Translations under genes and position numbers: made by a program
UHGV virus genome: UHGV-0247634
Source of the DNA: a virus
Length of the DNA stretch: 14,261 bases
Strand: one strand, 5' to 3'
In this document: positions 1-14,261 of the stretch, piece after piece
Position numbering within the stretch: the first letter of the stretch is position 1
Layout of the letters: every line of letters starts with the position of its first letter
Notes under the pieces: generated by a model
Seen by the model: the letters and a program-made list of their open reading frames with translations, nothing else
Databases searched by the model: none
What the model was told of the DNA's origin: nothing

Positions 1-4
1 GGCA

Positions 5-280
5 ATGTTAAGTAACCTTCCCGGATTGCTGAATGTGGCGTTATGCACGGTTATCGTGCTGACGCTCTTTTTTTATCGTCGTCGTGACTCCAGACACAAA
101 CCGCTGATGTCATGGCTGGCCTGGCTGCTGATGCTGCTGTATGCCTTTGCGCCCCTCAGCTATCTGTGTGGTCGCCCGTTAGCAACGGGCTGGCTGGAAG
201 TGTTTTTTAACCTGCTGTTCTGCGTGCTGGTGATACGCGCACGCGGGAACGTCACAAAAATCTTTCCATTGTTGAGGTGA
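5..280 (+). CDS. putative holin (three predicted TM segments); N-terminus may extend beyond window start
   Basis: 91-aa ORF with three hydrophobic stretches (LPGLLNVALCTVIVLTLFFY, LMSWLAWLLMLLYAFAPL, WLEVFFNLLFCVLVI) separated by short basic loops. Stop TGA 278-280 lies in the SD/start region of the downstream peptidase gene, the usual holin-endolysin arrangement. Only 4 nt upstream are visible, so the start cannot be verified. Confidence 0.55.
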   Translation: MLSNLPGLLNVALCTVIVLTLFFYRRRDSRHKPLMSWLAWLLMLLYAFAPLSYLCGRPLATGWLEVFFNLLFCVLVIRARGNVTKIFPLLR

Positions 281-285
281 ATATG

Positions 286-663
286 ATGCCGGGTAAATTC
301 AGATTCAGCCGTCGCAGTGAAAAAAATCTGGAGGGCGTCAAACCACAGCTGGTTGCTGTCGTTCGCCGTGCGCTGGAGCTGACGGAGGTTGATTTTGGTA
401 TCACGGAAGGTCTGCGCAGTAAGTATCGCCAGAAACAGCTGGTAGCGGCAGGGAAAAGCCAGACCATGAACAGCCGCCACCTTACAGGTGATGCGGTGGA
501 TGTTGTGGCCTACATTGGCAGCCAGGTGTCATGGGACTGGCCTCTGTACGAGAAAATCGCGCAGGCATTTAAGCAGGCTGCCGCAGAGCTGGGAACTGCC
601 ATCGAATGGGGCGGGGACTGGAAAACACTGAAAGACGGGCCTCACTTTCAGTTGAAACGCTGA
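286..663 (+). CDS. endolysin, L-alanyl-D-glutamate peptidase (peptidase M15 / VanY-like, T5-endolysin type)
   Basis: Motifs SRHLTGDAVD and GPHFQL match the Zn-binding H-x-x-G-x-A-x-D and C-terminal His motifs of M15 endolysins as I recall them. Start ambiguous: GTG 277, ATG 283 or ATG 286; SD GAGGT at 274-278 favours ATG 286. Positioned between a putative holin and a lipoprotein. Confidence 0.85.
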   Translation: MPGKFRFSRRSEKNLEGVKPQLVAVVRRALELTEVDFGITEGLRSKYRQKQLVAAGKSQTMNSRHLTGDAVDVVAYIGSQVSWDWPLYEKIAQAFKQAAAELGTAIEWGGDWKTLKDGPHFQLKR

Positions 664-677
664 TAACCAGGTGTGTT

Positions 678-860
678 ATGAGCAGAAAACACTGGACACA
701 CAGAATGCCGCGAACGGCGGCGAAATGGGCACTGGTAGCGATACTGGTGCCTTTTTTCCTGGTGGGATGCGTCAGCCTGGATAAGGCGCGCCAGCTTTTC
801 GATACAGCTTCTCAGGTCTGTGAAATTGTCGACGGTGTCCGGCAGTGTATGCAGAACTGA
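678..860 (+). CDS. small secreted lipoprotein, possible o-spanin-like lysis accessory protein
   Basis: 60-aa ORF with a basic n-region (MSRKHWTHRMPRTAAK), hydrophobic h-region (WALVAILVPFFLVG) and lipobox L-V-G-C. Predicted mature peptide is about 30 aa with three Cys. Lies immediately downstream of the endolysin. The ORF-track version from 606 overlaps the endolysin and has no N-terminal signal, so ATG 678 is preferred. Confidence 0.55.
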   Translation: MSRKHWTHRMPRTAAKWALVAILVPFFLVGCVSLDKARQLFDTASQVCEIVDGVRQCMQN

Positions 861-892
861 TCGCCTGATAATTGTTTTACTAAGGAGAAATG

Positions 893-1081
893 ATGGAATC
901 GCCAATTATGAAATATTTCAATTATGAGCATCTTCCGACTTCGTTAAAGGAAGTGAGTAAGCCAATTGGTGATCTGGCAAGAGTAATGGATGAATCTTTG
1001 CCAGACGGTCCGGAAAAGTCGGCTGGGTTACGTAAATTGCTTGAAGCAAAAGATGCTCTGGTGCGAGCGAAACTGGGTTAA
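893..1081 (+). CDS. hypothetical small soluble protein (moron candidate)
   Basis: 62-aa ORF (MESPIMKYFNYEHLP...) with SD AGGAG at 883-887 and ATG 893. About 43% GC by hand count, visibly lower than flanking late genes. No TM segment; C-terminal amphipathic helix-like stretch (LRKLLEAKDALVRAKLG). Followed by a strong hairpin. No family recognised. Confidence 0.45.
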   Translation: MESPIMKYFNYEHLPTSLKEVSKPIGDLARVMDESLPDGPEKSAGLRKLLEAKDALVRAKLG

Positions 1082-1090
1082 GGCATTACA

Positions 1091-1114
1091 GCAGCCCTTC
1101 AGCCGAGGGGCTGC
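1091..1114. terminator. stem-loop between convergent genes, candidate bidirectional terminator
   Basis: gcagcccttc (1091-1100) pairs with gaggggctgc (1105-1114), a 10-bp stem with one G-U pair and loop agcc. It sits between the stop of the + strand ORF (1081) and the stop of the - strand ORF (1124). No clean U-tract on either side, so termination efficiency is uncertain. Confidence 0.4.
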
Positions 1115-1123
1115 AATAATGCT

Positions 1124-1330
1124 TTAGTTGTCTTTCATAAATCCTTTAATGACCCATCCCACAAGCCTGGTGATGCTGTACACAAACAAGGCAATTATCA
1201 GAGATACAAGGATATCAAACAGTGAGAATCCTTGCGTATCCGTTGTTGAAAATAAAAGACTAAAGATGAACACCAGAATGGCCAACAGAATACCTACCCG
1301 GTGAAAGCCTTTAGAAATCATGTTTTTCAT
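1124..1330 (-). CDS. hypothetical small membrane protein, two predicted TM helices (antisense moron)
   Basis: 68-aa ORF (MKNMISKGFHRVGILLAILVFIFSLLF...DILVSLIIALFVYSITRLVGWVI...) with two hydrophobic helices and a basic C-terminus. SD GGAGGA is 4 nt upstream of the ATG on the - strand. About 38% GC by hand count. It is the only convincing gene on the - strand, in the position where lambda carries the antisense bor moron. Confidence 0.55.
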   Translation of the reverse strand: MKNMISKGFHRVGILLAILVFIFSLLFSTTDTQGFSLFDILVSLIIALFVYSITRLVGWVIKGFMKDN

Positions 1331-1391
1331 TTGTCCTCCATATTTGTTTTTTTAAAGGGTGGGCATTTTAACATCAGAAGGATGAAGTTCT

Positions 1392-1742
1392 ATGCCATCA
1401 CGAATACCCCGCGCCTGCCGTAAGCGTGGATGCGCAGGTACAACCACAGACAGTTCTGGTTACTGCGATAAACATCGTGGTGAAGGATGGGCACAGCACC
1501 AGCGCGGACTGAGCCGCCACCAGCGTGGCTATGGCTCAAAATGGACGGTGATTCGTGCCCGTATTCTGAAGCGCGATAAAGGTCTGTGTCAGTTGTGTCT
1601 GCGTGTCGGTGTGGTGAGCGAGGCGAAAACCGTCGACCACATCATCCCGAAAGCGCATGGCGGGACAGACGCAGACAGCAACCTGCAGAGTCTGTGCTGG
1701 CCCTGCCACAAAGTGAAAACAGCGCGCGAACGAATCAGGTGA
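1392..1742 (+). CDS. HNH endonuclease, terminase-associated type
   Basis: 116-aa ORF with Cys-rich zinc-finger-like pairs (CRKRGC...CDKH, CQLCL, CWPCH) and HNH core DHIIPKAHGG...N...H. Located directly upstream of the putative cos region and terminase genes, as in HK97-like packaging modules. Confidence 0.9.
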   Translation: MPSRIPRACRKRGCAGTTTDSSGYCDKHRGEGWAQHQRGLSRHQRGYGSKWTVIRARILKRDKGLCQLCLRVGVVSEAKTVDHIIPKAHGGTDADSNLQSLCWPCHKVKTARERIR

Positions 1743-1889
1743 TAATTATTCTCACTTGTGGGGAGGGGCGGGTCAAATCCCTGCAGCCCTGGCTGTCCGG
1801 GACCGCCCGCCAACCCTTCTTCGCATCGCCGCAGGTTCGAAAACTTTTTTTTGGGAATGCGATCAAACGATTGATAGGTAAAACCGATT
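1743..1889. other. putative cos / terminase recognition region
   Basis: 147-bp non-coding gap between the HNH gene and the small terminase gene. G/C-rich core with imperfect inverted repeat GGGCGGGTC (1765-1773) and GACCGCCCGC (1801-1810), a T8 run (1846-1853), and an IHF-core-like ATCAAacgaTTG (1862-1873). Exact cohesive-end position cannot be determined from sequence alone. Confidence 0.4.
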
Positions 1890-2372
1890 ATGTCAGGACC
1901 CCCGAAAACCCCGCCACGCCTGCATTTGATACGAGGCAACCCCTCAAAGCGCCCCGTTAAAGACCCAAAAAAAACCGCTAAAAAGGATGAAAAAGGTCTC
2001 CCTAAAATTCCGCAGCATTTAGGGGTGCAGGGGAAGTACTGGTTCAGGCGAATGGCGGAAGAACTGAATGCGGAAGGGATCATTTCTCAGCTTGATGCGC
2101 GTGCACTCGAGTTACTGGTGGAAGCCTACACCGAATACCGGCATCACTGCGAAACACTTGATGCTGAGGGTTATACCTACCGCACGGAAACGCAGAACGG
2201 TGATGTGCTGATTAAGGCACACCCGGCTGCTGCGATGAAAGCGGATGCCTGGAAGCGGATCCGGGCGATGCTTGCAGAGTTTGGTATGTCACCGGCAAGC
2301 CGGGCGAAAGTAAATACCGCCGGACCGGATGATGTTGATCCGCTGGCGGAACTTTTAAAAGCGAGAGACTGA
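1890..2372 (+). CDS. terminase small subunit, P27 family
   Basis: 160-aa ORF. N-terminus MSGPPKTPPRLHLIRGNPSKRPVKDPKK matches the characteristic GRPPKP...L.GNPGKRP signature of P27-family small terminases as I recall it. Stop overlaps the large terminase start (ATGA at 2370-2374). Confidence 0.85.
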   Translation: MSGPPKTPPRLHLIRGNPSKRPVKDPKKTAKKDEKGLPKIPQHLGVQGKYWFRRMAEELNAEGIISQLDARALELLVEAYTEYRHHCETLDAEGYTYRTETQNGDVLIKAHPAAAMKADAWKRIRAMLAEFGMSPASRAKVNTAGPDDVDPLAELLKARD

Positions 2373-4129
2373 TGGCAAAAGTGGCTGACGGGATCCGCTA
2401 CGCCGAACGTGTTGTTGCAGGAGAAATTGTCGCTGGCGAATTTGTCCGTCTGGCCTGCCAGCGTTTTCTTGATGATCTGAAGTACGGCGAAGAGCGGGGG
2501 ATTTATTTCAGTGAACCCCGTGCGCAGCACATCCTGAATTTCTACAAATTTGTGCCCCATGTAAAAGGGGCGCTGGCAGGCCAGCCCATTGAACTGATGG
2601 ACTGGCATGTATTTATCCTCATTAATATTTTTGGTTTTGTCATTCCGCTGGTCAATGAAGAGACCGGGGAAGTTGTCATGCGCAGCGATGGCAGCGGACG
2701 TCCGGTGATGGTGCGCCGGTTCCGGACGGCGTACAACGAAGTCGCCCGTAAAAACGCAAAATCAACCCTGTCATCGGGTATCGGCCTGTATATGACGGGG
2801 GCAGATGGTGAAGGCGGGGCTGAGGTGTATTCAGCTGCAACCACGCGTGACCAGGCCAGAATTGTGTTTGAAGACGCCAAAAATATGGTCAGAAAAGCCC
2901 GGTCGACACTCGGGCGATTGTTTGATTTCAACAAGCTGGCGATTTACCAGGAGCAGAGCGCATCAAAATTTGAACCGCTTTCCTCGGATGCAAACAACCT
3001 GGACGGTCTGAACATCCACTGCGCCATTATTGATGAGCTGCATGCACATAAAACCCGTGATGTGTGGGATGTTCTGGAAACGGCAACCGGTGCCCGTCTG
3101 CAGTCCCTGTTATTTGGTATCACCACGGCAGGCTTTAACAAGGAAGGGATCTGTTACGAGCAGCGTGATTACGCCATTAAGGTATTGCGTGGCTATAACA
3201 GCAACGTGGAGGGCGCGGTAAAAGACGACTCCTACTTTGCGATCATTTACACGCTCGATGAGGGAGATGATCCGTTTGATGAAACGGTCTGGCAGAAAGC
3301 GAATCCCGGCCTGGGCATCTGTAAACGCTGGGATGATCTGCGTCGTCTGGCGAAAAAAGCGAAGGAGCAGGTTTCAGCGCGGGTGAATTTTTTCACGAAA
3401 CACATGAATGTGTGGGTCACTGCCGAATCTGCCTGGATGGACATGATTAAGTGGGAGAAGTGCGAATATATTGCTCCACAGCATGAGCTGAAAACCTATC
3501 CCATGTGGGTCGGCGTCGACCTTGCTCATAAGATTGATATCTGTGCGGCGGCAAAACTCTGGCGAACCGATAACGGACATGTTCATGCTGATTTTAAATT
3601 CTGGCTCCCGGAAGGACGGCTGGAGCGGTGCTCGCGGCAGCAGGCAGAACTTTACCGGAAATGGGCCGAGATGGATAAGCTCATCCTGACGGATGGTGAT
3701 GTTATCGATCATGCTCAGATAAAAAGTGACTTACTGGAATGGATTGGTGGTGAAAACCTGAGGGAGCTGGGATTTGATCCGTGGAGCGCGATGCAGTTCA
3801 GTCTGGCGCTGGCTGAAGAAGGGATACCGCTGGTGGAGGTTCCGCAGACGGTCCGCAATCTGTCAGAGGCCATGAAGGAAACGGAATCACTGGTCTATGC
3901 CGGGCGTTTCCATCACAGCAATCACCCGGTCATGAACTGGATGATGTCTAACGTTACGGTAAAACCGGACAAAAACGACAATATCTTCCCGAACAAATCC
4001 ACGCCGGAAGCCAAAATCGACGGTCCTGTTGCGATGTTTACAGCAATGAGCCGGATGCTGGTCAATGGCGGTGAACCGGAGCCGGATCTGTCTGAGCATC
4101 TGGTCAGCGTTGGTATCCGCTCGCTTTAA
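2372..4129 (+). CDS. terminase large subunit (ATPase plus nuclease)
   Basis: 585-aa ORF immediately after the small terminase. Walker B-like hhhhDE ([10 protein letters not shown]) in the N-terminal half and an acidic RNase H-like nuclease motif ([12 protein letters not shown]) in the C-terminal half. Size and position typical of TerL. Confidence 0.93.
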
Positions 4130-4140
4130 CCGAGGTCATT

Positions 4141-4323
4141 ATGTTTCTGATAATTCTCACACCACTGGTTGGCGTGCTGGGGGCGCTTTTGCTGTCGTAT
4201 GGCACATGGCTGATTTATCCCCCGGCAGGTTTTGTTGTTGCCGGGGCGCTGTGCCTGTTCTGGTCGTGGCTGGTTGCTCGTTATCTCGATCGCGGTCAGC
4301 GGGTCGCCTCCGGAGGTGAGTAA
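4141..4323 (+). CDS. hypothetical small membrane protein (two predicted TM helices) between terminase and portal
   Basis: 60-aa ORF ([49 protein letters not shown]...) with GC-rich third-position codon pattern like neighbouring genes. Stop TAA overlaps the portal ATG (TAATG at 4321-4325). No family recognised. Confidence 0.5.
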
Positions 4324-5564
4324 TGTTTTTCCAGGGGCTTTTTCAACGCAAAAATAACACTCCCGTTACAACACCCGGGATGCTTGCGGAAGAGCTGGGA
4401 TTGTCATACGACACCTATACCGGAAAGCGGATCAGCAGTCAGCGGGCCATGCGGCTGACGGCGGTTTATTCCTGCGTCAGGGTGCTGGCGGAGTCTGTTG
4501 GTATGCTGCCCTGCAGTCTCTACAAAATCACCGGCACCCTTAAAACACGCGCGGTGGATGAACGACTGCATAAGCTGATTTCGGCAAAACCCAATGGCTA
4601 CATGACGCCGCAGGAATTCTGGGAACTGGTCATTGTCTGCCTGTGTCTGCGGGGGAATTTTTACGCCTACAAGGTGAAGGCGCTGGGGGAAGTTGTGGAG
4701 CTTCTTCCGATAGATCCGGGCTGTGTGGAACCGAAGCTGAACAGCCAGTGGCAGCCGGTTTATCAGGTGACGTTTCCGGATGGCTCCGTGGATGTGCTGA
4801 CCCAGAATGAAATCTGGCATGTGCGCACTCTGACGCTGGACGGACTGGTCGGGCTGAATCCCATTGCGTATGCGCGTGAGGCCATTTCACTGGCAGCGGC
4901 AACTGAGGAGCACGGCGCCAGGTTGTTTGGTAACGGCGCTGTGACATCCGGTGTGTTGCGTACGGATCAACAACTTTCTGATCAGGCTTATGCGCGTATC
5001 AAAAAGGACTTTGAGGAACGGCATGTCGGGCTGGGAAATTCTCATCGTCCGATGATTCTGGAAATGGGGCTGGACTGGAAAACGGTGGCACTGAATGCCG
5101 AGGACAGCCAGTTCCTGGAAACCCGCAAGTTTCAGCTGGAAGAAATCTGTCGCCTGTTCCGCGTGCCGCTGCATATGGTGCAGAACACCGATCGCGCCAC
5201 CTTCAACAATATTGAAGAGCTGGGGCTTGGTTTCATTAACTATTCCCTTGTGCCGTATCTGACCCGTATTGAACAGCGGATCAATACAGGGCTGGTCAGG
5301 GAGAGCAAGCAGGGGAAGTTTTACGCCAAATTTAATGCCGGAGCATTGTTGCGTGGCGACATGAAATCCCGCTTTGAAGCGTATGCCACGGGGATCAACT
5401 GGGGGATTTATTCCCCTAATGACTGCCGTGATCTGGAAGATATGAATCCCCGACCGGGCGGTGATGTGTATCTGACACCGATGAACATGACCACCAGTCC
5501 CTCTGCTGGCGATGACAACGGTAAGAAAAAGGAGAGTGGAGATGCAGACAAAACAGCGTCTTGA
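4323..5564 (+). CDS. portal protein, HK97 family
   Basis: 413-aa ORF directly downstream of the large terminase and upstream of the prohead protease; SD GGAGGT precedes the ATG. Size and gene order match HK97-type portal proteins. Confidence 0.88.
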   Translation: MFFQGLFQRKNNTPVTTPGMLAEELGLSYDTYTGKRISSQRAMRLTAVYSCVRVLAESVGMLPCSLYKITGTLKTRAVDERLHKLISAKPNGYMTPQEFWELVIVCLCLRGNFYAYKVKALGEVVELLPIDPGCVEPKLNSQWQPVYQVTFPDGSVDVLTQNEIWHVRTLTLDGLVGLNPIAYAREAISLAAATEEHGARLFGNGAVTSGVLRTDQQLSDQAYARIKKDFEERHVGLGNSHRPMILEMGLDWKTVALNAEDSQFLETRKFQLEEICRLFRVPLHMVQNTDRATFNNIEELGLGFINYSLVPYLTRIEQRINTGLVRESKQGKFYAKFNAGALLRGDMKSRFEAYATGINWGIYSPNDCRDLEDMNPRPGGDVYLTPMNMTTSPSAGDDNGKKKESGDADKTAS

Positions 5565-6192
5565 TATACCGCTGAACCTGAAATCCGTCAGTGATTCCGG
5601 GGAATTTGAAGGTTACGGTTCTGTTTTTGGTGTTAAGGACAGCCACGATGATGTGGTGGTCCCCGGAGCCTTTACCACAACACTCCAGAAATGGAGCGAA
5701 AAAAAGGCGCTGCCTGCGTTGCTCTGGCAGCACCGCATGGATGAGCCCATCGGTGTGTACACCGAAATGAAAGAAGACGATGTCGGGCTTTATGTCAGGG
5801 GGCGATTACTCGTTGATGATGATCCCCTGGCAAAACGTGCACATGCCCATATGAAGGCCGGTTCTTTAACCGGCCTTTCTATTGGCTACATCCTGAAAGA
5901 CTGGGAGTACGACCGTGAAAAAGGGGTATTCCTGCTGAAAGAGATCGACCTGTGGGAGGTCAGTCTGGTGACGTTTCCTTCCAATGATGAGGCACGCATC
6001 AGCGATGTGAAAAATGCGCTGGCGCGTGGGGAGATCCCTGATCAGAAAATTATTGAGCGAGTCCTGCGCGATGTTGGACTCTCGCGAACCCAGGCCAAAG
6101 CATTCATGGCCGGGGGATATGGCGCTTTATCCCTGCGTGATGCTGAGGATGTGGATGCCGCACTGAATGCACTGAAAAATCTTAAATTTTAA
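5542..6192 (+). CDS. prohead maturation protease, HK97 family (peptidase S78/U35)
   Basis: N-terminal region MQTKQRLDIPLNLKSVSDSGEFEGYGSVFGVKDSHDDVVVPGAF is characteristic of HK97 gp4-type prohead proteases. Start chosen at ATG 5542 with SD AGGAG at 5531-5535; the ORF-track start at 5512 is an in-frame upstream extension. Overlaps the portal 3' end by 23 nt. Confidence 0.88.
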   Translation: MQTKQRLDIPLNLKSVSDSGEFEGYGSVFGVKDSHDDVVVPGAFTTTLQKWSEKKALPALLWQHRMDEPIGVYTEMKEDDVGLYVRGRLLVDDDPLAKRAHAHMKAGSLTGLSIGYILKDWEYDREKGVFLLKEIDLWEVSLVTFPSNDEARISDVKNALARGEIPDQKIIERVLRDVGLSRTQAKAFMAGGYGALSLRDAEDVDAALNALKNLKF

Positions 6193-6205
6193 TCAGGAGT
6201 AAATA

Positions 6206-7432
6206 ATGGCTGTTGATATTAAAGACGTGGAACAGGTCGCGCAGGATTTGCAGCAGAAGTTTGACGATTTTAAGGAAAAAAACGACAAACGCATTGACGC
6301 GATCGAGCAGGAAAAGGGAAAACTTGCCGGAGAAGTGGAAAACCTCAACGAAAAACTGACTGAACTGGAGAACCTGAAAAGCGACCTGGAAAAAGAGCTG
6401 GCAGACATCAAGCGTCCGGCAGGCGGCACGCAAAATAAAGTTGCCAGTGAACACAAAGAAGCGTTTATCGGATTTATGCGCAAGGGGCGTGAAGACGGTC
6501 TGCGTGAGCTTGAGCGTAAGGCGCTGCAGGTGGGCAATGATGAAGATGGTGGTTATGCCATTCCGGAAGAACTGGATCGCACTATTCTGACGCTGCTGAA
6601 AGATGAGGTAGTGATGCGCCAGGAAGCCTCTGTGATCACCCTCGGTGGCTCGGATTATAAAAAACTGGTGAATCTGGGCGGCACAACGTCCGGATGGGTG
6701 GGGGAAACGGATGCACGTCCGGAAACCGCCACCTCAAAACTGGGGCTGATTGAACCCTTTATGGGGGAAATCTACGGCAACCCGCAGGCCACCCAGAAAA
6801 TGCTCGATGACGCTTTCTTCAATGTGGAAGACTGGATCAACAGTGAGCTGGCGCTGGAATTTGCCGAACAGGAAGAAATTGCCTTTACCAGTGGCGACGG
6901 CAGCAAAAAACCAAAAGGTTTTCTGGCTTATGAGTCCACCGATGAAGATGACAAGACCCGTGCGTTTGGCAAACTTCAGCACATTGCTTCCGGTGCGGCT
7001 TCCGGCGTGACTGCCGATGCGATCATTAAACTGATTTACACCCTGCGCAAGGCGCATCGCAGCGGCGCGAAGTTCATGATGAACAACAGCAGCCTGTTTG
7101 CCATTCGTCTGCTGAAGGATAACGACGGAAATTATCTGTGGCGTCCGGGTATTGAGCTGGGTCAGCCTTCTTCTCTGGCAGGGTATGGCATCGTTGAGAA
7201 TGAACAGATGCCGGATATTGCTGCCGATGCAAAAGCCATTGCGTTTGGTAACTTCAAACGTGGCTATACCATCGTTGATCGCATCGGTACCCGTATCCTG
7301 CGCGATCCGTACACCAATAAACCGTTTGTGGGTTTTTATACCACCAAGCGAACCGGCGGTATGCTGGTGGATTCTCAGGCGATTAAGCTGATGAAAATTG
7401 GGGCTGCAACCCGCCAGAAAGCCGCTGCGTAA
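6206..7432 (+). CDS. major capsid protein, HK97 fold, with N-terminal coiled-coil scaffolding (delta) domain
   Basis: 408-aa ORF after the protease. First ~70 residues are charged and heptad-like (DLQQKFDDFKEKNDKRIDAIEQEKGKLAGEVENLNEKLTELENLKSDLEKELADIK), typical of the delta domain in HK97-type capsid proteins; no separate scaffold gene is present. SD AGGAG at 6195-6199. Confidence 0.9.
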   Translation: MAVDIKDVEQVAQDLQQKFDDFKEKNDKRIDAIEQEKGKLAGEVENLNEKLTELENLKSDLEKELADIKRPAGGTQNKVASEHKEAFIGFMRKGREDGLRELERKALQVGNDEDGGYAIPEELDRTILTLLKDEVVMRQEASVITLGGSDYKKLVNLGGTTSGWVGETDARPETATSKLGLIEPFMGEIYGNPQATQKMLDDAFFNVEDWINSELALEFAEQEEIAFTSGDGSKKPKGFLAYESTDEDDKTRAFGKLQHIASGAASGVTADAIIKLIYTLRKAHRSGAKFMMNNSSLFAIRLLKDNDGNYLWRPGIELGQPSSLAGYGIVENEQMPDIAADAKAIAFGNFKRGYTIVDRIGTRILRDPYTNKPFVGFYTTKRTGGMLVDSQAIKLMKIGAATRQKAAA

Positions 7433-7444
7433 TGCAGTTTTTTA

Positions 7445-7466
7445 TGCCCGCACAGTGTTGCGGGCA
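7445..7466 (+). promoter_or_regulatory. perfect 8-bp stem-loop immediately after the major capsid gene
   Basis: tgcccgca (7445-7452) pairs with tgcgggca (7459-7466), loop cagtgt. No U-tract follows, and the 3' arm abuts the SD AGGAG (7466-7470) of the next gene. Likely an RNA stability or translational-coupling element rather than an intrinsic terminator. Confidence 0.35.
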
Positions 7467-7476
7467 GGAGTTTCTG

Positions 7477-7794
7477 ATGGCCGCAATAGTGGAAAAACTC
7501 AGGGCGCAGTGCCGTATTGATACAGATGATGCAACTGATGATGAGTTACTGATGCTGTATTTCCGGGCTGCCTGCCGTAAGGCAGAAAATTTTATCAACC
7601 GTAAGCTTTATGAGGAGACGGTGCCGGAAGGTGATCCTGACGGGGTGCTTATAGCTGATGATGTTTTGCTGGCGCTCATGTTGCTGGTCGGACACTGGTA
7701 CGAAAACCGGGAAAATTCCTCAGATGTCAGCAAAGCACCAGTCCCGTTTGGTTTTTCTTCTCTGCTGGAGCCTTATCGTTTTATTCCTTTGTAG
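7477..7794 (+). CDS. head-tail connector protein (phage gp6-like)
   Basis: N-terminus MAAIVEKLRAQCRIDTDDATDDELLMLY fits the usual pattern of gp6-like connector proteins. Start at ATG 7477 with SD AGGAG 7466-7470 preferred over the ORF-track start at 7432, which would translate through the hairpin. Confidence 0.7.
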   Translation: MAAIVEKLRAQCRIDTDDATDDELLMLYFRAACRKAENFINRKLYEETVPEGDPDGVLIADDVLLALMLLVGHWYENRENSSDVSKAPVPFGFSSLLEPYRFIPL

Positions 7795-7802
7795 GAGGAA
7801 TC

Positions 7803-8141
7803 ATGCAGGCGGGCAGATTACGTGATCGCGTAACTATTCTGAATGTCACCACCGTCCGTTCTCCGTCAGGGCATCCGGTGGAGACAATGACGGAGGGGGC
7901 AACCGTATGGGCAGAAGTTAAGGGGATCAGCGGGAGAGAGAGAATATCAGGAGGTGCAGAAACCGCTCAGGCTACAGTCAGAGTCTGGATGAGATTCCGG
8001 CGCGATGTGACAGCGACTTCACGTCTGAAAGTGCTGACCGGTGCATTTAAAGGGGCCACTCTTGGTATAGAAGGGCCACCAATACCGGATGCACGCGCCA
8101 CCCGGCTTGAAATACTCTGCAGCCTGAAGGGGAATGTGTGA
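7803..8141 (+). CDS. head closure / head-tail adaptor protein
   Basis: 112-aa ORF with strong SD (GGAGGA) and the typical N-terminus (MQAGRLRDRVTILNVTTVRSPSGHPVETMTEGATVWAEV) of SPP1 gp16-type head-tail joining proteins. Follows the connector gene. Confidence 0.7.
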   Translation: MQAGRLRDRVTILNVTTVRSPSGHPVETMTEGATVWAEVKGISGRERISGGAETAQATVRVWMRFRRDVTATSRLKVLTGAFKGATLGIEGPPIPDARATRLEILCSLKGNV

Positions 8142-8587
8142 TGGATTTCAGTCTTGATTTTTCCGGCCTGGCGGATATTGCACGGGATCTGGAGACGCTC
8201 AGCAGGGCAGAAAACAATAAGGTTCTGCGCGATGCCACCCGTGCCGGTGCTGAAGTTATGCGGGATGCAGTTGTTGAACGTGCGCCGGAGCGAACCGGGA
8301 AACTGAAGAAAAATGTGGTTGTTCTCACGCAGCGTTCAAAGCGTCGGGGGGAAATTATCTCGGGTGTCCACATTCGCGGACGGAACCTGCGAACCGGAAA
8401 CAGTGATAACAGCATGAAAGCCAGCGATCCCCGAAATGCGTTTTACTGGCGCTTTGTGGAGCTGGGAACGATAAACATGCCCGCGCATCCGTTTATTCGC
8501 CCGGCTTTCGATACGACAGAGGAACTGGCAGCACAGATTGCCATACAGCGAATGAATCAGGCTATTGATGAGGTCTTAAGTAAATGA
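8141..8587 (+). CDS. HK97 gp10-family neck / tail completion protein
   Basis: 148-aa ORF (MDFSLDFSGLADIARDLETL...TGKLKKNVVV...AFYWRFVELGT...HPFIRPAFD) with typical size and motifs of HK97 gp10-like proteins. ATG 8141 overlaps the upstream stop (TGA 8139-8141). Confidence 0.7.
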   Translation: MDFSLDFSGLADIARDLETLSRAENNKVLRDATRAGAEVMRDAVVERAPERTGKLKKNVVVLTQRSKRRGEIISGVHIRGRNLRTGNSDNSMKASDPRNAFYWRFVELGTINMPAHPFIRPAFDTTEELAAQIAIQRMNQAIDEVLSK

Positions 8588-8928
8588 GAGAGGCCACACT
8601 GTATTCCCTGCTGTCTCCGCTGGCCGGAGGACAGGTCTATCCTTATGTGGTCCCGCTGACGGAGGGAAAGCCTGCGGTATTTCCGCCGTGGCTGGTGTTT
8701 TCTGTGGTGTCTGACACGGCGTCTGATGTGCTTGATGGTCAGGCTGAATCCAGAATTACCGTGCAGATCGATGTCTGGGCAACGGTGCCTGATGACGCAG
8801 ATGATATCCGGGAACAGGCGCTTGATGCTGTGAGGGAACTTGCACCCTCCGTTATTTCTAAAACTCAGGGTTATGATCCTGATTCCCGTCTGAGCAGAGC
8901 CACGCTTGAATTTCAGGTAATAACCTGA
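8584..8928 (+). CDS. tail terminator-like protein (DUF3168-type)
   Basis: 114-aa ORF whose pattern (...VYPYVVP...VFSVVSD...RITVQIDVWA...) resembles DUF3168 tail-terminator-like proteins. ATGA start/stop overlap with the upstream gene; lies directly before the major tail gene. Confidence 0.6.
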   Translation: MREATLYSLLSPLAGGQVYPYVVPLTEGKPAVFPPWLVFSVVSDTASDVLDGQAESRITVQIDVWATVPDDADDIREQALDAVRELAPSVISKTQGYDPDSRLSRATLEFQVIT

Positions 8929-8948
8929 GGTCGTTAATGATTTTACCC

Positions 8949-8974
8949 ACCCGCCGCTGGCGGGTTTTTATTTT
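8949..8974 (+). terminator. rho-independent terminator-like hairpin plus U-tract between neck genes and major tail gene
   Basis: acccgcc (8949-8955) pairs with ggcgggt (8959-8965), loop gct, followed by tttttatttt. Canonical intrinsic terminator geometry on the + strand. Confidence 0.55.
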
Positions 8975-8986
8975 CAGGAGACGAGT

Positions 8987-9691
8987 ATGTCCTCTAATTT
9001 TGAGCGTTCGCAACTGACGAAAATTATGATTTCGTCTGCACCGGTAACAGCAGAAACCCTGGATTCTGCCAGCTATCTTGGCCTGAGCTGTACAATCAAA
9101 GAGGTGCAGTTTACCGCAGGACAAAAGCAGGATATTGATGTCACCACGCTGTGTTCTGTTGAGCAGGAAAATATTAACGGTCTTGGTGCCGCGTCAGAGA
9201 TTTCCATGTCAGGCAACTTTTACCTTAATGCTGCCCAGAACGCGTTGCGCAGTGCCTATGACAATGACACCACGTATGGCTTTAAAGTTATTTTTCCGTC
9301 AGGAAACGGATTTACCTTTATGGCAGAGGTGCGTCAGCATACCTGGTCTGCAGGAACCAATGGTGTTGTGGCTGCAACGTTTTCCCTGCGCCTGAAAGGT
9401 AAACCTGTGCTGACGACAGAGCCGCTGAAAGTGAAGGTAGATTTAAACAGCACGCTGCAGGTTTCTGCCGGAGCGAAACTCGAAATGGTGGTTGAGGCTG
9501 CCGGTGGTGTGCCGCCTTATTCTTATGTCTGGAAGAAAGGTAGTTCTCCTGTTTCCGGACAGACGGCGGCAACGTTCAGTAAGGCATCAGCAGCATCCGG
9601 TGATGCCGGTGCGTATACCTGCGAGATTTCTGATTCAGCAAGCCCGGTTAACAAAGTGACCACCACTTCCTGCACTGTAACCGTCAGTTAA
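8987..9691 (+). CDS. major tail (tube) protein with C-terminal Ig-like domain
   Basis: 234-aa ORF with SD AGGAG 8976-8980. The N-terminal ~140 aa has a tail-tube-like region (GFKVIFPSGNGFTFMAEV, reminiscent of lambda gpV KIRFPNGT). The C-terminal ~90 aa resembles an Ig-like domain (VKVDLNSTLQVSAG...GGVPPYSYVWKKG...AGAYTCEISDSA...CTVTVS). Immediately precedes the G/GT chaperone genes. Confidence 0.8.
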   Translation: MSSNFERSQLTKIMISSAPVTAETLDSASYLGLSCTIKEVQFTAGQKQDIDVTTLCSVEQENINGLGAASEISMSGNFYLNAAQNALRSAYDNDTTYGFKVIFPSGNGFTFMAEVRQHTWSAGTNGVVAATFSLRLKGKPVLTTEPLKVKVDLNSTLQVSAGAKLEMVVEAAGGVPPYSYVWKKGSSPVSGQTAATFSKASAASGDAGAYTCEISDSASPVNKVTTTSCTVTVS

Positions 9692-10077
9692 TGAGGATGG
9701 ATGTGATGACTAAAAATATCCGTAATCTTGCACTGGCAACGATGTCGGGGTTTCGCCATAAAACCGTTGATGTGCCTGAATGGGAGGGAGCAACGGTTGT
9801 GTTACGGGAACCTTCTGCAGAAGCCTGGTTGCGCTGGCAGGAGATCGTTAAAGCCAGGGAAGATGATACATCGCCATCTGTTGCAGAGCGTGCCCGCCGA
9901 AATCTGGAGGCGGACGTTGAGCTGTTCATTGATGTTCTGTGTGATACCGGGCTGCAACCCGTATTTTCAGAGGATGATCGTGAACAGGTGATTGCCGTGT
10001 ATGGCCCGGTGCATGCCCGGCTTCTTCGCCAGTCTCTGGAACTGATCAGTGATGCCGGAGAGGTTAAAAAAAAGTAG
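9691..10077 (+). CDS. tail assembly chaperone (gpG-like)
   Basis: ORF between the major tail and tape measure genes, ending in a slippery A-run. Alternative start ATG 9706 has SD GAGGA at 9693-9697; ATG 9691 overlaps the upstream stop (TAATG). Confidence 0.75.
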   Translation: MRMDVMTKNIRNLALATMSGFRHKTVDVPEWEGATVVLREPSAEAWLRWQEIVKAREDDTSPSVAERARRNLEADVELFIDVLCDTGLQPVFSEDDREQVIAVYGPVHARLLRQSLELISDAGEVKKK

Positions 10078-10379
10078 CGCTTCCGGGGATGCGTTTTCTG
10101 ATGATGCTGGCGCTCAGGATGGGGCGCACATTGTCAGAGTTACGCCGGGAAATGTCCGCATCAGAAATCATGATGTGGGCAGAATTTGACAGGTTCAGCC
10201 CGCTGGGGGACGAACGGGCTGATATCCGGGCTGCCCAGATTGTTTCAGCTGTTTACGGTGCGCAGGGGGTTAAAGTACCACTGAATGATGTGCTTCTTCA
10301 GTGGGAGCAGGAGCAGACAGAAGGCGCCTCAGATCCATTTGCCGGGCTGGAAAACGCGCTTTTAACCGTGTCTCAGTGA
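9691..10379 (+). CDS. tail assembly chaperone frameshift fusion (gpGT-like), produced by -1 ribosomal frameshift at 10068-10074
   Basis: The zero-frame codons AAA AAG (10069-10074), preceded by A at 10068, form the slippery heptamer A_AAA_AAG just before the G stop (TAG 10075-10077). The -1 frame is open from 10074 through the downstream ORF to its stop at 10379. The distal part (MRFLMMLALRMGRTLSELRREMSASEIMMWAEFDRFSPLGDERADIRAAQIVSAV) resembles the lambda gpT family. Confidence 0.7.
10068..10074 (+). promoter_or_regulatory. programmed -1 ribosomal frameshift slippery heptamer A_AAA_AAG
   Basis: Same heptamer type as the E. coli dnaX frameshift site, located at the 3' end of the gpG-like ORF with the downstream ORF in the -1 frame. 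Confidence 0.65.
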
Positions 10380-10387
10380 GTCAACAT

Positions 10388-10409
10388 AACCGCTTCGGCG
10401 GTTTTTTTT
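10388..10409 (+). terminator. rho-independent terminator-like hairpin (UUCG tetraloop) plus U-tract upstream of the tape measure gene
   Basis: aaccgc (10388-10393) pairs with gcggtt (10398-10403), loop ttcg, followed by a T-run to 10409. Lies 9 nt after the GT stop and 10 nt before the tape measure ATG. Confidence 0.5.
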
Positions 10410-10419
10410 CGTCCGGAGA

Positions 10420-13400
10420 ATGAGTGTGGCGACATTACGTGAACTGATTATTAAAATTTCGGCAAACTCCCGGTCATTTCAGTCAGAGATCTCCCGGGCT
10501 TCGCGTATGGGGCAGGATTACTACCGCACCATGCAGAATGGAAGCCGACAGTCCGCTGCTGCATCCCGTGAAATGCGGCGTGCACTGGCAGAAGTGACGG
10601 ATCAGATAAATACAGCTAAATCTTCGGCACTGAACATGGCGGGGGCATTTGCCGGGGCTTTTGCTACCGGTCATCTTATTTCTCTCGCCGATGAGTGGAA
10701 TTCAGTCAATGCCCGTCTGAAGCAGGCCTCACAGTCCAGTGATGATTTTCAGGCATCACAACGCGAATTAATGGCAATCAGCCAGAGAACGGGGACGGCT
10801 TTTTCTGATAACGCCAGCCTTTTTGCCCGCTCTGCAGCTTCCATGCGGGAGTATGGCTACAGTTCTGAGGAGGTACTGAAAGTCAACGAGGCGATCTCCA
10901 CGGGCCTGAAATTATCCGGTGCCAGTACAGCAGAAGCCAGTTCGGTGATCACGCAGTTCAGTCAGGCACTGGCGCAGGGAGTGCTGCGCGGTGAAGAGTT
11001 TAACTCGGTGAATGAGAACGGCGATCGTGTTATTCGTGCGCTGGCTGCGGGAATGGGCGTTGCCCGTAAGGATCTGAAGGCCATGGCGGATAACGGAAAA
11101 CTGACCGCCGATAAGGTTGTTCCTGCACTGATTAGTCAGCTTGGGGCATTACGTGATGAATATGCGGCAATGCCTGATACGGTTTCATCCTCTGCAACCA
11201 AAGTTGAAAACGCCTTTATGGCCTGGGTTGGTGGTGCGAACGAGGCAAGCGGAGTGACGAAGACGCTCTCCGGTGTGCTGAATAGTATTGCAGGCAATAT
11301 TGACACCGTGGCAACCGCTGCCGGTGCACTGGTTGCCGTCGGGGTAGCCCGATATTTTGGCAATATGGCATCTTCTGCTGGCTCTGCAACTGCCGGGCTA
11401 ATCACTGCGGCCAGAAACGAAGTGGCTCTTGCTGAAGCGCAACTTCGGGGGACACAGATAGCAACTGCCAGGGCGCGTGCGGCGGTTTATCGTGCGCAAC
11501 AGGCGGTTGTTGCTGCTCGCGGTACCGAAAGGCAGGCCGCAGCAGAAGCGAAGCTGACAGCTGCCCAGGCGTCACTTACCCGTAATATTGCGGCCAGAAC
11601 AGCGGCACAGACAACGCTGAATACTGTCACGTCAGTGGGGAGTCGTTTATTAAGTGGCGCGCTGGGGCTGGTTGGTGGTGTGCCGGGACTCGTCATGCTG
11701 GGGGCTGCGGCCTGGTACACGATGTATCAGAATCAGGAGCAGGCCAGAGAATCTGCACGCCAGTATGCCGCAACAATCGACGAAATTCGCCAGAAAACGT
11801 CGGCAATGTCGCTTCCTGAAGCGTCAGATAATGAGGAAAAAACGCGACAGGCACTGAAGGAGCAGAACAGGTTAATTGACGAGCAGAAAAGTAAGATTAA
11901 ATCCTTACAGGAAAAAATTGCTGGCTATCAGTATGTGCTGGCAAATCCGGGCTGGACAACCGATAACGGTTTTATGATAAACCACATGACGTCGGTAAAA
12001 ACTGTCACAGAAGGGCTTGCAGAAGCAACAAATCAACTGGCAGTTGAACAGTCTCGCCTCACTCAAATGCAGGGCAAAGCGCAATCCATTCAGGATGTGC
12101 TTGCCGGGCTGGAGGAGCGACGGGTGGCGTTGATCCGTCAACAGGCAGCGGAACAAAACAAAGCGTATCAGTCCCTGTTGATCATGAATGGGCAGCATAC
12201 CGAGTTTAATCGCCTTCTCGGGCTTGGTAATGAATTACTTCAGCAGCGACAGGGGCTGGTGAATGTACCGTTACGGCTACCACAGGCAACCCTGGATGAT
12301 AAACAGCAGACCGCACTGAATAACAGCAAGCGCGAACTGGCTCTGTCCCGCCTGAAGGGGGAAGCGCGTGAGCGTGCCCGACTGGGCTATGCTGCGGATG
12401 ATCTCGGCTTTGTGGGAGAGGCGTATCAGACAGCCAGACAGAATTATATCAATAACTCACTGGATGCCTGGCGAAATAACCAGGCAAATAAACCGCATAA
12501 AAAAACCGAAGCGGAAAAAACAGAGGATATTTATAAACGACTGATTAAACAGCAAAAAGAACAGATAGCACTGGCAGGGCAGAATACTGAACTGGCTAAG
12601 ATGAAATATCAGGTCAGTCAGGGCGAATTATCAACCCTGTCAGAAGCGCAGAAAAAAACGCTTTTGCAGAATGCAGCACTCATCGACCAGAAAAAGATTC
12701 GTGAGCAGCTTGCTGCGTATGAGAGCAGTCTGGCGGACAGTAATGCCAGTGCCCGGGCATCTGACGACGCGCAGTTGCTGGGATATGGTGAAGGCTCACG
12801 GATGCGTGAACGACTCCAGGAAATGTGGAGTATCCGGCAGACGTTTGAGCAGAAAAATAACGAGCTGCTGAGACAGTATCAGGCCGGAGAAATTGAAGAA
12901 GCCCTGTGGAAACAGGAGAAAGAACTGAATAAAAAATATCTGGAAGAGCGTCTCAGCGATCAGCATGATTATTATGCAAAGGCCGATGCTTTACGTAATA
13001 ACTGGAATGCCGGACTCCAGGAGGGACTGAGCAACTGGGCAGACAGTGCCACCGATTATGCTTCACAGGCGGCAGATGCTGTCGTTTCCACGATGGACGG
13101 GCTGGTATCAAATATTTCCGATGCACTGGCCGGGAATGTTGTGGAGTGGAGGAACTGGGGGAGTTCAGTTCTCCGGGAAGTTTCAAAAATTCTGATGAAT
13201 GCGGCCATTGTTAACGGACTGAAGTCACTCTCCGGTGCCGGAGGGTGGCTTGGTACGGTCGGCGGATGGATTTCGGGGGCGGTGGCAAACGCAAAAGGTG
13301 GTGTTTACACATCGGCAAATCTGAGTGCTTACAGTAACACTATTGTGGATACACCGACGTATTTTGCTTTTGCGAAAGGTGCCGGGCTGATGGGCGAGGC

Positions 13401-13647
13401 CGGGCCTGAAGCTATCATGCCACTGACACGGGCAGCGGACGGCTCTCTTGGGGTCAGAGCCATTGGCAATGTGAATGGTGGCGGTGGATTTGTTTATTCT
13501 CCCGTGTATCACATCAGCATTCAGAATCAAGGGAGCAATGGCGAGATAGATGCGCGCTCAGCCAGGGGACTGGTGGATCTGATCGACAGCAGGGTTGTGT
13601 CAATTATGCAGTCATCGCGTCGGGATGGAGGATTATACAGTGCCTGA
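10420..13647 (+). CDS. tail tape measure protein
   Basis: 1075-aa ORF following the G/GT pair. Ala/Gln-rich, predicted helical sequence with an internal hydrophobic segment (LLSGALGLVGGVPGLVMLGAAAWY) and a Gly-rich C-terminal region. Position and size typical of siphovirus tape measure proteins. Confidence 0.9.
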   Translation: MSVATLRELIIKISANSRSFQSEISRASRMGQDYYRTMQNGSRQSAAASREMRRALAEVTDQINTAKSSALNMAGAFAGAFATGHLISLADEWNSVNARLKQASQSSDDFQASQRELMAISQRTGTAFSDNASLFARSAASMREYGYSSEEVLKVNEAISTGLKLSGASTAEASSVITQFSQALAQGVLRGEEFNSVNENGDRVIRALAAGMGVARKDLKAMADNGKLTADKVVPALISQLGALRDEYAAMPDTVSSSATKVENAFMAWVGGANEASGVTKTLSGVLNSIAGNIDTVATAAGALVAVGVARYFGNMASSAGSATAGLITAARNEVALAEAQLRGTQIATARARAAVYRAQQAVVAARGTERQAAAEAKLTAAQASLTRNIAARTAAQTTLNTVTSVGSRLLSGALGLVGGVPGLVMLGAAAWYTMYQNQEQARESARQYAATIDEIRQKTSAMSLPEASDNEEKTRQALKEQNRLIDEQKSKIKSLQEKIAGYQYVLANPGWTTDNGFMINHMTSVKTVTEGLAEATNQLAVEQSRLTQMQGKAQSIQDVLAGLEERRVALIRQQAAEQNKAYQSLLIMNGQHTEFNRLLGLGNELLQQRQGLVNVPLRLPQATLDDKQQTALNNSKRELALSRLKGEARERARLGYAADDLGFVGEAYQTARQNYINNSLDAWRNNQANKPHKKTEAEKTEDIYKRLIKQQKEQIALAGQNTELAKMKYQVSQGELSTLSEAQKKTLLQNAALIDQKKIREQLAAYESSLADSNASARASDDAQLLGYGEGSRMRERLQEMWSIRQTFEQKNNELLRQYQAGEIEEALWKQEKELNKKYLEERLSDQHDYYAKADALRNNWNAGLQEGLSNWADSATDYASQAADAVVSTMDGLVSNISDALAGNVVEWRNWGSSVLREVSKILMNAAIVNGLKSLSGAGGWLGTVGGWISGAVANAKGGVYTSANLSAYSNTIVDTPTYFAFAKGAGLMGEAGPEAIMPLTRAADGSLGVRAIGNVNGGGGFVYSPVYHISIQNQGSNGEIDARSARGLVDLIDSRVVSIMQSSRRDGGLYSA

Positions 13648-13981
13648 GCCTGAAGTTTTTAACTGGATCCCCCGTGAGGGGATGGAGACGACACGAAAGC
13701 CATCAGTTATTACGGTAAAGTTTGGTGACGGATATGAACAGCGACGGGCTGGTGGTCTGAATGCGGATCTGAAAACGTTTAAACCGGTATTTCGTGTCAC
13801 AGATGAATATTCCCGTGCCGCGCTGGACAGTTTTTTATCCCGTCATGCCGGGATTCGTGCTTTTTTGTGGCGTCCGCCAAAACACAACAGGACTGTCCGG
13901 GTTGTCTGCAGGGAGTGGAGCATTTCGGATAATGCCATGTATACCGATTTTAACTGCACCTTTGAAGAGGTCACGCACTGA
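13640..13981 (+). CDS. M: minor tail protein, lambda gpM-like
   Basis: Contains FGDGYEQRRAGGLNADLKTF, matching the lambda gpM pattern FGDGYSQRAPAGLNANLKTY from memory. Start GTG 13640 has SD GGAGGA at 13627-13632 and overlaps the tape measure stop; in-frame ATGs at 13595 and 13625 are less well supported. Confidence 0.75.
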   Translation: MPEPEVFNWIPREGMETTRKPSVITVKFGDGYEQRRAGGLNADLKTFKPVFRVTDEYSRAALDSFLSRHAGIRAFLWRPPKHNRTVRVVCREWSISDNAMYTDFNCTFEEVTH

Positions 13982-14261
13982 TGCAGGATATACAGCAGGA
14001 AACACTCAATGAGTGCACTAAAACGGAGCAATCCGCGCTGGTCGTGCTCTGGGAAATTGATCTGACAGAGGTCGGCGGAGATCGTTATTTCTTCTGTAAT
14101 GAGCAGAACGAAAAAGGTGAACCAGTCACCTGGCAGGGGCGGCAGTATCAGGCCTATCCCATTCAGGGAAGTGGATTTGAGATGAACGGCAAAGGAGCCA
14201 GTGCAAGGCCAACGCTGAAAGTCTCTAATCTGCACGGCATGGTCACCGGGATGGCGGAAGA
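13981..14261 (+). CDS. L: minor tail protein, lambda gpL-like (3'-truncated by window end)
   Basis: Translation from ATG 13981 (MQDIQQETLNECTKTEQSALVVLWEIDLTEVGGDRYFFCNEQNEKGEPVTWQGRQYQAYPIQGSGFEMNGKGASARPTLKVSNLHGMVTGMAE) is near-identical to my recollection of the lambda gpL N-terminus. Start overlaps the gpM stop (TGATG). Not in the ORF track because no stop occurs in the window. Confidence 0.85.
   Translation, partial: MQDIQQETLNECTKTEQSALVVLWEIDLTEVGGDRYFFCNEQNEKGEPVTWQGRQYQAYPIQGSGFEMNGKGASARPTLKVSNLHGMVTGMAE

Follow-up and report, generated by a model that had tools for sequence, protein, structure and literature searches.

Organization of the lysis cassette

The window, i.e. the whole stretch of 14,261 nucleotides analysed here, carries at positions 5–860 the distal portion of a lysis cassette of the phiP27 type, located in a phiP27-like E. 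coli prophage. The following features are identified.

1–15, + strand: 3' end of a Phage_holin_8-family membrane protein gene (GNVK, stop), matching the C-terminus ...GGGGGNVK in the relatives L001 and L002
5–280, + strand: holin of 91 amino acids with three transmembrane (TM) segments (PF05449 Phage_holin_3_7, E = 6e-22; phrog_217 holin, E = 1.5e-38)
277–663, + strand: putative soluble M15 L-alanyl-D-glutamate peptidase endolysin (Peptidase_M15_4, E = 1.6e-12; phrog_465, E = 3e-75)
669–673, + strand: Shine-Dalgarno-like AGGTG read from the sequence, separated by 4 nt from the start codon of the lipoprotein
678–860, + strand: lipoprotein of 60 amino acids with the lipobox LVGC, MSRKHWTHRMPRTAAKWALVAILVPFFLVGC followed by VSLDKARQLFDTASQVCEIVDGVRQCMQN when split at Cys31
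678–767, + strand: lipoprotein signal peptide (residues 1–30) by the lipobox rule, with a basic n-region, a hydrophobic core and the lipobox L-V-G
768–860, + strand: mature lipoprotein of 30 amino acids, CVSLDKARQLFDTASQVCEIVDGVRQCMQN, and stop codon (phrog_7528, E = 1.3e-38, a PHROG without assigned function)

The original prediction of an atypical lysis cassette at 5–860 is borne out for each of the elements it named, but the cassette begins further upstream, as its first gene is the Phage_holin_8 gene that lies mostly beyond the window edge and ends at 1–15. In L001 and L002 this upstream gene encodes a protein of 130–144 amino acids (PF16931, E = 3.7e-22; phrog_198 holin), and the open reading frames (ORFs) homologous to the 5–280 holin show three hydrophobic segments.

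The mechanical ORF of the endolysin starts from GTG 277, but ATG 283, which is annotated in RefSeq relatives and has GAGG just before it, is the probable start. The enzyme scores 48 bits against PF13539 Peptidase_M15_4 (cut-off 25), contains the zinc motif H-x6-D...H (SRHLTGDAVD ... GPHF) and finds its nearest matches among PDB sequences in L-Ala-D-Glu peptidases, namely ChiX (5opz, 1.5e-43), 8q2g (3.6e-42) and the T5 endolysin (2mxz, 3e-23). Its bond specificity is thus predicted by homology to be L-Ala-D-Glu, in agreement with the earlier assignment, and an N-terminal hydrophobic segment is absent from 277–663. The endolysin stop and the lipoprotein start are 14 nt apart, and a scan of the + strand between the two genes detects neither a sigma-70-like promoter nor a terminator. 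The hairpin with a T-run inside the lipoprotein ORF (727–752) is no more than shuffles give.

The lipoprotein encoded at 678–860

The signal peptide comprises a basic, conserved and unusually long n-region (RKHWTHRMPRTAAKW, 17 amino acids) and a 13-residue hydrophobic core followed by LVGC, with Cys31, the predicted lipidation site, within the allowed range. Residues 14–32 (the signal peptide) are the lone hydrophobic segment of the protein, and the C-terminus (...VRQCMQN) is polar. The residues at +2 and +3 are VS; Val rather than Asp at +2 implies sorting to the outer membrane, and the predicted combination of a lipobox cysteine without Asp at +2 is that expected of an o-spanin.

The mature part contains no proline and has Cys at mature positions 1, 18 and 27. 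The earlier description of a protein with the lipobox LVGC and a mature part of about 30 residues that is not proline-rich is therefore retained, but its count of three cysteines needs correction, as it includes the lipidated one. The other two, Cys48 and Cys57, are invariant, and the sequence is compatible with both an intramolecular loop and intermolecular bonds. The net charge of the mature part is -1 (about -2 to +3 in the family), and its helical hydrophobic moment (about 0.5) is barely above that of shuffles. AlphaFold2 run with the family alignment returns one long helix at low confidence (pLDDT 58–68 over the mature part), a model that we judge too weak to interpret and that gives no mechanistic insight.

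The ORF 678–860 is a real gene under purifying selection and not a chance ORF, with dN/dS values of 0.11 for the mature part, 0.14 for residues 2–9 and 0.19 for residues 18–31 among 50 distinct nucleotide versions. The low value at residues 2–9 fixes ATG 678 as the start. The in-frame ATG 606, from which an 84-residue form is called in some databases, is rejected because of its overlap with the M15 gene and because loci of the GH108 type, described below, cannot contain it. A Tat signal, prompted by PRRGAK in some members of subfamily 2, is likewise rejected, as the E. coli subfamily has R-T, R-V or R-A at that position. The GC/GC3 of the gene (0.54/0.61) falls within the range of the holin and endolysin genes (0.52–0.55/0.60–0.64), and the neighbouring inserts have values of 0.38–0.43.

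Family and genomic context

The lipoprotein family is small and limited to Enterobacterales. A profile search with the family alignment against 1.84 billion representatives yields only 25 matches, comprising the same small family and noise, and connects it neither to a partnered o-spanin nor to a longer protein. The lipoprotein has no match in Pfam (E<=1), NCBIfam or PADLOC, its sole PHROG match is phrog_7528, and PDB sequences give nothing beyond designed helical repeats at most. Aligned with an Rz1 by hhalign, it shows no similarity (probability 0.2%). The invariant columns of the family are G30, C31, C48 and C57; the lipobox is LVGC in 99 of 125 family sequences, the cysteine pattern is 0/17/26 in 102 and proline is lacking in 109. 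Asp at +2 is absent from all 125 sequences that bear a lipobox, and V/A followed by S/T at +3 is nearly always found. Two subfamilies are just 31–47% identical to the window protein, and both are solo, i.e. have no partner. A few database members show lipobox or frame defects.

Loci were classified for 92 family members, many of them near-identical E. coli prophages, so that they represent about seven independent cassette architectures; four of the 92 are unclassifiable (three with too little upstream sequence, the fourth being the pseudogene of phage GER2 described below). The lipoprotein gene lies downstream of an endolysin gene in all 88 classifiable loci. This endolysin is of the M15 type in 58 loci, with a gap of 6–15 bp in 40 of them, and of the GH108 type in 30, while in a Yersinia locus the lipoprotein start overlaps the endolysin stop. 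The holins ahead of the gene are of at least two types (holin_8 + holin_3_7 pairs, lambda-S type), and the packaging modules after it of at least two kinds (Terminase_4/TerL, Terminase_6). Small TM proteins, here called A and B, are encoded between endolysin and lipoprotein in about 40 of the 92 loci, but the window and most M15 loci lack them. The cassette with the lipoprotein is also present in phiP27, phiSTEC1575-Stx2k and vB_Apl-pPE4, whose deposition as phage genomes speaks for the viability of phages equipped with it.

Comparison of gene orders indicates that the lipoprotein gene occupies the Rz/Rz1 slot. The order in the Stx phage GER2 is S, R, small protein A and Rz/Rz1, and that in phiSTEC1575-Stx2k is M15, X, small protein A and lipoprotein. 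In P88, a stretch of the M15 gene with 81% identity precedes an i-/o-spanin pair of the canonical, overlapped kind. GER2 also contains a copy of the lipoprotein gene, the sole copy found beside an intact Rz/Rz1; it is a pseudogene with three in-frame stops, and the argument from it rests on this one phage.

Between their lysis and packaging genes, these prophages have an insertion hotspot. Two ORFs located there in the window, 890–1081 and 1124–1330 (minus strand, two TM segments), are of low GC, occur in only 5–7 and 6–7 of 86 loci, respectively, and are without a periplasmic domain. Both are rejected as partners of the lipoprotein for these reasons, and the first, which had earlier been singled out for testing together with the lipoprotein, is better described as a low-GC, variably present insert.

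Search for an inner-membrane partner

The earlier statement that the + strand encodes no i-spanin is extended here, as a scan of both strands of the window (14 kb) that considered each start codon finds none. In the same scan, 678–860 is the only lipobox ORF, and other ORFs with a single N-terminal TM segment are only out-of-frame or antisense ORFs at 7.6–11.7 kb, where the structural genes lie. The whole genome of phiP27 and about 100 related loci with an intact lipoprotein copy yield no i-spanin either, and no recurrent cluster of TM ORFs qualifies as an i-spanin in 86 loci (2.0 kb upstream and 1.8 kb downstream). Neither the window nor the phiP27 genome encodes an N-terminal-TM protein with a periplasmic domain. 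With 30 mature residues and no partner found, the lipoprotein falls short of the length that spans the periplasm. The literature searched contains no relevant match for orphan or lone o-spanins.

The family is already catalogued, as the window lipoprotein is homologous to the singleton 'PhiP27' o-spanin of SpaninDB (Kongari et al. 2018, PMC6139136). In that census phiP27 is classed as having a 'separated' two-component spanin, whose i-spanin (20348–20542, TTG start, 64 amino acids) has no coiled coil, and the pair, with 62 periplasmic residues in total, is the shortest of 528 systems (PMC6139136). Such an i-spanin would be the overlooked partner that, according to the original prediction, would speak against it, but it fails comparison. 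The census ORF lies antisense within a 90-amino-acid gene that is a full-length match of phrog_36812 (E = 5e-20), and no match is found for the 64-residue product itself. The 480-bp insertion bearing the 90-amino-acid gene is limited to phiP27 and one prophage identical to it, and in locus L027, where a 46%-identical homologue of the 90-residue protein is intact, stops are present in all three + frames. As it is antisense to a real gene, restricted to an insertion and stop-ridden where that gene has diverged, the published phiP27 i-spanin looks like a spurious entry, i.e. an annotation artefact.

Relation to known envelope-disrupting proteins

Like the lambda Rz1-type o-spanins, the phiP27-type protein is a small predicted outer-membrane lipoprotein, encoded at the distal cassette end in what corresponds to the Rz/Rz1 slot and containing conserved periplasmic cysteines. 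It differs from them in that no i-spanin gene is found embedded in, overlapping or near its own gene, and in that its mature part is proline-free, predicted to be helical and half as long as the shortest pair of the census. With T1 gp11, the unimolecular spanin, it shares an N-terminal lipoprotein signal and, as proposed here, the use of one gene for the outer-membrane step. However, the gp11 type has a periplasm-spanning domain and a C-terminal transmembrane anchor in the inner membrane, whereas the phiP27-type protein stops 29 residues past its lipid anchor and has no hydrophobic C-terminus.

Lipoproteins with mature parts of about 20–35 residues that make the envelope leaky are found among the colicin lysis or bacteriocin release proteins (PF02402) and in entericidin B. 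Colicin lysis proteins activate outer-membrane phospholipase A, and some share the lipobox LVGC. The conserved cysteine pair is not known from the colicin lysis and entericidin B families; no homology to PF02402 is detected (no Pfam match at E<=1), and the gene belongs to a phage late operon, not to a colicin operon. T5 Llp is a small outer-membrane lipoprotein with a functionally important disulfide, and the Llp and Cor genes adjoin receptor-binding or tail genes, their products acting on a specific receptor. The phiP27-type protein resembles them as a small phage-encoded lipoprotein with predicted outer-membrane location, but it is half the size and its gene tracks endolysins across different packaging modules.

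The disruptin phiKT gp28 is an amphipathic, cationic antimicrobial peptide that replaces spanins (bioRxiv 10.1101/515445). Both it and the phiP27-type protein are short peptides, with proposed outer-membrane disruption that does not involve spanning the periplasm, in phages without a spanin complex; the latter differs in that it is predicted to be lipid-anchored by its lipoprotein signal and is not strongly cationic (net -1).

Proposed function and alternatives

Taken from sequence comparison, the most favoured reading, to which we give about an even chance, is that the 678–860 product is the last protein of the phiP27-type cassette, an outer-membrane lipoprotein that replaces Rz/Rz1 and has no cognate inner-membrane subunit. 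The +2 rule suggests the outer-membrane localisation, the position of the gene, its equivalence to the Rz/Rz1 slot and the one decayed copy beside Rz/Rz1 suggest a role in lysis, and the absence of a detectable partner is consistent with autonomy from the inner membrane. A non-canonical spanin system, one of the options raised at the outset, is supported by this slot, by the varied endolysins and holins that accompany the gene and by the missing inner-membrane partner. Against the favoured reading, the protein shows no homology to Rz1, colicin lysis proteins or any solved structure, and no lipid-anchored peptide of 30 residues and almost no net charge is known to disrupt the outer membrane by itself during phage lysis; a host-encoded or unconventional inner-membrane partner would also be compatible with the sequence.

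In the proposed mechanism, the lipoprotein gene would share a late-operon transcript with the holin and endolysin genes, with probable translational linkage. After export via Sec, the product would receive its lipid at Cys31, be cut by signal peptidase II and, with Val/Ala and not Asp at +2, be delivered by the Lol system to the outer membrane, in whose inner leaflet it may build up as an amphipathic, helix-prone peptide of about 29 residues, whose two conserved cysteines could form an internal C48–C57 loop or intermolecular disulfides. The lipoprotein would act last, destabilising the outer membrane and completing lysis when the holin has fired and the murein has been removed by the L-Ala-D-Glu peptidase. 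The breach could involve direct perturbation, activation of a host factor (cf. colicin lysis lipoproteins and OmpLA) or a host partner.

More tentatively, the Cys-x8/9-Cys mini-lipoproteins may constitute a new, fourth kind of phage outer-membrane lysis factor beside two-component spanins, unimolecular spanins and the disruptin, namely an untethered, lipid-anchored peptide of 30 residues breaching the membrane from its inner leaflet, directly or via a host factor; we would regard this as possible but short of an even bet. Still more speculatively, a single gene could supply a spanin in two forms, in which the uncleaved precursor, held in the inner membrane by its long basic n-region, would serve as the partner of the mature outer-membrane form, the conserved cysteines linking the two.

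The weightiest alternative, although unlikely, is a moron-type envelope lipoprotein acting outside lysis, be it in receptor-blocking superinfection exclusion as originally suggested by comparison with Llp and Cor, in protecting progeny from debris or as a host-fitness or virulence factor. Unrelated accessory genes also land beside lysis genes, e.g. lambda bor, itself a lipoprotein gene, and a small, predictedly lipidated protein with a conserved cysteine pair, encoded in an interval that attracts inserted genes, would suit such a role. However, the gene is linked to two endolysin types and not to tail or receptor-binding genes, is followed by two different packaging modules, lies 6–15 bp from the endolysin gene or shares an overlap with it, shows no separate promoter, and equals the lysis genes in GC3, unlike true inserts; no exclusion or defence family is matched in PHROGs or PADLOC, and the mature part of 30 residues is about half as long as that of Llp. 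An Llp/Cor-like exclusion function is thus disfavoured. There is also a small chance that the protein is an ordinary two-component o-spanin with an overlooked partner, such as the census ORF, a holin-family protein, protein A or B, or an Rz from the host or a cryptic prophage. The two conserved periplasmic cysteines resemble those of spanins, A and B are encoded just ahead of the lipoprotein in many loci, and the census, besides classing phiP27 as two-component, considers that unconventional topologies might act as i-spanins (PMC6139136). This reading is opposed by the nature of the census ORF (unconserved, present in a single insertion and lying opposite a real gene), by the absence of A and B from the window and most M15 loci together with the presence of A beside a complete Rz/Rz1 in GER2, by the change of holin type among loci and by the lack of an N-terminal-TM protein with a periplasmic domain in the window or phiP27. 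The 30 mature residues would also need a long partner to bridge the periplasm.

A role in modulating lysis, i.e. in its timing, in shielding the outer membrane before holin triggering or in regulating the endolysin, has a slight chance. The lipoprotein is a constant cassette member, its long conserved n-region suggests selection beyond simple export, and further accessory lysis factors are emerging, e.g. Lcc6 in LambdaSo; however, a 30-mer anchored in the outer membrane would be distant from the holin, the endolysin types vary, and the gene appears in place of Rz/Rz1 and not in addition to it. A functionless relic, in which an o-spanin remains after loss of its i-spanin, is very improbable. 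The decayed GER2 copy and the few defective database members would fit it, and an incomplete system had been considered originally, but the dN/dS values of 0.11–0.19, the invariant cysteines and lipobox, and the solo occurrence of two divergent subfamilies (31–47% identity) speak against decay, and no relative is detected among partnered o-spanins.

Implications

In the accepted model, outer-membrane disruption by phages of Gram-negative hosts requires a complex linking both membranes, and apart from a cationic peptide no tested exception is known so far. If the lipoprotein alone completes lysis, membrane-spanning would be unnecessary even for lipoprotein-type factors, and a minimal 30-residue tool to probe or breach the outer membrane would become available. 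Its host prophages reside in genetically easy E. coli, which makes complementation of lambda Rz/Rz1 straightforward to assay. About 13% of the phages in the 2018 census are without a recognisable spanin (PMC6139136). A curated database entry is corrected as well, as the 'shortest known spanin pair' (phiP27, 62 residues), which had been cited as the minimum length of a spanin, appears to rest on a spurious i-spanin. In some relatives the cassette adjoins the Stx2e or Stx2k toxin genes, where lysis governs toxin release.

Organization of the lysis cassette

Window bases 1-1400 share 97-99% identity with phiP27-like E. coli prophages (80-100% of the query covered), and the Stx2e phage phiP27 itself shows 95.6% identity to the window over the first 871 bases. 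In the window and its relatives, the genes are arranged in the following order:

last 15 bases only inside the window, + strand: Phage_holin_8 gene
5-280, + strand: 3-TM holin
277/283-663, + strand: M15 endolysin
678-860, + strand: lipoprotein, 60 aa
890-1081, + strand, and 1124-1330, - strand: two small variable ORFs
downstream of the small ORFs: HNH endonuclease, P27-family small terminase, large terminase and head genes, in that order

The endolysin clears the Pfam threshold for Peptidase_M15_4, has the L-Ala-D-Glu peptidases ChiX (1.5e-43) and T5 endolysin (3e-23) as its nearest solved structures and contains the zinc motif H-x6-D...H, which together bear out the original prediction of an M15 L-Ala-D-Glu endolysin. 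As the zinc motif is present and an N-terminal hydrophobic segment is absent, the enzyme is predicted to be soluble and holin-dependent. ORF 890-1081 encodes a 63-aa soluble protein (phrog_1761, function not annotated), and ORF 1124-1330 a 68-aa two-TM protein on the strand opposite to the cassette. Neither has a match in Pfam, NCBIfam, PADLOC or PDB, their GC contents (0.43 and 0.38, respectively) are well below those of their neighbours, and few related loci carry them; the two look like inserted accessory genes.

The lipoprotein and its family

The lipoprotein (signal peptide, then mature part: MSRKHWTHRMPRTAAKWALVAILVPFFLVGC|VSLDKARQLFDTASQVCEIVDGVRQCMQN) satisfies the lipobox rule and has valine at position +2. 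Its mature part comprises 30 proline-free residues with cysteines at positions 1, 18 and 27, in agreement with the earlier description of a mature part of about 30 aa, with three Cys and not proline-rich. If helical, it would be moderately amphipathic (hydrophobic moment ~0.5), and it is nearly uncharged. Comparison of 50 distinct nucleotide versions gives a dN/dS of 0.11 in the mature part, 0.19 in the hydrophobic core and 0.14 across residues 2-9; Arg3 is encoded by four codons and never altered. The conservation of residues 2-9 and the invariance of Arg3 fix the start at ATG 678, which an AGGTG precedes by 4 nt. Judged by these substitution patterns, window 678-860 is a real gene under purifying selection.

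Typical lipoprotein n-regions have about 5-7 residues. The n-region here (window 681-728, residues 2-17; RKHWTHRMPRTAAKW) has 17 residues, is basic and His/Trp-rich, and shows conservation of its protein sequence (dN/dS 0.14-0.33; consensus RKHWTHRxPRxAAKW); the second subfamily described below has it too. Given this long conserved n-region, the precursor, or the signal peptide once cleaved, may have a role of its own. A hairpin with an 11-bp stem followed by TTTTTT (727-752) lies within the hydrophobic-core codons, but such terminator-like sites are no more numerous in this region than shuffled sequence would predict.

The lipoprotein matches phrog_7528, whose function is not annotated. A word-indexed search of 5.8 billion proteins returned 140 clusters, none of them bearing an informative name; E. 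coli is the source of nearly all, and a few come from Salmonella, Citrobacter, Cronobacter and Yersinia. A full HMM search across 1.84 billion representatives yielded only 25 hits, none of them a relative that is longer or has a partner. The family comprises an E. coli type (...QLFDTASQVCEIVDGVRQC..., C-x8-C) and a Lelliottia-like type (subfamily 2; ...ARNWFGVAADVCDTVKKIKDRC..., C-x9-C), and invariance is limited to Met1, one signal-peptide Leu, the lipobox Gly-Cys and the two downstream Cys.

Genomic context

The context was classified in 92 loci, and Yersinia and Cronobacter loci fetched afterwards have the same arrangement. Wherever the lipoprotein gene is intact and enough upstream sequence is available, an endolysin gene lies upstream of it. 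This endolysin is of the M15 type in 58 loci, in 40 of which the gap to the lipoprotein gene is 6-15 bp, and a GH108 muramidase in 30; in Yersinia and Lelliottia loci the lipoprotein start overlaps the endolysin end. The upstream holins are a holin_8 + holin_3_7 pair or a lambda-S-family holin, while the downstream packaging genes are HNH/Terminase_4/TerL or Terminase_6. The GC/GC3 of the window's lipoprotein gene (0.54/0.61) matches that of the holin and endolysin genes, against a GC of 0.38-0.43 in the two following ORFs, and no promoter-like or terminator-like site lies between it and the endolysin gene.

Clustering of all TM-containing ORFs within ~2 kb revealed no recurrent Rz-like protein; the only clusters were holins, the lipoprotein and a pair of very small TM proteins, A (phrog_1115/4493, ~50-60 aa, C-terminal TMD) and B (phrog_4906, 44 aa). 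These two, which could be lysis accessory factors, occur between endolysin and lipoprotein in ~40 of the 92 loci and are absent from the window. Examples of these small proteins, in GER2 from an Rz/Rz1 cassette, are:

L029 (a related locus): 3662-3844 and 3862-3996
L087 (a related locus): 2326-2499
L088 (Stx phage GER2): 1630-1782

Two subfamily 2 loci (L090 and L091, 2458-3222) encode, directly upstream of a lambda-S-type holin, a 254-aa protein with one TM near the N-terminus, a long helical C-terminal part. It was discounted as a partner, having no Pfam match and being missing from the other loci.

Search for an i-spanin and the published assignment

Considering every possible start on both strands, the whole window contains no other lipobox ORF and no credible protein with a single N-terminal TM and a periplasmic domain, so the scan upholds the original view that an i-spanin is lacking. 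PhiP27 is listed in the 2018 spanin census as a 'separated' two-component system, with an i-spanin at 20348-20542 (64 aa, 32 periplasmic residues, no coiled coil) and an o-spanin at 20706-20861 (51 aa, 30 mature residues), and the pair is cited as the shortest among 528 spanin systems (PMC6139136). Window 705-860 is the homologue of this o-spanin. The census i-spanin ORF starts with TTG, has no family match and lies wholly antisense inside a minus-strand gene of 90 aa, the full length of which matches phrog_36812 (E 5e-20). Both sit in a 480-bp insertion between endolysin and lipoprotein that is found, among ~90 loci, in phiP27 and one identical prophage only, and is absent from the window. 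L027, another related locus, has an intact homologue of the 90-aa protein (46% identity), while stops interrupt all three plus-strand frames there. The census i-spanin is thus rejected. No other candidate emerged when the complete phiP27 genome was scanned, so the phiP27 family appears to have an o-spanin-like lipoprotein and no i-spanin.

In the phiP27 RefSeq/GenBank entries, L32 (20630-20785; 4097-4252 in the phiP27 locus L001) is called in the wrong frame across the lipoprotein gene, which is itself unannotated (20673-20861; L001 4140-4328), and L31 (20136-20351), which runs over the end of the endolysin gene, is an ORF in the wrong frame as well.

Relation to Rz/Rz1

In GER2 the gene order is S - R - protein A - Rz/Rz1, placing protein A between R and Rz, while phiSTEC1575-Stx2k has holins - M15 - one ORF - protein A - lipoprotein. 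In phage P88, whose M15 gene matches the window at 81% identity across 271 bp, a textbook pair of overlapping genes comes next: the i-spanin has an N-terminal TMD plus a helical domain, and its partner is a proline-rich LLTGC lipoprotein. A copy of the mini-lipoprotein gene is also present in GER2, ~760 bp beyond Rz and downstream of the intact S-R-Rz/Rz1 cassette (L088 2989-3180; MG710528 ~46796-46987); this copy has three in-frame stops and a damaged start and is unannotated in the record. These gene orders and the pseudogene, the latter a single case, suggest that the lipoprotein and Rz/Rz1 are alternatives.

Proposed role of the lipoprotein

With about an even chance, the lipoprotein is the terminal protein of the lysis cassette, aiding or required for outer-membrane disruption. 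It would be made late together with holin and endolysin, lipidated and then delivered to the outer membrane, in its inner leaflet; after removal of the murein, it would be needed for, or assist, disruption of that membrane without a dedicated inner-membrane subunit. It resembles the colicin lysis lipoproteins in size and lipobox, without homology, and differs from the disruptin, a cationic peptide, in being nearly uncharged. The gene is already known (SpaninDB), and its solo status and the corrected 'shortest spanin' record are the new elements. If the outer-membrane lysis role is true, the lipoprotein could become a new class of outer-membrane lysis factor.

An accessory function, such as that of a receptor blocker, is unlikely: inserts do collect at this position, but the gene is linked to endolysins rather than tail genes, and its composition and tight coupling also speak against this reading. 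That an unrecognised partner exists, be it a host Rz, a holin or proteins A/B, is less probable, as each candidate varies across loci, and a role as lysis modulator is slightly less so again. A relic is highly improbable, being contradicted by purifying selection.

Other features of related phages

A small conserved gene between large terminase and portal is annotated in the phiP27 record as L37 'membrane protein' (24069-24251, locus L086; 60 aa), with a counterpart in the related locus L002 (7138-7320; ~window 4141-4323, estimated by offset) and in the Yersinia relative. The ORF from its internal start has one strongly hydrophobic segment and no periplasmic domain, which rules it out as an i-spanin. 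Actinobacillus phage vB_Apl-pPE4 (PP818812.1, 18643-20272) shows 93% identity to the lysis region of the window's E. coli prophage, and the features annotated beneath the match include a KilA-N gene; the phage's recorded host is Actinobacillus pleuropneumoniae, an attribution that looks odd given the E. coli-like sequence.

Follow-up and report, generated by a model that had tools for sequence, protein, structure and literature searches.

The 62-aa open reading frame (ORF) at positions 893–1081 of the window (the whole 14,261-nt stretch of UHGV virus genome UHGV-0247634 analysed here) belongs to a family that we assign, from sequence comparison and structure modelling, to a divergent branch of the Acb2/Tad1-hairpin sponge superfamily, forming a distinct and so far unannotated clade. 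By analogy with characterised Acb2 proteins, we consider it probable that the protein is an oligomeric anti-defence sponge for a nucleotide immune signal, carried as late-expressed accessory cargo. The relationship to Acb2 is based on the convergence of profile–profile alignment, BLASTP, sub-threshold matches to PF24729, a shared PHROG family, structural neighbours in BFVD and domain fusions. Sponge proteins are a main phage route past signalling immunity (CBASS, Thoeris, Pycsar), and the assignment offers a name and a testable function for a family left ‘hypothetical’ by every annotation library. It also corrects a tempting mis-assignment of the protein as a lysis accessory.

A conserved gene in a cargo slot

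The window is part of an Escherichia coli prophage related to phage phiP27, and near-identical DNA is present in a handful of E. coli chromosomes. The features of the region are as follows.

5–280: holin with three transmembrane (TM) segments
277–663: M15 endolysin
678–860: 60-aa lipoprotein, lipobox Cys31; phrog_7528, ‘unknown function’
861–1390, no strand: low-GC island (37–47%) in the composition profile, holding the ORF and a convergent 68-aa ORF
882–887, plus strand: Shine-Dalgarno sequence AAGGAG, 5 nt before ATG 893, read from the sequence
890–1081, plus strand: ORF of 63 codons from ATG 890, as given in the ORF list
893–1081, plus strand: 62-aa ORF and stop codon; divergent Acb2/Tad1-hairpin-type protein, putative nucleotide-signal sponge
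890 and 908, plus strand: alternative in-frame ATGs of the ORF list, giving 63 aa and 57 aa (the PGAP call), respectively
1078–1127, plus strand: extended stem-loop, starting inside the ORF stop codon and followed by UUGUCUUU
1124–1330, minus strand: convergent 68-aa membrane ORF with a two-TM look, 38% GC
1392–1742: HNH endonuclease, followed by the genes for the small and large terminase subunits

A preliminary description of this DNA had placed a 62-aa ORF at 890–1081, of about 43% GC by hand count, between a lysis lipoprotein gene and a strong hairpin, with no TM segment in its product and no convincing promoter of its own. All of this holds on closer analysis: the ORF is present (62 aa from ATG 893, 63 from ATG 890), its computed GC content is 42.9%, the upstream gene encodes a lipobox, and the downstream hairpin has a folding energy of −31.3 kcal/mol. 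The ORF’s GC content compares with 54% in the lipoprotein gene, 55% in the endolysin gene and 57% in the HNH gene, and with a range of 52–57% across the flanking genes. The low-GC island that lies between the lysis genes and the HNH and terminase genes is a cargo (‘moron’) slot; in phiP27 and in E. coli W the same slot is occupied by other genes.

The most likely true start, as read from the sequence, is ATG 893, because the spacing from the ribosome-binding site is appropriate, the residues S-P-I-M are conserved at the upstream end, and relatives have a length of about 62 aa. The TAAGGAG-N5-ATG spacing recurs in an allele from a Mu-like prophage (L011) that has a single ATG, and members of the family, which are almost all 62 aa long, keep S-P-I-M upstream of the start called by PGAP. 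RefSeq/PGAP takes the third ATG as the start (908; 3309–3482 in L001), giving a 57-aa ‘hypothetical protein’, an annotation in which a start-codon error is likely put right here.

The preliminary description had let its claim depend on conservation of the reading frame in related phages, and the frame is conserved: dN/dS for the ORF is 0.13–0.16 against alleles at 87–88% nucleotide identity, and a copy in an Acinetobacter phage encodes a protein 76% identical to the window protein even though synonymous sites are saturated. The ORF is therefore a real gene under purifying selection.

The convergent 68-aa ORF ends at the same hairpin, is a hypothetical protein in RefSeq and has neither a Pfam nor a PHROG family; it could be a second moron of the same low-GC island.

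Relationship to Acb2 and the Tad1 hairpin

We compared the family alignment (A1) by hhalign with an alignment of 36 diverse Acb2 homologs taken from Table S2 of Hadary et al. 2025 (bioRxiv 10.1101/2025.08.24.671296), which gave a match of 93.1% probability (E = 3.1e-7) spanning 43 columns, residues 17–59, and both helices. With either alignment reversed, or in 30 column shuffles, the score was at most 12, as against 35 for the real alignments. The significant match emerged only with the diverse Acb2 alignment; against T4 Vs.4 (Acb2) alone, or against its close T4-like relatives, hhalign aligned only the C-terminal motif and the match was not significant.

Single-sequence comparison points the same way, with BLASTP aligning the window protein to Acb2 homolog #4 at 38% identity over 56 aa (31 bits), the N-terminal F-x-Y included. 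Homolog #4 inhibits the CBASS system of E. albertii (Hadary et al. 2025, Table S2, 10.1101/2025.08.24.671296). Aligned over its full length, the window protein is collinear with Acb2 apart from a four-residue deletion in helix 1. A profile HMM of the family matches homologs #17, #4, #34, #11, #20 and #27 at about 13–23 bits, and reaches 20–23 bits on four tested homologs (#17, #4, #34 and #11). According to the same table (10.1101/2025.08.24.671296, Table S2), #20 and #34 also inhibit E. albertii CBASS, #11 inhibits both E. albertii CBASS and type I Thoeris, and #17 is without activity.

Two family libraries connect the proteins further. PF24729 (Acb2_Tad1_hairpin), the Pfam family of T4 Vs.4, is matched below threshold and collinearly by 8 of 35 family members, at 13.7–18.5 bits, with neither these relatives nor the window protein reaching the gathering score of 27 bits; and phrog_1454 is matched in the same register by both T4 Vs.4 and the ORF family. 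PF13876, which had been considered as the Acb2 family, was dropped, as it corresponds to Acb4 (PMC12265669).

Like Acb2 (anti-CBASS 2) of Pseudomonas phage PaMx33 and T4 Vs.4, the window protein is a small phage protein with an N-terminal F/x/Y aromatic element and two long antiparallel helices, and it shares with Acb2 the motif ‘...LA..[IM]DE.LPDG.EK....KL.EA’; both Acb2 and the ORF family are, moreover, accessory genes in many unrelated phages. The two differ in length (62 aa in the window protein, which carries the shortened helix 1, against 88 aa in T4 Vs.4), in a segment where the window clade has ‘KDC/A-x-VRA’ in place of the ‘MWA-x-KA’ of Acb2, and in conservation, the window clade being internally much more conserved than Acb2. 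With Tad1 (Thoeris anti-defence 1) the shared element would be the PF24729 hairpin domain, which the ORF family resembles below threshold; judging from how PF24729 is named and delimited, Tad1 is a larger protein that has the hairpin as one of its domains, whereas the window protein consists of little beyond the hairpin. No ORF-family member was found among 40 Acb2 homologs of Table S2 of Hadary et al. 2025, and the family's sequence motif did not occur in the papers searched or in the supplements of that study.

Structure prediction agrees with the alignments. AlphaFold2, run on an alignment of 35 sequences, predicts with high confidence (pLDDT 97) a short helix at residues 4–9 followed by a helical hairpin (16–35 and 40–61), of which the second helix bears out the helix-like C-terminal region noticed earlier from the sequence. 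The predicted fold thus has the N-terminal element and two long antiparallel helices of an Acb2 protomer, whose published core is formed by two long antiparallel helices (10.1101/2025.08.24.671296). A search of BFVD with the model returned the ORF family itself as the first six matches, after which nearly all named matches, at least 17 of the top 50, are to an ‘Acb2/Tad1 hairpin domain-containing protein’. Fold searches of the PDB were not discriminating because helical hairpins are ubiquitous: Foldseek found nothing in the PDB at an E-value below 1. Run against PDB sequences, phmmer and the family profile gave only chance matches and de novo coiled-coil designs, the latter of compositional origin, with no Acb2 entry among them. 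Homology and structure prediction, the checks proposed in the preliminary description, thus yield both a profile match to Acb2 homologs and a hairpin fold.

Fusions to known sponge domains

A survey of 150 family representatives for additional domains found that the most frequently fused domain is Sequestin (PF21825), which is joined to the ORF-family domain in three proteins (P0232, P0266 and P0248). Sequestin, a verified anti-Thoeris sponge, owes its own discovery to the frequent fusion of sponges with each other (PMC12265669), and its fusion to the ORF family follows the manner in which known sponges join each other. Sequestin, which is related to crAss001_48, is likewise a short all-helical phage protein of about 60 aa; it is a fusion partner from a different family, and Pfam gives no PF21825 match in the window protein. 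In one further representative (P0137) the ORF-family domain is joined to a PF24729 hairpin that scores above the gathering threshold.

Two matched stretches, representing tandem duplications, are present in 8 of the 150 representatives, a hint that protomers pair. Proteins with fused or tandem architecture are P0232, P0266, P0248, P0137, P0122, P0124, P0131, P0178, P0185, P0189 and P0204. The survey also returned rare fusions to non-sponge domains, with FtsK_gamma found twice, a helix-turn-helix domain (HTH_3), a Com zinc ribbon and RMF once each, and WDGH as well; these may be run-on gene calls.

Size, spread and genomic contexts of the family

The ORF family is among the most widespread and best conserved of small phage proteins. 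A word-indexed search returned 3,424 homologs, the best 120 of which are 81–98% identical, those with a named source coming from Escherichia, Klebsiella, Citrobacter, Enterobacter, Xenorhabdus, Providencia, Pectobacterium and others, and an exhaustive search of representatives at 50% identity recovered 4,207 clusters at E-values up to 0.001. By tblastn the family is present in 346 of 50,697 phage genomes, infecting both Gram-negative and Gram-positive hosts; the carriers include Vibrio, Erwinia and Dickeya jumbo phages, phages of Acinetobacter, Mycobacterium, Gordonia and Brevibacterium, N4-like roseophages and T4-like phages. A Pfam search with the window protein gave zero matches even at E-values up to 10, and the PHROG families it matches, 1761 (E = 1e-32) and 5120, are both of ‘unknown function’. 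That the family was not recognised at first reading is fair, given that no library names it.

Across these phages the gene sits at variable accessory positions: among small right-arm genes in mycobacteriophage BigNuz; beside topoisomerase and rnlB in the T4-like phage ZZ1; within the early region of an N4-like roseophage; between head-morphogenesis and capsid genes in a Mu-like Acinetobacter Vieuvirus; between capsid and tail-tube genes in a Xanthobacter prophage; and, in Mu-like E. coli prophages, once more between lysis and terminase genes. Features labelled ‘repeated sequence in phage genome’ overlap the family member at about 24518–24754 in the Brevibacterium phages AGM16, AGM6, 1T, 4T and related records, and the length over which the family member matches differs between isolates (186 versus 237 nt).

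Plasmid carriage is rare. The family occurs in 26 plasmid records, 22 of them non-mobilizable and only 2 conjugative, and we rejected the idea that it is a feature of conjugative plasmids. In size these records, among them NZ_CP145667.1 and NZ_CP104341.1, extend from 19 kb up to the megabase scale; several resemble phage-plasmids or circular phage genomes by their size, and Acinetobacter, Citrobacter, Moellerella and the cyanobacterium Leptolyngbya are among the hosts.

Conserved residues and proposed mechanism

Residues F9, H13, L14, L18, S22, A29, E41, R47, K48, L49, L50, E51, K53, D54, V57 and R58 are nearly invariant in the family, and position 11, which aligns with Y11 of PaMx33 Acb2, is aromatic in 93% of members. 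Acb2 is a hexamer in which the N-terminal regions of two protomers hold a cyclic dinucleotide between them (PMC10312549; 10.1101/2025.08.24.671296), with stacking on Y11 and a salt bridge to K26; cyclic trinucleotides go to a second pocket, through R67 and T74 (PMC10312549). Three of these four PaMx33 contact residues have a different counterpart in the alignment with the ORF family: the conserved S22, next to K/R23, for K26; P40 for R67; and the invariant R47 for T74. At codon 55 (1055–1057) the window has Ala, as do the enterobacterial alleles compared here; the family has Cys at this position in 84% of representatives (‘KDC’) and Ala in about 13%.

On the model of characterised Acb2, the soluble 62-aa protein would most likely assemble into a homo-oligomer, with pockets to which the N-terminal segment contributes F9, Y11 and H13, and the hairpin its basic residues K23, R47, K48, K53 and R58. 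Such a pocket would bind and sequester a nucleotide second messenger of a CBASS-, Thoeris- or Pycsar-type host defence, whose effector would then never be activated, so that the phage could complete its cycle. Oligomerisation, ligand binding and anti-defence activity are all transferred here from Acb2. An anti-defence moron was one of two functions suggested in the preliminary description, and the homology to Acb2 together with the fusions to known sponge domains speaks for it, as do the predicted fold and the distribution of the family. Because the pocket residues differ from those of Acb2, the ligand is not predictable; the altered residues also make the protein a good candidate for a new ligand specificity. 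A more specific form of the sponge proposal, which we put forward tentatively, is that the family is a compact, ultra-conserved lineage whose remodelled pocket (S22/K23, P40, R47 and KDC) takes an immune signal that canonical Acb2 does not, or several signals at once. On that reading the family, which reaches from phages of E. coli to those of Mycobacterium, would be among the most widespread anti-defence proteins still uncharacterised.

The same changes at ligand-contact positions could instead mean that an Acb2-like fold has been turned to another job, its hairpin oligomer binding either a non-immune metabolite or some conserved protein of the host or the phage, in host takeover or regulation. 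Identity within the clade is 60–80% across phyla, far above that of typical sponge families, and conservation this high among phages of different phyla might stem from some other constraint, for instance a protein partner that is itself conserved; some members are, in addition, fused to the non-sponge domains listed above. Each of those fusions is rare and may reflect gene-call run-on, however, whereas the commonest fused domain is Sequestin and another partner is the Acb2 hairpin itself. Most of the closest tested relatives inhibit CBASS or Thoeris, and the aromatic residue on which the base stacks is retained. We therefore regard a non-immune function as unlikely, though worth keeping in view, and favour sequestration of an immune signal. 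If sequestration is confirmed, annotation of prophages and of phages for therapy could flag such genes as anti-defence cargo.

The 3′ hairpin and expression of the gene

Compared with shuffled sequences, the stem-loop at the 3′ end of the ORF is much more stable (z = −6.6). Across its equivalents at 8 loci, pairing survives compensatory double changes in 9 of 16 stem pairs and the outer stem, CATTA/TAATG, is invariant, but the T-rich tract downstream is not conserved. The hairpin may not be a plain intrinsic terminator; it might stop transcripts that escape antitermination or else protect the 3′ end. The equivalents lie in different prophage backgrounds, for example at about 3185–3235 in L019–L024 and at about 2980–3030 in L003. 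In several other E. coli prophages, a breakpoint of mosaic homology falls at about position 1121 of the window, just past the hairpin. Because the hairpin is kept with the ORF elsewhere and homology breaks at this point, the ORF and its 3′ hairpin appear to move as one cassette, and a covarying, co-travelling hairpin would then be part of a mobile unit.

Co-transcription of the ORF with the late lysis genes is plausible from the sequence, because the gap between the lipoprotein gene and the ORF is 30 nt, the ribosome-binding site is good, and a consensus scan of the plus strand over positions 1–2000 found no sigma-70-like site. The gene would accordingly be accessory cargo placed last in the lysis operon, probably expressed as part of late transcription and moving with its hairpin.

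The hairpin and the low-GC island would also suit a moron that benefits the lysogen, for example through superinfection exclusion or a stress function, and that is transcribed on its own during lysogeny: the conserved hairpin would halt a polymerase that is not antiterminated, and in a Klebsiella allele a terminator-like site lies upstream of the ORF. The plus strand of the window has no promoter-like site upstream of the gene, however, and strictly lytic phages (T4-like, N4-like and jumbo) commonly carry the family, although such a function would be senseless there. We judge a lysogen-benefit role very improbable, and retain that of a late-expressed sponge.

A stem-loop followed by TTTTTT at 727–752, within the region encoding the lipoprotein signal peptide, resembles a terminator; it is probably there by chance, because the number of such sites matches the expectation from shuffled sequence.

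Position next to the lysis genes

The preliminary description had also offered a role in lysis, such as disruptin-like disruption of the outer membrane, in view of the incomplete set of spanins nearby. The position of the gene lends this some appeal, as in enterobacterial prophages it directly follows the lysis cassette, and no i-spanin partner for the lipoprotein was recognised in the window. Apart from following the endolysin gene in enterobacterial prophages, however, the gene shares nothing with disruptin or the spanins (Rz, Rz1, u-spanin): the window protein has net charge 0 (10 K+R versus 10 D+E) and a pI of 6.6, its sequence holds no TM segment, hydrophobic segment or lipobox, and it is without cationic amphipathic character.

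Comparison of the locus across related prophages, also suggested at the outset, shows that the ORF is dispensable to the cassette. Among 5,426 complete E. coli genomes, the ORF is present in 12 and the surrounding endolysin–lipoprotein region in 320; the lipoprotein gene recurs in phiP27 and in E. coli W, neither of which carries the ORF. A close allele in Klebsiella and Enterobacter prophages sits behind lysis cassettes of four different kinds, and Rz-type spanins (DUF2570, Phage_lysis) are already encoded in several of them. Because other phages carry the gene in contexts unrelated to lysis, the junction between lysis and packaging genes is simply a cargo slot used in enterobacterial prophages. 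The family also has members in Brevibacterium, Gordonia and Mycobacterium phages, and in T4-like, N4-like and Mu-like phages its genes lie in early or structural regions; we dismiss as scarcely credible the proposal that the protein is a disruptin-like accessory or a spanin substitute completing the set; charge, distribution and context all speak against it.

The lipoprotein upstream has conserved C48 and C57 in addition to Cys31. Its mature part, about 30 aa long, contains zero proline, unlike a typical proline-rich Rz1, and in Mu-like E. coli prophages the lipoprotein recurs at 58% identity after a different endolysin.

What the first reader, a model, noticed from the sequence alone, without database searches (positions are those of the whole stretch)
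1091..1114. Ten-bp hairpin shared by convergent moron genes
A strong GC-rich stem-loop sits exactly between the stops of the + strand ORF (1081) and the - strand ORF (1124). It could terminate or stabilise both convergent transcripts and insulate the antisense moron from late read-through. It lacks a clean U-tract on either strand, so it is not a textbook intrinsic terminator.
Basis: seen in the sequence. Interest (0 to 1): 0.35.

Follow-up and report, generated by a model that had tools for sequence, protein, structure and literature searches.

The report
Conserved phage module-junction RNA hairpin
The hairpin is real, but it is one copy of a ~40-base stem-loop conserved in prophages across the Enterobacterales that folds on the late-gene (+) strand at the joint between lysis/cargo genes and DNA-packaging genes, where phage modules are swapped. 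It is not a terminator shared equally by the two convergent genes.

Summary
The 10-pair hairpin at 1091-1114 exists exactly as described: -18.6 kcal/mol on the + strand, with no U-tract on either strand. It is the core of a sharply bounded 38-nt element at 1084-1121, CATTACA-[10-bp stem, variable loop]-RATAATG. This element occurs in at least 376 of 5426 complete E. coli genomes. It also occurs in phiP27, phi80, Fels-1, ST64B and mEp390, and in prophages of 24 Enterobacterales genera. Its flanks are unrelated from one locus to the next. It always points the same way as the late genes. It usually starts 1-4 nt after a + strand stop codon and lies ahead of a packaging module (HNH, or several kinds of small terminase subunit).

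Five stem pairs show compensatory changes. Non-Watson-Crick pairs are overwhelmingly G·U on the + strand and would be C·A mismatches on the - strand (98.4% of pairs formed versus 87.0%). So the + strand transcript, or + strand ssDNA, is what folds.

The - strand ORF (1124-1330) is an insertion that phiP27 lacks. Homology with relatives breaks exactly at 1084 or 1121, so the element is a recombination joint.

My best reading is a late-operon RNA hairpin. It would attenuate transcription or protect 3' ends at the end of the lysis/cargo region, and it doubles as a homology patch for module exchange. The function is inferred, not shown. It has no Rfam match and is not annotated in the records I examined.

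The parts
1084..1121 (+). The conserved junction element: CATTACA - 10-bp stem - loop - 10-bp stem - AATAATG (family consensus GATAATG).
   Evidence: Covariance model R1 scores 54.7 bits, E 1.7e-12. Homology to L002 starts at 1084 and homology to L004 ends at 1121. Conservation is 89-97% inside these bounds and no more than 54% just beyond the 3' end.
1091..1114 (+). Inner hairpin: 5' arm 1091-1100, loop 1101-1104 (AGCC), 3' arm 1105-1114. It contains a U·G pair at 1098·1107.
   Evidence: Compensatory changes are seen at inner pairs 2, 5, 7 and 10 across the family.
1084..1088 (+). Outer helix, 5' half (CATTA). It pairs with 1117-1121 (TAATG). The internal loop is 1089-1090 (CA) opposite 1115-1116 (AA).
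   Evidence: Fold. Variants TATTACA, CATTGCA and GATGATG keep the pairing through U·G or G·U, CATTTCA/GAAAATG is compensatory, and TGTAATG closes the loop.
1078..1127 (+). Window-specific extended hairpin: the outer helix lengthened to 11 pairs across both stop codons, followed by TTGTCTTT.
   Evidence: -31.3 kcal/mol, z -6.2. The extension depends on this particular pair of neighbours and is not conserved in the family.
890..1081 (+). Cargo ORF (63 aa, PHROG 1761/5120, function unknown) that ends 2 nt before the element.
   Evidence: It is present together with the element in L004 and absent from L002, L003 and phiP27.
1124..1330 (-). Small two-TM-helix ORF (68 aa) inserted between the element and the HNH gene.
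   Evidence: 85% amino-acid identity to the L003 homologue, with an in-frame indel. It is absent from phiP27, where the HNH start codon lies 20 nt after the element.
1365..1373 (-). Candidate extended -10 promoter (TGTTAAAAT) for the - ORF.
   Evidence: Read from the sequence. It has no -35 and the scan does not call it. Inference only.
1392..1742 (+). HNH endonuclease, the first gene of the packaging module (followed by cos near 1804-1813 and the P27-type TerS at 1890-2372).
   Evidence: Pfam HNH at 1.2e-15 and Terminase_4 at 4.5e-26. The phiP27 annotation was transferred by alignment.
678..860 (+). Last gene of the lysis cassette (annotated only as hypothetical protein; PHROG 7528, function unknown). 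In L030/L046 its homologue's stop codon lies 6 nt before the element, and in L002, where that stop is lost, the element follows directly, with no cargo between in either case.

Best explanation
The hairpin is the core of a conserved ~38-42 nt cis element of temperate phages of the Enterobacterales. The element folds in the rightward (late-operon, + strand) RNA. It marks the end of the lysis/cargo region, just ahead of the next module, which is usually DNA packaging. The most likely mechanism has two parts. For polymerase that does not carry the Q antiterminator (leaky or cargo-gene transcription in the lysogen), the GC-rich 10-bp stem, extended by the CAUUA/UAAUG helix over an A/U-rich stretch, would act as a non-canonical attenuator. 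It would also block 3' exonucleases, so rightward transcripts would end there and not run into the HNH/terminase genes. Q-modified polymerase would read through it during lytic growth. Because the element is kept nearly identical in many phages whose neighbouring genes are unrelated, it is also the homology patch at which phage recombinases exchange the left (lysis/cargo) and right (packaging) modules. In this window the - strand ORF was inserted right behind the element and may borrow the weaker antisense hairpin. What is shown: the element's existence, boundaries, distribution, strand-specific structure, position and mosaic break points. What is inferred: attenuation, 3' protection and read-through.
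For: Structure. 99.1% of pair cells form on the + strand and 3 pairs change on both sides; 0 of 500 shuffles reach the observed covariation score. With copies collected by sequence alone (nhmmer; 92 distinct), 5 pairs show both-side changes, and 98.4% of pairs form on the + strand against 87.0% on the - strand. Outside the two habitual wobble pairs there are 52 G·U cells against 8 A·C cells. The + strand folds are always the more stable. In ST64B the - strand hairpin is lost altogether (-15.1 versus -8.7 kcal/mol, z -0.35). Loop length (2-7 nt) and sequence vary freely.

Position. Among 142 distinct contexts, a + strand ORF stops within 40 nt upstream in 119 and within 0-9 nt in 95. The element has the same orientation as the late genes in every annotated locus. 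Downstream genes include HNH, P27-type TerS, Terminase_2, DUF1441 (annotated beside a large terminase subunit in L004/L007) and ParB/Srx followed by TerS.

Mosaic joints. L004 matches window 1-1121 at 99.3% and is unrelated after that. L002 matches from 1084 onward. In the cargo region, L009 and phiP27 share only the element with the window.

Analogy. T4 PeSL stem-loops with G-T pairs lie between an upstream stop codon and a downstream SD, terminate transcription in vivo and mediate module shuffling (PMC2839356). Mosaics among temperate phages are made by homology-driven recombination through Rad52-like recombinases (PMC3945230).
Against: There is no U-tract. The 10 nt after the outer helix contain a median of 2-3 T, which is background, and only 10 of 142 contexts have 6 or more. 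As a class, therefore, the elements are not canonical intrinsic terminators. In type C copies (L018, L059, L106, L125, L130) a canonical terminator follows immediately, which suggests the element alone does not terminate efficiently. The flanks CAUUACA and GAUAAUG are 89-97% invariant. That is more than a hairpin barrier needs and hints at sequence-specific recognition or at homogenisation by recombination. No transcript data were available. Some copies lie in other places, such as before GemA/Mor of a Mu-like prophage or ahead of further cargo.
Confidence: 0.45

Rival explanations
1. RNA processing or retroregulation site. After read-through, the full helix (outer stem, internal loop and inner stem) would be cut by RNase III, as at T7 R1.1 or lambda sib. 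Alternatively, RNase E would cut at GC|AUUACA. Either cut would separate lysis/cargo mRNA from packaging mRNA and give the two different stabilities.
For: The anatomy fits: a 10-bp upper stem, a conserved 2x2 internal loop and a lower stem. The conserved primary sequence of the flanks suggests recognition. GCAUU fits the RNase E preference RN|WUU; this is from my own knowledge and was not tested. The element sits in the middle of a long operon that must be read through.
Against: The conserved helix is only about 17 bp-equivalents, which is short for RNase III. Variants that close the internal loop (TGTAATG) exist in at least 4 contexts. There are no cleavage data.
Confidence: 0.2
2. One reading: a bidirectional terminator or stabiliser shared by the convergent + and - ORFs, insulating the antisense gene.
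For: The hairpin lies 9 nt from both stop codons, and the antisense strand still folds (-14.7 kcal/mol, or -25.3 extended). This - ORF family has no terminator of its own.
Against: Selection acts on the + strand only. Most copies have no - strand neighbour. The - ORF is a secondary insertion. Neither strand has a U-tract.
Confidence: 0.1
3. A specific RNA-binding factor, of the phage or the host, or RNA polymerase itself, recognises the stem base, the U·G pair and the flanks. This would be a new regulatory RNA-protein pair controlling late expression.
For: GCAG/CUGC, UUC/GAG with its U·G pair, and both flanks are nearly invariant, while the middle of the stem covaries and the loop is free. The element is conserved across 24 genera.
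Against: No candidate factor was found. The neighbouring genes are all variable. Homogenisation by recombination could explain the sequence conservation equally well.
Confidence: 0.12
4. A purely DNA-level feature with no RNA role: either a recombination linker, or a + strand ssDNA hairpin used in replication or recombination.
For: Homology break points fall exactly at the edges of the element. Two loci have two copies flanking cargo cassettes.
Against: Compensatory changes and strand-biased wobble pairs are not expected for a duplex homology patch. Variable loop length rules out a fixed dimer operator. ssDNA folding cannot be excluded, but no ssDNA stage specific to this strand is known for these phages.
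Confidence: 0.08
5. An extended -10 sigma-70 promoter (TGYGATAAT) driving the packaging genes.
For: TGnGATAAT is conserved at the 3' edge of the element. In T4 PeSLs a stem-loop is combined with a promoter.
Against: There is no -35 at a usable spacing; ATTACA lies 23 or more bp away. The TGTAATG variants destroy A-11 but improve the pairing. Constitutive expression of terminase in a lysogen would be harmful. The promoter scan does not call it.
Confidence: 0.05

Closest known systems
PeSL cassettes (promoter-early stem-loops) of T4-type phages (Arbiol et al. 2010, PMC2839356; Comeau et al. 2014, PMC4122927)
   Same: Both are short conserved intergenic motifs lying between the stop codon of one gene and the SD of the next. 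Both have a stem-loop with G-T pairs, border cargo genes, and are the points at which modules are shuffled by recombination. The proposed role is also the same: keeping cargo transcription out of downstream virion genes.
   Different: PeSLs carry a strong sigma-70 promoter and occur many times per genome in hyperplastic regions of virulent phages. This element has no usable promoter and normally occurs once per genome, in temperate Enterobacterales phages. Its sequence is far more uniform.
'Boundary' or 'linker' sequences at module junctions of lambdoid phages (the model summarised in PMC3233612; the original proposals by Susskind and Botstein and by Clark et al. 2001 are cited from my own knowledge)
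   Same: A short conserved sequence between genes, at which homology between mosaic genomes begins or ends.
   Different: Here the sequence is also a strand-specific, covarying hairpin, so it has a function of its own and is not just a homology patch. I could not check whether Clark's boundary sequences include this one.
Rho-independent (intrinsic) terminators, including bidirectional ones
   Same: A GC-rich stem-loop placed just after a stop codon.
   Different: It has no U-tract, no A-tract/U-tract symmetry and conserved non-U flanks. It lies inside an operon that must be read through.
REP/BIME elements
   Same: A ~35-40 nt imperfect palindrome in 3' untranslated or intercistronic positions. 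REPs are known to protect upstream mRNA from 3' exonucleases.
   Different: REPs are chromosomal, occur in hundreds of copies and both orientations, and carry the GTAG/CTAC signature of RAYT transposases. This element is phage-borne, single-copy and in a fixed orientation.
Lambda sib/tI and the T7 RNase III sites (from my own knowledge)
   Same: A hairpin whose lower helix forms only after read-through, an internal loop, and a position between phage gene blocks.
   Different: Those helices are about 20 bp or longer and their cleavage has been demonstrated. This one is shorter and untested.

Membership tests
Intrinsic (Rho-independent) terminator | Stable GC-rich stem-loop | tested here: met
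   -18.6 kcal/mol, z -4.6.
Intrinsic (Rho-independent) terminator | U-rich tract directly after the stem | tested here: not met
   The tail is AAUAAUGC. The scan does not call the site. Across 142 contexts there are 2-5 T in the 10 nt after the inner stem and a background T content after the outer helix.
Intrinsic (Rho-independent) terminator | Transcript 3' ends at the site | not testable with these tools
   No Term-seq or RNA-seq data were available.
Bidirectional terminator | Comparable hairpin on both strands, with an A-tract upstream and a U-tract downstream | tested here: not met
   98.4% of pairs form on the + strand and 87.0% on the - strand. Folds are weaker on the - strand, and the ST64B hairpin is lost there. 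There are no A- or U-tracts.
PeSL-type shuffling cassette | Conserved intergenic stem-loop between an upstream stop and a downstream SD, at recombination joints | tested here: met
PeSL-type shuffling cassette | Sigma-70 promoter (-35 and -10) inside the motif | tested here: not met
   There is no -35 at 16-18 bp, and the TGTAATG variants abolish the -10.
PeSL-type shuffling cassette | Many copies per genome | tested here: not met
   One copy each in the window and in phiP27. Only 2 of about 350 loci have two copies.
Lambdoid boundary/linker sequence | Short conserved sequence at which homology between mosaic phages starts or stops | tested here: met
   Break points fall at 1084 and 1121. Flanks are unrelated in 90 to 234 distinct contexts.
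REP/BIME | High copy number on the chromosome in both orientations, with the GTAG/CTAC signature | tested here: not met
   In every annotated locus examined the element lies among phage genes, in a fixed orientation, and the motif is absent from the sequence.
RNase III processing site (T7 R1.1 / lambda sib type) | About two helical turns of dsRNA, often with an internal loop | tested here: inconclusive
   The family helix has 15 pairs plus a 2x2 loop. In the window it has 21 pairs plus the loop.
RNase III processing site (T7 R1.1 / lambda sib type) | Cleavage by RNase III | not testable with these tools
   Needs in vitro or rnc-mutant data.
Any curated RNA family (Rfam 15) | Covariance-model match | tested here: not met
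   No match at E <= 1 in window 1-2400.

The most novel reading that the evidence does not exclude
The element is a previously undescribed regulatory RNA of temperate Enterobacterales phages. It would be a sequence-specific switch, for example a sib-like site that is cut or bound only when Q-modified polymerase reads through and the outer helix forms. Such a switch would set the ratio of lysis/cargo to packaging expression and keep terminase silent in lysogens. At the same time it would be the universal 'linker' that lets these phages swap modules.
Probability: 0.2. Interest if true: 0.75.

Novelty: new variant of a known kind. Interest (0 to 1): 0.55.

Why it matters
It turns an ordinary-looking hairpin into a concrete, widespread and testable example of two debated ideas. 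The first is that mosaic phage genomes are assembled by homologous recombination at short conserved junction sequences. The second is that such junction sequences persist because they are functional regulatory RNAs. Here there is a single 38-nt motif with clear covariation. It is present in well-studied phages (phi80, phiP27/Stx2e, Fels-1, ST64B). It sits immediately upstream of the genes (HNH/terminase) whose expression in a lysogen would presumably be dangerous. This makes it a practical handle for experiments on late-operon insulation and on module exchange. It is also a useful landmark for annotating the boundary between lysis/cargo and packaging genes in prophages.

Tried and rejected
- **Rfam:** no family matched.
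- **Literature:** the string GCATTACAGCAG occurs only in unrelated papers. Full-text searches for a conserved lambdoid stem-loop gave nothing relevant.
- **Near-identity search of phage records:** no match with the 541-nt region. Only short or distant matches were found.
- **Promoter reading (TGnGATAAT):** rejected because of spacing and the TGTAATG variants.
- **Mini-ORF starting at the terminal ATG, or at ATT:** the frames and stop codons are not conserved (reading).
- **dsDNA operator for a dimeric protein:** rejected because loop length varies from 2 to 7 nt and because of the compensatory and wobble changes.
- **Resemblance to the XerC arm of dif, CRISPR I-E/I-F repeats, CsrA sites, integron attC or REP:** considered from memory. 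None fits in sequence or in copy-number pattern, and none was tested formally.
- **Lambda itself:** no copy at E <= 10.
- **H13-15 (STEC306-308):** uninformative, because the prophage is truncated inside the - ORF next to hyaA.
- **Co-occurrence with a particular Q type or recombinase:** not attempted.

Full report
**1. The observation**

Window 1091-1114 reads GCAGCCCTTC AGCC GAGGGGCTGC. As RNA, the + strand forms a 10-pair stem that includes one U·G pair (1098·1107) and a 4-nt loop. Its energy is -18.6 kcal/mol (z -4.6; 0 of 200 shuffles as stable). On the - strand the wobble becomes a C·A mismatch, and the energy is -14.7 kcal/mol (z -2.6).

The + ORF (890-1081) stops at 1079-1081 and the - ORF (1124-1330) stops at 1124-1126, each 9 nt from the stem. 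Neither strand has a U-tract after the stem, and the terminator scan does not call the site. The description is therefore correct.

In this window the helix also continues outward. Positions 1078-1088 pair with 1117-1127, across both stop codons. This gives -31.3 kcal/mol on the + strand (z -6.2) and -25.3 on the - strand.

**2. What it really is**

The window carries a phiP27-like late region:
- holin (5-280);
- M15 endolysin (277-663);
- the last lysis-cassette ORF (678-860; annotated only as hypothetical, PHROG 7528 of unknown function);
- two small ORFs (890-1081 on the + strand and 1124-1330 on the - strand);
- HNH endonuclease (1392-1742);
- P27-type small terminase (1890-2372), large terminase, and onward.

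*Break points.* A megablast search of E. coli genomes showed homology breaking at the hairpin. Some genomes match only from window 1084 rightward, and others only up to 1121. Direct alignment gives the following:
- L004 matches window 1-1121 at 99.3%, then continues into an unrelated module with a DUF1441 protein and a large terminase subunit.
- L002 matches 1084-3902 at 95.3%, but lacks the + ORF.
- Between the lysis genes and the next shared block, L009 and phiP27 share only about 1072-1131 and 1072-1122 respectively.
- phiP27 lacks the - ORF altogether. There the HNH start codon lies 20 nt after the element.

*Distribution.* Searching with the 61-nt region found 573 places in 376 of 5426 complete E. 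coli genomes, up to 7 per genome, and 34 of them on plasmids. This is a lower bound, because the query was one sequence type.

A scan of one genome per species gave 43 genuine copies in 24 genera of Enterobacterales, among them Pectobacterium, Yersinia, Erwinia, Rahnella, Serratia, Pantoea, Edwardsiella and Salmonella. It also gave 4 non-folding chance hits elsewhere.

Named phages that carry the element include phiP27, cdtI, phi458, Fels-1, phi80, mEp390 and ST64B, plus Klebsiella, Yersinia and Edwardsiella phages. None of the records I inspected annotates it. Lambda has no copy, and the window and phiP27 have exactly one each.

*Boundaries.* The element is (A)GG-CATTACA-[10-bp stem]-[loop]-[10-bp stem]-GATAATG. 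Over 234 distinct contexts the flanks are 89-97% conserved. Conservation falls to 54% or less immediately beyond the 3' end, and falls off over about 3 nt on the 5' side. The loop is 3 nt in 200 cases and 2-7 nt in the rest, with free sequence.

**3. Structure and strand**

On 44 distinct variants, 99.1% of pair cells are standard pairs. Three pairs change on both sides (C-G to G-C; C-G to A-U; C-G to G-C or U-A). None of 500 shuffles reaches the observed covariation score, and sliding the partners by 1-3 columns drops pairing to 35-56%.

I then collected copies by sequence alone, with nhmmer and no structure term, which gave 92 distinct complete variants. Five pairs show both-side changes, including one in the outer helix.

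Non-Watson-Crick cells are overwhelmingly G·U on the + strand:

| Measure | Value |
|---|---|
| G·U cells, all pairs | 165 |
| A·C cells, all pairs | 8 |
| G·U cells, excluding the two habitual wobble pairs | 52 |
| A·C cells, excluding the two habitual wobble pairs | 8 |
| Pairs formed on the + strand | 98.4% |
| Pairs formed on the - strand | 87.0% |

The predicted folds agree:

| Variant | + strand (kcal/mol) | - strand (kcal/mol) |
|---|---|---|
| Type B | -22.1 | -17.2 |
| Type C | -20.6 | -16.3 |
| ST64B | -15.1 | -8.7 (z -0.35; hairpin lost) |

The covariance model scores the window copy at 54.7 bits on the + strand and 27.6 bits on the - strand. So the strand that folds is the + strand, which is the sense strand of the late genes.

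Variants in the outer helix mostly keep the pairing: TATTACA, CATTGCA and GATGATG through wobble pairs, and CATTTCA with GAAAATG through a compensatory change. TGTAATG closes the internal loop. These variants favour a helix over a -10 promoter as the explanation for the conserved GATAAT.

**4. Position**

Among 142 distinct contexts, a + strand ORF ends within 40 nt upstream in 119 and within 0-9 nt in 95, with a mode of 1-4 nt. A + strand gene with an SD starts within 30 nt downstream in 49.

The upstream genes are many unrelated cargo ORFs, or the last lysis gene itself (L002, L030, L046). The downstream genes include HNH endonucleases, Terminase_2 small subunits (the MAKPDW family), DUF1441 proteins (which precede a large terminase subunit in L004/L007) and ParB/Srx followed by TerS. 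Occasionally more cargo follows instead (ST64B sb55, the mEp390 glycosyltransferase). In one Serratia Mu-like prophage the downstream genes are GemA and Mor. Two loci (L026, L270) have two copies bracketing cargo cassettes.

**5. Mechanism**

*What is shown.* This is a strand-specific, covarying hairpin with strongly conserved flanks. It has a fixed place and orientation at the end of the lysis/cargo region, and it coincides with homology break points.

*What is inferred.* For polymerase that is not Q-modified, the element would attenuate rightward transcription and/or provide a 3' exonuclease-resistant end. That would insulate the HNH/terminase genes from cargo-gene or leaky transcription in the lysogen. 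Q-modified polymerase would read through it. Its near-identity among phages makes it the patch where Rad52-like recombinases exchange modules (PMC3945230).

*The closest worked-out analogue* is the T4-type PeSL. In PeSLs, stem-loops with G-T pairs lie between the upstream stop and the downstream SD. They terminate transcription in vivo, are proposed to stop cargo expression from spilling into virion genes, and mediate modular shuffling (PMC2839356).

*Weak points:*
- There is no U-tract in the family; T content after the element is at background level.
- A canonical terminator directly follows type C copies.
- The flanks are more conserved than a simple barrier would require.

For these reasons I keep sizeable probability on two rivals: an RNase III/E processing or sib-like retroregulation site, and a site for an unknown specific binding factor.

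However, in this window the antisense hairpin is the only structure available to the inserted - ORF, so a secondary role there is possible. That ORF is a real, conserved two-TM protein. A candidate extended -10 promoter for it lies at 1373-1365; this is my own reading of the sequence.

**6. Comparison and novelty**

The element fails the tests for a canonical or bidirectional intrinsic terminator, for REP, and for a full PeSL (no promoter, single copy). It meets the definition of a lambdoid 'boundary sequence' (PMC3233612). It matches no Rfam family, and its sequence is absent from the searchable literature.

I rate it a new variant of a known kind: a module-junction stem-loop in temperate Enterobacterales phages. 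The function is unproven. I could not check whether Clark et al. 2001 listed this very sequence.

**7. Verdict**

- The feature is much more general and more interesting than a local hairpin, but its mechanism still needs transcript mapping and reporter tests.
- Interest 0.55.

Noticed in passing
window 890-1081 (+): The 63-aa cargo ORF (PHROG 1761/5120, function unknown) has about 68-76% nucleotide identity to genes in phages of Acinetobacter, Alteromonas, Vibrio, Rhodobacter, Erwinia and Citrobacter. That is an unusually broad spread for a tiny gene.
   Followed up: partly
window 1124-1330 (-), with a candidate promoter at 1365-1373: A small two-TM protein with no Pfam or PHROG match, inserted between the junction element and the HNH gene. 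It is absent from phiP27. A possible extended -10 (TGTTAAAAT) overlaps the region just upstream of the HNH start codon.
   Followed up: partly
window 727-752 (+): A terminator-like hairpin plus T-run (GGGCACTGGTAGCGATACTGGTGCC TTTTTT) lies inside the last lysis-cassette ORF (678-860). It is conserved in L002.
   Followed up: no
window about 1804-1813, within the 1743-1889 gap: The G-rich HNH-TerS intergenic region aligns with the annotated 10-nt cos site of phiP27. This places the junction element about 700 nt upstream of cos.
   Followed up: partly
L026 9479-9514 and 10360-10395; L270 5971-5992 and 7059-7080: Two copies of the element bracket cargo cassettes. In L026 the cassette holds a 73-aa ORF, a canonical terminator and a 165-aa ORF. 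This could be a footprint of cassette gain by recombination at the element.
   Followed up: partly
L005 2725-2745 (E. coli A31): A truncated element. Only GGCATTACAGC survives after the same + ORF and the rest is replaced, so it is a joint inside the element.
   Followed up: no
L243 207-244 (Serratia sp. PL17): A copy lies immediately upstream of GemA and Mor homologues of a Mu-like prophage, so the element is not restricted to lysis/packaging junctions of lambdoid phages.
   Followed up: partly
L018, L059, L106, L125, L130 (type C copies); L009; phi80 (L131 2040-2070): A second hairpin directly follows the element. In the type C copies and in L009 it is a canonical terminator (a GC-rich hairpin followed by a T-run); in phi80 it is a hairpin with no clear T-run. 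In L009 and phi80 a - strand gene lies beyond it, and in L009 the T-run lies on the - strand, so it appears to serve that gene.
   Followed up: no

Follow-up and report, generated by a model that had tools for sequence, protein, structure and literature searches.

A candidate moron antisense to the late genes of an HK97-like Escherichia coli prophage, and the unnamed family of its predicted membrane protein

In an E. coli prophage, a small reading frame runs antisense to its surroundings in the interval from the lysis cassette to the HNH/terminase packaging genes. The stretch of DNA analysed here (virus genome UHGV-0247634, 14,261 nucleotides; hereafter the window) carries HK97-type HNH and P27 terminase genes according to profile matches, and the host element is an HK97-like lambdoid E. 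coli prophage. The locus raises a question in three parts: is the frame a gene at all, is it an independent addition to the phage, and what could its product do for a lysogen? A preliminary description had taken it for a moron, that is, a unit added to a phage genome and transcribed independently (PMC3594210). Our comparisons lead to the same reading: positions 1083 to 1391 very probably constitute an autonomous accessory transcription unit, a moron cassette, with the following features.

1083..1391, minus strand: whole accessory cassette of 309 bp (hairpin, coding sequence, 5' untranslated region and candidate promoter)
1387..1392, minus strand: -35-like hexamer TAGAAC, 3/6 matches, spacer of 16 nt; weak alone, read from the sequence
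1365..1373, minus strand: candidate extended -10 element TGTTAAAAT; from sequence and conservation
1334..1339, minus strand: Shine-Dalgarno sequence GGAGGA, separated by 3 nt from the ATG at 1330-1328; read from the sequence
1124..1330, minus strand: coding sequence of 68 aa with an ATG start, MKNMISKGFHRVGILLAILVFIFSLLFSTTDTQGFSLFDILVSLIIALFVYSITRLVGWVIKGFMKDN; from the ORF listing, dN/dS, family membership and the AF2 model
1078..1127, no strand assigned: long hairpin, candidate 3'-end or terminator element, core stem 1091-1100 / 1105-1114; from folding and conservation

The frame was said to be the only convincing gene on the minus strand, and it is indeed the only free-standing one, since every other ORF of 90 aa or more on that strand of the window overlaps a plus-strand gene. 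Its length alone does not exceed chance, because the window lists many spurious ORFs of this size; the support beyond chance is comparative. Between alleles that are 86% identical, 18 of the 25 differences fall at codon position 3, with a dN/dS of 0.15-0.20 and a Fisher p of about 3e-6 (calculated on rounded counts of synonymous and non-synonymous differences). When the window coding sequence is set against all alleles, dN/dS ranges from 0.15 to 0.33. Indels keep the reading frame, among them a 6-nt indel between alleles.

The same signal would be left by a gene on the opposite strand. The plus-strand mirror ORF at 1128-1304 shares the wobble positions and gives an equally low dN/dS, so that this ratio is insufficient as proof of strand. 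Automatic annotation is also hesitant: PGAP labels the product of 1124..1330 a hypothetical protein (WP_033873286.1) and skips the homologue in 6 genomes, in keeping with a real feature that would be the plus-strand ORF, or with a spacer that codes for nothing and has an open frame by chance. The distant homologues, however, break the mirror frame and settle the coding strand as minus: four of them (L030, L015, L031 and L011) have 2-4 stops in the plus-strand frame, whereas the minus-strand ORF is unbroken in these and all other homologues. Moreover, the plus-strand ORF begins with TTG and lacks a Shine-Dalgarno sequence, and the minus-strand product falls within a motif-defined family across distant taxa. 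By this comparison the plus-strand or chance-ORF reading is effectively refuted, with next to no probability left to it; the minus-strand ORF 1124-1330 is almost certainly a genuine gene.

As for the product, a membrane protein of 68 residues with two transmembrane (TM) segments had been proposed, and structure prediction agrees. The AF2 model is a helical hairpin (helices 2-28 and 37-64, pLDDT 88), with two hydrophobic helices (KD peaks >2.5) and positive charges on both tails: lysines and arginines number 3 in the N tail, 0 in the loop and 3 in the C tail, the corresponding family means being 3.2, 0.35 and 1.8. We predict an N-in/C-in hairpin of two helices in the inner membrane, joined by a 6-residue periplasmic loop.

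The preliminary description could not assign the protein to any family. This stands for the catalogued ones: Pfam, NCBIfam, PHROG and PADLOC hold no model that matches the window protein or 37 family members. For the window protein itself, Pfam yields nothing at E<=0.1 and PHROG nothing significant; scans across the family pick up only isolated matches below threshold, of the TM-bias type. Foldseek against BFVD and the PDB finds no match at E<=0.001, merely generic helical hairpins; a profile search of PDB sequences yields nothing below E 0.18. It does not follow that the gene is an orphan, for it belongs to a recognisable, if unnamed, motif family. At E<=1e-3, 62 cluster representatives match (132 clusters) and share two motifs: G-F-H-R-x-G, which precedes TM1, and Y-x3-(R)-x2-G-W-x-I-x-G-F, which follows TM2. 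The window protein has G8, F9, H10, R11 and G13 of the first, and Y51, R55, G58, W59, G63 and F64 of the second. In 54 sequences the motif columns are 96-100% conserved, with the exception of R55 (70%). The ten near-invariant residues, G8 F9 H10 R11 G13 and Y51 G58 W59 G63 F64, are all placed at cytoplasmic helix ends in the predicted topology, while the TM cores and the periplasmic loop are freely variable across the family. Four members (P0015, P0027, P0037 and P0048) are fused to further TM or soluble domains. In viral contigs, a search for the high-GC family subgroup gave 22 pattern hits, none of them confirmed. As judged from its motifs, the protein is a member of an unnamed, widespread family carried on mobile elements; carriers include prophages, phage-plasmid-like elements and conjugative plasmids across Proteobacteria.

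The cassette fills the site between the end of the lysis-side genes and the HNH start codon, and its edges can be read from genomes that differ around it. On the right, in prophages without the gene, homology to the window begins only at the HNH ATG (1392). On the left, window position 865 is joined directly to 1083 in two loci (L026 and L027). Four sampled relatives (L007-L010) lack the gene altogether: in these, Rz ends 42 nt before HNH with nothing between. The gene is therefore present in some genomes and missing at the same position in close relatives. It is also rare: the HNH-terS module occurs in about 1,025 of 5,426 complete E. coli genomes, while the small gene is found in 10 of the 5,426 by a near search and in 16 by a distant one, so any benefit it brings is not general. 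No match at E<=1 is returned by tblastn against 50,697 sequenced phage genomes, and among PLSDB plasmids there are only two weak matches (34% identity), both of a distant paralogue type.

Base composition sets the unit apart as well. The 38% GC counted by hand is reproduced, with 38.2% for the ORF and 40% for the cassette (1082-1391) against 52.1% for the whole window. A 200-nt GC profile falls to 0.37-0.41 across 1101-1400, and homologues of the 68-aa gene have 38-44% GC inside loci of 46-54%. The lower GC content expected of a moron is thus found in the ORF, the cassette and the homologues alike.

The unit recurs in one place and moves between backgrounds. In prophages of Escherichia, Erwinia and IMG/VR, homologues 42-100% identical are found antisense at this very position, which supports the moron reading, and the genes on either side of that slot are mosaic. 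The packaging genes are HNH+P27, Nu1/gpA or Terminase_2; the endolysin is of the M15, GH108, GH19 or T4-lysozyme type; the holins are either a 3TM holin_3_7 with holin_8, or of the P21 type (holin_2_1). Some relatives with the gene in this slot also carry LT-II enterotoxin genes. In Erwinia, a promoter-gene-hairpin unit of about 340 bp is around 99% identical in two unrelated backgrounds. The alleles of the window and L026 are separated by a dS of about 0.86, yet their flanks are 97-100% identical. The Erwinia cassette, the mosaic slots and the allele divergence all show horizontal spread as a unit.

In every enterobacterial prophage locus examined, the gene directly follows the lysis cassette, which raises the thought of an antiholin-like modulator of lysis timing, or of a neutraliser of leaky holin in the lysogen. 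Class II holins such as pinholin S21 have about 68-71 aa, span the membrane twice and keep both termini on the cytoplasmic side, so size and predicted N-in/C-in topology would fit, as does the position beside the lysis genes. The small gene, however, lies on the strand opposite to the late lysis operon and has no holin match in Pfam or PHROG, and the lysis cassette is already supplied with two genes of holin families (Phage_holin_3_7 within the window, and a holin_8 gene upstream in relatives). Antiholins are normally specific for their holin, whereas this gene co-occurs with unrelated holins (Phage_holin_3_7 with holin_8, or P21 holin_2_1) and four endolysin types, and its homologues occur outside phages too. 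We give a role in lysis timing a very slim chance.

If the cassette is autonomous, it should bring its own signals. A generic scan for promoters and terminators called neither the promoter nor the hairpin of the cassette, and conservation was therefore used to look for control elements. The scan demands a match of at least 4/6 in the -35 region and the cassette offers 3/6, which explains why the candidate promoter was missed; the hairpin was not called a terminator because the minus strand has no U-tract. The extended -10 element proposed earlier does read TGTTAAAAT on the reverse complement of 1365-1373. In eight loci (L017, L018, L020, L022, L024, L025, L026 and L028) its form TGnTAAAAT is kept, with TG and TAAAAT constant and T, C or G as the middle base, while the intergenic bases around it differ among these loci. 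Upstream, the TAGAAC hexamer overlaps the start codon of the divergent HNH gene; it is present as well in L022-L025, where no HNH gene adjoins. Transcription is predicted to start near 1357-1358 on the minus strand, with a leader of about 27 nt.

The gene was also credited with a ribosome-binding site of its own, and GGAGGA is indeed the reverse complement of 1334-1339. GGAG(G/A)A is kept in five loci (L017, L018, L020, L026 and L028), with a weaker GGAAAA in L022-L025. Folding of the 5' mRNA reveals nothing significant (z +0.77), and the Shine-Dalgarno sequence is accordingly not locked in a stable structure. At the other end, orf63 and the small gene converge, and the hairpin 1078-1127 is placed between their stop codons. 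Its folding energy is -31.3 kcal/mol on the plus strand and -25.3 kcal/mol on the minus strand (z about -4.9 on both), a stability reached by 0 of 200 shuffles. The stem is conserved and the loop variable in L002, L004, L018, L026 and L028, and the transferred Erwinia unit contains a hairpin of its own.

We propose that the sigma-70 extended -10 promoter TGTTAAAAT would drive the cassette: a leader with a strong Shine-Dalgarno sequence, the 68-codon gene and the hairpin. Since transcription would oppose the late operon from its own candidate promoter, expression may be independent of the late genes and would most likely come from the repressed prophage. Expression in the lysogen is, in our estimate, somewhat probable.

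The best-known occupant of such a slot is lambda bor, as had been pointed out. It lies on the complement at 46459-46752, antisense directly after Rz, the gene that closes the lysis group (at 46427), and ahead of the packaging end; slot and orientation are thus the same. Bor is likewise an accessory gene, and has been described as expressed from the prophage (PMC3594210). The products differ: lambda Bor is a 97-aa outer-membrane lipoprotein conferring serum resistance, while the window protein is predicted to be a two-TM inner-membrane hairpin, has no lipobox and shows no sequence relation to Bor. A second parallel is HK97 gp15, the moron-encoded small inner-membrane protein that the prophage expresses and that stops infection at DNA entry (PMC3594210). 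Like gp15, the window protein is very probably the product of a moron in an HK97-like phage; it is small and, by prediction, located in the inner membrane; it has no sequence or profile similarity to gp15 (no significant PHROG hit).

By analogy with HK97 gp15, the protein would protect the lysogen from its place in the inner membrane. Superinfection exclusion is the most likely way, the membrane step of incoming phage DNA entry being blocked. Such a function is tentative. Measured against T4 Imm, HK97 gp15 and P22 SieA, the predicted inner-membrane location is there and profile similarity is absent. T4 Imm and Imm_superinfect-type exclusion proteins presumably share with it the small size and the predicted membrane hairpin, whereas the window protein has no Pfam match at E<=0.1 and no exclusion family is among the family-wide hits listed. 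Two further points count against exclusion. Conservation is concentrated on the cytoplasmic side, where a protein that blocks DNA entry might rather be expected to conserve periplasmic determinants; and the ParA/SWIB genes near some homologues, discussed below, could point to a maintenance role. Taken as a whole, the account of a moron cassette expressed from the prophage, whose membrane protein excludes phages, falls a little short of an even chance in our judgement.

The cytoplasm-proximal position of the conserved motifs also suggests a conserved host or lipid partner, and this leads to a lysogenic-conversion factor unrelated to phage. Such a factor would modulate a host inner-membrane protein (a transporter, sensor kinase or protease), or would provide orphan immunity to membrane-targeting toxins (microcins, CDI or T6SS pore formers). 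The carrier-state logic is the same as for exclusion, and the fusions to further TM or soluble domains (P0015, P0027, P0037, P0048) are in line with it. So is the E. coli relative at 34% identity, a solitary, very AT-rich gene (29% GC) on IncF plasmids or islands that has IS elements and a fimbrial operon as neighbours and T6SS genes about 5 kb away. However, neither a cognate toxin gene nor a conserved partner appears in any neighbourhood, and no immunity or regulator family is matched. We regard this alternative as unlikely.

A small two-TM hairpin might also disturb the membrane, as a pore-forming or depolarising toxin that makes a phage-attacked cell die or stop growing (an abortive-infection effector of the SLATT kind) or as part of an addiction module. 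The two-TM module is shared with SLATT, and 5 of 37 family members match SLATT at E<0.1. Three distant members have weak SLATT_1 similarity in a consistent register, at a sub-threshold 13-16 bits (best 16.2) against a cut-off of 41; the window protein is unmatched. In the case of a single distant member, a caspase-like peptidase gene and an NTP_transf_8 gene lie upstream. The small gene, by contrast, is solitary in the window as in all the prophage loci, with no conserved neighbour, no nucleotide-synthase, sensor or antitoxin partner and no C-terminal extension, and PADLOC has no match. Nor are the TM helices amphipathic. The type I toxins (Hok/Gef, Ldr, TisB, Ibs) are likewise small hydrophobic membrane peptides on mobile elements. 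The window protein differs in its two TM helices and 68 aa, and matches none of these families; there is no antisense RNA gene or promoter either, as judged from the lack of a plus-strand promoter in 850-1950 and of any Rfam match at E<=1. Its leader is short, without the structure of type I toxin leaders, and exposes a strong Shine-Dalgarno sequence, which, together with a constitutive-looking promoter, would be self-defeating on an unregulated toxin. A membrane-perturbing effector is, on balance, improbable.

Four independent mobile elements have family members next to, or inside, clusters of maintenance genes (SWIB/ParA/RHH, and HTH_3): in L034, L041, L044 and L045, all of alpha-proteobacterial type, the member is directly beside SWIB and/or ParA(CbiA)+RHH genes. 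Apart from this neighbourhood, the non-phage contexts reveal no conserved operon partner. The protein might then be a membrane factor for the maintenance of mobile elements, working with partition or nucleoid-associated genes. In the window, however, the gene has no adjoining par genes, and the same is true of all enterobacterial carriers, which are integrated lambdoid prophages; the adjacency elsewhere may merely reflect co-expression in the carrier state. A maintenance function is highly improbable for the window gene. The SWIB/ParA/RHH context of distant members, like the antisense orientation of the window gene, lends indirect support to expression from the repressed prophage.

Exclusion or protection of the carrier remains our preferred reading. 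By the Pfam, NCBIfam, PHROG and PADLOC scans the protein has no similarity to a known exclusion protein, holin or toxin family, nor has it a match among solved structures or folds. One may speculate, more tentatively still than for exclusion itself, that the GFHR...GW-I-GF family is a new class of single-gene determinant of carrier-state exclusion or protection. Its active site would then be the invariant His/Arg/Tyr/Trp cluster at the cytoplasmic face of the membrane, and the hypervariable periplasmic loop would perhaps set specificity.

Lysogenic-conversion and anti-phage genes are known to come from morons at the lysis-packaging junction, and as a kind of element the present one is familiar. 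The novelty lies in defining the gene and its family: clean 309-bp boundaries with candidate control elements, and ten near-invariant residues that no catalogued model covers. Mosaic prophages carry the gene time and again in this one antisense slot, and its relatives stand beside partition genes in other mobile elements. With these boundaries, motifs and recurrence, the gene is a small candidate, simple to clone, for a new function in exclusion or membrane protection that takes a single gene, and F9, H10, R11, Y51 and W59 offer clear targets for mutation. Even if the protein proves inert or merely structural, the finding corrects the annotation of those E. coli genomes in which the gene is omitted.

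The window is a segment of an HK97-like lambdoid prophage. A continuous plus-strand gene series leads from lysis to packaging and, beyond the terminase, into a run of large ORFs, one of which reaches 1,075 aa. The small gene lies against this series.

Features of the lysis-packaging region (window coordinates)
5-280, plus strand, 3TM holin (PF05449)
277-663, plus strand, M15 endolysin
678-860 (within ORF 606-860), plus strand, small lipoprotein-like ORF of 60 aa following the endolysin
890-1081, plus strand, orf63 (phrog_1761/5120, unknown function)
1078-1127, both strands, long hairpin spanning the convergent stop codons of orf63 and the small gene
1124-1330, minus strand, small gene (68 codons, ATG start, from the ORF listing)
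1128-1304, plus strand, mirror ORF opposite the small gene (58 codons, TTG start, no Shine-Dalgarno)
1334-1339, minus strand (reverse complement), Shine-Dalgarno GGAGGA, 3 nt from the start codon of the small gene
1365-1373, minus strand, candidate extended -10 TGTTAAAAT, read from the sequence
1387-1392, minus strand, -35-like TAGAAC (3/6 match, 16-nt spacer), overlapping the divergent HNH start codon
1392-1742, plus strand, HNH endonuclease
1890-2372, plus strand, P27-type small terminase subunit
2372-4129, plus strand, large terminase subunit

The 678-860 product carries a signal peptide and a lipobox (FLVGC) and belongs to phrog_7528, of unknown function; no Rz/Rz1-type spanin pair was recognised in the window's lysis cassette. 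A 147-nt non-coding gap (1743-1889) separates HNH from the small terminase subunit; in HK97-type phages, cos is located between these two genes.

The length of the small gene has no significance by itself: the window holds many spurious ORFs of like size. Its GC content is 38.2%, versus 52.1% for the window, and the GC profile falls to 0.37-0.41 over 1101-1400. All remaining minus-strand ORFs of 90 aa or more overlap the plus-strand series, so that the small gene is the sole free-standing gene on its strand. The preliminary description, which had singled it out as the only convincing minus-strand gene, AT-rich at about 38% GC and with its own Shine-Dalgarno, is borne out on each point. Between alleles of about 86% DNA identity there are 25 substitutions, 18 of them at third codon positions, and an in-frame 6-nt indel; dN/dS for these alleles is 0.15-0.20 (Fisher p ~3e-6, from rounded synonymous and non-synonymous difference counts), and against more distant alleles (60-68% protein identity) it is 0.22-0.33. 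The minus-strand ORF is unbroken in 14 of 14 loci examined. This comparison of alleles argues strongly for a gene; that the ORF was mis-called is the last-ranked of the alternatives and highly improbable.

The mirror ORF has the same dN/dS and mimics purifying selection, because wobble positions are common to the ORFs of both strands. It was rejected as a real gene on account of its start codon, its missing Shine-Dalgarno and the 2-4 stops that interrupt its frame in homologues at 34-47% identity, and also because a protein family defined by motifs includes the minus-strand product. PGAP annotates that product as hypothetical protein WP_033873286.1, and the exact protein is recorded on 105 contigs, every time as 'hypothetical protein'.

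The sequence proposed earlier as an extended -10 at 1365-1373 is present there. Across eight loci the region reads TG-n-TAAAAT, with TG and hexamer invariant, n being T, C or G, and the surrounding intergenic bases variable: the pattern that would be expected of a functional extended -10. A generic promoter scan called no promoter for the small gene, since the -35-like element matches at only three of six positions and overlaps the HNH start. Transcription starting near 1357, as predicted, would give a leader of ~27 nt without significant structure (z +0.77). We consider it fairly probable that the small gene is transcribed from the candidate -10 in the direction opposite to the late operon, without need of Q-dependent late transcription and most likely while the prophage is repressed.

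The hairpin at 1078-1127 has a dG of -31 and -25 kcal/mol on the two strands (z about -4.9), with a stem conserved and a loop variable among alleles. As minus-strand RNA has no U-tract, it stays a candidate terminator for the small gene. On the plus strand a moderately T-rich tail (UUGUCUUU) follows, so the hairpin may also act on late transcripts. There is no match to an Rfam family.

The small gene is accessory. Among 5,426 complete E. coli genomes, 1,025 carry the HNH-small terminase module, and the small gene is found in 10 (near search) or 16 (distant search). In four relatives sampled among the genomes without it (L007-L010), 42 nt separate the end of Rz from HNH, and homology with the window starts exactly at the HNH ATG. 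In loci L026 and L027, window position 865 is directly joined to 1083. Together these junctions delimit an accessory unit of 309 bp, 1083-1391.

The orf63 region (866-1082), missing from L026/L027, is an indel module itself: L018 has no counterpart of 873-1071, and L002, L004 and L005 have a longer, 297-nt gene at the orf63 position. PGAP left the small gene homologue unannotated in 6 of the 16 carriers (hits H61-H66, among them L037 3501-3709 and L038 3501-3709), producing an apparent gene-free gap of ~660-940 bp that extends from the last lysis-side gene with an annotation to the small terminase subunit. The L003 prophage (3937-4185; STEC306-308) is cut off precisely where the small gene has its 3' end; the gene now abuts hyaA, and replacement of its final codons gives an 82-aa variant.

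Homologues, at 100% down to 42% identity, occur in 16 IMG/VR viral contigs and two Erwinia genomes, all antisense, after the lysis cassette and before the packaging genes. The flanking endolysins are of M15, GH108, GH19 or T4-lysozyme type, the holins of holin_3_7 plus holin_8 or P21 class II type, and the packaging genes HNH plus P27, lambda-type Nu1/gpA or Terminase_2. A modulator of lysis timing, ranked fifth, is weakened by this co-occurrence with unrelated holins and is decidedly improbable. The slot is, as previously suggested, that of lambda bor, also antisense and 31 nt after Rz.

Two Erwinia prophage backgrounds with flanks that cannot be aligned share a block of ~340 bp at ~99% identity; it consists of ~70 nt of upstream sequence, the CDS and a GGCCCA...TGGGCC hairpin. 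HNH is 97-100% identical between the window and L026/L027, and the small gene 55-83% identical in 30-nt bins (dS ~0.86); these are old alleles swapped into near-identical flanks. A moron is defined (PMC3594210) as extra DNA of deviant GC that has control elements of its own and spreads horizontally, a definition that covers this discrete mobile cassette with its candidate control elements, as the preliminary description had it. Its architecture resembles that of the lambda bor and HK97 gp15 morons. HK97 has other accessory genes between Rz and HNH, and with bor also there, the lysis-packaging junction is an accessory-gene hot spot.

In L015 (~5500-5605 and ~6445-6550), likewise in L032, an ~85-bp direct repeat, made of the HNH 5' end and an upstream terminator-like hairpin AAAAAACCGCCCGTAGGCGGTT, brackets a ~900-bp insert that contains the small-gene cassette together with a 98-aa ORF; the arrangement resembles a scar left by insertion or duplication. 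Related prophages with a 68%-identical allele also have, between holin and M15 endolysin, the A and B genes of heat-labile enterotoxin type II (L038 476-1621; gaps in L022, L023 and L025). L038 is NZ_AP019856.1, E. coli O8:H8 16F5M1D1, a strain from the LT2 outbreak report PMC6988837.

Kyte-Doolittle analysis finds two hydrophobic segments (~13-28 and 35-54), and K+R counts of 3, 0 and 3 in N tail, loop and C tail (family means 3.2, 0.35 and 1.8) indicate a putative N-in/C-in topology with a short periplasmic loop. From an alignment of 54 sequences, AlphaFold2 predicts a hairpin of helices 2-28 and 37-64 (pLDDT 88, pTM 0.71), in line with the two-TM protein of 68 aa first described. When 1.84 billion cluster representatives were searched exhaustively with a profile, 62 relatives emerged at E<=1e-3; a word-indexed search with the family profile gave 132. 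Most members are 66-80 aa long. The earlier remark that no family could be assigned holds for described ones: no Pfam, NCBIfam, PHROG or PADLOC model covers the relatives, and by membership tests the protein is outside every described family. It does not hold further, as the protein defines an unnamed family with conserved motifs. The prophage moron is a known kind of element, and another small membrane one is no surprise to a specialist; the novelty lies in defining the family.

Ten residues are 96-100% conserved: G8, F9, H10, R11 and G13 precede TM1, and Y51, G58, W59, G63 and F64 are found around where TM2 ends; for R55 the figure is 70%. All are at the cytoplasmic ends of the predicted hairpin. 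TM cores and periplasmic loop are variable, the loop measuring anywhere between 5 and about 100 residues, and additional C-terminal domains occur in some members. No related solved structure or predicted fold was found. Below threshold, one signal alone recurs: three distant members align to SLATT_1 in a register that is consistent among them, scoring 13-16 bits where the cut-off is 41. This possible similarity is to be taken as a lead only.

The protein would act at the inner membrane and benefit the lysogen. Its most likely specific role, still tentative, would be superinfection exclusion, acting on a membrane step in the entry of DNA as HK97 gp15 does (PMC3594210). The cytoplasmic position of the conserved residues weighs against it: they would better suit a conserved host, lipid or self partner than direct recognition of an incoming tail tip, though the variable periplasmic loop could be the source of specificity. 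A membrane-perturbing or abortive-infection effector, ranked third, is unlikely.

Second to exclusion we rank a conversion or immunity factor unrelated to phage, a doubtful reading, and fourth a maintenance function for the mobile element, decidedly improbable. One relative in E. coli, at 34% identity, is a lone gene of 29% GC on IncF plasmids or islands, with a fimbrial operon on one side and IS elements on the other. In four independent alpha-proteobacterial-type mobile elements (L034 5523-7651; L041 6001-7474; L044 6550-8513; L045 6294-8356), a family member adjoins SWIB and/or ParA(CbiA)+RHH genes; in two of them it and a long operon of small genes are divergent, and one has an HTH_3 regulator. 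Another family member is preceded by genes encoding a caspase-like peptidase and an NTP_transf_8 protein. Apart from the SWIB/ParA/RHH genes, family members have no conserved neighbour, and the remaining contexts are uninformative. Common to the contexts is carriage by mobile elements at sites expected to be expressed in the carrier state. Sharply conserved motifs, an antisense slot fixed across mosaic phages and, in other elements, the association with partition genes make the small gene a worthwhile, not exceptional, experimental target. Among the other genes of the SWIB/ParA/RHH elements are those for resolvase, integrase, Tn3 and HicAB, and one of their contigs is labelled '_c', which may mark a closed circle.

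Follow-up and report, generated by a model that had tools for sequence, protein, structure and literature searches.

The question raised by this locus is what role is played by the 147 bp of non-coding DNA (positions 1743-1889) lying between the gene of an HNH endonuclease and that of the small terminase subunit (TerS) in the virus genome UHGV-0247634, which was analysed here as a window of 14,261 nucleotides. A preliminary description of the DNA had placed the ends of the virion genome in this gap. The comparison with related phages makes it very probable that this gap serves an Escherichia coli prophage as cos site, in a packaging system of the HK97 type assisted by the HNH protein; the prediction of the genome ends follows from homology to the end of HK97, to the cos-site annotated in phiP27 and to the virion end of SfI. 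The element belongs to a class that is already known. In its left half it hardly differs from the cos annotated in phiP27, and it shares its right half with phi467, mEp235 and Hendrixvirinae of Klebsiella and Morganella. The signal of the region that rises above chance is its conservation in related phages, and not the repeat or the IHF motif to which attention had been drawn at the outset.

The genes of the window follow the order lysis genes, HNH (1392-1742), gap, TerS (1890-2372), large terminase subunit (TerL), portal, protease and capsid, with a holin and an M15 endolysin encoded upstream of the HNH gene. The head module was recognised by Pfam matches to Phage_portal, to the Peptidase_S78 prohead protease and to a Phage_capsid protein of HK97 fold, and HK97-gp10_like and connector proteins are likewise encoded in the window. 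The assignment of the order HNH, gap, TerS, TerL to an HK97-type module was thus upheld both by the protein families and by the same order in HK97 itself. The core of the gap is GC-rich, as had been noted, with 70% GC at 1760-1840 compared with 52% for the whole window. The segment 1100-2400, which covers HNH, cos and TerS, was matched in 1025 of 5426 complete E. coli genomes, and the matches were chromosomal at 1140 of 1142 places; the best one was 98.8% identical, and the RefSeq annotation at that place shows the same genes. Since nearly all of the matches are chromosomal, the window is a lambdoid/HK97-like E. coli prophage or its circularised form, in which the lysis end is joined to the head end. 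In a prophage the cos site is internal, and for this reason the lysis genes adjoin the head genes here, as the preliminary description had expected of such a junction.

Two small reading frames of the window were also observed. The first, of 68 amino acids, is on the minus strand at 1124-1330, between the lysis genes and the HNH gene, and sits in a low-GC stretch (900-1350, about 42-44% GC). Its product is small and very hydrophobic, with two apparent membrane spans; it had no match in Pfam or PHROG, is labelled hypothetical by RefSeq in E. coli C311, and looks like a moron. The second, of 60 amino acids, lies at 4141-4323 between TerL and portal and matches PHROG 502 ('membrane protein', moron category, E 1.6e-25); L37 of phiP27, in the same position, is annotated as a membrane protein.

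The terminase genes were assigned to families as follows. TerS (1890-2372, plus strand) matches Pfam PF05119 Terminase_4 (E 4.5e-26) and PHROG 83 (E 1e-54); its score of 91.6 bits against PF05119, for a curated cut-off of 24.7, places it in the P27 family. The L35 protein of phiP27 fits the same model, and the homologues carry the label 'phage terminase small subunit P27 family' in their sources. We know of no solved structure and no defined binding site for a TerS of this family. TerL (2372-4129, plus strand) contains the ATPase and nuclease domains (Pfam TerL_ATPase, TerL_nuclease) and is 29% identical to HK97 gp2 over 455 amino acids (E 5e-41).

On the TerS side of the gap, a conserved block CGCCGCAGGTTCGAAAACTTTTTTTTGGG occupies 1827-1855 on the plus strand, that is +14 to +42 from the predicted cut. 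It reads CGCCGCAGGTTCGAAAAC-T8-GGG and contains the T8 run (1845-1852), which had been pointed out before and proved to be both real and conserved. The block is nearly invariant in nine phages, with one C/A position and two variable T positions, while the TerS proteins of the same nine phages are only 57-99% identical. At this place each of the other TerS clades has a conserved block of its own, TTTTTAyACCCGCGAAA in phiP27, SfII and ST64B, and CTAACCCGATTTTTT in HK97. As published for HK97, the minimal TerS site extends from +15 to +29 and comprises a G:C contact and an A-tract, with T16, C:G at 21 and the A-tract at 24-29, the cut falling between -1 and +1. By analogy, the block 1827-1855 is a probable candidate for the TerS recognition site, and the T8 run is best read as its A-tract part. 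Compared with HK97, an additional 8 bp separate the T-tract from the cut, and the assignment is therefore one of analogy. Since the right block changes with the TerS clade while the left part and the core are shared, left part and core appear to go with the nicking machinery and the right block with TerS.

Between this putative TerS site and the TerS gene lies an IHF-like motif, and it was considered whether IHF bends the DNA at ATCAAacgaTTG (1862-1873) and thereby aids the assembly of terminase as at lambda cosB. The motif, previously described as ATCAAACGATTG, is indeed present at 1862-1873, the IHF core ATCAANNNNTTR occurring on both strands and the full WATCAANNNNTTR on the minus strand, but it is neither above chance nor conserved. 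The two core matches both fall on one palindrome, ATCAAacgaTTGAT (1862-1875), against 0.99 matches expected, and 54 of 200 shuffled sequences did as well. The ATCAA of the motif is changed to ATTAA, AACAA, ATTGA or ATTTA in most of the prophages with a TerS at least 97% identical, and is absent from the more distant relatives in Klebsiella and Morganella and from mEp235, all of which keep the rest of cos. A term search through the full text of Fung et al. 2022 (PMC9410871), which describes reconstituted HK97 packaging in vitro, found no mention of IHF. A role for IHF at this place thus seems unlikely; a conserved IHF site of the kind found in a lambda-type cosB was rejected, the core being at chance level and unconserved, and the palindrome is probably without a role in cos function.

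The predicted position of the cut in the gap rests on three independent anchors. The first is the 10-bp cos-site CGCCCGCCCC annotated in the phiP27 record, which aligns to 1804-1813. The second is the HK97 record, which ends with GGGGGGGGATCAAATC, 23 bp and GAC followed by CGCCGCCAAA, these last 10 nucleotides also aligning to 1804-1813, and restarts with GTTTGAATTT / GTTTGAATTTAACGCTAACCCGATTTTTTT right of the cut. The published HK97 positions fit the numbering of this record exactly, and therefore its last 10 nucleotides are the 10-nt 3' overhang. The third is the virion DNA of SfI, of which run-off sequencing left a 10-nt gap TGCCCGCCCC, a string found in the same register in SfII, SfV and ST64B. 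All three anchors put the 10-nt end directly after a conserved GAC, and GAC or TAC immediately precedes the end in one register in all 12 phages compared. The homology thus shows the predicted cleavage of the window as GGAC|CGCCCGCCAA|CCC: the conserved left flank GGAC is at 1800-1803 (plus strand), the bottom-strand nick is predicted between 1803 and 1804, the cohesive end CGCCCGCCAA occupies 1804-1813 on the plus strand, and the top-strand nick is predicted between 1813 and 1814. The end is predicted to be a 3' overhang, by analogy with HK97, for which 10-nt 3' overhangs are given in the legend to Figure 1 of Fung et al. 2022 (PMC9410871) and in Chechik et al. 2024. The Discussion of PMC9410871 gives 10-nt 5' overhangs for lambda and 12-nt 3' overhangs for HK97; the two numbers appear to be swapped.

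The 10-mer is conserved in its 5' part (YGCC(C)GCC) and varies in its last two or three bases; thus the predicted bottom-strand nick has conserved surroundings and the top-strand nick variable ones. Prophages (loci L014-L093) with a TerS at least 97% identical were found to differ in the 10-mer, with at least four versions: CGCCCGCCAA, CGCCGCCTGA, CGCCCGCCTA and CGCCGCCTTG. Because CGCCGCCTGA occurs in close relatives with the same terminase, the nicks could lie one base away from the predicted positions. Recombination has joined phiP27-like and phi467-like left halves at several points of the gap, the 10-mer included, which makes the cos region a mosaic junction. No other copy of the cut-site core was found in the window. 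Among the records and contigs of close relatives none ends at the predicted cut, mEp235, SfII, Fraca and the IMG/VR contigs being linearised elsewhere.

It seems quite unlikely that cos lies in the gap with nicks or an overhang of another geometry, for example with nicks a few bases away, with a cut close to the left G-box or with an overhang of 5' polarity. Such a reading could draw on the variation of the 10-mer among phages with nearly the same terminase, on the unconserved context of the top-strand nick and on the SfV record, which is not trimmed at the 10-mer. It is opposed by the coincidence of the end of the HK97 record, the phiP27 annotation and the SfI run-off data in the same register after GAC, and by the overhangs of HK97, which are 3' and 10 nt long.

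In the Escherichia phage CharmingMan (PP925830, L013:488-513) the cut-site core is inverted, TTAGGCGGCGGTCC standing in place of GGACCGCCGCCTAA. The inverted segment is 26 bp long and is bounded by GCGCC...GGCGC; when it is flipped back, the register of the family and the 31-bp spacing to the left box are restored. The inversion may be genuine, or it may have arisen during assembly at the cohesive ends.

The left side of the gap contains a box composed of the G-run GGGGAGGGGCGGG and TCAAATC (1760-1779, plus strand), which is conserved in all 12 phages, including HK97, where it reads GGGGGGGGATCAAATC. In each of the 12, which comprise HK97, phages of the SfV/phiP27-like kind and phages with a P27 TerS, the distance from the start of its TCAAA to the first cohesive-end base is exactly 31 bp, although the approximately 23 bp between the box and GAC vary among them. 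The spacing was also scanned in IMG/VR with GGTCAAA, a gap of 13-33 bp and GACCGCC, which gave at least 120 loci. Among the matches listed, a gap of 23 bp was the mode (22 matches, compared with about 5 for every other length), and 15 of these 22 are preceded by the G-run and followed by a T-run, their right-hand sequences being of several kinds. Lying 31 bp, or about three helical turns, upstream of the end, the left box would constitute a further protein-recognition element, placed like cosQ of lambda. It is tempting to go further and to regard it as a distinct, apparently undescribed cos subsite, at which the nicking complex of TerL and HNH docks and which, in a manner similar to cosQ at termination, sets the bottom-strand nick in GAC|CGCC, the top-strand nick being placed by distance; this proposal is tentative, and we consider it possible and less probable than its opposite. 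If it is true, the distance from the bound protein places the top-strand nick, the sequence of which is not read, and this would explain how one terminase tolerates both CGCCCGCCAA and CGCCGCCTGA.

A shorter conserved motif, TTCTCACTTG, is found at 1749-1758 (plus strand), just after the stop codon of the HNH gene. It is kept in relatives, with counterparts TTCTCAyTTG or TTCTCAACTG in phiP27, SfII, ST64B, 733R5, KPNMC05, Fraca and CharmingMan. A weak, imperfect inverted repeat of 19 nt (1701-1719 with 1749-1767, 74% complementary) spans the same stop codon, and its right arm includes TTCTCACTTG.

The HNH gene (1392-1742, plus strand) was assigned from Pfam, PHROG, its motif and alignments as the counterpart of HK97 gp74, the terminase-associated nicking enzyme. 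Its product of 116 amino acids matches PF01844 (E 1.2e-15) and the HNH family PHROG 144 (E 4.5e-43), and the motif CxxC...DH...N...CxxCH, with its zinc-binding CxxC pairs and the catalytic residues of the beta-beta-alpha metal type, is intact (C66xxC69, D82-H83, N97, C102xxC105-H106), so that the HNH gene directly upstream of the 147-bp gap is as it had first been described. The closest solved structure is the nicking HNH endonuclease of GVE2 (5h0m), with which the protein aligns over the full length (E 5e-13) and whose H93, N109 and H118 align with residues of the motif. The protein is 34% identical to HK97 gp74 over 70 amino acids and 98% identical to L34 of phiP27.

That this protein is a free-standing homing endonuclease with no part in packaging, lying near the terminase genes by accident, is very unlikely. 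The label 'homing endonuclease' is borne by the homologue in several phage records, and in at least one relative, the Morganella phage IME1369_02, the gene adjoining cos upstream is not annotated as HNH. Nevertheless, the 116-aa HNH adjoins cos upstream in nine named phages (phiP27, phi467, mEp235, SfV, ST64B, 733R5, KPNMC05, CharmingMan and HK97), and it resembles both the GVE2 HNH and gp74, which stimulates the cleavage of cos in HK97.

In Morganella phage IME1369_02 (L006:991-1330) the full cos is kept, with left box, core and TerS block, and a small hypothetical ORF follows the holin in the place directly upstream of cos; HNH is therefore not always next to cos. In the Escherichia phage PhiR49_2 (PV340570.1 17732-19484) the 1.1-kb query of HNH, cos and TerS was spread in two pieces over about 1.75 kb, with extra 'hypothetical protein' genes, a pattern that points to DNA inserted between HNH and cos. 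In phage Evi (LR597642.1) the query was also matched in two pieces, and two features are labelled small terminase.

The inverted repeat noted in the gap raises the possibility that the GC-rich repeat and the T8 run act as a terminator of transcription, or as a hairpin of some other kind in RNA or DNA, on the way from lysis genes and HNH to the terminase genes. Both arms are present, GGGCGGGTC at 1766-1774 (and not at 1765-1773 as first given) and GACCGCCCGC at 1801-1810; perfect complementarity is limited to 6 bp (GGCGGG at 1767-1772 with CCCGCC at 1806-1811), and a longer pairing needs a bulge. The repeat was not reported by a search with a minimum length of 8. Minimum-energy folds do pair GGCGGG with CCCGCC, and the T8 run lies downstream; the T-run begins, however, 34 nt after the stem, and scanning of 1000-2400 gave no terminator-like site. 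The folds of 1758-1816 as DNA (z = -0.82) and of the whole gap as RNA (z = -1.65) were no better than those of shuffled sequences, no Rfam covariance model matched 1000-2400 at E up to 1, and a tRNA scan found nothing. Although the repeat is real, its pairing is not conserved: among 11 phages the arms pair over 8 bp in phiP27, SfII and ST64B, 6 bp in the window, 5 bp in most and 3 bp in HK97, and no compensatory changes were seen in them. A hairpin or cruciform as a conserved structure was rejected because the fold z-scores are weak and the pairing is lost among the phages, almost entirely so in HK97, and a terminator or hairpin as the function of the gap is highly improbable. The right arm is the cut site itself and the left arm lies inside the left box; the repeat looks incidental, a consequence of a G-rich box and a C-rich cut site standing opposite each other.

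Headful packaging, with the conserved sequences of the gap serving as a pac site or only for regulation, is highly improbable, the TerL being homologous to the cos enzyme of HK97 and the sequence and register of the cut site being common to phages with defined cohesive ends.

The preferred reading, a cos site of HK97 type, is also consistent with the comparison with individual phages. HK97 shares with the window the order HNH (gp74), cos, TerS (gp1), TerL (gp2), a left box made of a G-run and ATCAAATC at the identical 31-bp spacing from the cohesive end, a GAC followed by a 10-mer of the CGCC(C)GCC type at the genome end in the same register, and an A/T tract downstream of the cut. It differs in its TerS, gp1 matching no Pfam family whereas the TerS of the window is of the P27/PF05119 type; in the sequence right of the cut, which is unrelated and has its T-tract at +24 to +30 compared with +32 to +39 in the window; and in the longer gap of about 320 bp between HNH and cos. 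In the phage phiP27 (NC_003356, Stx2e), identity to the window is 96% across the HNH gene together with the left part of the gap and reaches 98.6% in the left 69 bp of the gap, and 8 of 10 bases of the cos-site are the same. Its homology to the window ends inside the 10-mer, where the TerS/TerL module changes: phiP27 has its own right-hand cos sequence, and its TerS and TerL are only 20% and 38% identical, respectively.

The Shigella phages SfV, SfI, SfII and SfIV and the Salmonella phage ST64B have the left box, the spacing and GAC with the 10-mer in common with the window, the SfI end being the TGCCCGCCCC already mentioned. Their 10-mer begins with T in place of C, both of their terminase subunits are of the phiP27-like clade, and their right-hand block is TTTTTATACCCGCGAAA. 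On the other side stand the E. coli phage phi467, the vB_Eco induced prophages, mEp235 and the Hendrixvirinae of Klebsiella and Morganella, which have a TerS of the same clade (57-99% identical) and the block CGCCGCAGGTTmGAAAAC-T-run, but mostly 10-mers of the CGCCGCCTrA type in place of CGCCCGCCAA and a different stretch from the T-run to the start of TerS. The cos of lambda (cosQ-cosN-cosB), in which a nicking site is followed by a TerS-binding region downstream and accompanied by a further element upstream, has its logic in common with the window; it is unlike it in its 12-nt 5' overhangs, the lack of an HNH partner, the unrelated TerS Nu1 and the need for IHF (site I1).

On the basis of HK97, the biochemistry of which has shown that the gp74 HNH stimulates the cleavage of cos and that the ends are 10-nt 3' overhangs, the following course of events may be proposed for the window. 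The P27-family TerS would bind 1827-1855 downstream of the cut, where a GC-rich element is followed by the AAAAC-T8 tract, and its contact would combine base-specific recognition of the GC element with a deformable A-tract. TerL, moving along the concatemer from the HNH side, would stall on TerS, so that the cut site enters the nuclease of TerL, and TerL and HNH would then make two staggered nicks, leaving 10-nt 3' overhangs. From the same end, with TerS bound to it, a further genome would then be packaged in the direction of the head genes.

The present results leave the existing knowledge of packaging unchanged. Only two points are mildly new: that the left box keeps a fixed spacing of 31 bp, and that there is a candidate recognition block for TerS of the P27 family. 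The left box at its fixed spacing, the nick site and the block specific to the TerS clade together form a map, open to testing, of a cos of the HK97 type with a P27 TerS. As an aid to annotation, the data set the predicted start and end of the virion genome for a widespread family of E. coli prophages, and, as relatives carry Stx2e, correct linear maps and packaging predictions may be of some practical use.

Follow-up and report, generated by a model that had tools for sequence, protein, structure and literature searches.

The 60-codon open reading frame (ORF) that lies between the genes for the large terminase subunit (TerL) and the portal protein in the window, the 14,261-nucleotide stretch of DNA from virus genome UHGV-0247634 analysed here, is shown by comparison with related loci to be a genuine and conserved coding gene. 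The copy in the window is an unremarkable allele in a family of phage membrane proteins that is catalogued and already known but uncharacterised. To judge from the sequences of the loci that we sampled in Proteobacteria, Firmicutes, Actinobacteria and Chloroflexi, this family almost always lies immediately upstream of a portal gene of the PF04860 type. It is very probable that the following features hold jointly: the product is a 60-aa inner-membrane hairpin with cytoplasmic termini, it is expressed from the late operon, and its translation is probably coupled to that of the portal.

The TerL-portal junction

In the window, the small ORF forms part of a late operon that begins with an M15 endolysin, an HNH endonuclease, a P27-type small terminase (TerS) and TerL and that continues, after the small ORF and the portal gene, with an S78 prohead protease, an HK97-fold capsid protein, connectors and a lambda/HK97-like non-contractile tail. 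The features at the junction are listed here by window coordinates.

2372..4129 (+): TerL gene, the upstream neighbour (Pfam TerL_nuclease, E 3.8e-52; TerL_ATPase, E 1.9e-27)
4132..4135 (+): GAGG, Shine-Dalgarno-like, 5 nt 5' of the small ORF ATG (sequence reading)
4141..4323 (+): small membrane-protein gene, 60 aa, PHROG 502, homologue of phiP27 L37 (HMM match, frame-specific purifying selection)
4312..4319 (+): GGAGGTGA, Shine-Dalgarno site of the portal gene, within the last codons of the small ORF (sequence reading)
4321..4325 (+): TAATG overlap of small ORF stop and portal start, one shared base (sequence reading)
4323..5564 (+): portal gene, HK97-type, PF04860, the constant downstream partner (Pfam Phage_portal, E 6.3e-107)

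TerL ends with a TAA at 4127-4129, which leaves a spacer of 11 nt before the ATG of the small ORF at 4141; in enterobacterial relatives, this spacer is 11-13 nt long. At the downstream end, the TAA of the small ORF (4321-4323) does overlap the portal start, as a preliminary description of the locus had stated, and among relatives the overlap takes the form TAATG, TAGTG or TGATG. The portal site GGAGGTGA falls within codons 58-60 of the small ORF, the final four codons being dictated by the portal ribosome-binding site, and a GGAGG-like purine-rich stretch was kept at this junction in both enterobacterial and Pseudomonas-type relatives. The overlap of stop and start suggests that the small ORF is expressed together with the portal, and we infer from the sequence that the two are translationally coupled.

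We found no promoter belonging to the small ORF itself, the sole promoter-like match (4126-4154) straddling its start codon, and no terminator of its own, the terminator-like matches being weak and lying inside the ORF. The GC content of the small ORF was 0.583 and its GC3 was 0.60, compared with a GC3 of 0.585 for TerL and 0.622 for the portal gene.

Two further observations concern other parts of the window. The longest ORF for the protease shares 53 nt with the 3' end of the portal gene (5512..5564); relatives annotate a later protease start (window position 5542), which gives a 23-nt overlap with the portal. In the tail region, the run GTTAAAAAAAAGTAG occupies positions 10060-10077 at the end of the gene for a gpG-like tail chaperone (Phage_TAC_1, ORF 9691..10077), and an ORF matching Phage_tail_T (10089..10379) follows 3' of it in another frame. 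This run looks like a conserved -1 frameshift site that would give the G-T fusion of lambda-like tails.

Conservation of the reading frame

An open frame of 60 codons is expected by chance in about 5% of cases ((61/64)^60), so the ORF alone proves little and we relied on comparison. Across 63 distinct enterobacterial loci, pN/pS was 0.43 in the annotated frame and 0.29 over codons 1-46, which encode the membrane core, whereas the same nucleotides read in the two other frames gave 0.94 and 1.37. Constraint was weak over codons 47-60 (pN/pS of about 0.7); the portal gene, for comparison, had a pN/pS of 0.13. The frame was intact in 125 out of the first 127 loci examined, the others being a frameshifted copy in Shigella (L021) and a copy cut by the end of its contig (L042). 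Conservation of the frame in relatives, which the preliminary description had proposed as a check on its reading, was thus observed, with purifying selection in the annotated frame only. An alternative ORF of 84 aa (4065..4319) and the remaining frames were rejected on the basis of the off-frame pN/pS values (0.94-1.37) and, for the 84-aa ORF, a null result in PHROGs.

These comparisons also bear on the possibility that the peptide has no function, the ORF being either an annotation artefact or only a spacer or coupling element through which translation of the portal is set. Selection on the amino acids of the annotated frame alone argues against this idea, as do the near-invariance of the family motif across phyla and the structure of the junction RNA, which did not exceed that of shuffled controls (z = -0.37 and +0.36) and had no Rfam match. 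A spacer would be consistent with the use of the last codons as the portal ribosome-binding site, with the weak GTG at which, in half of the enteric lineage, the portal starts in overlap with the stop, and with the direct coupling of the portal to the TerL stop in phages that have no small ORF. We consider this explanation very improbable. A candidate RNA hairpin that would mask the portal ribosome-binding site (TCGCCT-CCGG-AGGTGA, 4304-4319) was likewise rejected: it was no better than shuffled sequence (z = -0.37), and the fold is not common to phiP27.

At four-fold sites in 64 enteric loci, diversity was 0.153 in the core of the small ORF (4141..4278), a value based on 18 sites only, and 0.30 in the portal gene (4323..5561). 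This roughly halved diversity is accounted for neither by RNA structure nor by an Rfam element, for which the search of the small ORF gave no match. One segment of the portal gene had a similarly low diversity at third positions, and the low value for the core may be noise or a product of recombination history.

Membership of a catalogued family

The 60-aa product matched the PHROG 502 "membrane protein" HMM with an E value of 1.6e-25 (89.4 bits), residues 1-54 aligning with positions 3-56 of the 58 in the profile, and distant members of other phyla matched the same profile with E values of 1e-12 to 1e-16. Counterparts occur in phiP27 (L37, NP_543089), ST64B (Sb3), phiKO2 (Gp3), SfI, SfII and 118970_sal3, where they are named "membrane protein" or similarly, and the identity of the small protein to its phage homologues is 77-85%. 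The homologues in phiP27, ST64B, SfI/SfII and phiKO2 share its length, its hairpin and its slot between TerL and portal, with no substantial difference. In E. coli genomes, the PGAP/RefSeq label is hypothetical protein, and the index of the public assembly collection places the identical 60-aa protein in 252 blocks. Given these labels and PHROG 502, the suggestion in the preliminary description that the gene might be unannotated has to be dropped. The homologue does lack annotation in SfIV (NC_022749) and PY54 (NC_005069); in the SfIV paper, the portal is numbered orf-3 and the small ORF is skipped.

GenBank records ON470580, ON470603, ON470584 and PQ793804 give the homologue the label "head-tail joining protein W". 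Lambda gpW is a soluble head-completion protein, whereas the small protein is predicted to be a hydrophobic hairpin, with a GRAVY of +1.09. The search against the Pfam gpW family reported no match at E values up to 1, although beyond about 0.1 most matches are removed by the HMMER filters. Because of this result and the hydrophobic nature of the protein, we take the label to be a positional mis-annotation.

A profile search of 1.84 billion representative proteins (E up to 1e-3, clustering at 50% identity) returned 503 clusters with a median length of 61 aa; the hairpin family is large and old. The sequences that we inspected share the core YGAW[LM][IV]Y.PAG[FY]I..G between two hydrophobic segments, and the turn motif GAW[LM]IY.PAGF recurred among sequences retrieved by a profile search independent of the motif. 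Searches by sequence in Pfam, NCBIfam, PADLOC and PDB sequences yielded no characterised relative. Foldseek searches against the PDB and BFVD gave no fold link to a characterised protein, with at most uncharacterised phage proteins among the matches, and we found no functional statement on the small ORF or its family in the literature.

The same slot between TerL and portal is occupied in other E. coli phages (vB_EcoS-640R1, Evi and PhiR49_2) by members of PHROG 7105, which are of similar size (53 aa) and have a similar two-segment hydrophobic profile. PHROG 7105 differs from PHROG 502 in accompanying a different portal type and in its turn, which reads YAGLPAS instead of YPPAGF. The PHROG 7105 ORF gave a secondary match to PHROG 502 (E 1.3e-6), although hydrophobic composition may inflate this apparent kinship. 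In vB_EcoS-640R1 (L127, 4027..4188) and eight related phage records, the PHROG 7105 ORF overlaps both of its neighbours.

Predicted structure of the small protein

AlphaFold2 predicted helices at residues 2-25 and 27-57 of the 60-aa protein with a mean pLDDT of 78.7, and the hydropathy profile showed two hydrophobic segments (GRAVY +1.09). According to these models, the protein is a helical hairpin in the membrane; together with the coordinates, they bear out the earlier view of the ORF between TerL and portal as encoding a protein with two transmembrane segments. The segments of the protein, in window coordinates, are given below.

4144..4215 (+): predicted transmembrane helix 1, residues 2-25, glycine-rich, with G11, G14 and G21 invariant (AlphaFold2, hydropathy, alignment columns)
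4216..4230 (+): tight turn Y26-P-P-A-G30, where conservation in the family is highest (motif GAW[LM]IY.PAGF), invariant in alignment A1
4231..4278 (+): transmembrane helix 2, residues 31-46, predicted (AlphaFold2, hydropathy, alignment A1)
4279..4320 (+): C-terminal tail, residues 47-60, basic, poorly conserved and predicted to be cytoplasmic (pN/pS, positive-inside rule)

Within helix 2, residues G35, C38, L39, W41 and S42 are invariant in alignment A1. The tail differs between relatives, most close relatives ending in GG[EDK]. From the arginines that follow helix 2 and the positive-inside rule, both termini are likely to be cytoplasmic.

Two other readings of the conserved residues were considered. 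A lipoprotein was rejected, since the conserved Cys38 lies in the context G-A-L-C, which is not a lipobox. Stalling at the two prolines of the turn, as in an arrest peptide, was deemed unlikely, since in distant members the first proline is often replaced by E, K, H, R or A; in these members, the P-A-G of the turn is kept much more often than the first proline.

Tandem fusions of two hairpins, 102-122 aa long, occur naturally (P0153, P0178 and P0264) and hint at self-association. The AlphaFold2 model of the double-hairpin fusion P0178 had a pTM of 0.31, too low for the packing of the two hairpins to be read from it. Among the 150 best family representatives, we found no fusion to the portal protein or to TerL.

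Position across phages and linkage to the portal gene

Scans of genomes and of IMG/VR yielded 123 loci, which were selected by motif and not by position. Almost all of them had the small ORF directly after TerL, with its stop overlapping or abutting the portal start, and in nearly all loci the portal gene was its downstream neighbour. Portal-adjacent members in the Gamma-, Beta- and Alphaproteobacteria included those of Burkholderiaceae, Massilia, Reyranella, Shinella and Sphingopyxis; others came from Ruminococcaceae, Yanshouia, Micromonospora and a Dehalococcoidia MAG. Four Reyranella loci (L031, L041, L043 and L044) contain extra DNA between TerL and portal, and in these the ORF remains at the portal. 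In two exceptions, L219 and L040, no recognisable portal adjoins the ORF, but the prohead protease gene still follows it at a distance of one or two genes. The ORF in L219 (1500..1808) encodes the double hairpin P0178, two genes 5' of an S78 prohead protease and with no recognisable portal beside it.

One of the loci with extra DNA, L044 from a Reyranellaceae MAG, has an ORF with a TerL match (39..2480) that encodes 813 aa starting with MGALSVGDMVIDADG. This ORF may contain an intein or other insertion.

Comparison of the window with related phages indicated that TerL types swap while the small ORF and the portal gene stay together. The phiP27 match to the window begins just upstream of the small ORF, whereas other phages match TerL and then diverge. 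Across 61 distinct loci, the divergence of the small ORF correlated with that of the first 180 nt of the portal gene with a rho of 0.83, compared with 0.56 for the last 180 nt of TerL, and discordant pairs numbered 42 on the TerL side versus 12 on the portal side. This tight linkage of ORF and portal could reflect the overlapping stop and start, which leave no room for recombination.

The head block at 1392..7432 (HNH-TerS-TerL-small ORF-portal-protease-capsid) reassorts among E. coli prophages with an identical small protein, being joined to sheathed tails in L002, L213 and L217 and to lambda-like tails in L214, L215 and L218. In some E. coli genomes, the identical small protein and sheathed (myovirus) tails are accompanied by a holin_8/holin_3_7/M15 lysis cassette; in others, where the tails are lambda-like (siphovirus), the cassette is holin_2_1/lysozyme/Rz, the holin_2_1 cassettes sitting upstream of the packaging genes. 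This reassortment indicates that the small ORF is part of the head module irrespective of the type of tail or holin, and the association of an identical protein with different tails and lysis cassettes counts against a tail-specific or holin-specific role.

A lysis-related or membrane-energetics function, in which a holin- or antiholin-like hairpin would tune lysis timing or membrane potential, is affected by the same observations. Class II holins are small proteins with two transmembrane helices, termini inside and a charged C-terminus, and they are expressed late. The small protein has the gross features of this class, including termini that are predicted to lie inside, and its first transmembrane helix is glycine-rich. 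However, the resemblance is superficial: no holin family in Pfam or PHROGs matched, the small ORF lies about 3 kb from a lysis cassette that is complete without it, and two unrelated holin sets, holin_8/holin_3_7 and holin_2_1, accompany the identical protein. Close relatives have Phage_holin_8 and Phage_holin_3_7 together with the M15 peptidase, which in the window is encoded at 277..663. We regard a role in lysis as improbable.

Presence and absence among relatives

HK97 has no ORF between TerL and portal, the stop of the former overlapping the start of the latter, so the direct order of terminase and portal that the preliminary description ascribed to HK97-type modules holds for HK97 itself. 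The same description called a membrane-protein gene in the head operon unexpected, which is not the case for this lineage: a homologue was present in 28 out of 28 phage records whose portal was 78% identical or more, and among IMG/VR loci with the enteric portal type, the small ORF was found in all 46 that could be assessed. Pseudomonas phage D14E has no small ORF, although VW-6S, with which it shares 80% identity in the portal, carries a hairpin ORF of 63 aa. In the D14E-like clade in IMG/VR, eight loci were without the ORF and five had it, always as a clean cassette; among loci with portals about 36-40% identical to that of D14E, 1 out of 19 gave a weak match. Absence from HK97 and from phages with an 80% identical portal indicates that the small ORF is dispensable and not generally required.

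In Streptococcus phage Javan191 (L132, 1674..2308), a DinJ/Doc toxin-antitoxin pair lies between TerL and portal. The TerL-portal junction therefore accepts unrelated cargo.

HK97 gp15-type morons are small inner-membrane proteins encoded within the late structural operons of temperate phages. The small ORF is like these morons and exclusion proteins in the kind and location of its product and in its patchy occurrence among relatives. It is unlike them in having no promoter or terminator and no composition contrast, in occurring across phyla and in being independent of the tail. The suggestion that the gene might be a moron is consequently a poor fit: of the features by which morons are recognised (Hendrix/Juhala), the clean presence and absence in relatives was observed, whereas a promoter or terminator of its own and a distinct composition were not, and the position of the gene is kept across phyla.

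The main rival to a function in the head module is nevertheless a host-directed, moron-like membrane effector that is carried along in the late operon and has no role in assembly; it might, for example, exclude superinfecting phages or modulate one of the membrane proteins of the host. Exclusion is typically the work of small membrane proteins, and HK97 gp15 blocks DNA entry at the inner membrane. Such an effector would be consistent with the clean presence and absence at the junction among close relatives, with the unrelated DinJ/Doc cargo that the junction holds in Javan191 and with the PHROGs category of PHROG 502, which is "moron, auxiliary metabolic gene and host takeover"; the named carrier phages of known lifestyle are all temperate, which also fits. 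The gene has no promoter or terminator of its own, however, and its base composition equals that of its neighbours. In addition, motif and position are kept across four phyla with very different envelopes, whereas exclusion targets are usually phage- and host-specific, and the identical protein accompanies myovirus and siphovirus tails with no co-variation with the injection machinery. No PADLOC defence model matched the small protein. We consider a host-directed effector somewhat unlikely.

A possible accessory role in the head/portal module

Our preferred reading, which we put forward tentatively, is that the small protein may be a late, non-essential inner-membrane accessory factor of the head/portal module. 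What favours an accessory head/portal role is the conservation of the protein across hosts with very different envelopes, always accompanying the same portal family, together with its place at the portal even where other DNA intervenes after TerL, the closer tracking of portal than of TerL divergence, the indifference to tail and holin type, and the position near the prohead protease in L219 and L040. Counting against it are the dispensability of the gene, the searches by sequence and fold, which gave no link to a characterised protein, and the failure to find a fusion to portal or TerL among the 150 best representatives. Moreover, a soluble portal could be reached only by the cytoplasmic tail, whose poor conservation, with its end partly dictated by the portal ribosome-binding site, weakens the case for a role at the portal. 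HK97-type heads are not known to assemble on the membrane.

As an accessory factor of this kind, the small ORF (X) would be transcribed and translated within the late HNH-TerS-TerL-X-portal-protease-capsid operon, and ribosomes that had just finished with it would probably translate the portal. The predicted topology would place both termini in the cytoplasm, joined by a very short outer turn, YPPAG. The protein would then act within the membrane, possibly as a self-associating oligomer; conservation lies almost wholly in the helices and the turn and not in the soluble tail, which makes action inside the membrane most likely. One possibility is that initiation of the portal or prohead, or else the packaging of DNA, is positioned or stabilised at the cytoplasmic membrane by the hairpin.

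A further alternative is that the protein leaves the cell with the virion, as an internal or ejection (pilot) protein that is produced in a 1:1 ratio to the portal, travels at the portal or in the head and inserts in the membrane of the recipient. The overlap of stop and start suggests that it is made in portal-like amounts, the gene is tied to the head module and not to tail type, and an oligomeric channel could be built from hydrophobic hairpins that contain small-residue motifs. A nearly all-hydrophobic protein would be hard to keep soluble in a capsid, however, and close relatives with similar portals have no small ORF. There was no sequence match to any solved PDB structure, and we found no virion proteomics in the literature that reported the small protein. 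An ejection role thus has a low probability in our estimation.

For the membrane-associated accessory factor that we prefer, a functional analogy may exist in T4, where the viral chaperone gp40 is needed by gp20, the membrane-bound portal initiator (PMC9958956). The proposed analogy is one of function alone, namely a phage factor that links portal initiation to the inner membrane; no sequence relationship is known between gp40 and the small protein, and the T4 portal belongs to a different family. T4 gene 40 is also not known to be adjacent to gene 20.

A more far-reaching version of the accessory role, which we think unlikely, is that the PHROG 502 hairpin is an overlooked, ancient component of the HK97-type head module that is made alongside the portal, self-assembles in the membrane and tethers or nucleates portal or prohead assembly or packaging. 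It might do so as a ring of hairpins in the cytoplasmic membrane, perhaps matching the portal dodecamer.

Implications

The single gene matters little, being annotated as hypothetical and identical in many E. coli genomes, and its annotation can be corrected: it is not gpW, not unannotated and not a typical moron. The family is more interesting, as a hairpin of about 60 aa with a near-invariant turn lies directly 5' of HK97-type portals in at least four phyla, and we found no study of it. If the hairpin is instead a host-directed effector, its conservation across phyla would point to a universal membrane target. If it connects the membrane with packaging or the assembly of the head, one of the best-studied assembly pathways would gain a component. 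Should it prove to be a membrane tether, assembly initiated at the membrane in the manner of T4 would extend to a large class of temperate phages across phyla.

Follow-up and report, generated by a model that had tools for sequence, protein, structure and literature searches.

A conserved two-hairpin RNA module at the capsid-connector junction of HK97-like phages of enterobacteria

Our analysis concerns a 14,261-nt stretch of viral DNA (UHGV virus genome UHGV-0247634), referred to throughout as the window, which corresponds to the late (morphogenesis) operon of a temperate phage or prophage of HK97-like type. The subject is a pair of hairpins, hp1 and hp2, located where the major capsid gene gives way to the gene for a gp6-like head-tail connector. 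A sequence-only reading of this DNA had named the gene upstream a capsid gene and the gene downstream a connector gene, and both identities are upheld by Pfam; the latter is also annotated as 'head-tail connector protein' in RefSeq E. coli genomes. The features of the locus are as follows.

1890-2372: small terminase gene (Pfam)
2372-4129: large terminase gene (Pfam)
4323-5564: portal gene (Pfam)
5512-6192: S78 prohead protease gene (Pfam)
6206-7432, plus strand: major capsid protein gene (HK97 fold), phiP27-like (Pfam PF05065 Phage_capsid, E 6e-81)
7424-7438, plus strand: hp1, a weak hairpin, G-CUGC-GUAAU-GCAG-U, of -6.0 kcal/mol (terminator scan)
7439-7444, plus strand: T-run (TTTTTT, then A7444), the U-tract of hp1 and the single-stranded spacer between hp1 and hp2 (sequence)
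7445-7466, plus strand: hp2, a perfect 8-bp GC clamp hairpin, TGCCCGCA-CAGTGT-TGCGGGCA, of -18.5 kcal/mol
7467-7470, plus strand: Shine-Dalgarno (SD) sequence GGAG of the connector gene, 0 nt from hp2 and 6 nt before the ATG (sequence)
7477-7794, plus strand: gp6-like head-tail connector/adaptor (Ad1) gene, Evi-like (Pfam PF05135, E 2.4e-14)
Downstream of the connector gene: head completion, HK97-gp10-like, tail completion and major tail protein genes (Pfam)

Further along the operon, after the major tail gene, the open reading frames 9691-10077 and 10089-10379 lie in frames 1 and 0, the layout expected for a tail assembly chaperone pair produced via a -1 frameshift, as annotated in HK97. A connector lengthened at its N-terminus by starting at the in-frame ATG 7432, which overlaps the capsid stop codon as TAATG and would give an open reading frame of 7432-7794, was rejected because close relatives differ in the length of the T-run (5 to 9), which shifts the frame, and because Evi-type phages differ in the upstream sequence.

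The capsid gene stops at TAA 7430-7432 and the connector gene starts at ATG 7477, and the order of elements 3' of the TAA is gcagttttttat, TGCCCGCA, cagtgt, TGCGGGCA, GGAG, tttctg and ATG. The two arms of hp2, TGCCCGCA at 7445-7452 and TGCGGGCA at 7459-7466, are perfect reverse complements with six G-C pairs, and they enclose a 6-nt loop, CAGTGT, at 7453-7458. The sequence-only reading was right to describe a perfect 8-bp stem at 7445-7466 that begins 13 nt past the capsid stop; it placed the hairpin relative to the ribosome binding site (RBS) in two ways, of which 'abuts' is accurate, the 3' arm ending at 7466 and GGAG occupying 7467-7470, and 'overlapping' is not. It did not see the element immediately upstream at 7424-7444, where hp1, whose loop contains the capsid stop codon, is followed by TTTTTTAT to form a terminator-like site. 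With the TTTTTAT that follows it, hp1 has the GC hairpin and U-tract of an intrinsic terminator, here a weak one. hp2 is not terminator-like: it is followed directly by GGAGTTTCTG (its 3' flank reads GGAGUUUCUG, or GGAGGAAAA in sister variants), has no U-tract and is absent from the list returned by the terminator scan. The upstream terminator-like element, rather than hp2, is the candidate 3'-end former at this junction. On the minus strand hp2 is followed by UAAAAAA; a minus-strand terminator was considered and rejected, there being no promoter-like site nearby.

BLAST matches of the window to phage genomes split at this junction. The genome of phiP27 covers 6214-7443 with 96.6% nucleotide identity, and Evi, PhiR49_2, vB_EcoS-689R5 and other E. 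coli siphophages match 7438-8141 at about 96%, so that the phiP27 match stops at 7443 and the Evi-type match starts at 7438. Over the 300 nt upstream of the T-run the window is 97.7% identical to phiP27 and unalignable with Evi; over the 300 nt downstream the identities are 58.3% to phiP27 and 98.0% to Evi. Judged by these identities, the window is a mosaic of a phiP27-like head (capsid) on the left and an Evi-like neck and tail on the right, the joint falling within the T-run (7438-7443). This recombination joint at the hairpin site, apparent from the BLAST split and the flank identities, had escaped the sequence-only reading. Among complete E. coli genomes, 711 of 5,426 match part of 7330-7580, and only 33, NZ_CP059835 among them, carry the whole hybrid. 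Both parental types have the hairpin. The phiP27 junction reads ...TAAtgcgg-T8-g-TGCCCGC-gtaatg-GCGGGCA-caGGAGgaaaatATG, with a stem identical to that of the window and a different loop and connector gene; the Evi junction follows a different capsid gene with ACCGCG-ccga-CGCGGT-T7-a and then has hp2, SD and ATG identical to those of the window.

hp2 forms the 3' half of a conserved module of two hairpins that many phages of enterobacteria carry between their capsid and connector genes. Scanned for the pattern with the stem sequence held fixed, IMG/VR yielded the architecture hp1 + T7-9 + R + TGCCCGC-loop-GCGGGCA + Y + GGAG + ATG in 44 distinct contexts, nearly all of them with a capsid-like open reading frame of about 410 aa upstream and a connector-like one of 105-107 aa downstream, the connector homologues being 37-71% identical to the window protein. 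In these contexts hp1 consists of (N)CCGC, a GNRA-like loop and GCGG, followed by T7-9; the hp2 loop is 4-8 nt long and highly variable, and GGAG stands 5-8 nt before the ATG. Two further scans dispensed with the fixed hp2 stem, one anchored on hp1 and the other on connector-protein homology alone. In the hp1-anchored scan, a subset of CCGC-N4-5-GCGG-T7 terminators has a second hairpin with a different stem (GCCCUC/GAGGGC, GCCCUG/CAGGGC, GCCCCG/CGGGGC or UGCCCGUC/GACGGGCA), with connector-like genes next to it. Among the loci found through connector homology, hp1 and its T-run are present in every locus with a capsid-connector intergenic gap, and hp2 is present in most, with lineage-specific stems: GCCCGCAG-UUCG-CUGCGGGC; GCCCGUAA-UUCG-UUACGGGC, with two compensatory changes; variants of CUGUGGGC with G·U pairs; the 11-bp CCUGCAAUCUG-GCAA-CAGGUUGCAGG; and ACCUGCGAUC...GGUCGCAGGU. 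In a few of these loci (L451-L455) the terminator is followed directly by the SD, without hp2, and some loci have another upstream gene and no gap. Throughout the related modules the position of the elements is fixed: an equivalent CCGC-loop-GCGG hairpin (hp1) occurs in every one, hp2 always starts 0-1 nt past the T-run, and the gap from stem to SD is -1 to 2 nt in most. A genome-wide scan with the hp2 pattern was linked to a connector gene in only 4 of 82 matches, which are too heterogeneous to define a host range.

Several other settings were also recorded. More distant connector relatives (L456-L475) lack intergenic hairpins; the gene before the connector closes with long GAGCCA/CAGAGC repeats (Glu-Pro or Gln-Ser-like) and leads directly into the connector start. 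The ST64B/SfI-type relatives of the capsid (L119-L163) have one strong hairpin, GGGGCGCG-GAAC-CGCGCCCC, behind the capsid gene and no T-run, together with a compensatory variant, GGGGCGCA-GAAG-UGCGCCCC; at this position another lineage has therefore conserved a hairpin that lacks a U-tract. Many chromosomal terminators of Pseudomonas, Comamonadaceae and other Proteobacteria (L476-L555) carry TGCCCGC-loop-GCGGGCA straight after the T-run in non-phage settings, some of them (L483 and L516) flanked by a T-run and, on the opposite side, an A-run.

The module recurs at joints other than that of the window. In two recombinants (L414 and L187) the break falls within the 5' arm of hp2, and in a third (L173) at the 3' end of hp2. 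Clustering of the 200-nt flanks at 80% identity gave 24 upstream types and 32 downstream types with many reassortments between them; three capsid types, for instance, occur with the window-type connector, and two connector types with the phiP27 capsid. It follows from these joints and reassortments that the conserved module acts as a short boundary sequence at which homologous exchange takes place. Short conserved boundary sequences have been proposed to serve the modular exchange of phages, and have seldom been seen at actual joints (PMC3029335). In our reading the module, about 45 nt long and common to otherwise unrelated sets of head and neck genes, for that reason serves as a homologous crossover point, and the window is one recombinant of this kind; it is also a concrete and well-populated case of a boundary sequence at which phage modules recombine, a mechanism long proposed and rarely documented with several independent joints.

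Covariation in the clamp stem was assessed on a full set of 63 distinct instances (A5) and an unbiased set of 27 (A6), aligned with a covariance model since MAFFT alone mis-registered the 3' arms. Standard pairs fill 95.6% of cells in the full set, against 90.3% in shuffles, and 91.7% in the unbiased set, against 88.5% (0/500 shuffles as high in either case), values to be read with the caveat that fitting alignments to a covariance model biases them towards that model's structure and that the sequences are related to one another. Six pairs are altered on both sides in the full set (1/500 shuffles) and five in the unbiased set (0/500), and the covariation scores are 0.171 and 0.140, against 0.079 and 0.086 in shuffles (0/500 as high for both). 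Slid controls pair only 32-50% (full) and 30-49% (unbiased) of cells, with covariation scores of at most 0.041 and 0.062. In the inner six pairs of hp2 G·U is present and A·C never is, and the loop ranges from 3 to 17 nt across modules; both properties point to a plus-strand RNA structure rather than a DNA site. Taken together, the covariation data indicate that this structure is under selection, and they speak against a DNA palindrome or a product of chance. The base after the T-run also covaries with the base after the 3' arm (G-C in 18 cases, A-U in 14, G·U in 4 and other combinations in 17), so that the helix extends fully to the U-tract and SD in many variants.

The consequences for the connector RBS were explored by folding 59 natural variants in about 130 nt of context. 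In these predictions, which as thermodynamic folding leave out ribosomes and co-transcriptional kinetics, hp2 pairs with a probability of about 1.0 and the SD is unpaired with a mean probability of 0.19. Its partner is the U-tract with a mean probability of 0.41 (above 0.8 in several variants), as a U-A/U·G extension of hp2, or sequence downstream with a probability of 0.31, often CUCC in codons 2-3 of MLL-type connectors. Opening the region from SD-4 to +13 is predicted to cost 14.4 kcal/mol with hp2 and 9.7 kcal/mol with its 5' arm broken; the minimal footprint from SD to +13 is little changed by the same break. The window variant lies at the open end of the range, with the SD 0.45 unpaired, an SD:U-tract pairing probability of 0.18 and an A·G mismatch (A7444/G7467) between stem and U-tract, and the predicted effect there is mainly a structured standby site, with masking of the SD marginal. 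Structured standby sites upstream of an SD have been found to change translation initiation more than 100-fold (PMC3936740). The minimum-energy fold of the window also pairs CAGAAA at 7415-7420, where the capsid coding sequence ends, with UUUCUG at 7471-7476, in the spacer between SD and ATG, to form a three-way junction around hp1 and hp2; this long-range pairing is probably fortuitous because its arms come from two different parental modules.

The sequence-only reading had suggested that structures such as hp2 can stabilize the abundant capsid message and throttle translation of the low-copy connector. Part of this suggestion stands: a conserved plus-strand structure lies between the genes for a very high-copy capsid and a low-copy connector and touches the SD. 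Its supposed effect on the RBS is likewise borne out in part, by the predicted structuring of the standby site and by the predicted masking of the SD in many variants, against which the SD of the window itself is predicted to be roughly half open. Conservation, position and predicted folding are compatible with both connector throttling and protection of the capsid segment.

Starting from the observed structure, its conservation and covariation, its fixed position with respect to U-tract and SD, and the recombination joints, we infer a function that combines termination, differential stability and translational throttling. We give about even chances to a model in which expression drops from capsid to connector through a two-part RNA module acting in cis. 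In this model hp1 and the U-tract would act as a leaky terminator that stops a fraction of transcripts past the capsid gene. On the transcripts that read through, hp2 would bar 3'-to-5' decay, so that the capsid segment outlives the RNA downstream, and it would maintain structure at the standby site of the connector. hp2 might in addition, in many variants, keep the U-tract paired (U-A and U·G) with the purine-rich SD, in a fourU-like manner. Initiation at the connector would thereby be lowered and coupling to the heavily translated capsid gene blocked, the net result being a high ratio of capsid to connector expression (about 415 to 12 copies per virion). Phages are known to use inefficient (leaky) terminators to balance expression (PMC9163698). 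Several findings count against the step-down model: hp1 is weak in the window, at -6.0 kcal/mol; masking of the SD is predicted to be marginal there, with the A·G mismatch between stem and U-tract; some relatives lack hp2 (the few loci noted above, and HK97 with its single hairpin); and other low-copy genes of the operon, such as that for the tape measure protein, have a terminator and no clamp. A more specific version, in which the U-tract of the capsid terminator doubles as a fourU-like anti-SD sequence and the module is also a preferred crossover between head and neck/tail genes among Enterobacterales phages, we advance only as a tentative possibility. Were this dual use of the U-tract real, transcription and translation would both be stepped down between capsid and connector by a single module of about 45 nt. 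A module working as the step-down model proposes would constitute a compact and portable rule for the roughly 35-fold difference in output between adjacent genes of an HK97-like operon, of use in phage engineering and in the annotation of late operons, without overturning current views.

Other explanations for hp2 have to be set beside the step-down model. Taken by itself, hp2 is only moderately unusual: perfect stems of at least 8 bp with a loop of 3-8 nt occur at two sites in the 14.3-kb window, and shuffles lead one to expect 1.3 hairpins of at least 8 bp per window, a number that might favor a chance palindrome. The expectation falls to 0.28 with at least six G-C pairs, and the pattern GCCCGC-N3-9-GCGGGC, of which the window has one copy, is expected 0.01 times; the 86-nt region folds with z = -4.36, and hp2 sits in one of the few intergenic gaps. 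What places hp2 beyond chance is its conservation with covariation in dozens of other phages, and a chance origin, already refuted by these comparative data, can be dismissed with near certainty. The window's one remaining perfect hairpin with a stem of 8 bp or more is a 10-bp palindrome, AAGGCCGGTT-CTTT-AACCGGCCTT, at 5854-5877 inside the prohead protease gene, where it encodes KAGSLTGL; it is retained in 80 related loci and only its loop varies (TCT or TCG), and no conclusion can be drawn from this because the loci are close relatives and the site is coding. That hp2 has no function as RNA, being instead a linker spread by recombination or a DNA palindrome (a protein-binding or cruciform site), seems to us very unlikely. 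The module is clearly a crossover point, and in one relative (IMGVR_UViG_3300023038_000043; L116, at about 2739-2761, and L178) the hp2 loop is CATTAC, the exact reverse complement of the GTAATG loop in its closest relatives, as if the palindrome had flipped; yet compensatory changes preserve pairing across lineages with G·U and never A·C in the inner six pairs, and so variable a loop length is incompatible with a fixed spacing of half-sites.

Two further alternatives grant hp2 a role as RNA. It could be the second hairpin of a tandem terminator, adding termination or pausing past the capsid gene, as would fit the frequency of tandem hairpins after genes, the many Pseudomonas/Burkholderiales terminators that are followed by a TGCCCGC...GCGGGCA hairpin in non-phage settings, and the annotation of the single HK97 hairpin at the same position as a putative terminator. 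Intrinsic termination by E. coli RNA polymerase depends on a U-tract, however, and hp2 is followed by GGAGUUUCUG or GGAGGAAAA instead, is not in the terminator scan list and has the SD as its conserved neighbor; we regard this reading as rather improbable. Processing by RNase E we rate no higher: the enzyme would cut in the U-tract between hp1 and hp2, leaving the capsid mRNA capped by hp1 at its 3' end and hp2 as a protective 5' hairpin of the neck and tail mRNA, and the two segments would decay independently. A U-rich single strand flanked by hairpins is the geometry of RNase E and Hfq sites, and both the U-rich segment between two stable hairpins and the start of hp2 at 0-1 nt from the T-run are conserved. 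Protection of the 5' end would nonetheless raise expression of the connector, which is hard to reconcile with a 12-copy protein, and the position of hp2 flush with the SD would be left unexplained.

A number of known identities were also considered for hp2 and rejected. An RNase III site was rejected because an 8-bp stem is too short for this enzyme. A protein-binding hairpin (MS2-coat-like) or a DNA operator is unlikely, the loops being hypervariable in sequence and length and the stems different between lineages. A REP/BIME repeat was rejected because the window has a single copy with no Rfam or repeat match, and the hp2 sequence is unlike the REP consensus. Searched with Rfam at gathering thresholds, the whole window gave no matches. 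A permissive scan of 7350-7550 returned the sRNA Esr41 (Rfam RF02676) at 18.9 bits, against a threshold of 102, with E 0.08-0.15, and this identity was rejected. Esr41 is an sRNA encoded by SpLE1 (PMC5286369). The sub-threshold similarity to this EHEC sRNA spans 7424-7475, and the terminator stem-loop of Esr41, GCCgGCaCUAUGUGUuGCuGGC, resembles hp2, GCCCGCACAGUGUUGCGGGC, with compensating differences; the two are not of the same family, and a common origin is conceivable.

Regarding known systems, a hairpin after the capsid gene is in itself an already known and annotated kind of feature. Literature searches returned no paper describing the two-hairpin module, and we found no description of the combination seen here, in which terminator and clamp are separate and the clamp adjoins the SD, the clamp stem covaries, the U-tract has the potential to pair with the SD, and the module has a role in crossover. 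The closest known feature is the 'putative terminator' at 5192-5213 of HK97 (NC_002167), between gene 5 (major head) and gene 6 (Ad1). It occupies the same gap, between genes for an HK97-fold capsid and a gp6-like connector, and it too is a GC-rich hairpin with T's a few nucleotides before the connector start; the window likewise has a stable hairpin between such genes. The HK97 hairpin is single (GGGGGCGGG-GAAA-CCCGCCC + TTTT) and ends 9 nt before the gp6 ATG, whereas the window has a separate terminator-like hairpin and a stronger clamp, with the U-tract between them and the SD right after the clamp. Putative terminators are also annotated in HK97 on either side of the major tail gene and ahead of the tape measure gene. 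Their counterparts in the window, at 8949-8965 and 10388-10403, lie directly before the SDs of the major tail and tape measure genes; these two, like a further one at 727-752, are canonical terminator-like hairpins with long T-runs, and neither of the two has a second clamp hairpin.

The protective role proposed for hp2 has precedents in intercistronic hairpins that set subunit ratios by acting as mRNA decay terminators, such as the stem-loop of the Rhodobacter puf operon and the malE-malF REP hairpins. The likeness lies in a stable stem-loop just past a high-abundance cistron and before low-abundance cistrons on a polycistronic mRNA, and hp2, at -18.5 kcal/mol and with covariation, is a conserved stable stem-loop downstream of the more abundant cistron. 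It has no sequence relationship to these elements, in contrast, and is single-copy and tied to an upstream U-tract and a downstream SD, and its role is predicted. In the fourU RNA thermometer of Salmonella agsA, pairing between a U-run and the SD is the operating principle (PMC3185406). Here too a U-run and the SD (AGGA/GGAG) lie opposite each other on the two sides of an inner stem-loop, matched by U-A and U·G pairs, and the phiP27-type variant is predicted to form exactly such a structure. The differences are that the U-run is also the U-tract of a terminator, that the inner stem is a very stable GC clamp, that the U:SD helix of the window is weak, and that the setting is a phage structural operon rather than the 5' UTR of a heat-shock or virulence gene. 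The predicted opening of the SD with temperature is only gradual, its unpaired probability in the window rising from 0.32 at 20 C to 0.51 at 45 C and in the phiP27 type staying at or below 0.03 in full and 0.06 in short context. No release of the SD over the physiological temperature range was seen in silico for the window or the phiP27 type, and because the predicted response is so shallow we do not class the module as a thermometer.

The transcriptional half of the module recalls T-phi of T7 and other leaky terminators, where a terminator right after the major capsid gene lowers transcription of lower-copy structural genes downstream (PMC9163698). T7 relies on its own RNA polymerase and one strong hairpin, whereas the site described here is terminator-like for the host polymerase and is combined with an RBS-proximal hairpin. 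As regards exchange, the module resembles the boundary sequences of PMC3029335 in being a short sequence common to otherwise unrelated modules and located exactly at mosaic joints; it differs from them in that the shared sequence is a structured, putatively regulatory module with several independent joints inside it.

Follow-up and report, generated by a model that had tools for sequence, protein, structure and literature searches.

A probable C-terminal immunoglobulin-like domain on the tail tube protein of an HK97-like Escherichia coli prophage and its modular distribution among relatives

The tail tube proteins of siphophages often carry an immunoglobulin (Ig)-like domain; in the enterobacterial siphophage clusters, about 70% of tube proteins have one of the Big_1, Big_2, or I-set type (PMC9022992). 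HK97 gp12, BP-4795 ORF64, and PY54 gp12 are tabulated, after Fraser et al. 2006, as tube proteins with an I-set Ig-like domain (PMC9022992). Domains of this kind face outward from the tube and have been proposed to bind carbohydrates weakly (PMC8718954, PMC9022992), and they are thought to serve an accessory function in adsorption (PMC9022992). Their carbohydrate role “remains to be experimentally verified” (PMC8718954). A literature search for experimental work on the Ig domain of HK97 gp12 found none.

The window considered here is a 14,261-nucleotide stretch of viral DNA (UHGV-0247634), and the Ig-like feature at the end of its major tail gene is already known: it is a member of the published HK97 gp12 case, since both BP-4795 and HK97 are found among the tblastn matches at 72–73% identity, together with HK106, HK633, and Stx phages. 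Aligned with HK97 gp12 (“major tail subunit”), the window protein is identical at 165 of 234 positions (71%) with 0 gaps (E 2e-127). The discovery value is accordingly small: a 2006 catalogue already covered the Ig-like domains of siphophage tube proteins, HK97 gp12 is one of the cases it names, and annotation is public, with several of the listed E. coli copies already labelled “immunoglobulin domain-containing protein”. The Ig-less orthologues, natural chimera, and divergent alleles described below nonetheless offer natural material for examining the role of tube-borne Ig domains, and this pattern of alleles, loss, and chimerism is the only, and mildly, new angle. The gene and its parts are as follows.

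8987..9691, + strand: major tail (tube) protein gene, 234 aa followed by a TAA stop; orthologue of HK97 gp12
8987..9406, + strand: tube-forming domain, residues 1-140, ending ...LRLKGKP (weak Pfam matches, Foldseek)
9407..9427, + strand: linker VLTTEPL, residues 141-147 (variable stretch; boundary approximate, ±3 residues)
9428..9688, + strand: predicted Ig-like domain of the C2/I-set type, residues 148-234, about 87 residues (Pfam, PHROG, PDB, AlphaFold2, Foldseek)

According to a Pfam scan, the window comprises the late structural genes of an HK97-like siphophage. Upstream of the tube gene, the order is portal, major capsid (Phage_capsid), gp6-like connector, head completion, HK97-gp10-like, and tail completion; downstream it continues with the tail assembly chaperones (Phage_TAC_1 and Phage_tail_T), a 1075-aa HK97-type tape measure, and a minor tail protein. 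The Pfam families flanking the gene are thus Tail_completion_gp17 on the upstream side and Phage_TAC_1, Phage_tail_T, and Phage_HK97_TLTM on the downstream side, and the tail modules of phage Evi and HK97 follow the same order as the window. At the nucleotide level, the gene is 95–99% identical to annotated major tail genes of the Escherichia phages Evi, vB_EcoM-606R7, and phi467, among others. Of the 5426 complete E. coli genomes searched, 873 carry it, and its location is chromosomal in every case. The neighbouring features are listed below.

8949..8975, + strand: terminator-like hairpin with a T-run (terminator scan, also visible in the sequence)
8976-8980, + strand: Shine-Dalgarno sequence AGGAG, directly 3′ of the hairpin and before the tube gene
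9691-10077, + strand: tail assembly chaperone G (Pfam Phage_TAC_1, E 4e-58)
10068-10074, + strand: -1 slippery site A AAA AAG (read from the sequence)
10089-10379, + strand: tail assembly chaperone T (Pfam Phage_tail_T, E 5e-20)
10420..13647, + strand: tape measure protein, 1075 aa (Pfam Phage_HK97_TLTM, E 6e-93, plus TMP_3 and Tape_meas_lam_C)

The hairpin at 8949-8975 (ACCCGCC-gct-GGCGGGT, then TTTTTATTTT) sits between the tail completion and major tail genes, and the HK97 record has a putative terminator annotated at the equivalent spot before gene 12. This element may tune the level or stability of the tail-gene transcript. A second terminator-like hairpin (10388-10411, AACCGC-ttcg-GCGGTT followed by T8) lies just 5′ of the tape measure gene; its HK97 equivalent is a putative terminator after moron gene 15, and that moron is absent in the window.

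In phage Evi and in clusters P0002 and P0006, the tube protein is annotated as a 251-aa product starting from an upstream ATG. This longer version was rejected for the window, where the corresponding ATG (8937) is out of frame by a single base within a T-run; the extension would also read through the terminator-like hairpin, and a good Shine-Dalgarno sequence precedes the ATG at 8987. Translation therefore likely starts at 8987, giving the 234-aa protein, and the 251-aa annotations are probably over-extended. In three database proteins (P0019, P0087, and P0094; 294-374 aa), the tail completion protein (PF11367) is fused to the tube protein; these, from CP-933V-type prophages, look like gene-calling or frameshift artefacts rather than real fusions.

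The stop codon of the tube gene shares nucleotides with the first ATG of the following open reading frame (ORF) in a TAATG sequence (9689-9693), an arrangement that suggests translational coupling of the two. The Evi chaperone is annotated as starting 15 nt further downstream (window ATG 9706), and the true start is uncertain. The 3′ end of chaperone G (window 10063-10092) reads ...GTT AAA AAA AAG TAG, and the frame of the heptamer fits a -1 slip, whose product would continue GTA GCG CTT CCG GGG and run on into the T ORF at ATG 10089. Judged by its nucleotides, the predicted G/GT site of the window is the conserved frameshift of HK97 gp13/gp14, a pair whose record carries a -1 frameshift annotation.

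As had been proposed from the DNA, the protein that bears the domain is the major tail, or tube, protein; the phage is an HK97-like prophage of E. coli. The identity of the protein follows from the match of the whole protein to phrog_158, “major tail protein” (E 5e-107), from the 71% identity to HK97 gp12, from a fold match to lambda gpV, and from the position of the gene. The N-terminal 140 residues give sub-threshold Pfam matches only (Phage_TTP_11, Phage_tail_2, and Phage_TTP_12), and an NCBIfam search returned no family match. The full-length AlphaFold2 model has a pLDDT of 81, and its best Foldseek match in the PDB is lambda gpV (7t4f, E 8e-9), followed by the YDC107 and monocin tube proteins. 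Residues 45-66 form a low-confidence loop in this model at the position of the long β2–β3 loop of tube proteins; in lambda gpV, residues 50-78 form this loop, which is flexible as long as the protein is monomeric and mediates contacts from ring to ring (PMC8718954).

The original prediction held that the last ~90 residues of this protein, encoded by nt 9419-9688, resemble an Ig-like domain with an approximate boundary, and it pointed to domain searching and structure prediction as the means of verification. These nucleotides correspond to residues 145-234, up to the last sense codon, and the peptides quoted in its favour are all found in the translation (GGVPPYSYVWKKG at residues 173-185, AGAYTCEISDSA at 207-218, and CTVTVS at 229-234). 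The Ig assignment is borne out by the domain search, in which Pfam Ig_2 scores above its curated cut-off, by comparison with solved structures, and by structure prediction of the domain alone (AlphaFold2, mean pLDDT 94.5) followed by a fold search whose matches are Ig domains; none of the searches assigned the region to a non-Ig fold. The boundary was right to within a few residues, the first Ig strand beginning at about residue 148 (nt ~9428). The region is very probably a C-terminal, independently folding Ig-like domain of the C2/I-set type on the tube protein of a temperate, HK97-like E. coli siphophage.

With a cut-off of 27 bits, the Ig_2 profile reaches 28.9 on the domain alone (E 1.4e-6) and 27.9 on the whole protein. 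Ig_3 (29.3 against 30) and I-set (21.6 against 23.7) both fall slightly under their cut-offs, which leaves Ig_2, the fold, and the precedent of HK97 as the basis for the subtype label; close relatives have precomputed matches to PF13895, PF13927, and PF07679. Other β-sandwich families (Big_2, FN3, and PKD/SprB) were considered and rejected. Neither Big_2 nor fn3 profiles occur among the Pfam matches at E <= 1, and the sole non-Ig Pfam match, to SprB, reaches 19.6 bits against a cut-off of 28 and spans 18 residues that amount to the GGxPPYxYxW motif. Two PHROG families of “Hoc-like head decoration” proteins match with E values of 1.5e-20 and 3.9e-15. Sequence matches in the PDB include Ig repeats found in tail and decoration proteins of phages (9c2d_S, E 7e-26; 9ncf_S, 3e-23; 8zvi_a, 2e-15) and, at E 1e-13, the Ig-like domain at the C-terminus of T5 pb10 (5LXK), an NMR structure (PMC5292684). 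Weaker matches are to CEA/CEACAM, MDGA1, Dscam, and titin.

Several hallmark residues of the Ig fold are in place. W182 in strand C is 98% conserved in the family, and the strand-F motif D206-A-G-A-Y210-T-C212 is present, with its D, G, Y, and C conserved at 93–98%. The canonical B–F disulfide is absent, as strand B (164-172, KLEMVVEAA) contains no cysteine and has Met167 at the usual position. Lack of the strand-B cysteine is usual in phage Ig-like domains and in those that fold in the cytoplasm, and the Pfam families do not demand it. A second cysteine, C229 in strand G, is 89% conserved, and its co-occurrence with C212 is not strict; an obligatory F–G disulfide between C212 and C229 is unsupported, as some relatives keep only one cysteine of the two.

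The AlphaFold2 model of the domain (residues 140-234, built with 60 homologues) has a pTM of 0.82. It contains 8-9 strands, namely A (148-151), A′ (156-159), B (165-172), C (179-184), E (196-199), F (208-215), and G (223-233) as well as C′, and the predicted β-sandwich superposes on solved Ig domains. In a Foldseek comparison of this model with the PDB, 50 of 50 among the matches listed are Ig-superfamily domains or phage Ig-like decoration proteins. The best is the Ig-like C2 domain of MALT1 (3bfo; TMq 0.81, TMt 0.90, rmsd 1.5 Å), followed by the capsid decoration Ig domains of Moo19 and N4 (TMq 0.79-0.84), with Sidekick, VEGFR, Dscam, titin, and pb10-CTD further down. Among viral models, superposition of the Ig part gives 0.8-1.4 Å with Hoc, outer-capsid, and “tail” proteins, including Hoc of Salmonella phage wast (rmsd 1.0 Å, TMt 0.91).

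Many relatives of the tube protein are just 147-151 aa long and consist of the tube domain and a short tail. In a scan of one genome per species, which yielded 23 loci, the Ig domain is present in 13 (frameshifted in one, L013), one locus is cut by a contig end, and 9 are Ig-less. The Ig-less loci have four different short C-terminal tails after KGKP. A tblastn search with the Ig domain found no Ig coding in these loci in any frame, including 1.5 kb downstream; the Ig-less orthologues are therefore genuine and not extended by frameshifting. They occur at about 1501-1950 in loci L021-L029, and at 4001-4444 in a Leclercia prophage outside the set of 23 (L002), where a 147-aa Ig-less gene stands in a syntenic module and the chaperone gene starts 9 nt after its stop. 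Their hosts include Enterobacter, Kosakonia, Superficieibacter, Brenneria, Leclercia, and others. In the frameshifted locus (L013 1501-2203, Leclercia adecarboxylata NCTC13032), the tube reading frame is cut short at 50 aa, with the Ig part in a different frame; this interruption probably reflects a decaying prophage copy or a sequencing error.

The linker (residues 141-147) is the most variable and indel-prone part of the alignment of relatives. It is where the Ig-less orthologues stop, 7-11 residues past KGKP, and where the protein P0009 switches parents. Some of the Ig-less tails resemble the linkers of Ig-bearing relatives (TNINAVEQTS* vs TNINAPGILSF...), which suggests that the Ig domain may have been lost or gained in the linker repeatedly. 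In the window, one unbroken ORF spans the tube and Ig domains, and addition of the latter by a programmed frameshift of the SPP1 type was rejected on this ground.

P0009 appears to be a natural chimera that arose by recombination in or near the linker. With the HK97-type P0018, it shares 99.3% identity in the tube domain, and its C-terminal part is 53.7% identical to P0018, 89.5% to the window, and 93.7% to P0001. A third Ig type is represented by the P0092/P0101 group, in which the GGxPPY...W motif is kept and the Ig part has ~25–30% identity to the window Ig segment and to the other alleles; its tube domain is 75–79% identical to those of the other alleles. Beyond the tube protein family, a tblastn search with the Ig domain alone matched 566 phage records, annotated as tube proteins of other families and as T5-like decoration, Hoc-like, “whisker”, or “tail” proteins. 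This wide spread is the promiscuity already described for such domains.

At the level of gene sequence, then, the Ig domain behaves as a modular element. It also appears not to be needed to build the tube, given the Ig-less orthologues of 147-151 aa and the mosaic structure of P0009.

The two domains evolve under different constraint. In pairwise comparisons of 61 full-length relatives, the tube domain averages 73% identity and the Ig domain 53%, and the former is the more conserved in 98% of pairs. Substitution rates were derived from two pairwise comparisons, with Evi and with HK97. Against Evi, the tube domain has a dN of 0 and a dS of 0.03, and the Ig domain a dN of 0.029 and a dS of 0.088 (dN/dS 0.33); against HK97, dN is 0.36 for the Ig domain and 0.13 for the tube domain, with an Ig dN/dS of ~0.16 at saturated dS. 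The Ig domain is thus under purifying selection, yet its constraint is relaxed relative to that of the tube domain, which fits an accessory surface module. Base composition gives no clear sign of a recent foreign origin of the Ig part, whose GC content (0.53) is not markedly anomalous relative to the tube domain (0.47) and the window (0.52).

In the proposed arrangement, residues 1-140 would form the tube, and the 7-residue linker would carry the Ig domain. To judge from the tails of lambda, T5, and YSD1 (PMC8718954, PMC9022992), this domain would project outward from every subunit of the assembled tube. The single in-frame fusion implies that each tube subunit carries one Ig domain. The tape measure determines how long the tail is and thereby how many Ig domains it bears; with 1075 aa, ~1.5 Å per residue, and ~4 nm per hexameric ring, the tail would comprise ~38-40 rings and display about 225-240 Ig copies; the earlier expectation of many copies along the tail is therefore a sound inference.

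The most likely role of the domain, judged by precedent, is weak multivalent binding of surface glycans. It would act as an accessory, low-affinity adhesin for bacterial envelope polysaccharide or mucus, and such binding would keep the virion near the surface and raise the chance of productive adsorption. For this particular domain, the case for adhesion is evenly poised. Within this sequence family, the closest experimental precedent is the mucin binding reported for Hoc-type Ig domains; two papers on E. coli phages report that Hoc mediates adherence to mucin or mucus (PMC11150434, PMC11853027).

The main rival to glycan adhesion is a structural or stabilizing role, in which the Ig domain would chiefly make contacts with neighbouring subunits or rings, stiffen or protect the tube, or keep the subunit soluble before assembly. 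The same proposal has been made for the C-terminal domain of lambda gpV, which touches the neighbouring subunit and belongs to the Big_2 family; gpV without it is 100-fold less active. In the full-length model of the window protein, residues 131-150, including the linker, are predicted with fair confidence (pLDDT 82-87), which speaks for this role. The lambda domain, however, represents another Ig family, and the window protein has no Big_2 match. Moreover, Ig-less orthologues whose tube domains are 75–79% identical lie in intact-looking tail modules, the natural chimera P0009 swaps Ig types on an unchanged tube domain, and divergence is far more rapid in the Ig domain than in the tube domain. 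The Ig-less forms, the chimera, and the rapid divergence argue against a tightly co-evolved interface, and a mainly structural role is considered unlikely, though far from negligible.

If glycan adhesion is the role, the target could lie on the animal host rather than on the bacterium, with the domain binding mucin glycans and holding the virion in gut mucus (“bacteriophage adherence to mucus”). The window domain does belong to the same sequence family as the Hoc-like and pb10-like decoration domains, for which the mucin precedent cited above exists, and the host is a gut bacterium, with the gene present in the 873 E. coli genomes noted earlier. All of this evidence nevertheless comes from capsid proteins of virulent T4-like phages, and the same domain is found in the plant- and insect-associated Pectobacterium, Dickeya, and Symbiopectobacterium, where mucin is irrelevant. 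Specialization for mucus is accordingly improbable.

A related and comparably doubtful proposal treats the Ig domains as exchangeable specificity cassettes, each allele possibly directed to another glycan (O-antigen, capsule, or mucin). It builds on the observation that a conserved tube domain is combined with three or more divergent Ig alleles, or occurs in several forms with no Ig domain, and that the linker is the place of recombination. If true, such cassettes would give temperate enterobacterial phages a tunable “pre-adsorption” layer of tropism that is independent of the tail tip.

At the other extreme, the domain could be a nearly neutral passenger, a promiscuous module carried along by recombination with no significant benefit, as its loss or absence in many orthologues and its relaxed constraint relative to the tube domain would allow. 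This is very unlikely: dN/dS values of 0.16-0.33 indicate that purifying selection is still acting, core and several non-core positions are more than 90% conserved across genera, and hundreds of E. coli genomes carry the domain in intact form. That the Ig resemblance is a chance or low-complexity effect in a region of some other fold, as the richness in S, V, A, and T and the trimming of the last ~11 residues by the tblastn low-complexity filter might hint, is already refuted by the concordance of independent profile, sequence, and structure tests (Pfam, PHROG, PDB, AlphaFold2, and Foldseek) and by the presence of W182 and the DxGxYxC motif.

Weak glycan binding by an outward-facing domain remains the preferred reading. 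Of the described systems, HK97 gp12 is the closest: like the window protein, it has 234 aa, a two-domain layout, and the same gene neighbourhood, and both loci have an upstream terminator-like hairpin and G/GT frameshift chaperones. The window carries a different Ig allele, with ~53% identity to the HK97-type P0018 in this domain as opposed to ~83% in the tube domain. HK97 also has a putative terminator after gene 12, whereas in the window the stop codon overlaps the next ATG.

Lambda gpV, and likewise T5 pb6 with its C-domain, shares with the window protein a tube domain followed in frame by one C-terminal Ig-like domain (PMC8718954). In lambda, this domain is exposed on the exterior of the tube and is not required for tube formation (PMC8718954); it also makes the neighbour contact and has the 100-fold effect on activity noted above. 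The difference lies in the family, as gpV-C and pb6-C are Big_2 domains and the window domain matches Ig_2, Ig_3, and I-set. By sequence, the window domain is closer to T5 pb10-CTD (5LXK), with which it has 39% identity and the motifs “GGxxPYxYxW” and “DAGxY” in common. The Ig domains of pb10 and Hoc are solvent-exposed, accessory, and thought to bind glycans (PMC5292684). They differ in their mode of display: pb10 is anchored to the capsid through a separate binding domain and Hoc consists of tandem repeats, whereas the window domain is a single copy fused to the tube subunit. SPP1 gp17.1*, finally, is a siphophage tube protein that, like the window protein, bears a C-terminal Ig-fold decoration, an FN3 domain dispensable for infectivity and tube formation (PMC8718954). 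In SPP1, this domain is added by a programmed +1 frameshift to about one quarter of the subunits, whereas the Ig domain of the window is encoded in frame and is expected on every subunit.

Follow-up and report, generated by a model that had tools for sequence, protein, structure and literature searches.

In the G/GT class of tail assembly chaperones, G is made in large excess over the GT fusion at a constant ratio, and both products are needed for tail assembly and are absent from virions. Xu, Hendrix and Duda reportedly described this G/GT frameshift in 2004 as conserved among long-tailed phages, and Levin et al. are said to have found in 1993 that lambda T is made only as GT. In the E. coli dnaX gene (tau/gamma), strong elements stimulate the shift: an SD-like sequence lies about 10 nt upstream of the site and a stem-loop follows it, and shifting to a nearby stop is about 50%. 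In lambda, ribosomes shift by −1 close to the 3′ end of G to give the GT fusion, and the ratio of G to GT is 30:1; tape measure protein binding resides in G and the G portion of GT, and major tail protein binding in the T part (PMC5009743). [quoted passage not shown] The heptamer is thus highly shifty because a single tRNA-Lys decodes it. Among deposited phages related to the locus described here, a −1 join is annotated in HK97, HK106 and KS9. In HK97 (NC_002167), gp13 occupies 7472..7858, and a two-piece CDS joined over 7472..8145 is recorded as "translated due to a -1 frameshift".

We analyzed a 14,261-nucleotide stretch of the virus genome UHGV-0247634 (the window). It corresponds to the late operon of an E. 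coli prophage that resembles HK97. Family matches, strong throughout, identified a complete HK97-type head-tail module. Its 5′ part comprises, in order, M15 endolysin-like, HNH, small terminase and large terminase genes, followed by the head genes for portal, S78 prohead protease and HK97-fold capsid, and then by connector, head-completion, gp10-like and gp17 tail-completion genes. The 3′ part carries the major tail protein with an Ig-like domain, the G and T ORFs, a 1075-aa tape measure protein and a minor tail protein. A 901-base query found matches in 902 of 5426 complete E. coli genomes, every match being chromosomal, and the same query hit 11 Escherichia phage records among deposited phages at 95–96% identity. 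The features around the G/T junction are as follows.

8987..9691, plus strand: major tail (tube) protein gene with a C-terminal Ig-like domain (phrog_158, E=5e-107)
9706..10077, plus strand: G-type tail assembly chaperone gene, 123 aa (Pfam Phage_TAC_1, E=3.9e-58, 195.2 bits, cut-off 25)
10065..10067, plus strand: TAA stop of the −1 (T) frame, directly 5′ of the heptamer
10066..10073, plus strand: eight-A run holding the slippery site; possible minor RNA-polymerase slippage tract
10068..10074, plus strand: slippery heptamer A_AAA_AAG, in the X_XXY_YYZ phase of G and forming its last two sense codons
10074..10379, plus strand: T extension, 101 codons plus TGA 10377–10379 (Pfam Phage_tail_T, E=5e-20, 72.1 bits, cut-off 25.9)
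10075..10077, plus strand: TAG stop of G, directly 3′ of the heptamer
10089..10091, plus strand: ATG taken as the T start by ORF finders; its Met is not conserved (V/I/T/L in other lineages)
10388..10411, plus strand: terminator-like hairpin with a T-run (AACCGC-TTCG-GCGGTT), between the T stop and the tape measure start
10426..13647, plus strand: tape measure protein gene (Pfam Phage_HK97_TLTM, E=5.6e-93; also TMP_3 and Tape_meas_lam_C)

The synteny of the locus was fixed by the major tail gene upstream of G, whose product matched Pfam Ig_2/Ig_3 and, weakly, Phage_TTP_11. Both chaperone ORFs lie between this gene and the tape measure gene, as in the G/GT class, and the tape measure protein is the presumed client of G/GT. 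The G ORF also opens at ATG 9691 (128 aa), and in that version the Phage_TAC_1 match begins at residue 6. Most likely, however, G starts at ATG 9706 rather than at ATG 9691, as judged from the upstream sequence and from relatives: ATG 9706 has the SD GAGGATGG (−8.5 kcal/mol, ending at −5), ATG 9691 has none, and relatives annotate G from the position equivalent to 9706. Besides Phage_TAC_1, no chaperone family in Pfam matched the window G at E≤0.01. For the tape measure gene, GTG 10426 is the likely start in preference to the ORF-opening ATG 10420, given a correctly spaced SD (GGAG) and the equivalent annotated start in relatives.

Two terminator-like hairpins were observed in this part of the operon. 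The one at 10388..10411 is context and lies outside the shift signal. A hairpin with a T-run occurs at the same place, with other stems (ACCCGC...GCGGGT, AACCTGC...GCAGGTT), in HK97, HK106 and one Stx phage, and in HK97 and HK106 this hairpin before the tape measure gene carries a terminator annotation. Such a conserved terminator inside a late operon might reduce expression of the tape measure gene compared with G; alternatively, it might be left over from a moron insertion. The other, a strong hairpin with a T-run (ACCCGCC-GCT-GGCGGGT, 8949–8974), lies just 5′ of the major tail gene, and a putative terminator is annotated at the equivalent position of HK97.

The 3′ end of G reads ...GGA GAG GTT AAA AAA AAG TAG CGC TTC CGG GGA TGC..., and the protein ends in ...DAGEVKKK*. 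The second ORF lies in the −1 frame over the end of G, with the slippery sequence inside the overlap in G phase. Since the TAA of the −1 frame (10065–10067) and the TAG of the zero frame (10075–10077) bracket the heptamer, the overlap is confined to it, and both frames are open only over the 7 nt of 10068–10074. After its stop the −1 frame encodes KKVALPGMRFLMM... (in a longer reading, KKVALPGMRFLMMLALRMGRTLSEL...) and stays open to the TGA at 10377–10379. A previous sequence-only reading had proposed A_AAA_AAG at the last two G codons with a −1 frame continuously open into T, and both points were borne out: the heptamer is present at 10068–10074 in the phase of G, and no stop occurs from 10068 to TGA 10377. 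That reading had also pointed out that the list of ORFs missed the fusion, and T was indeed entered there solely as a separate 96-aa ORF, 10089..10379.

A simulated shift produced a GT protein of 224 aa, join(9706..10074,10074..10379). Its predicted junction, EVKKK-VALPGMRF, agrees with the one anticipated from the letters alone; the sequence after EVKKK is VALPGMRFLMMLALRMGRTL..., and the predicted Glu-C peptide across the G-T junction is VKKKVALPGMRFLMMLALRMGRTLSE. The VALPGMR peptide is obtainable only by −1-frame translation upstream of ATG 10089. When the simulated GT was aligned to phrog_14766, which holds annotated fusions, residues 1–221 of 224 matched in one stretch (312 bits, E=4e-93), whereas the separate halves fell on successive parts of the family, G on positions 1–121 and T on positions 129–221. 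Thus, G and T both scored above the curated cut-offs of their families, and the fused product aligned unbroken to annotated fusions, as in the HK97 gp13/gp14 family. NCBIfam had no model matching a fused GT protein, and the exact 224-aa GT was absent from a collection of 15 billion proteins in which G and T are present separately. The exact-match look-up placed G (123 aa) together with T sequences of 92 and 96 aa in one 90%-identity cluster of 99 proteins, even though G and T are unrelated in sequence. This shared cluster could be a reporting quirk, or G and T could be linked through a fused member outside the 15 members listed.

Within the conserved G/GT frameshift, the locus belongs to the HK97 gp13/gp14 branch. 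The window and HK97 share identical Pfam families, a G that is 65% identical to gp13, T in the −1 frame, a fusion of 224 aa, the position of G/T between the major tail and tape measure genes, a terminator-like hairpin before the tape measure gene and a slip site at equal distance before LALRMGRTLSEL. They differ in the site itself. HK97 has a 49-nt overlap in which G_GAA_AAG, five codons ahead of the stop, is the sole slippery element in phase, whereas the window has a full A_AAA_AAG abutting the stop and an overlap of 7 nt. The moron gene gp15, which HK97 carries between T and its tape measure gene, has no counterpart in the window. In the Stx-converting and related lambdoid prophages of E. 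coli O157 (for example Stx2a_WGPS8 and YYZ-2008), G is 66–67% identical to that of the window, and A_AAA_AAG likewise stands directly before TAG with T in the −1 frame; their A run, however, is only six long (AGA AAA AAG), and their overlap spans 22 nt. With lambda G/GT the window shares mechanism and logic, and its T part belongs to Phage_tail_T ("Minor tail protein T"), a family named for lambda gene T. Lambda gpG probably belongs to a Pfam family other than the Phage_TAC_1 of the window G. The lambda slip site is G_GGA_AAG rather than A_AAA_AAG, and mEp390, a relative of the window G, has the lambda heptamer.

The heptamer is identical to that of dnaX and is decoded by the same single tRNA-Lys. 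Unlike in dnaX, however, the shifted frame encodes a 101-residue domain, and no downstream structure stands out. No downstream stimulatory RNA structure was found in the 86 nt of 10075–10160 (z=−1.4; 18 of 200 shuffled sequences folded equally well). An SD-like GGAGAGGT sits only 2 nt from the heptamer, much closer than the dnaX element, and other lineages do not conserve it; in 11 lineages, pairing to the anti-SD 5′ of the site was not above the in-gene background (P ~0.12), giving no sign of a conserved upstream SD-like stimulator. A stimulated cassette of the dnaX type was therefore rejected, because no downstream stem-loop stands out and the SD-like element is 2 nt away, rather than about 10–14 nt, and not enriched across lineages.

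We then compared the site with the background of the window. The bare AAAAAAG string occurs 7 times versus 3.5 expected, and in-phase X_XXY_YYZ heptamers number 14 per 3800 codons of the 13 main genes, about 1/256, which is the random rate. Only one of these 14, the A_AAA_AAG at 10068, leads into a long −1 ORF with a recognized domain (Phage_tail_T; 101 codons). The TerS/TerL boundary holds the single further case of a heptamer ahead of a long −1 ORF. There, T_TTA_AAA lies in phase (window 2354–2374) three codons before the small-terminase stop, with the large-terminase gene in the −1 frame (589 codons). Ordinary coupling explains this arrangement because stop and start overlap as TGATG; from the sequence, a rare TerS-TerL fusion is conceivable. 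A second in-phase A_AAA_AAG was seen at 5700–5706 within the S78 prohead protease gene (5512–6192; codons GAA AAA AAG). A shift there would find the −1 frame open for 12 more codons only and truncate the protease near residue 65, and this copy is probably incidental. The lambda G/GT heptamer G_GGA_AAG also occurs in phase, at 8664–8670 in the gp17-like tail completion gene (8584–8928), where the −1 frame is open for 14 codons only.

To compare lineages, 270 related loci were collected, of which 266 were scorable and gave 65 distinct junction sequences. The shift was simulated at the most 3′ in-phase A_AAN, and the −1-frame peptides of 11 lineages were aligned. Because scans seeded with T proteins from Halomonas and Serratia phages returned few loci (3 and 12, respectively), the lineage survey comprises 11–14 representatives, not hundreds. 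All 11 lineages, which range from E. coli to phages of Burkholderia and Halomonas, have an A_AAG-type site in phase, 8–11 codons 5′ of a conserved LALRxGxTL. A_AAA_AAG occurs in phase within the overlap of Stx phages, Serratia OS31 and its relatives, and Burkholderia RY5 and L188; the overlap site of mEp390 is an in-phase G_GGA_AAG, and KS9 and the Halomonas phage have A_AAA_AAA or A_AAA_AAC in phase. The HK97 clade (G_GAA_AAG) and the Klebsiella clade (A_GCA_AAG) retain only the tetranucleotide A_AAG, with no canonical heptamer in phase; as A_AAG suffices as a minimal −1 site, these variants are covered as well. Across 14 loci representing the surveyed lineages, in-phase heptamers numbered 12 in 382 codons of the G/T overlap versus 6 in 2949 codons of the G and T bodies, a roughly 15-fold higher density.

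The peptides on the two frames behaved differently at this site. The zero-frame tail 3′ of the site comprises 0 to 11 unrelated residues in the 11 lineages, whereas the −1-frame residues from the site to the first ATG follow a conserved V/A..P(G)xxF pattern whose Pro is invariant. The first ATG lies downstream of these conserved Pro/xxF residues in HK97, mEp390, Stx, Halomonas and Burkholderia RY5. Selection on −1-frame residues ahead of the ATG requires that they be translated, and therefore that ribosomes enter from the G frame. The anatomy of the locus, its homology, the phase of the site and the conservation of both the site and the −1-frame peptide were all directly observed, and gene order, domains, phase and position of the slip site and comparative conservation together support the earlier proposal that this is the conserved G/GT frameshift.

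Among 80 close IMG/VR relatives, 78 keep GTT-A8-G-TAG, one has A9-TAG (A_AAA_AAA) and one has A7; synonymous and conservative changes surround the invariant site, and the 15-nt linker is free of stops and indels in all 80. The closest complete genome, E. coli ETEC1738, also carries an A7 allele, and PGAP flags its G as a pseudogene. We considered whether A7 fuses G directly to T and ruled this out: with one A deleted, G continues in the +1 frame as a 160-aa ORF, from which T is unreachable by a −1 shift. The A7 alleles of ETEC1738 and the one IMG/VR relative are homopolymer sequencing errors or defective prophage alleles. In the Klebsiella prophage clade, A_GCA_AAG stands directly before TAA and the overlap is exactly 7 nt. 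An ATG two bases after the stop would give MPGMQFLM... in this clade and so keep Pro-Gly, which makes a separate start of T more plausible than it is in the window.

Could T instead be made without any fusion, by re-initiation at ATG 10089 or 10101 after TAG 10075, with the heptamer incidental? ORF finders and the public annotation examined do call T a separate gene, and all 9 records inspected from the window clade and the sister Stx clade, RefSeq/PGAP entries included, give G and T as two genes. Coupling would be possible at the 11–23 nt that separate these starts from the G stop, the Met at the position of ATG 10101 is conserved in most lineages, and in Serratia and Burkholderia phages the conserved Met overlaps the G stop as TGATG. 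The start signals themselves nevertheless argue against re-initiation. No properly spaced SD precedes ATG 10089, 10101 or 10104; the only purine run at ATG 10089 is a GGGG abutting it (−4.5 kcal/mol, ending at −1), at a distance of 12 nt from ATG 10101. T thus appears to lack translation start signals of its own. Initiation at ATG 10089, which the sequence-only reading had set against the fusion, is disfavored by this abutting GGGG, by the replacement of its Met elsewhere and by the conserved residues 5′ of the first ATG; this ATG is, as far as the sequence tells, probably an internal Met codon of GT. KS9 lacks the Met at the 10101 position, and the −1-frame residues 5′ of the conserved Met are kept from E. 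coli to Burkholderia phages, unlike the overlapping G tails. The distance from slip site to T domain is fixed across lineages, whereas annotators place the T start inconsistently, at lengths of 86, 87, 89, 92, 96 and 99 aa in public records. We consider production of T without any fusion highly improbable; a degree of coupled initiation at T beside the fusion is conceivable from the sequence, although nothing favors it. Loss of function in a decaying prophage that no longer expresses T is extremely improbable. Although the locus resides in bacterial chromosomes, and occasional A7 alleles, one of them in a PGAP-flagged pseudogene, break the arrangement, the head-tail module is intact throughout and its families match strongly, relatives at 95–96% identity are deposited as phage records, and the site is invariant in 78 of 80 relatives despite the changes nearby.

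The A8 run raises a different question, whether GT arises mainly by transcriptional slippage, with RNA polymerase adding one A on the run (template T8). The resulting A9 mRNA, GTT AAA AAA AAA GTA..., would yield the same EVKKK-VALPG fusion by ordinary translation, and the A8 tract is kept in the 78 of 80 close relatives. Slippage by bacterial RNA polymerase is efficient where 9 A or T stand in a row, and Thermus dnaX relies on it rather than on ribosomal shifting (PMC5009743). However, those efficient cases have runs one base longer than A8, and the tracts of sister lineages are too short or interrupted for RNA polymerase, namely AGA AAA AAG in Stx, G_GGA_AAG in mEp390, G_GAA_AAG in HK97 and A_GCA_AAG in Klebsiella. 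Because these tracts cannot support polymerase slippage, the conserved feature is the in-phase A_AAG codon context, a ribosomal signal, and the shiftiness of A_AAA_AAG with the single tRNA-Lys of E. coli points the same way. Slippage by RNA polymerase as the main source of GT is therefore very unlikely, and on the sequence evidence it would be at most a minor contributor in the window clade. Mass spectrometry of the junction peptide cannot separate the two routes, because polymerase slippage gives an identical protein. It is unlikely, too, that the A8 tract serves ribosomal −1 shifting and polymerase slippage together, so that transcription and translation would both set the GT:G ratio. If it did, the bracketing TAA and TAG would confine every productive event to one 7-nt window, a small mechanistic variation on the G/GT theme.

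A programmed −1 frameshift on A_AAA_AAG that yields G and a 224-aa GT is thus very probably the correct reading of the locus. We infer the shifting, its frequency and the roles of the proteins as follows. Most ribosomes would finish G (9706–10077) at TAG 10075 and release the 123-aa chaperone, while a minority would slip one base back on A_AAA_AAG (10068–10074). In one route, a tandem slip in the course of decoding or translocation, the two tRNA-Lys paired with AAA and AAG would each re-pair with AAA. Alternatively, with the UAG stop in the A site awaiting release factor, the P-site tRNA-Lys may move back from AAG onto AAA. Both routes are possible, and give the same protein, because TAG directly follows the heptamer. 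After either slip, translation would continue as GTA GCG CTT... to TGA 10377, producing the 224-aa GT. The lambda analogy suggests that the tape measure protein would be coated by G and by the G portion of GT, and that the T part would recruit the major tail protein. The low, fixed GT:G ratio that tail assembly needs would be set by the frequency of the shift.

This is a known mechanism in a known family, and it adds nothing to the established G/GT model. Its value lies mainly in annotation. The real second product of the locus is most likely the 224-aa GT, and the locus is common in E. coli. A simple rule, an in-phase A_AAG at a fixed distance 5′ of LALRxGxTL, would correct many entries.
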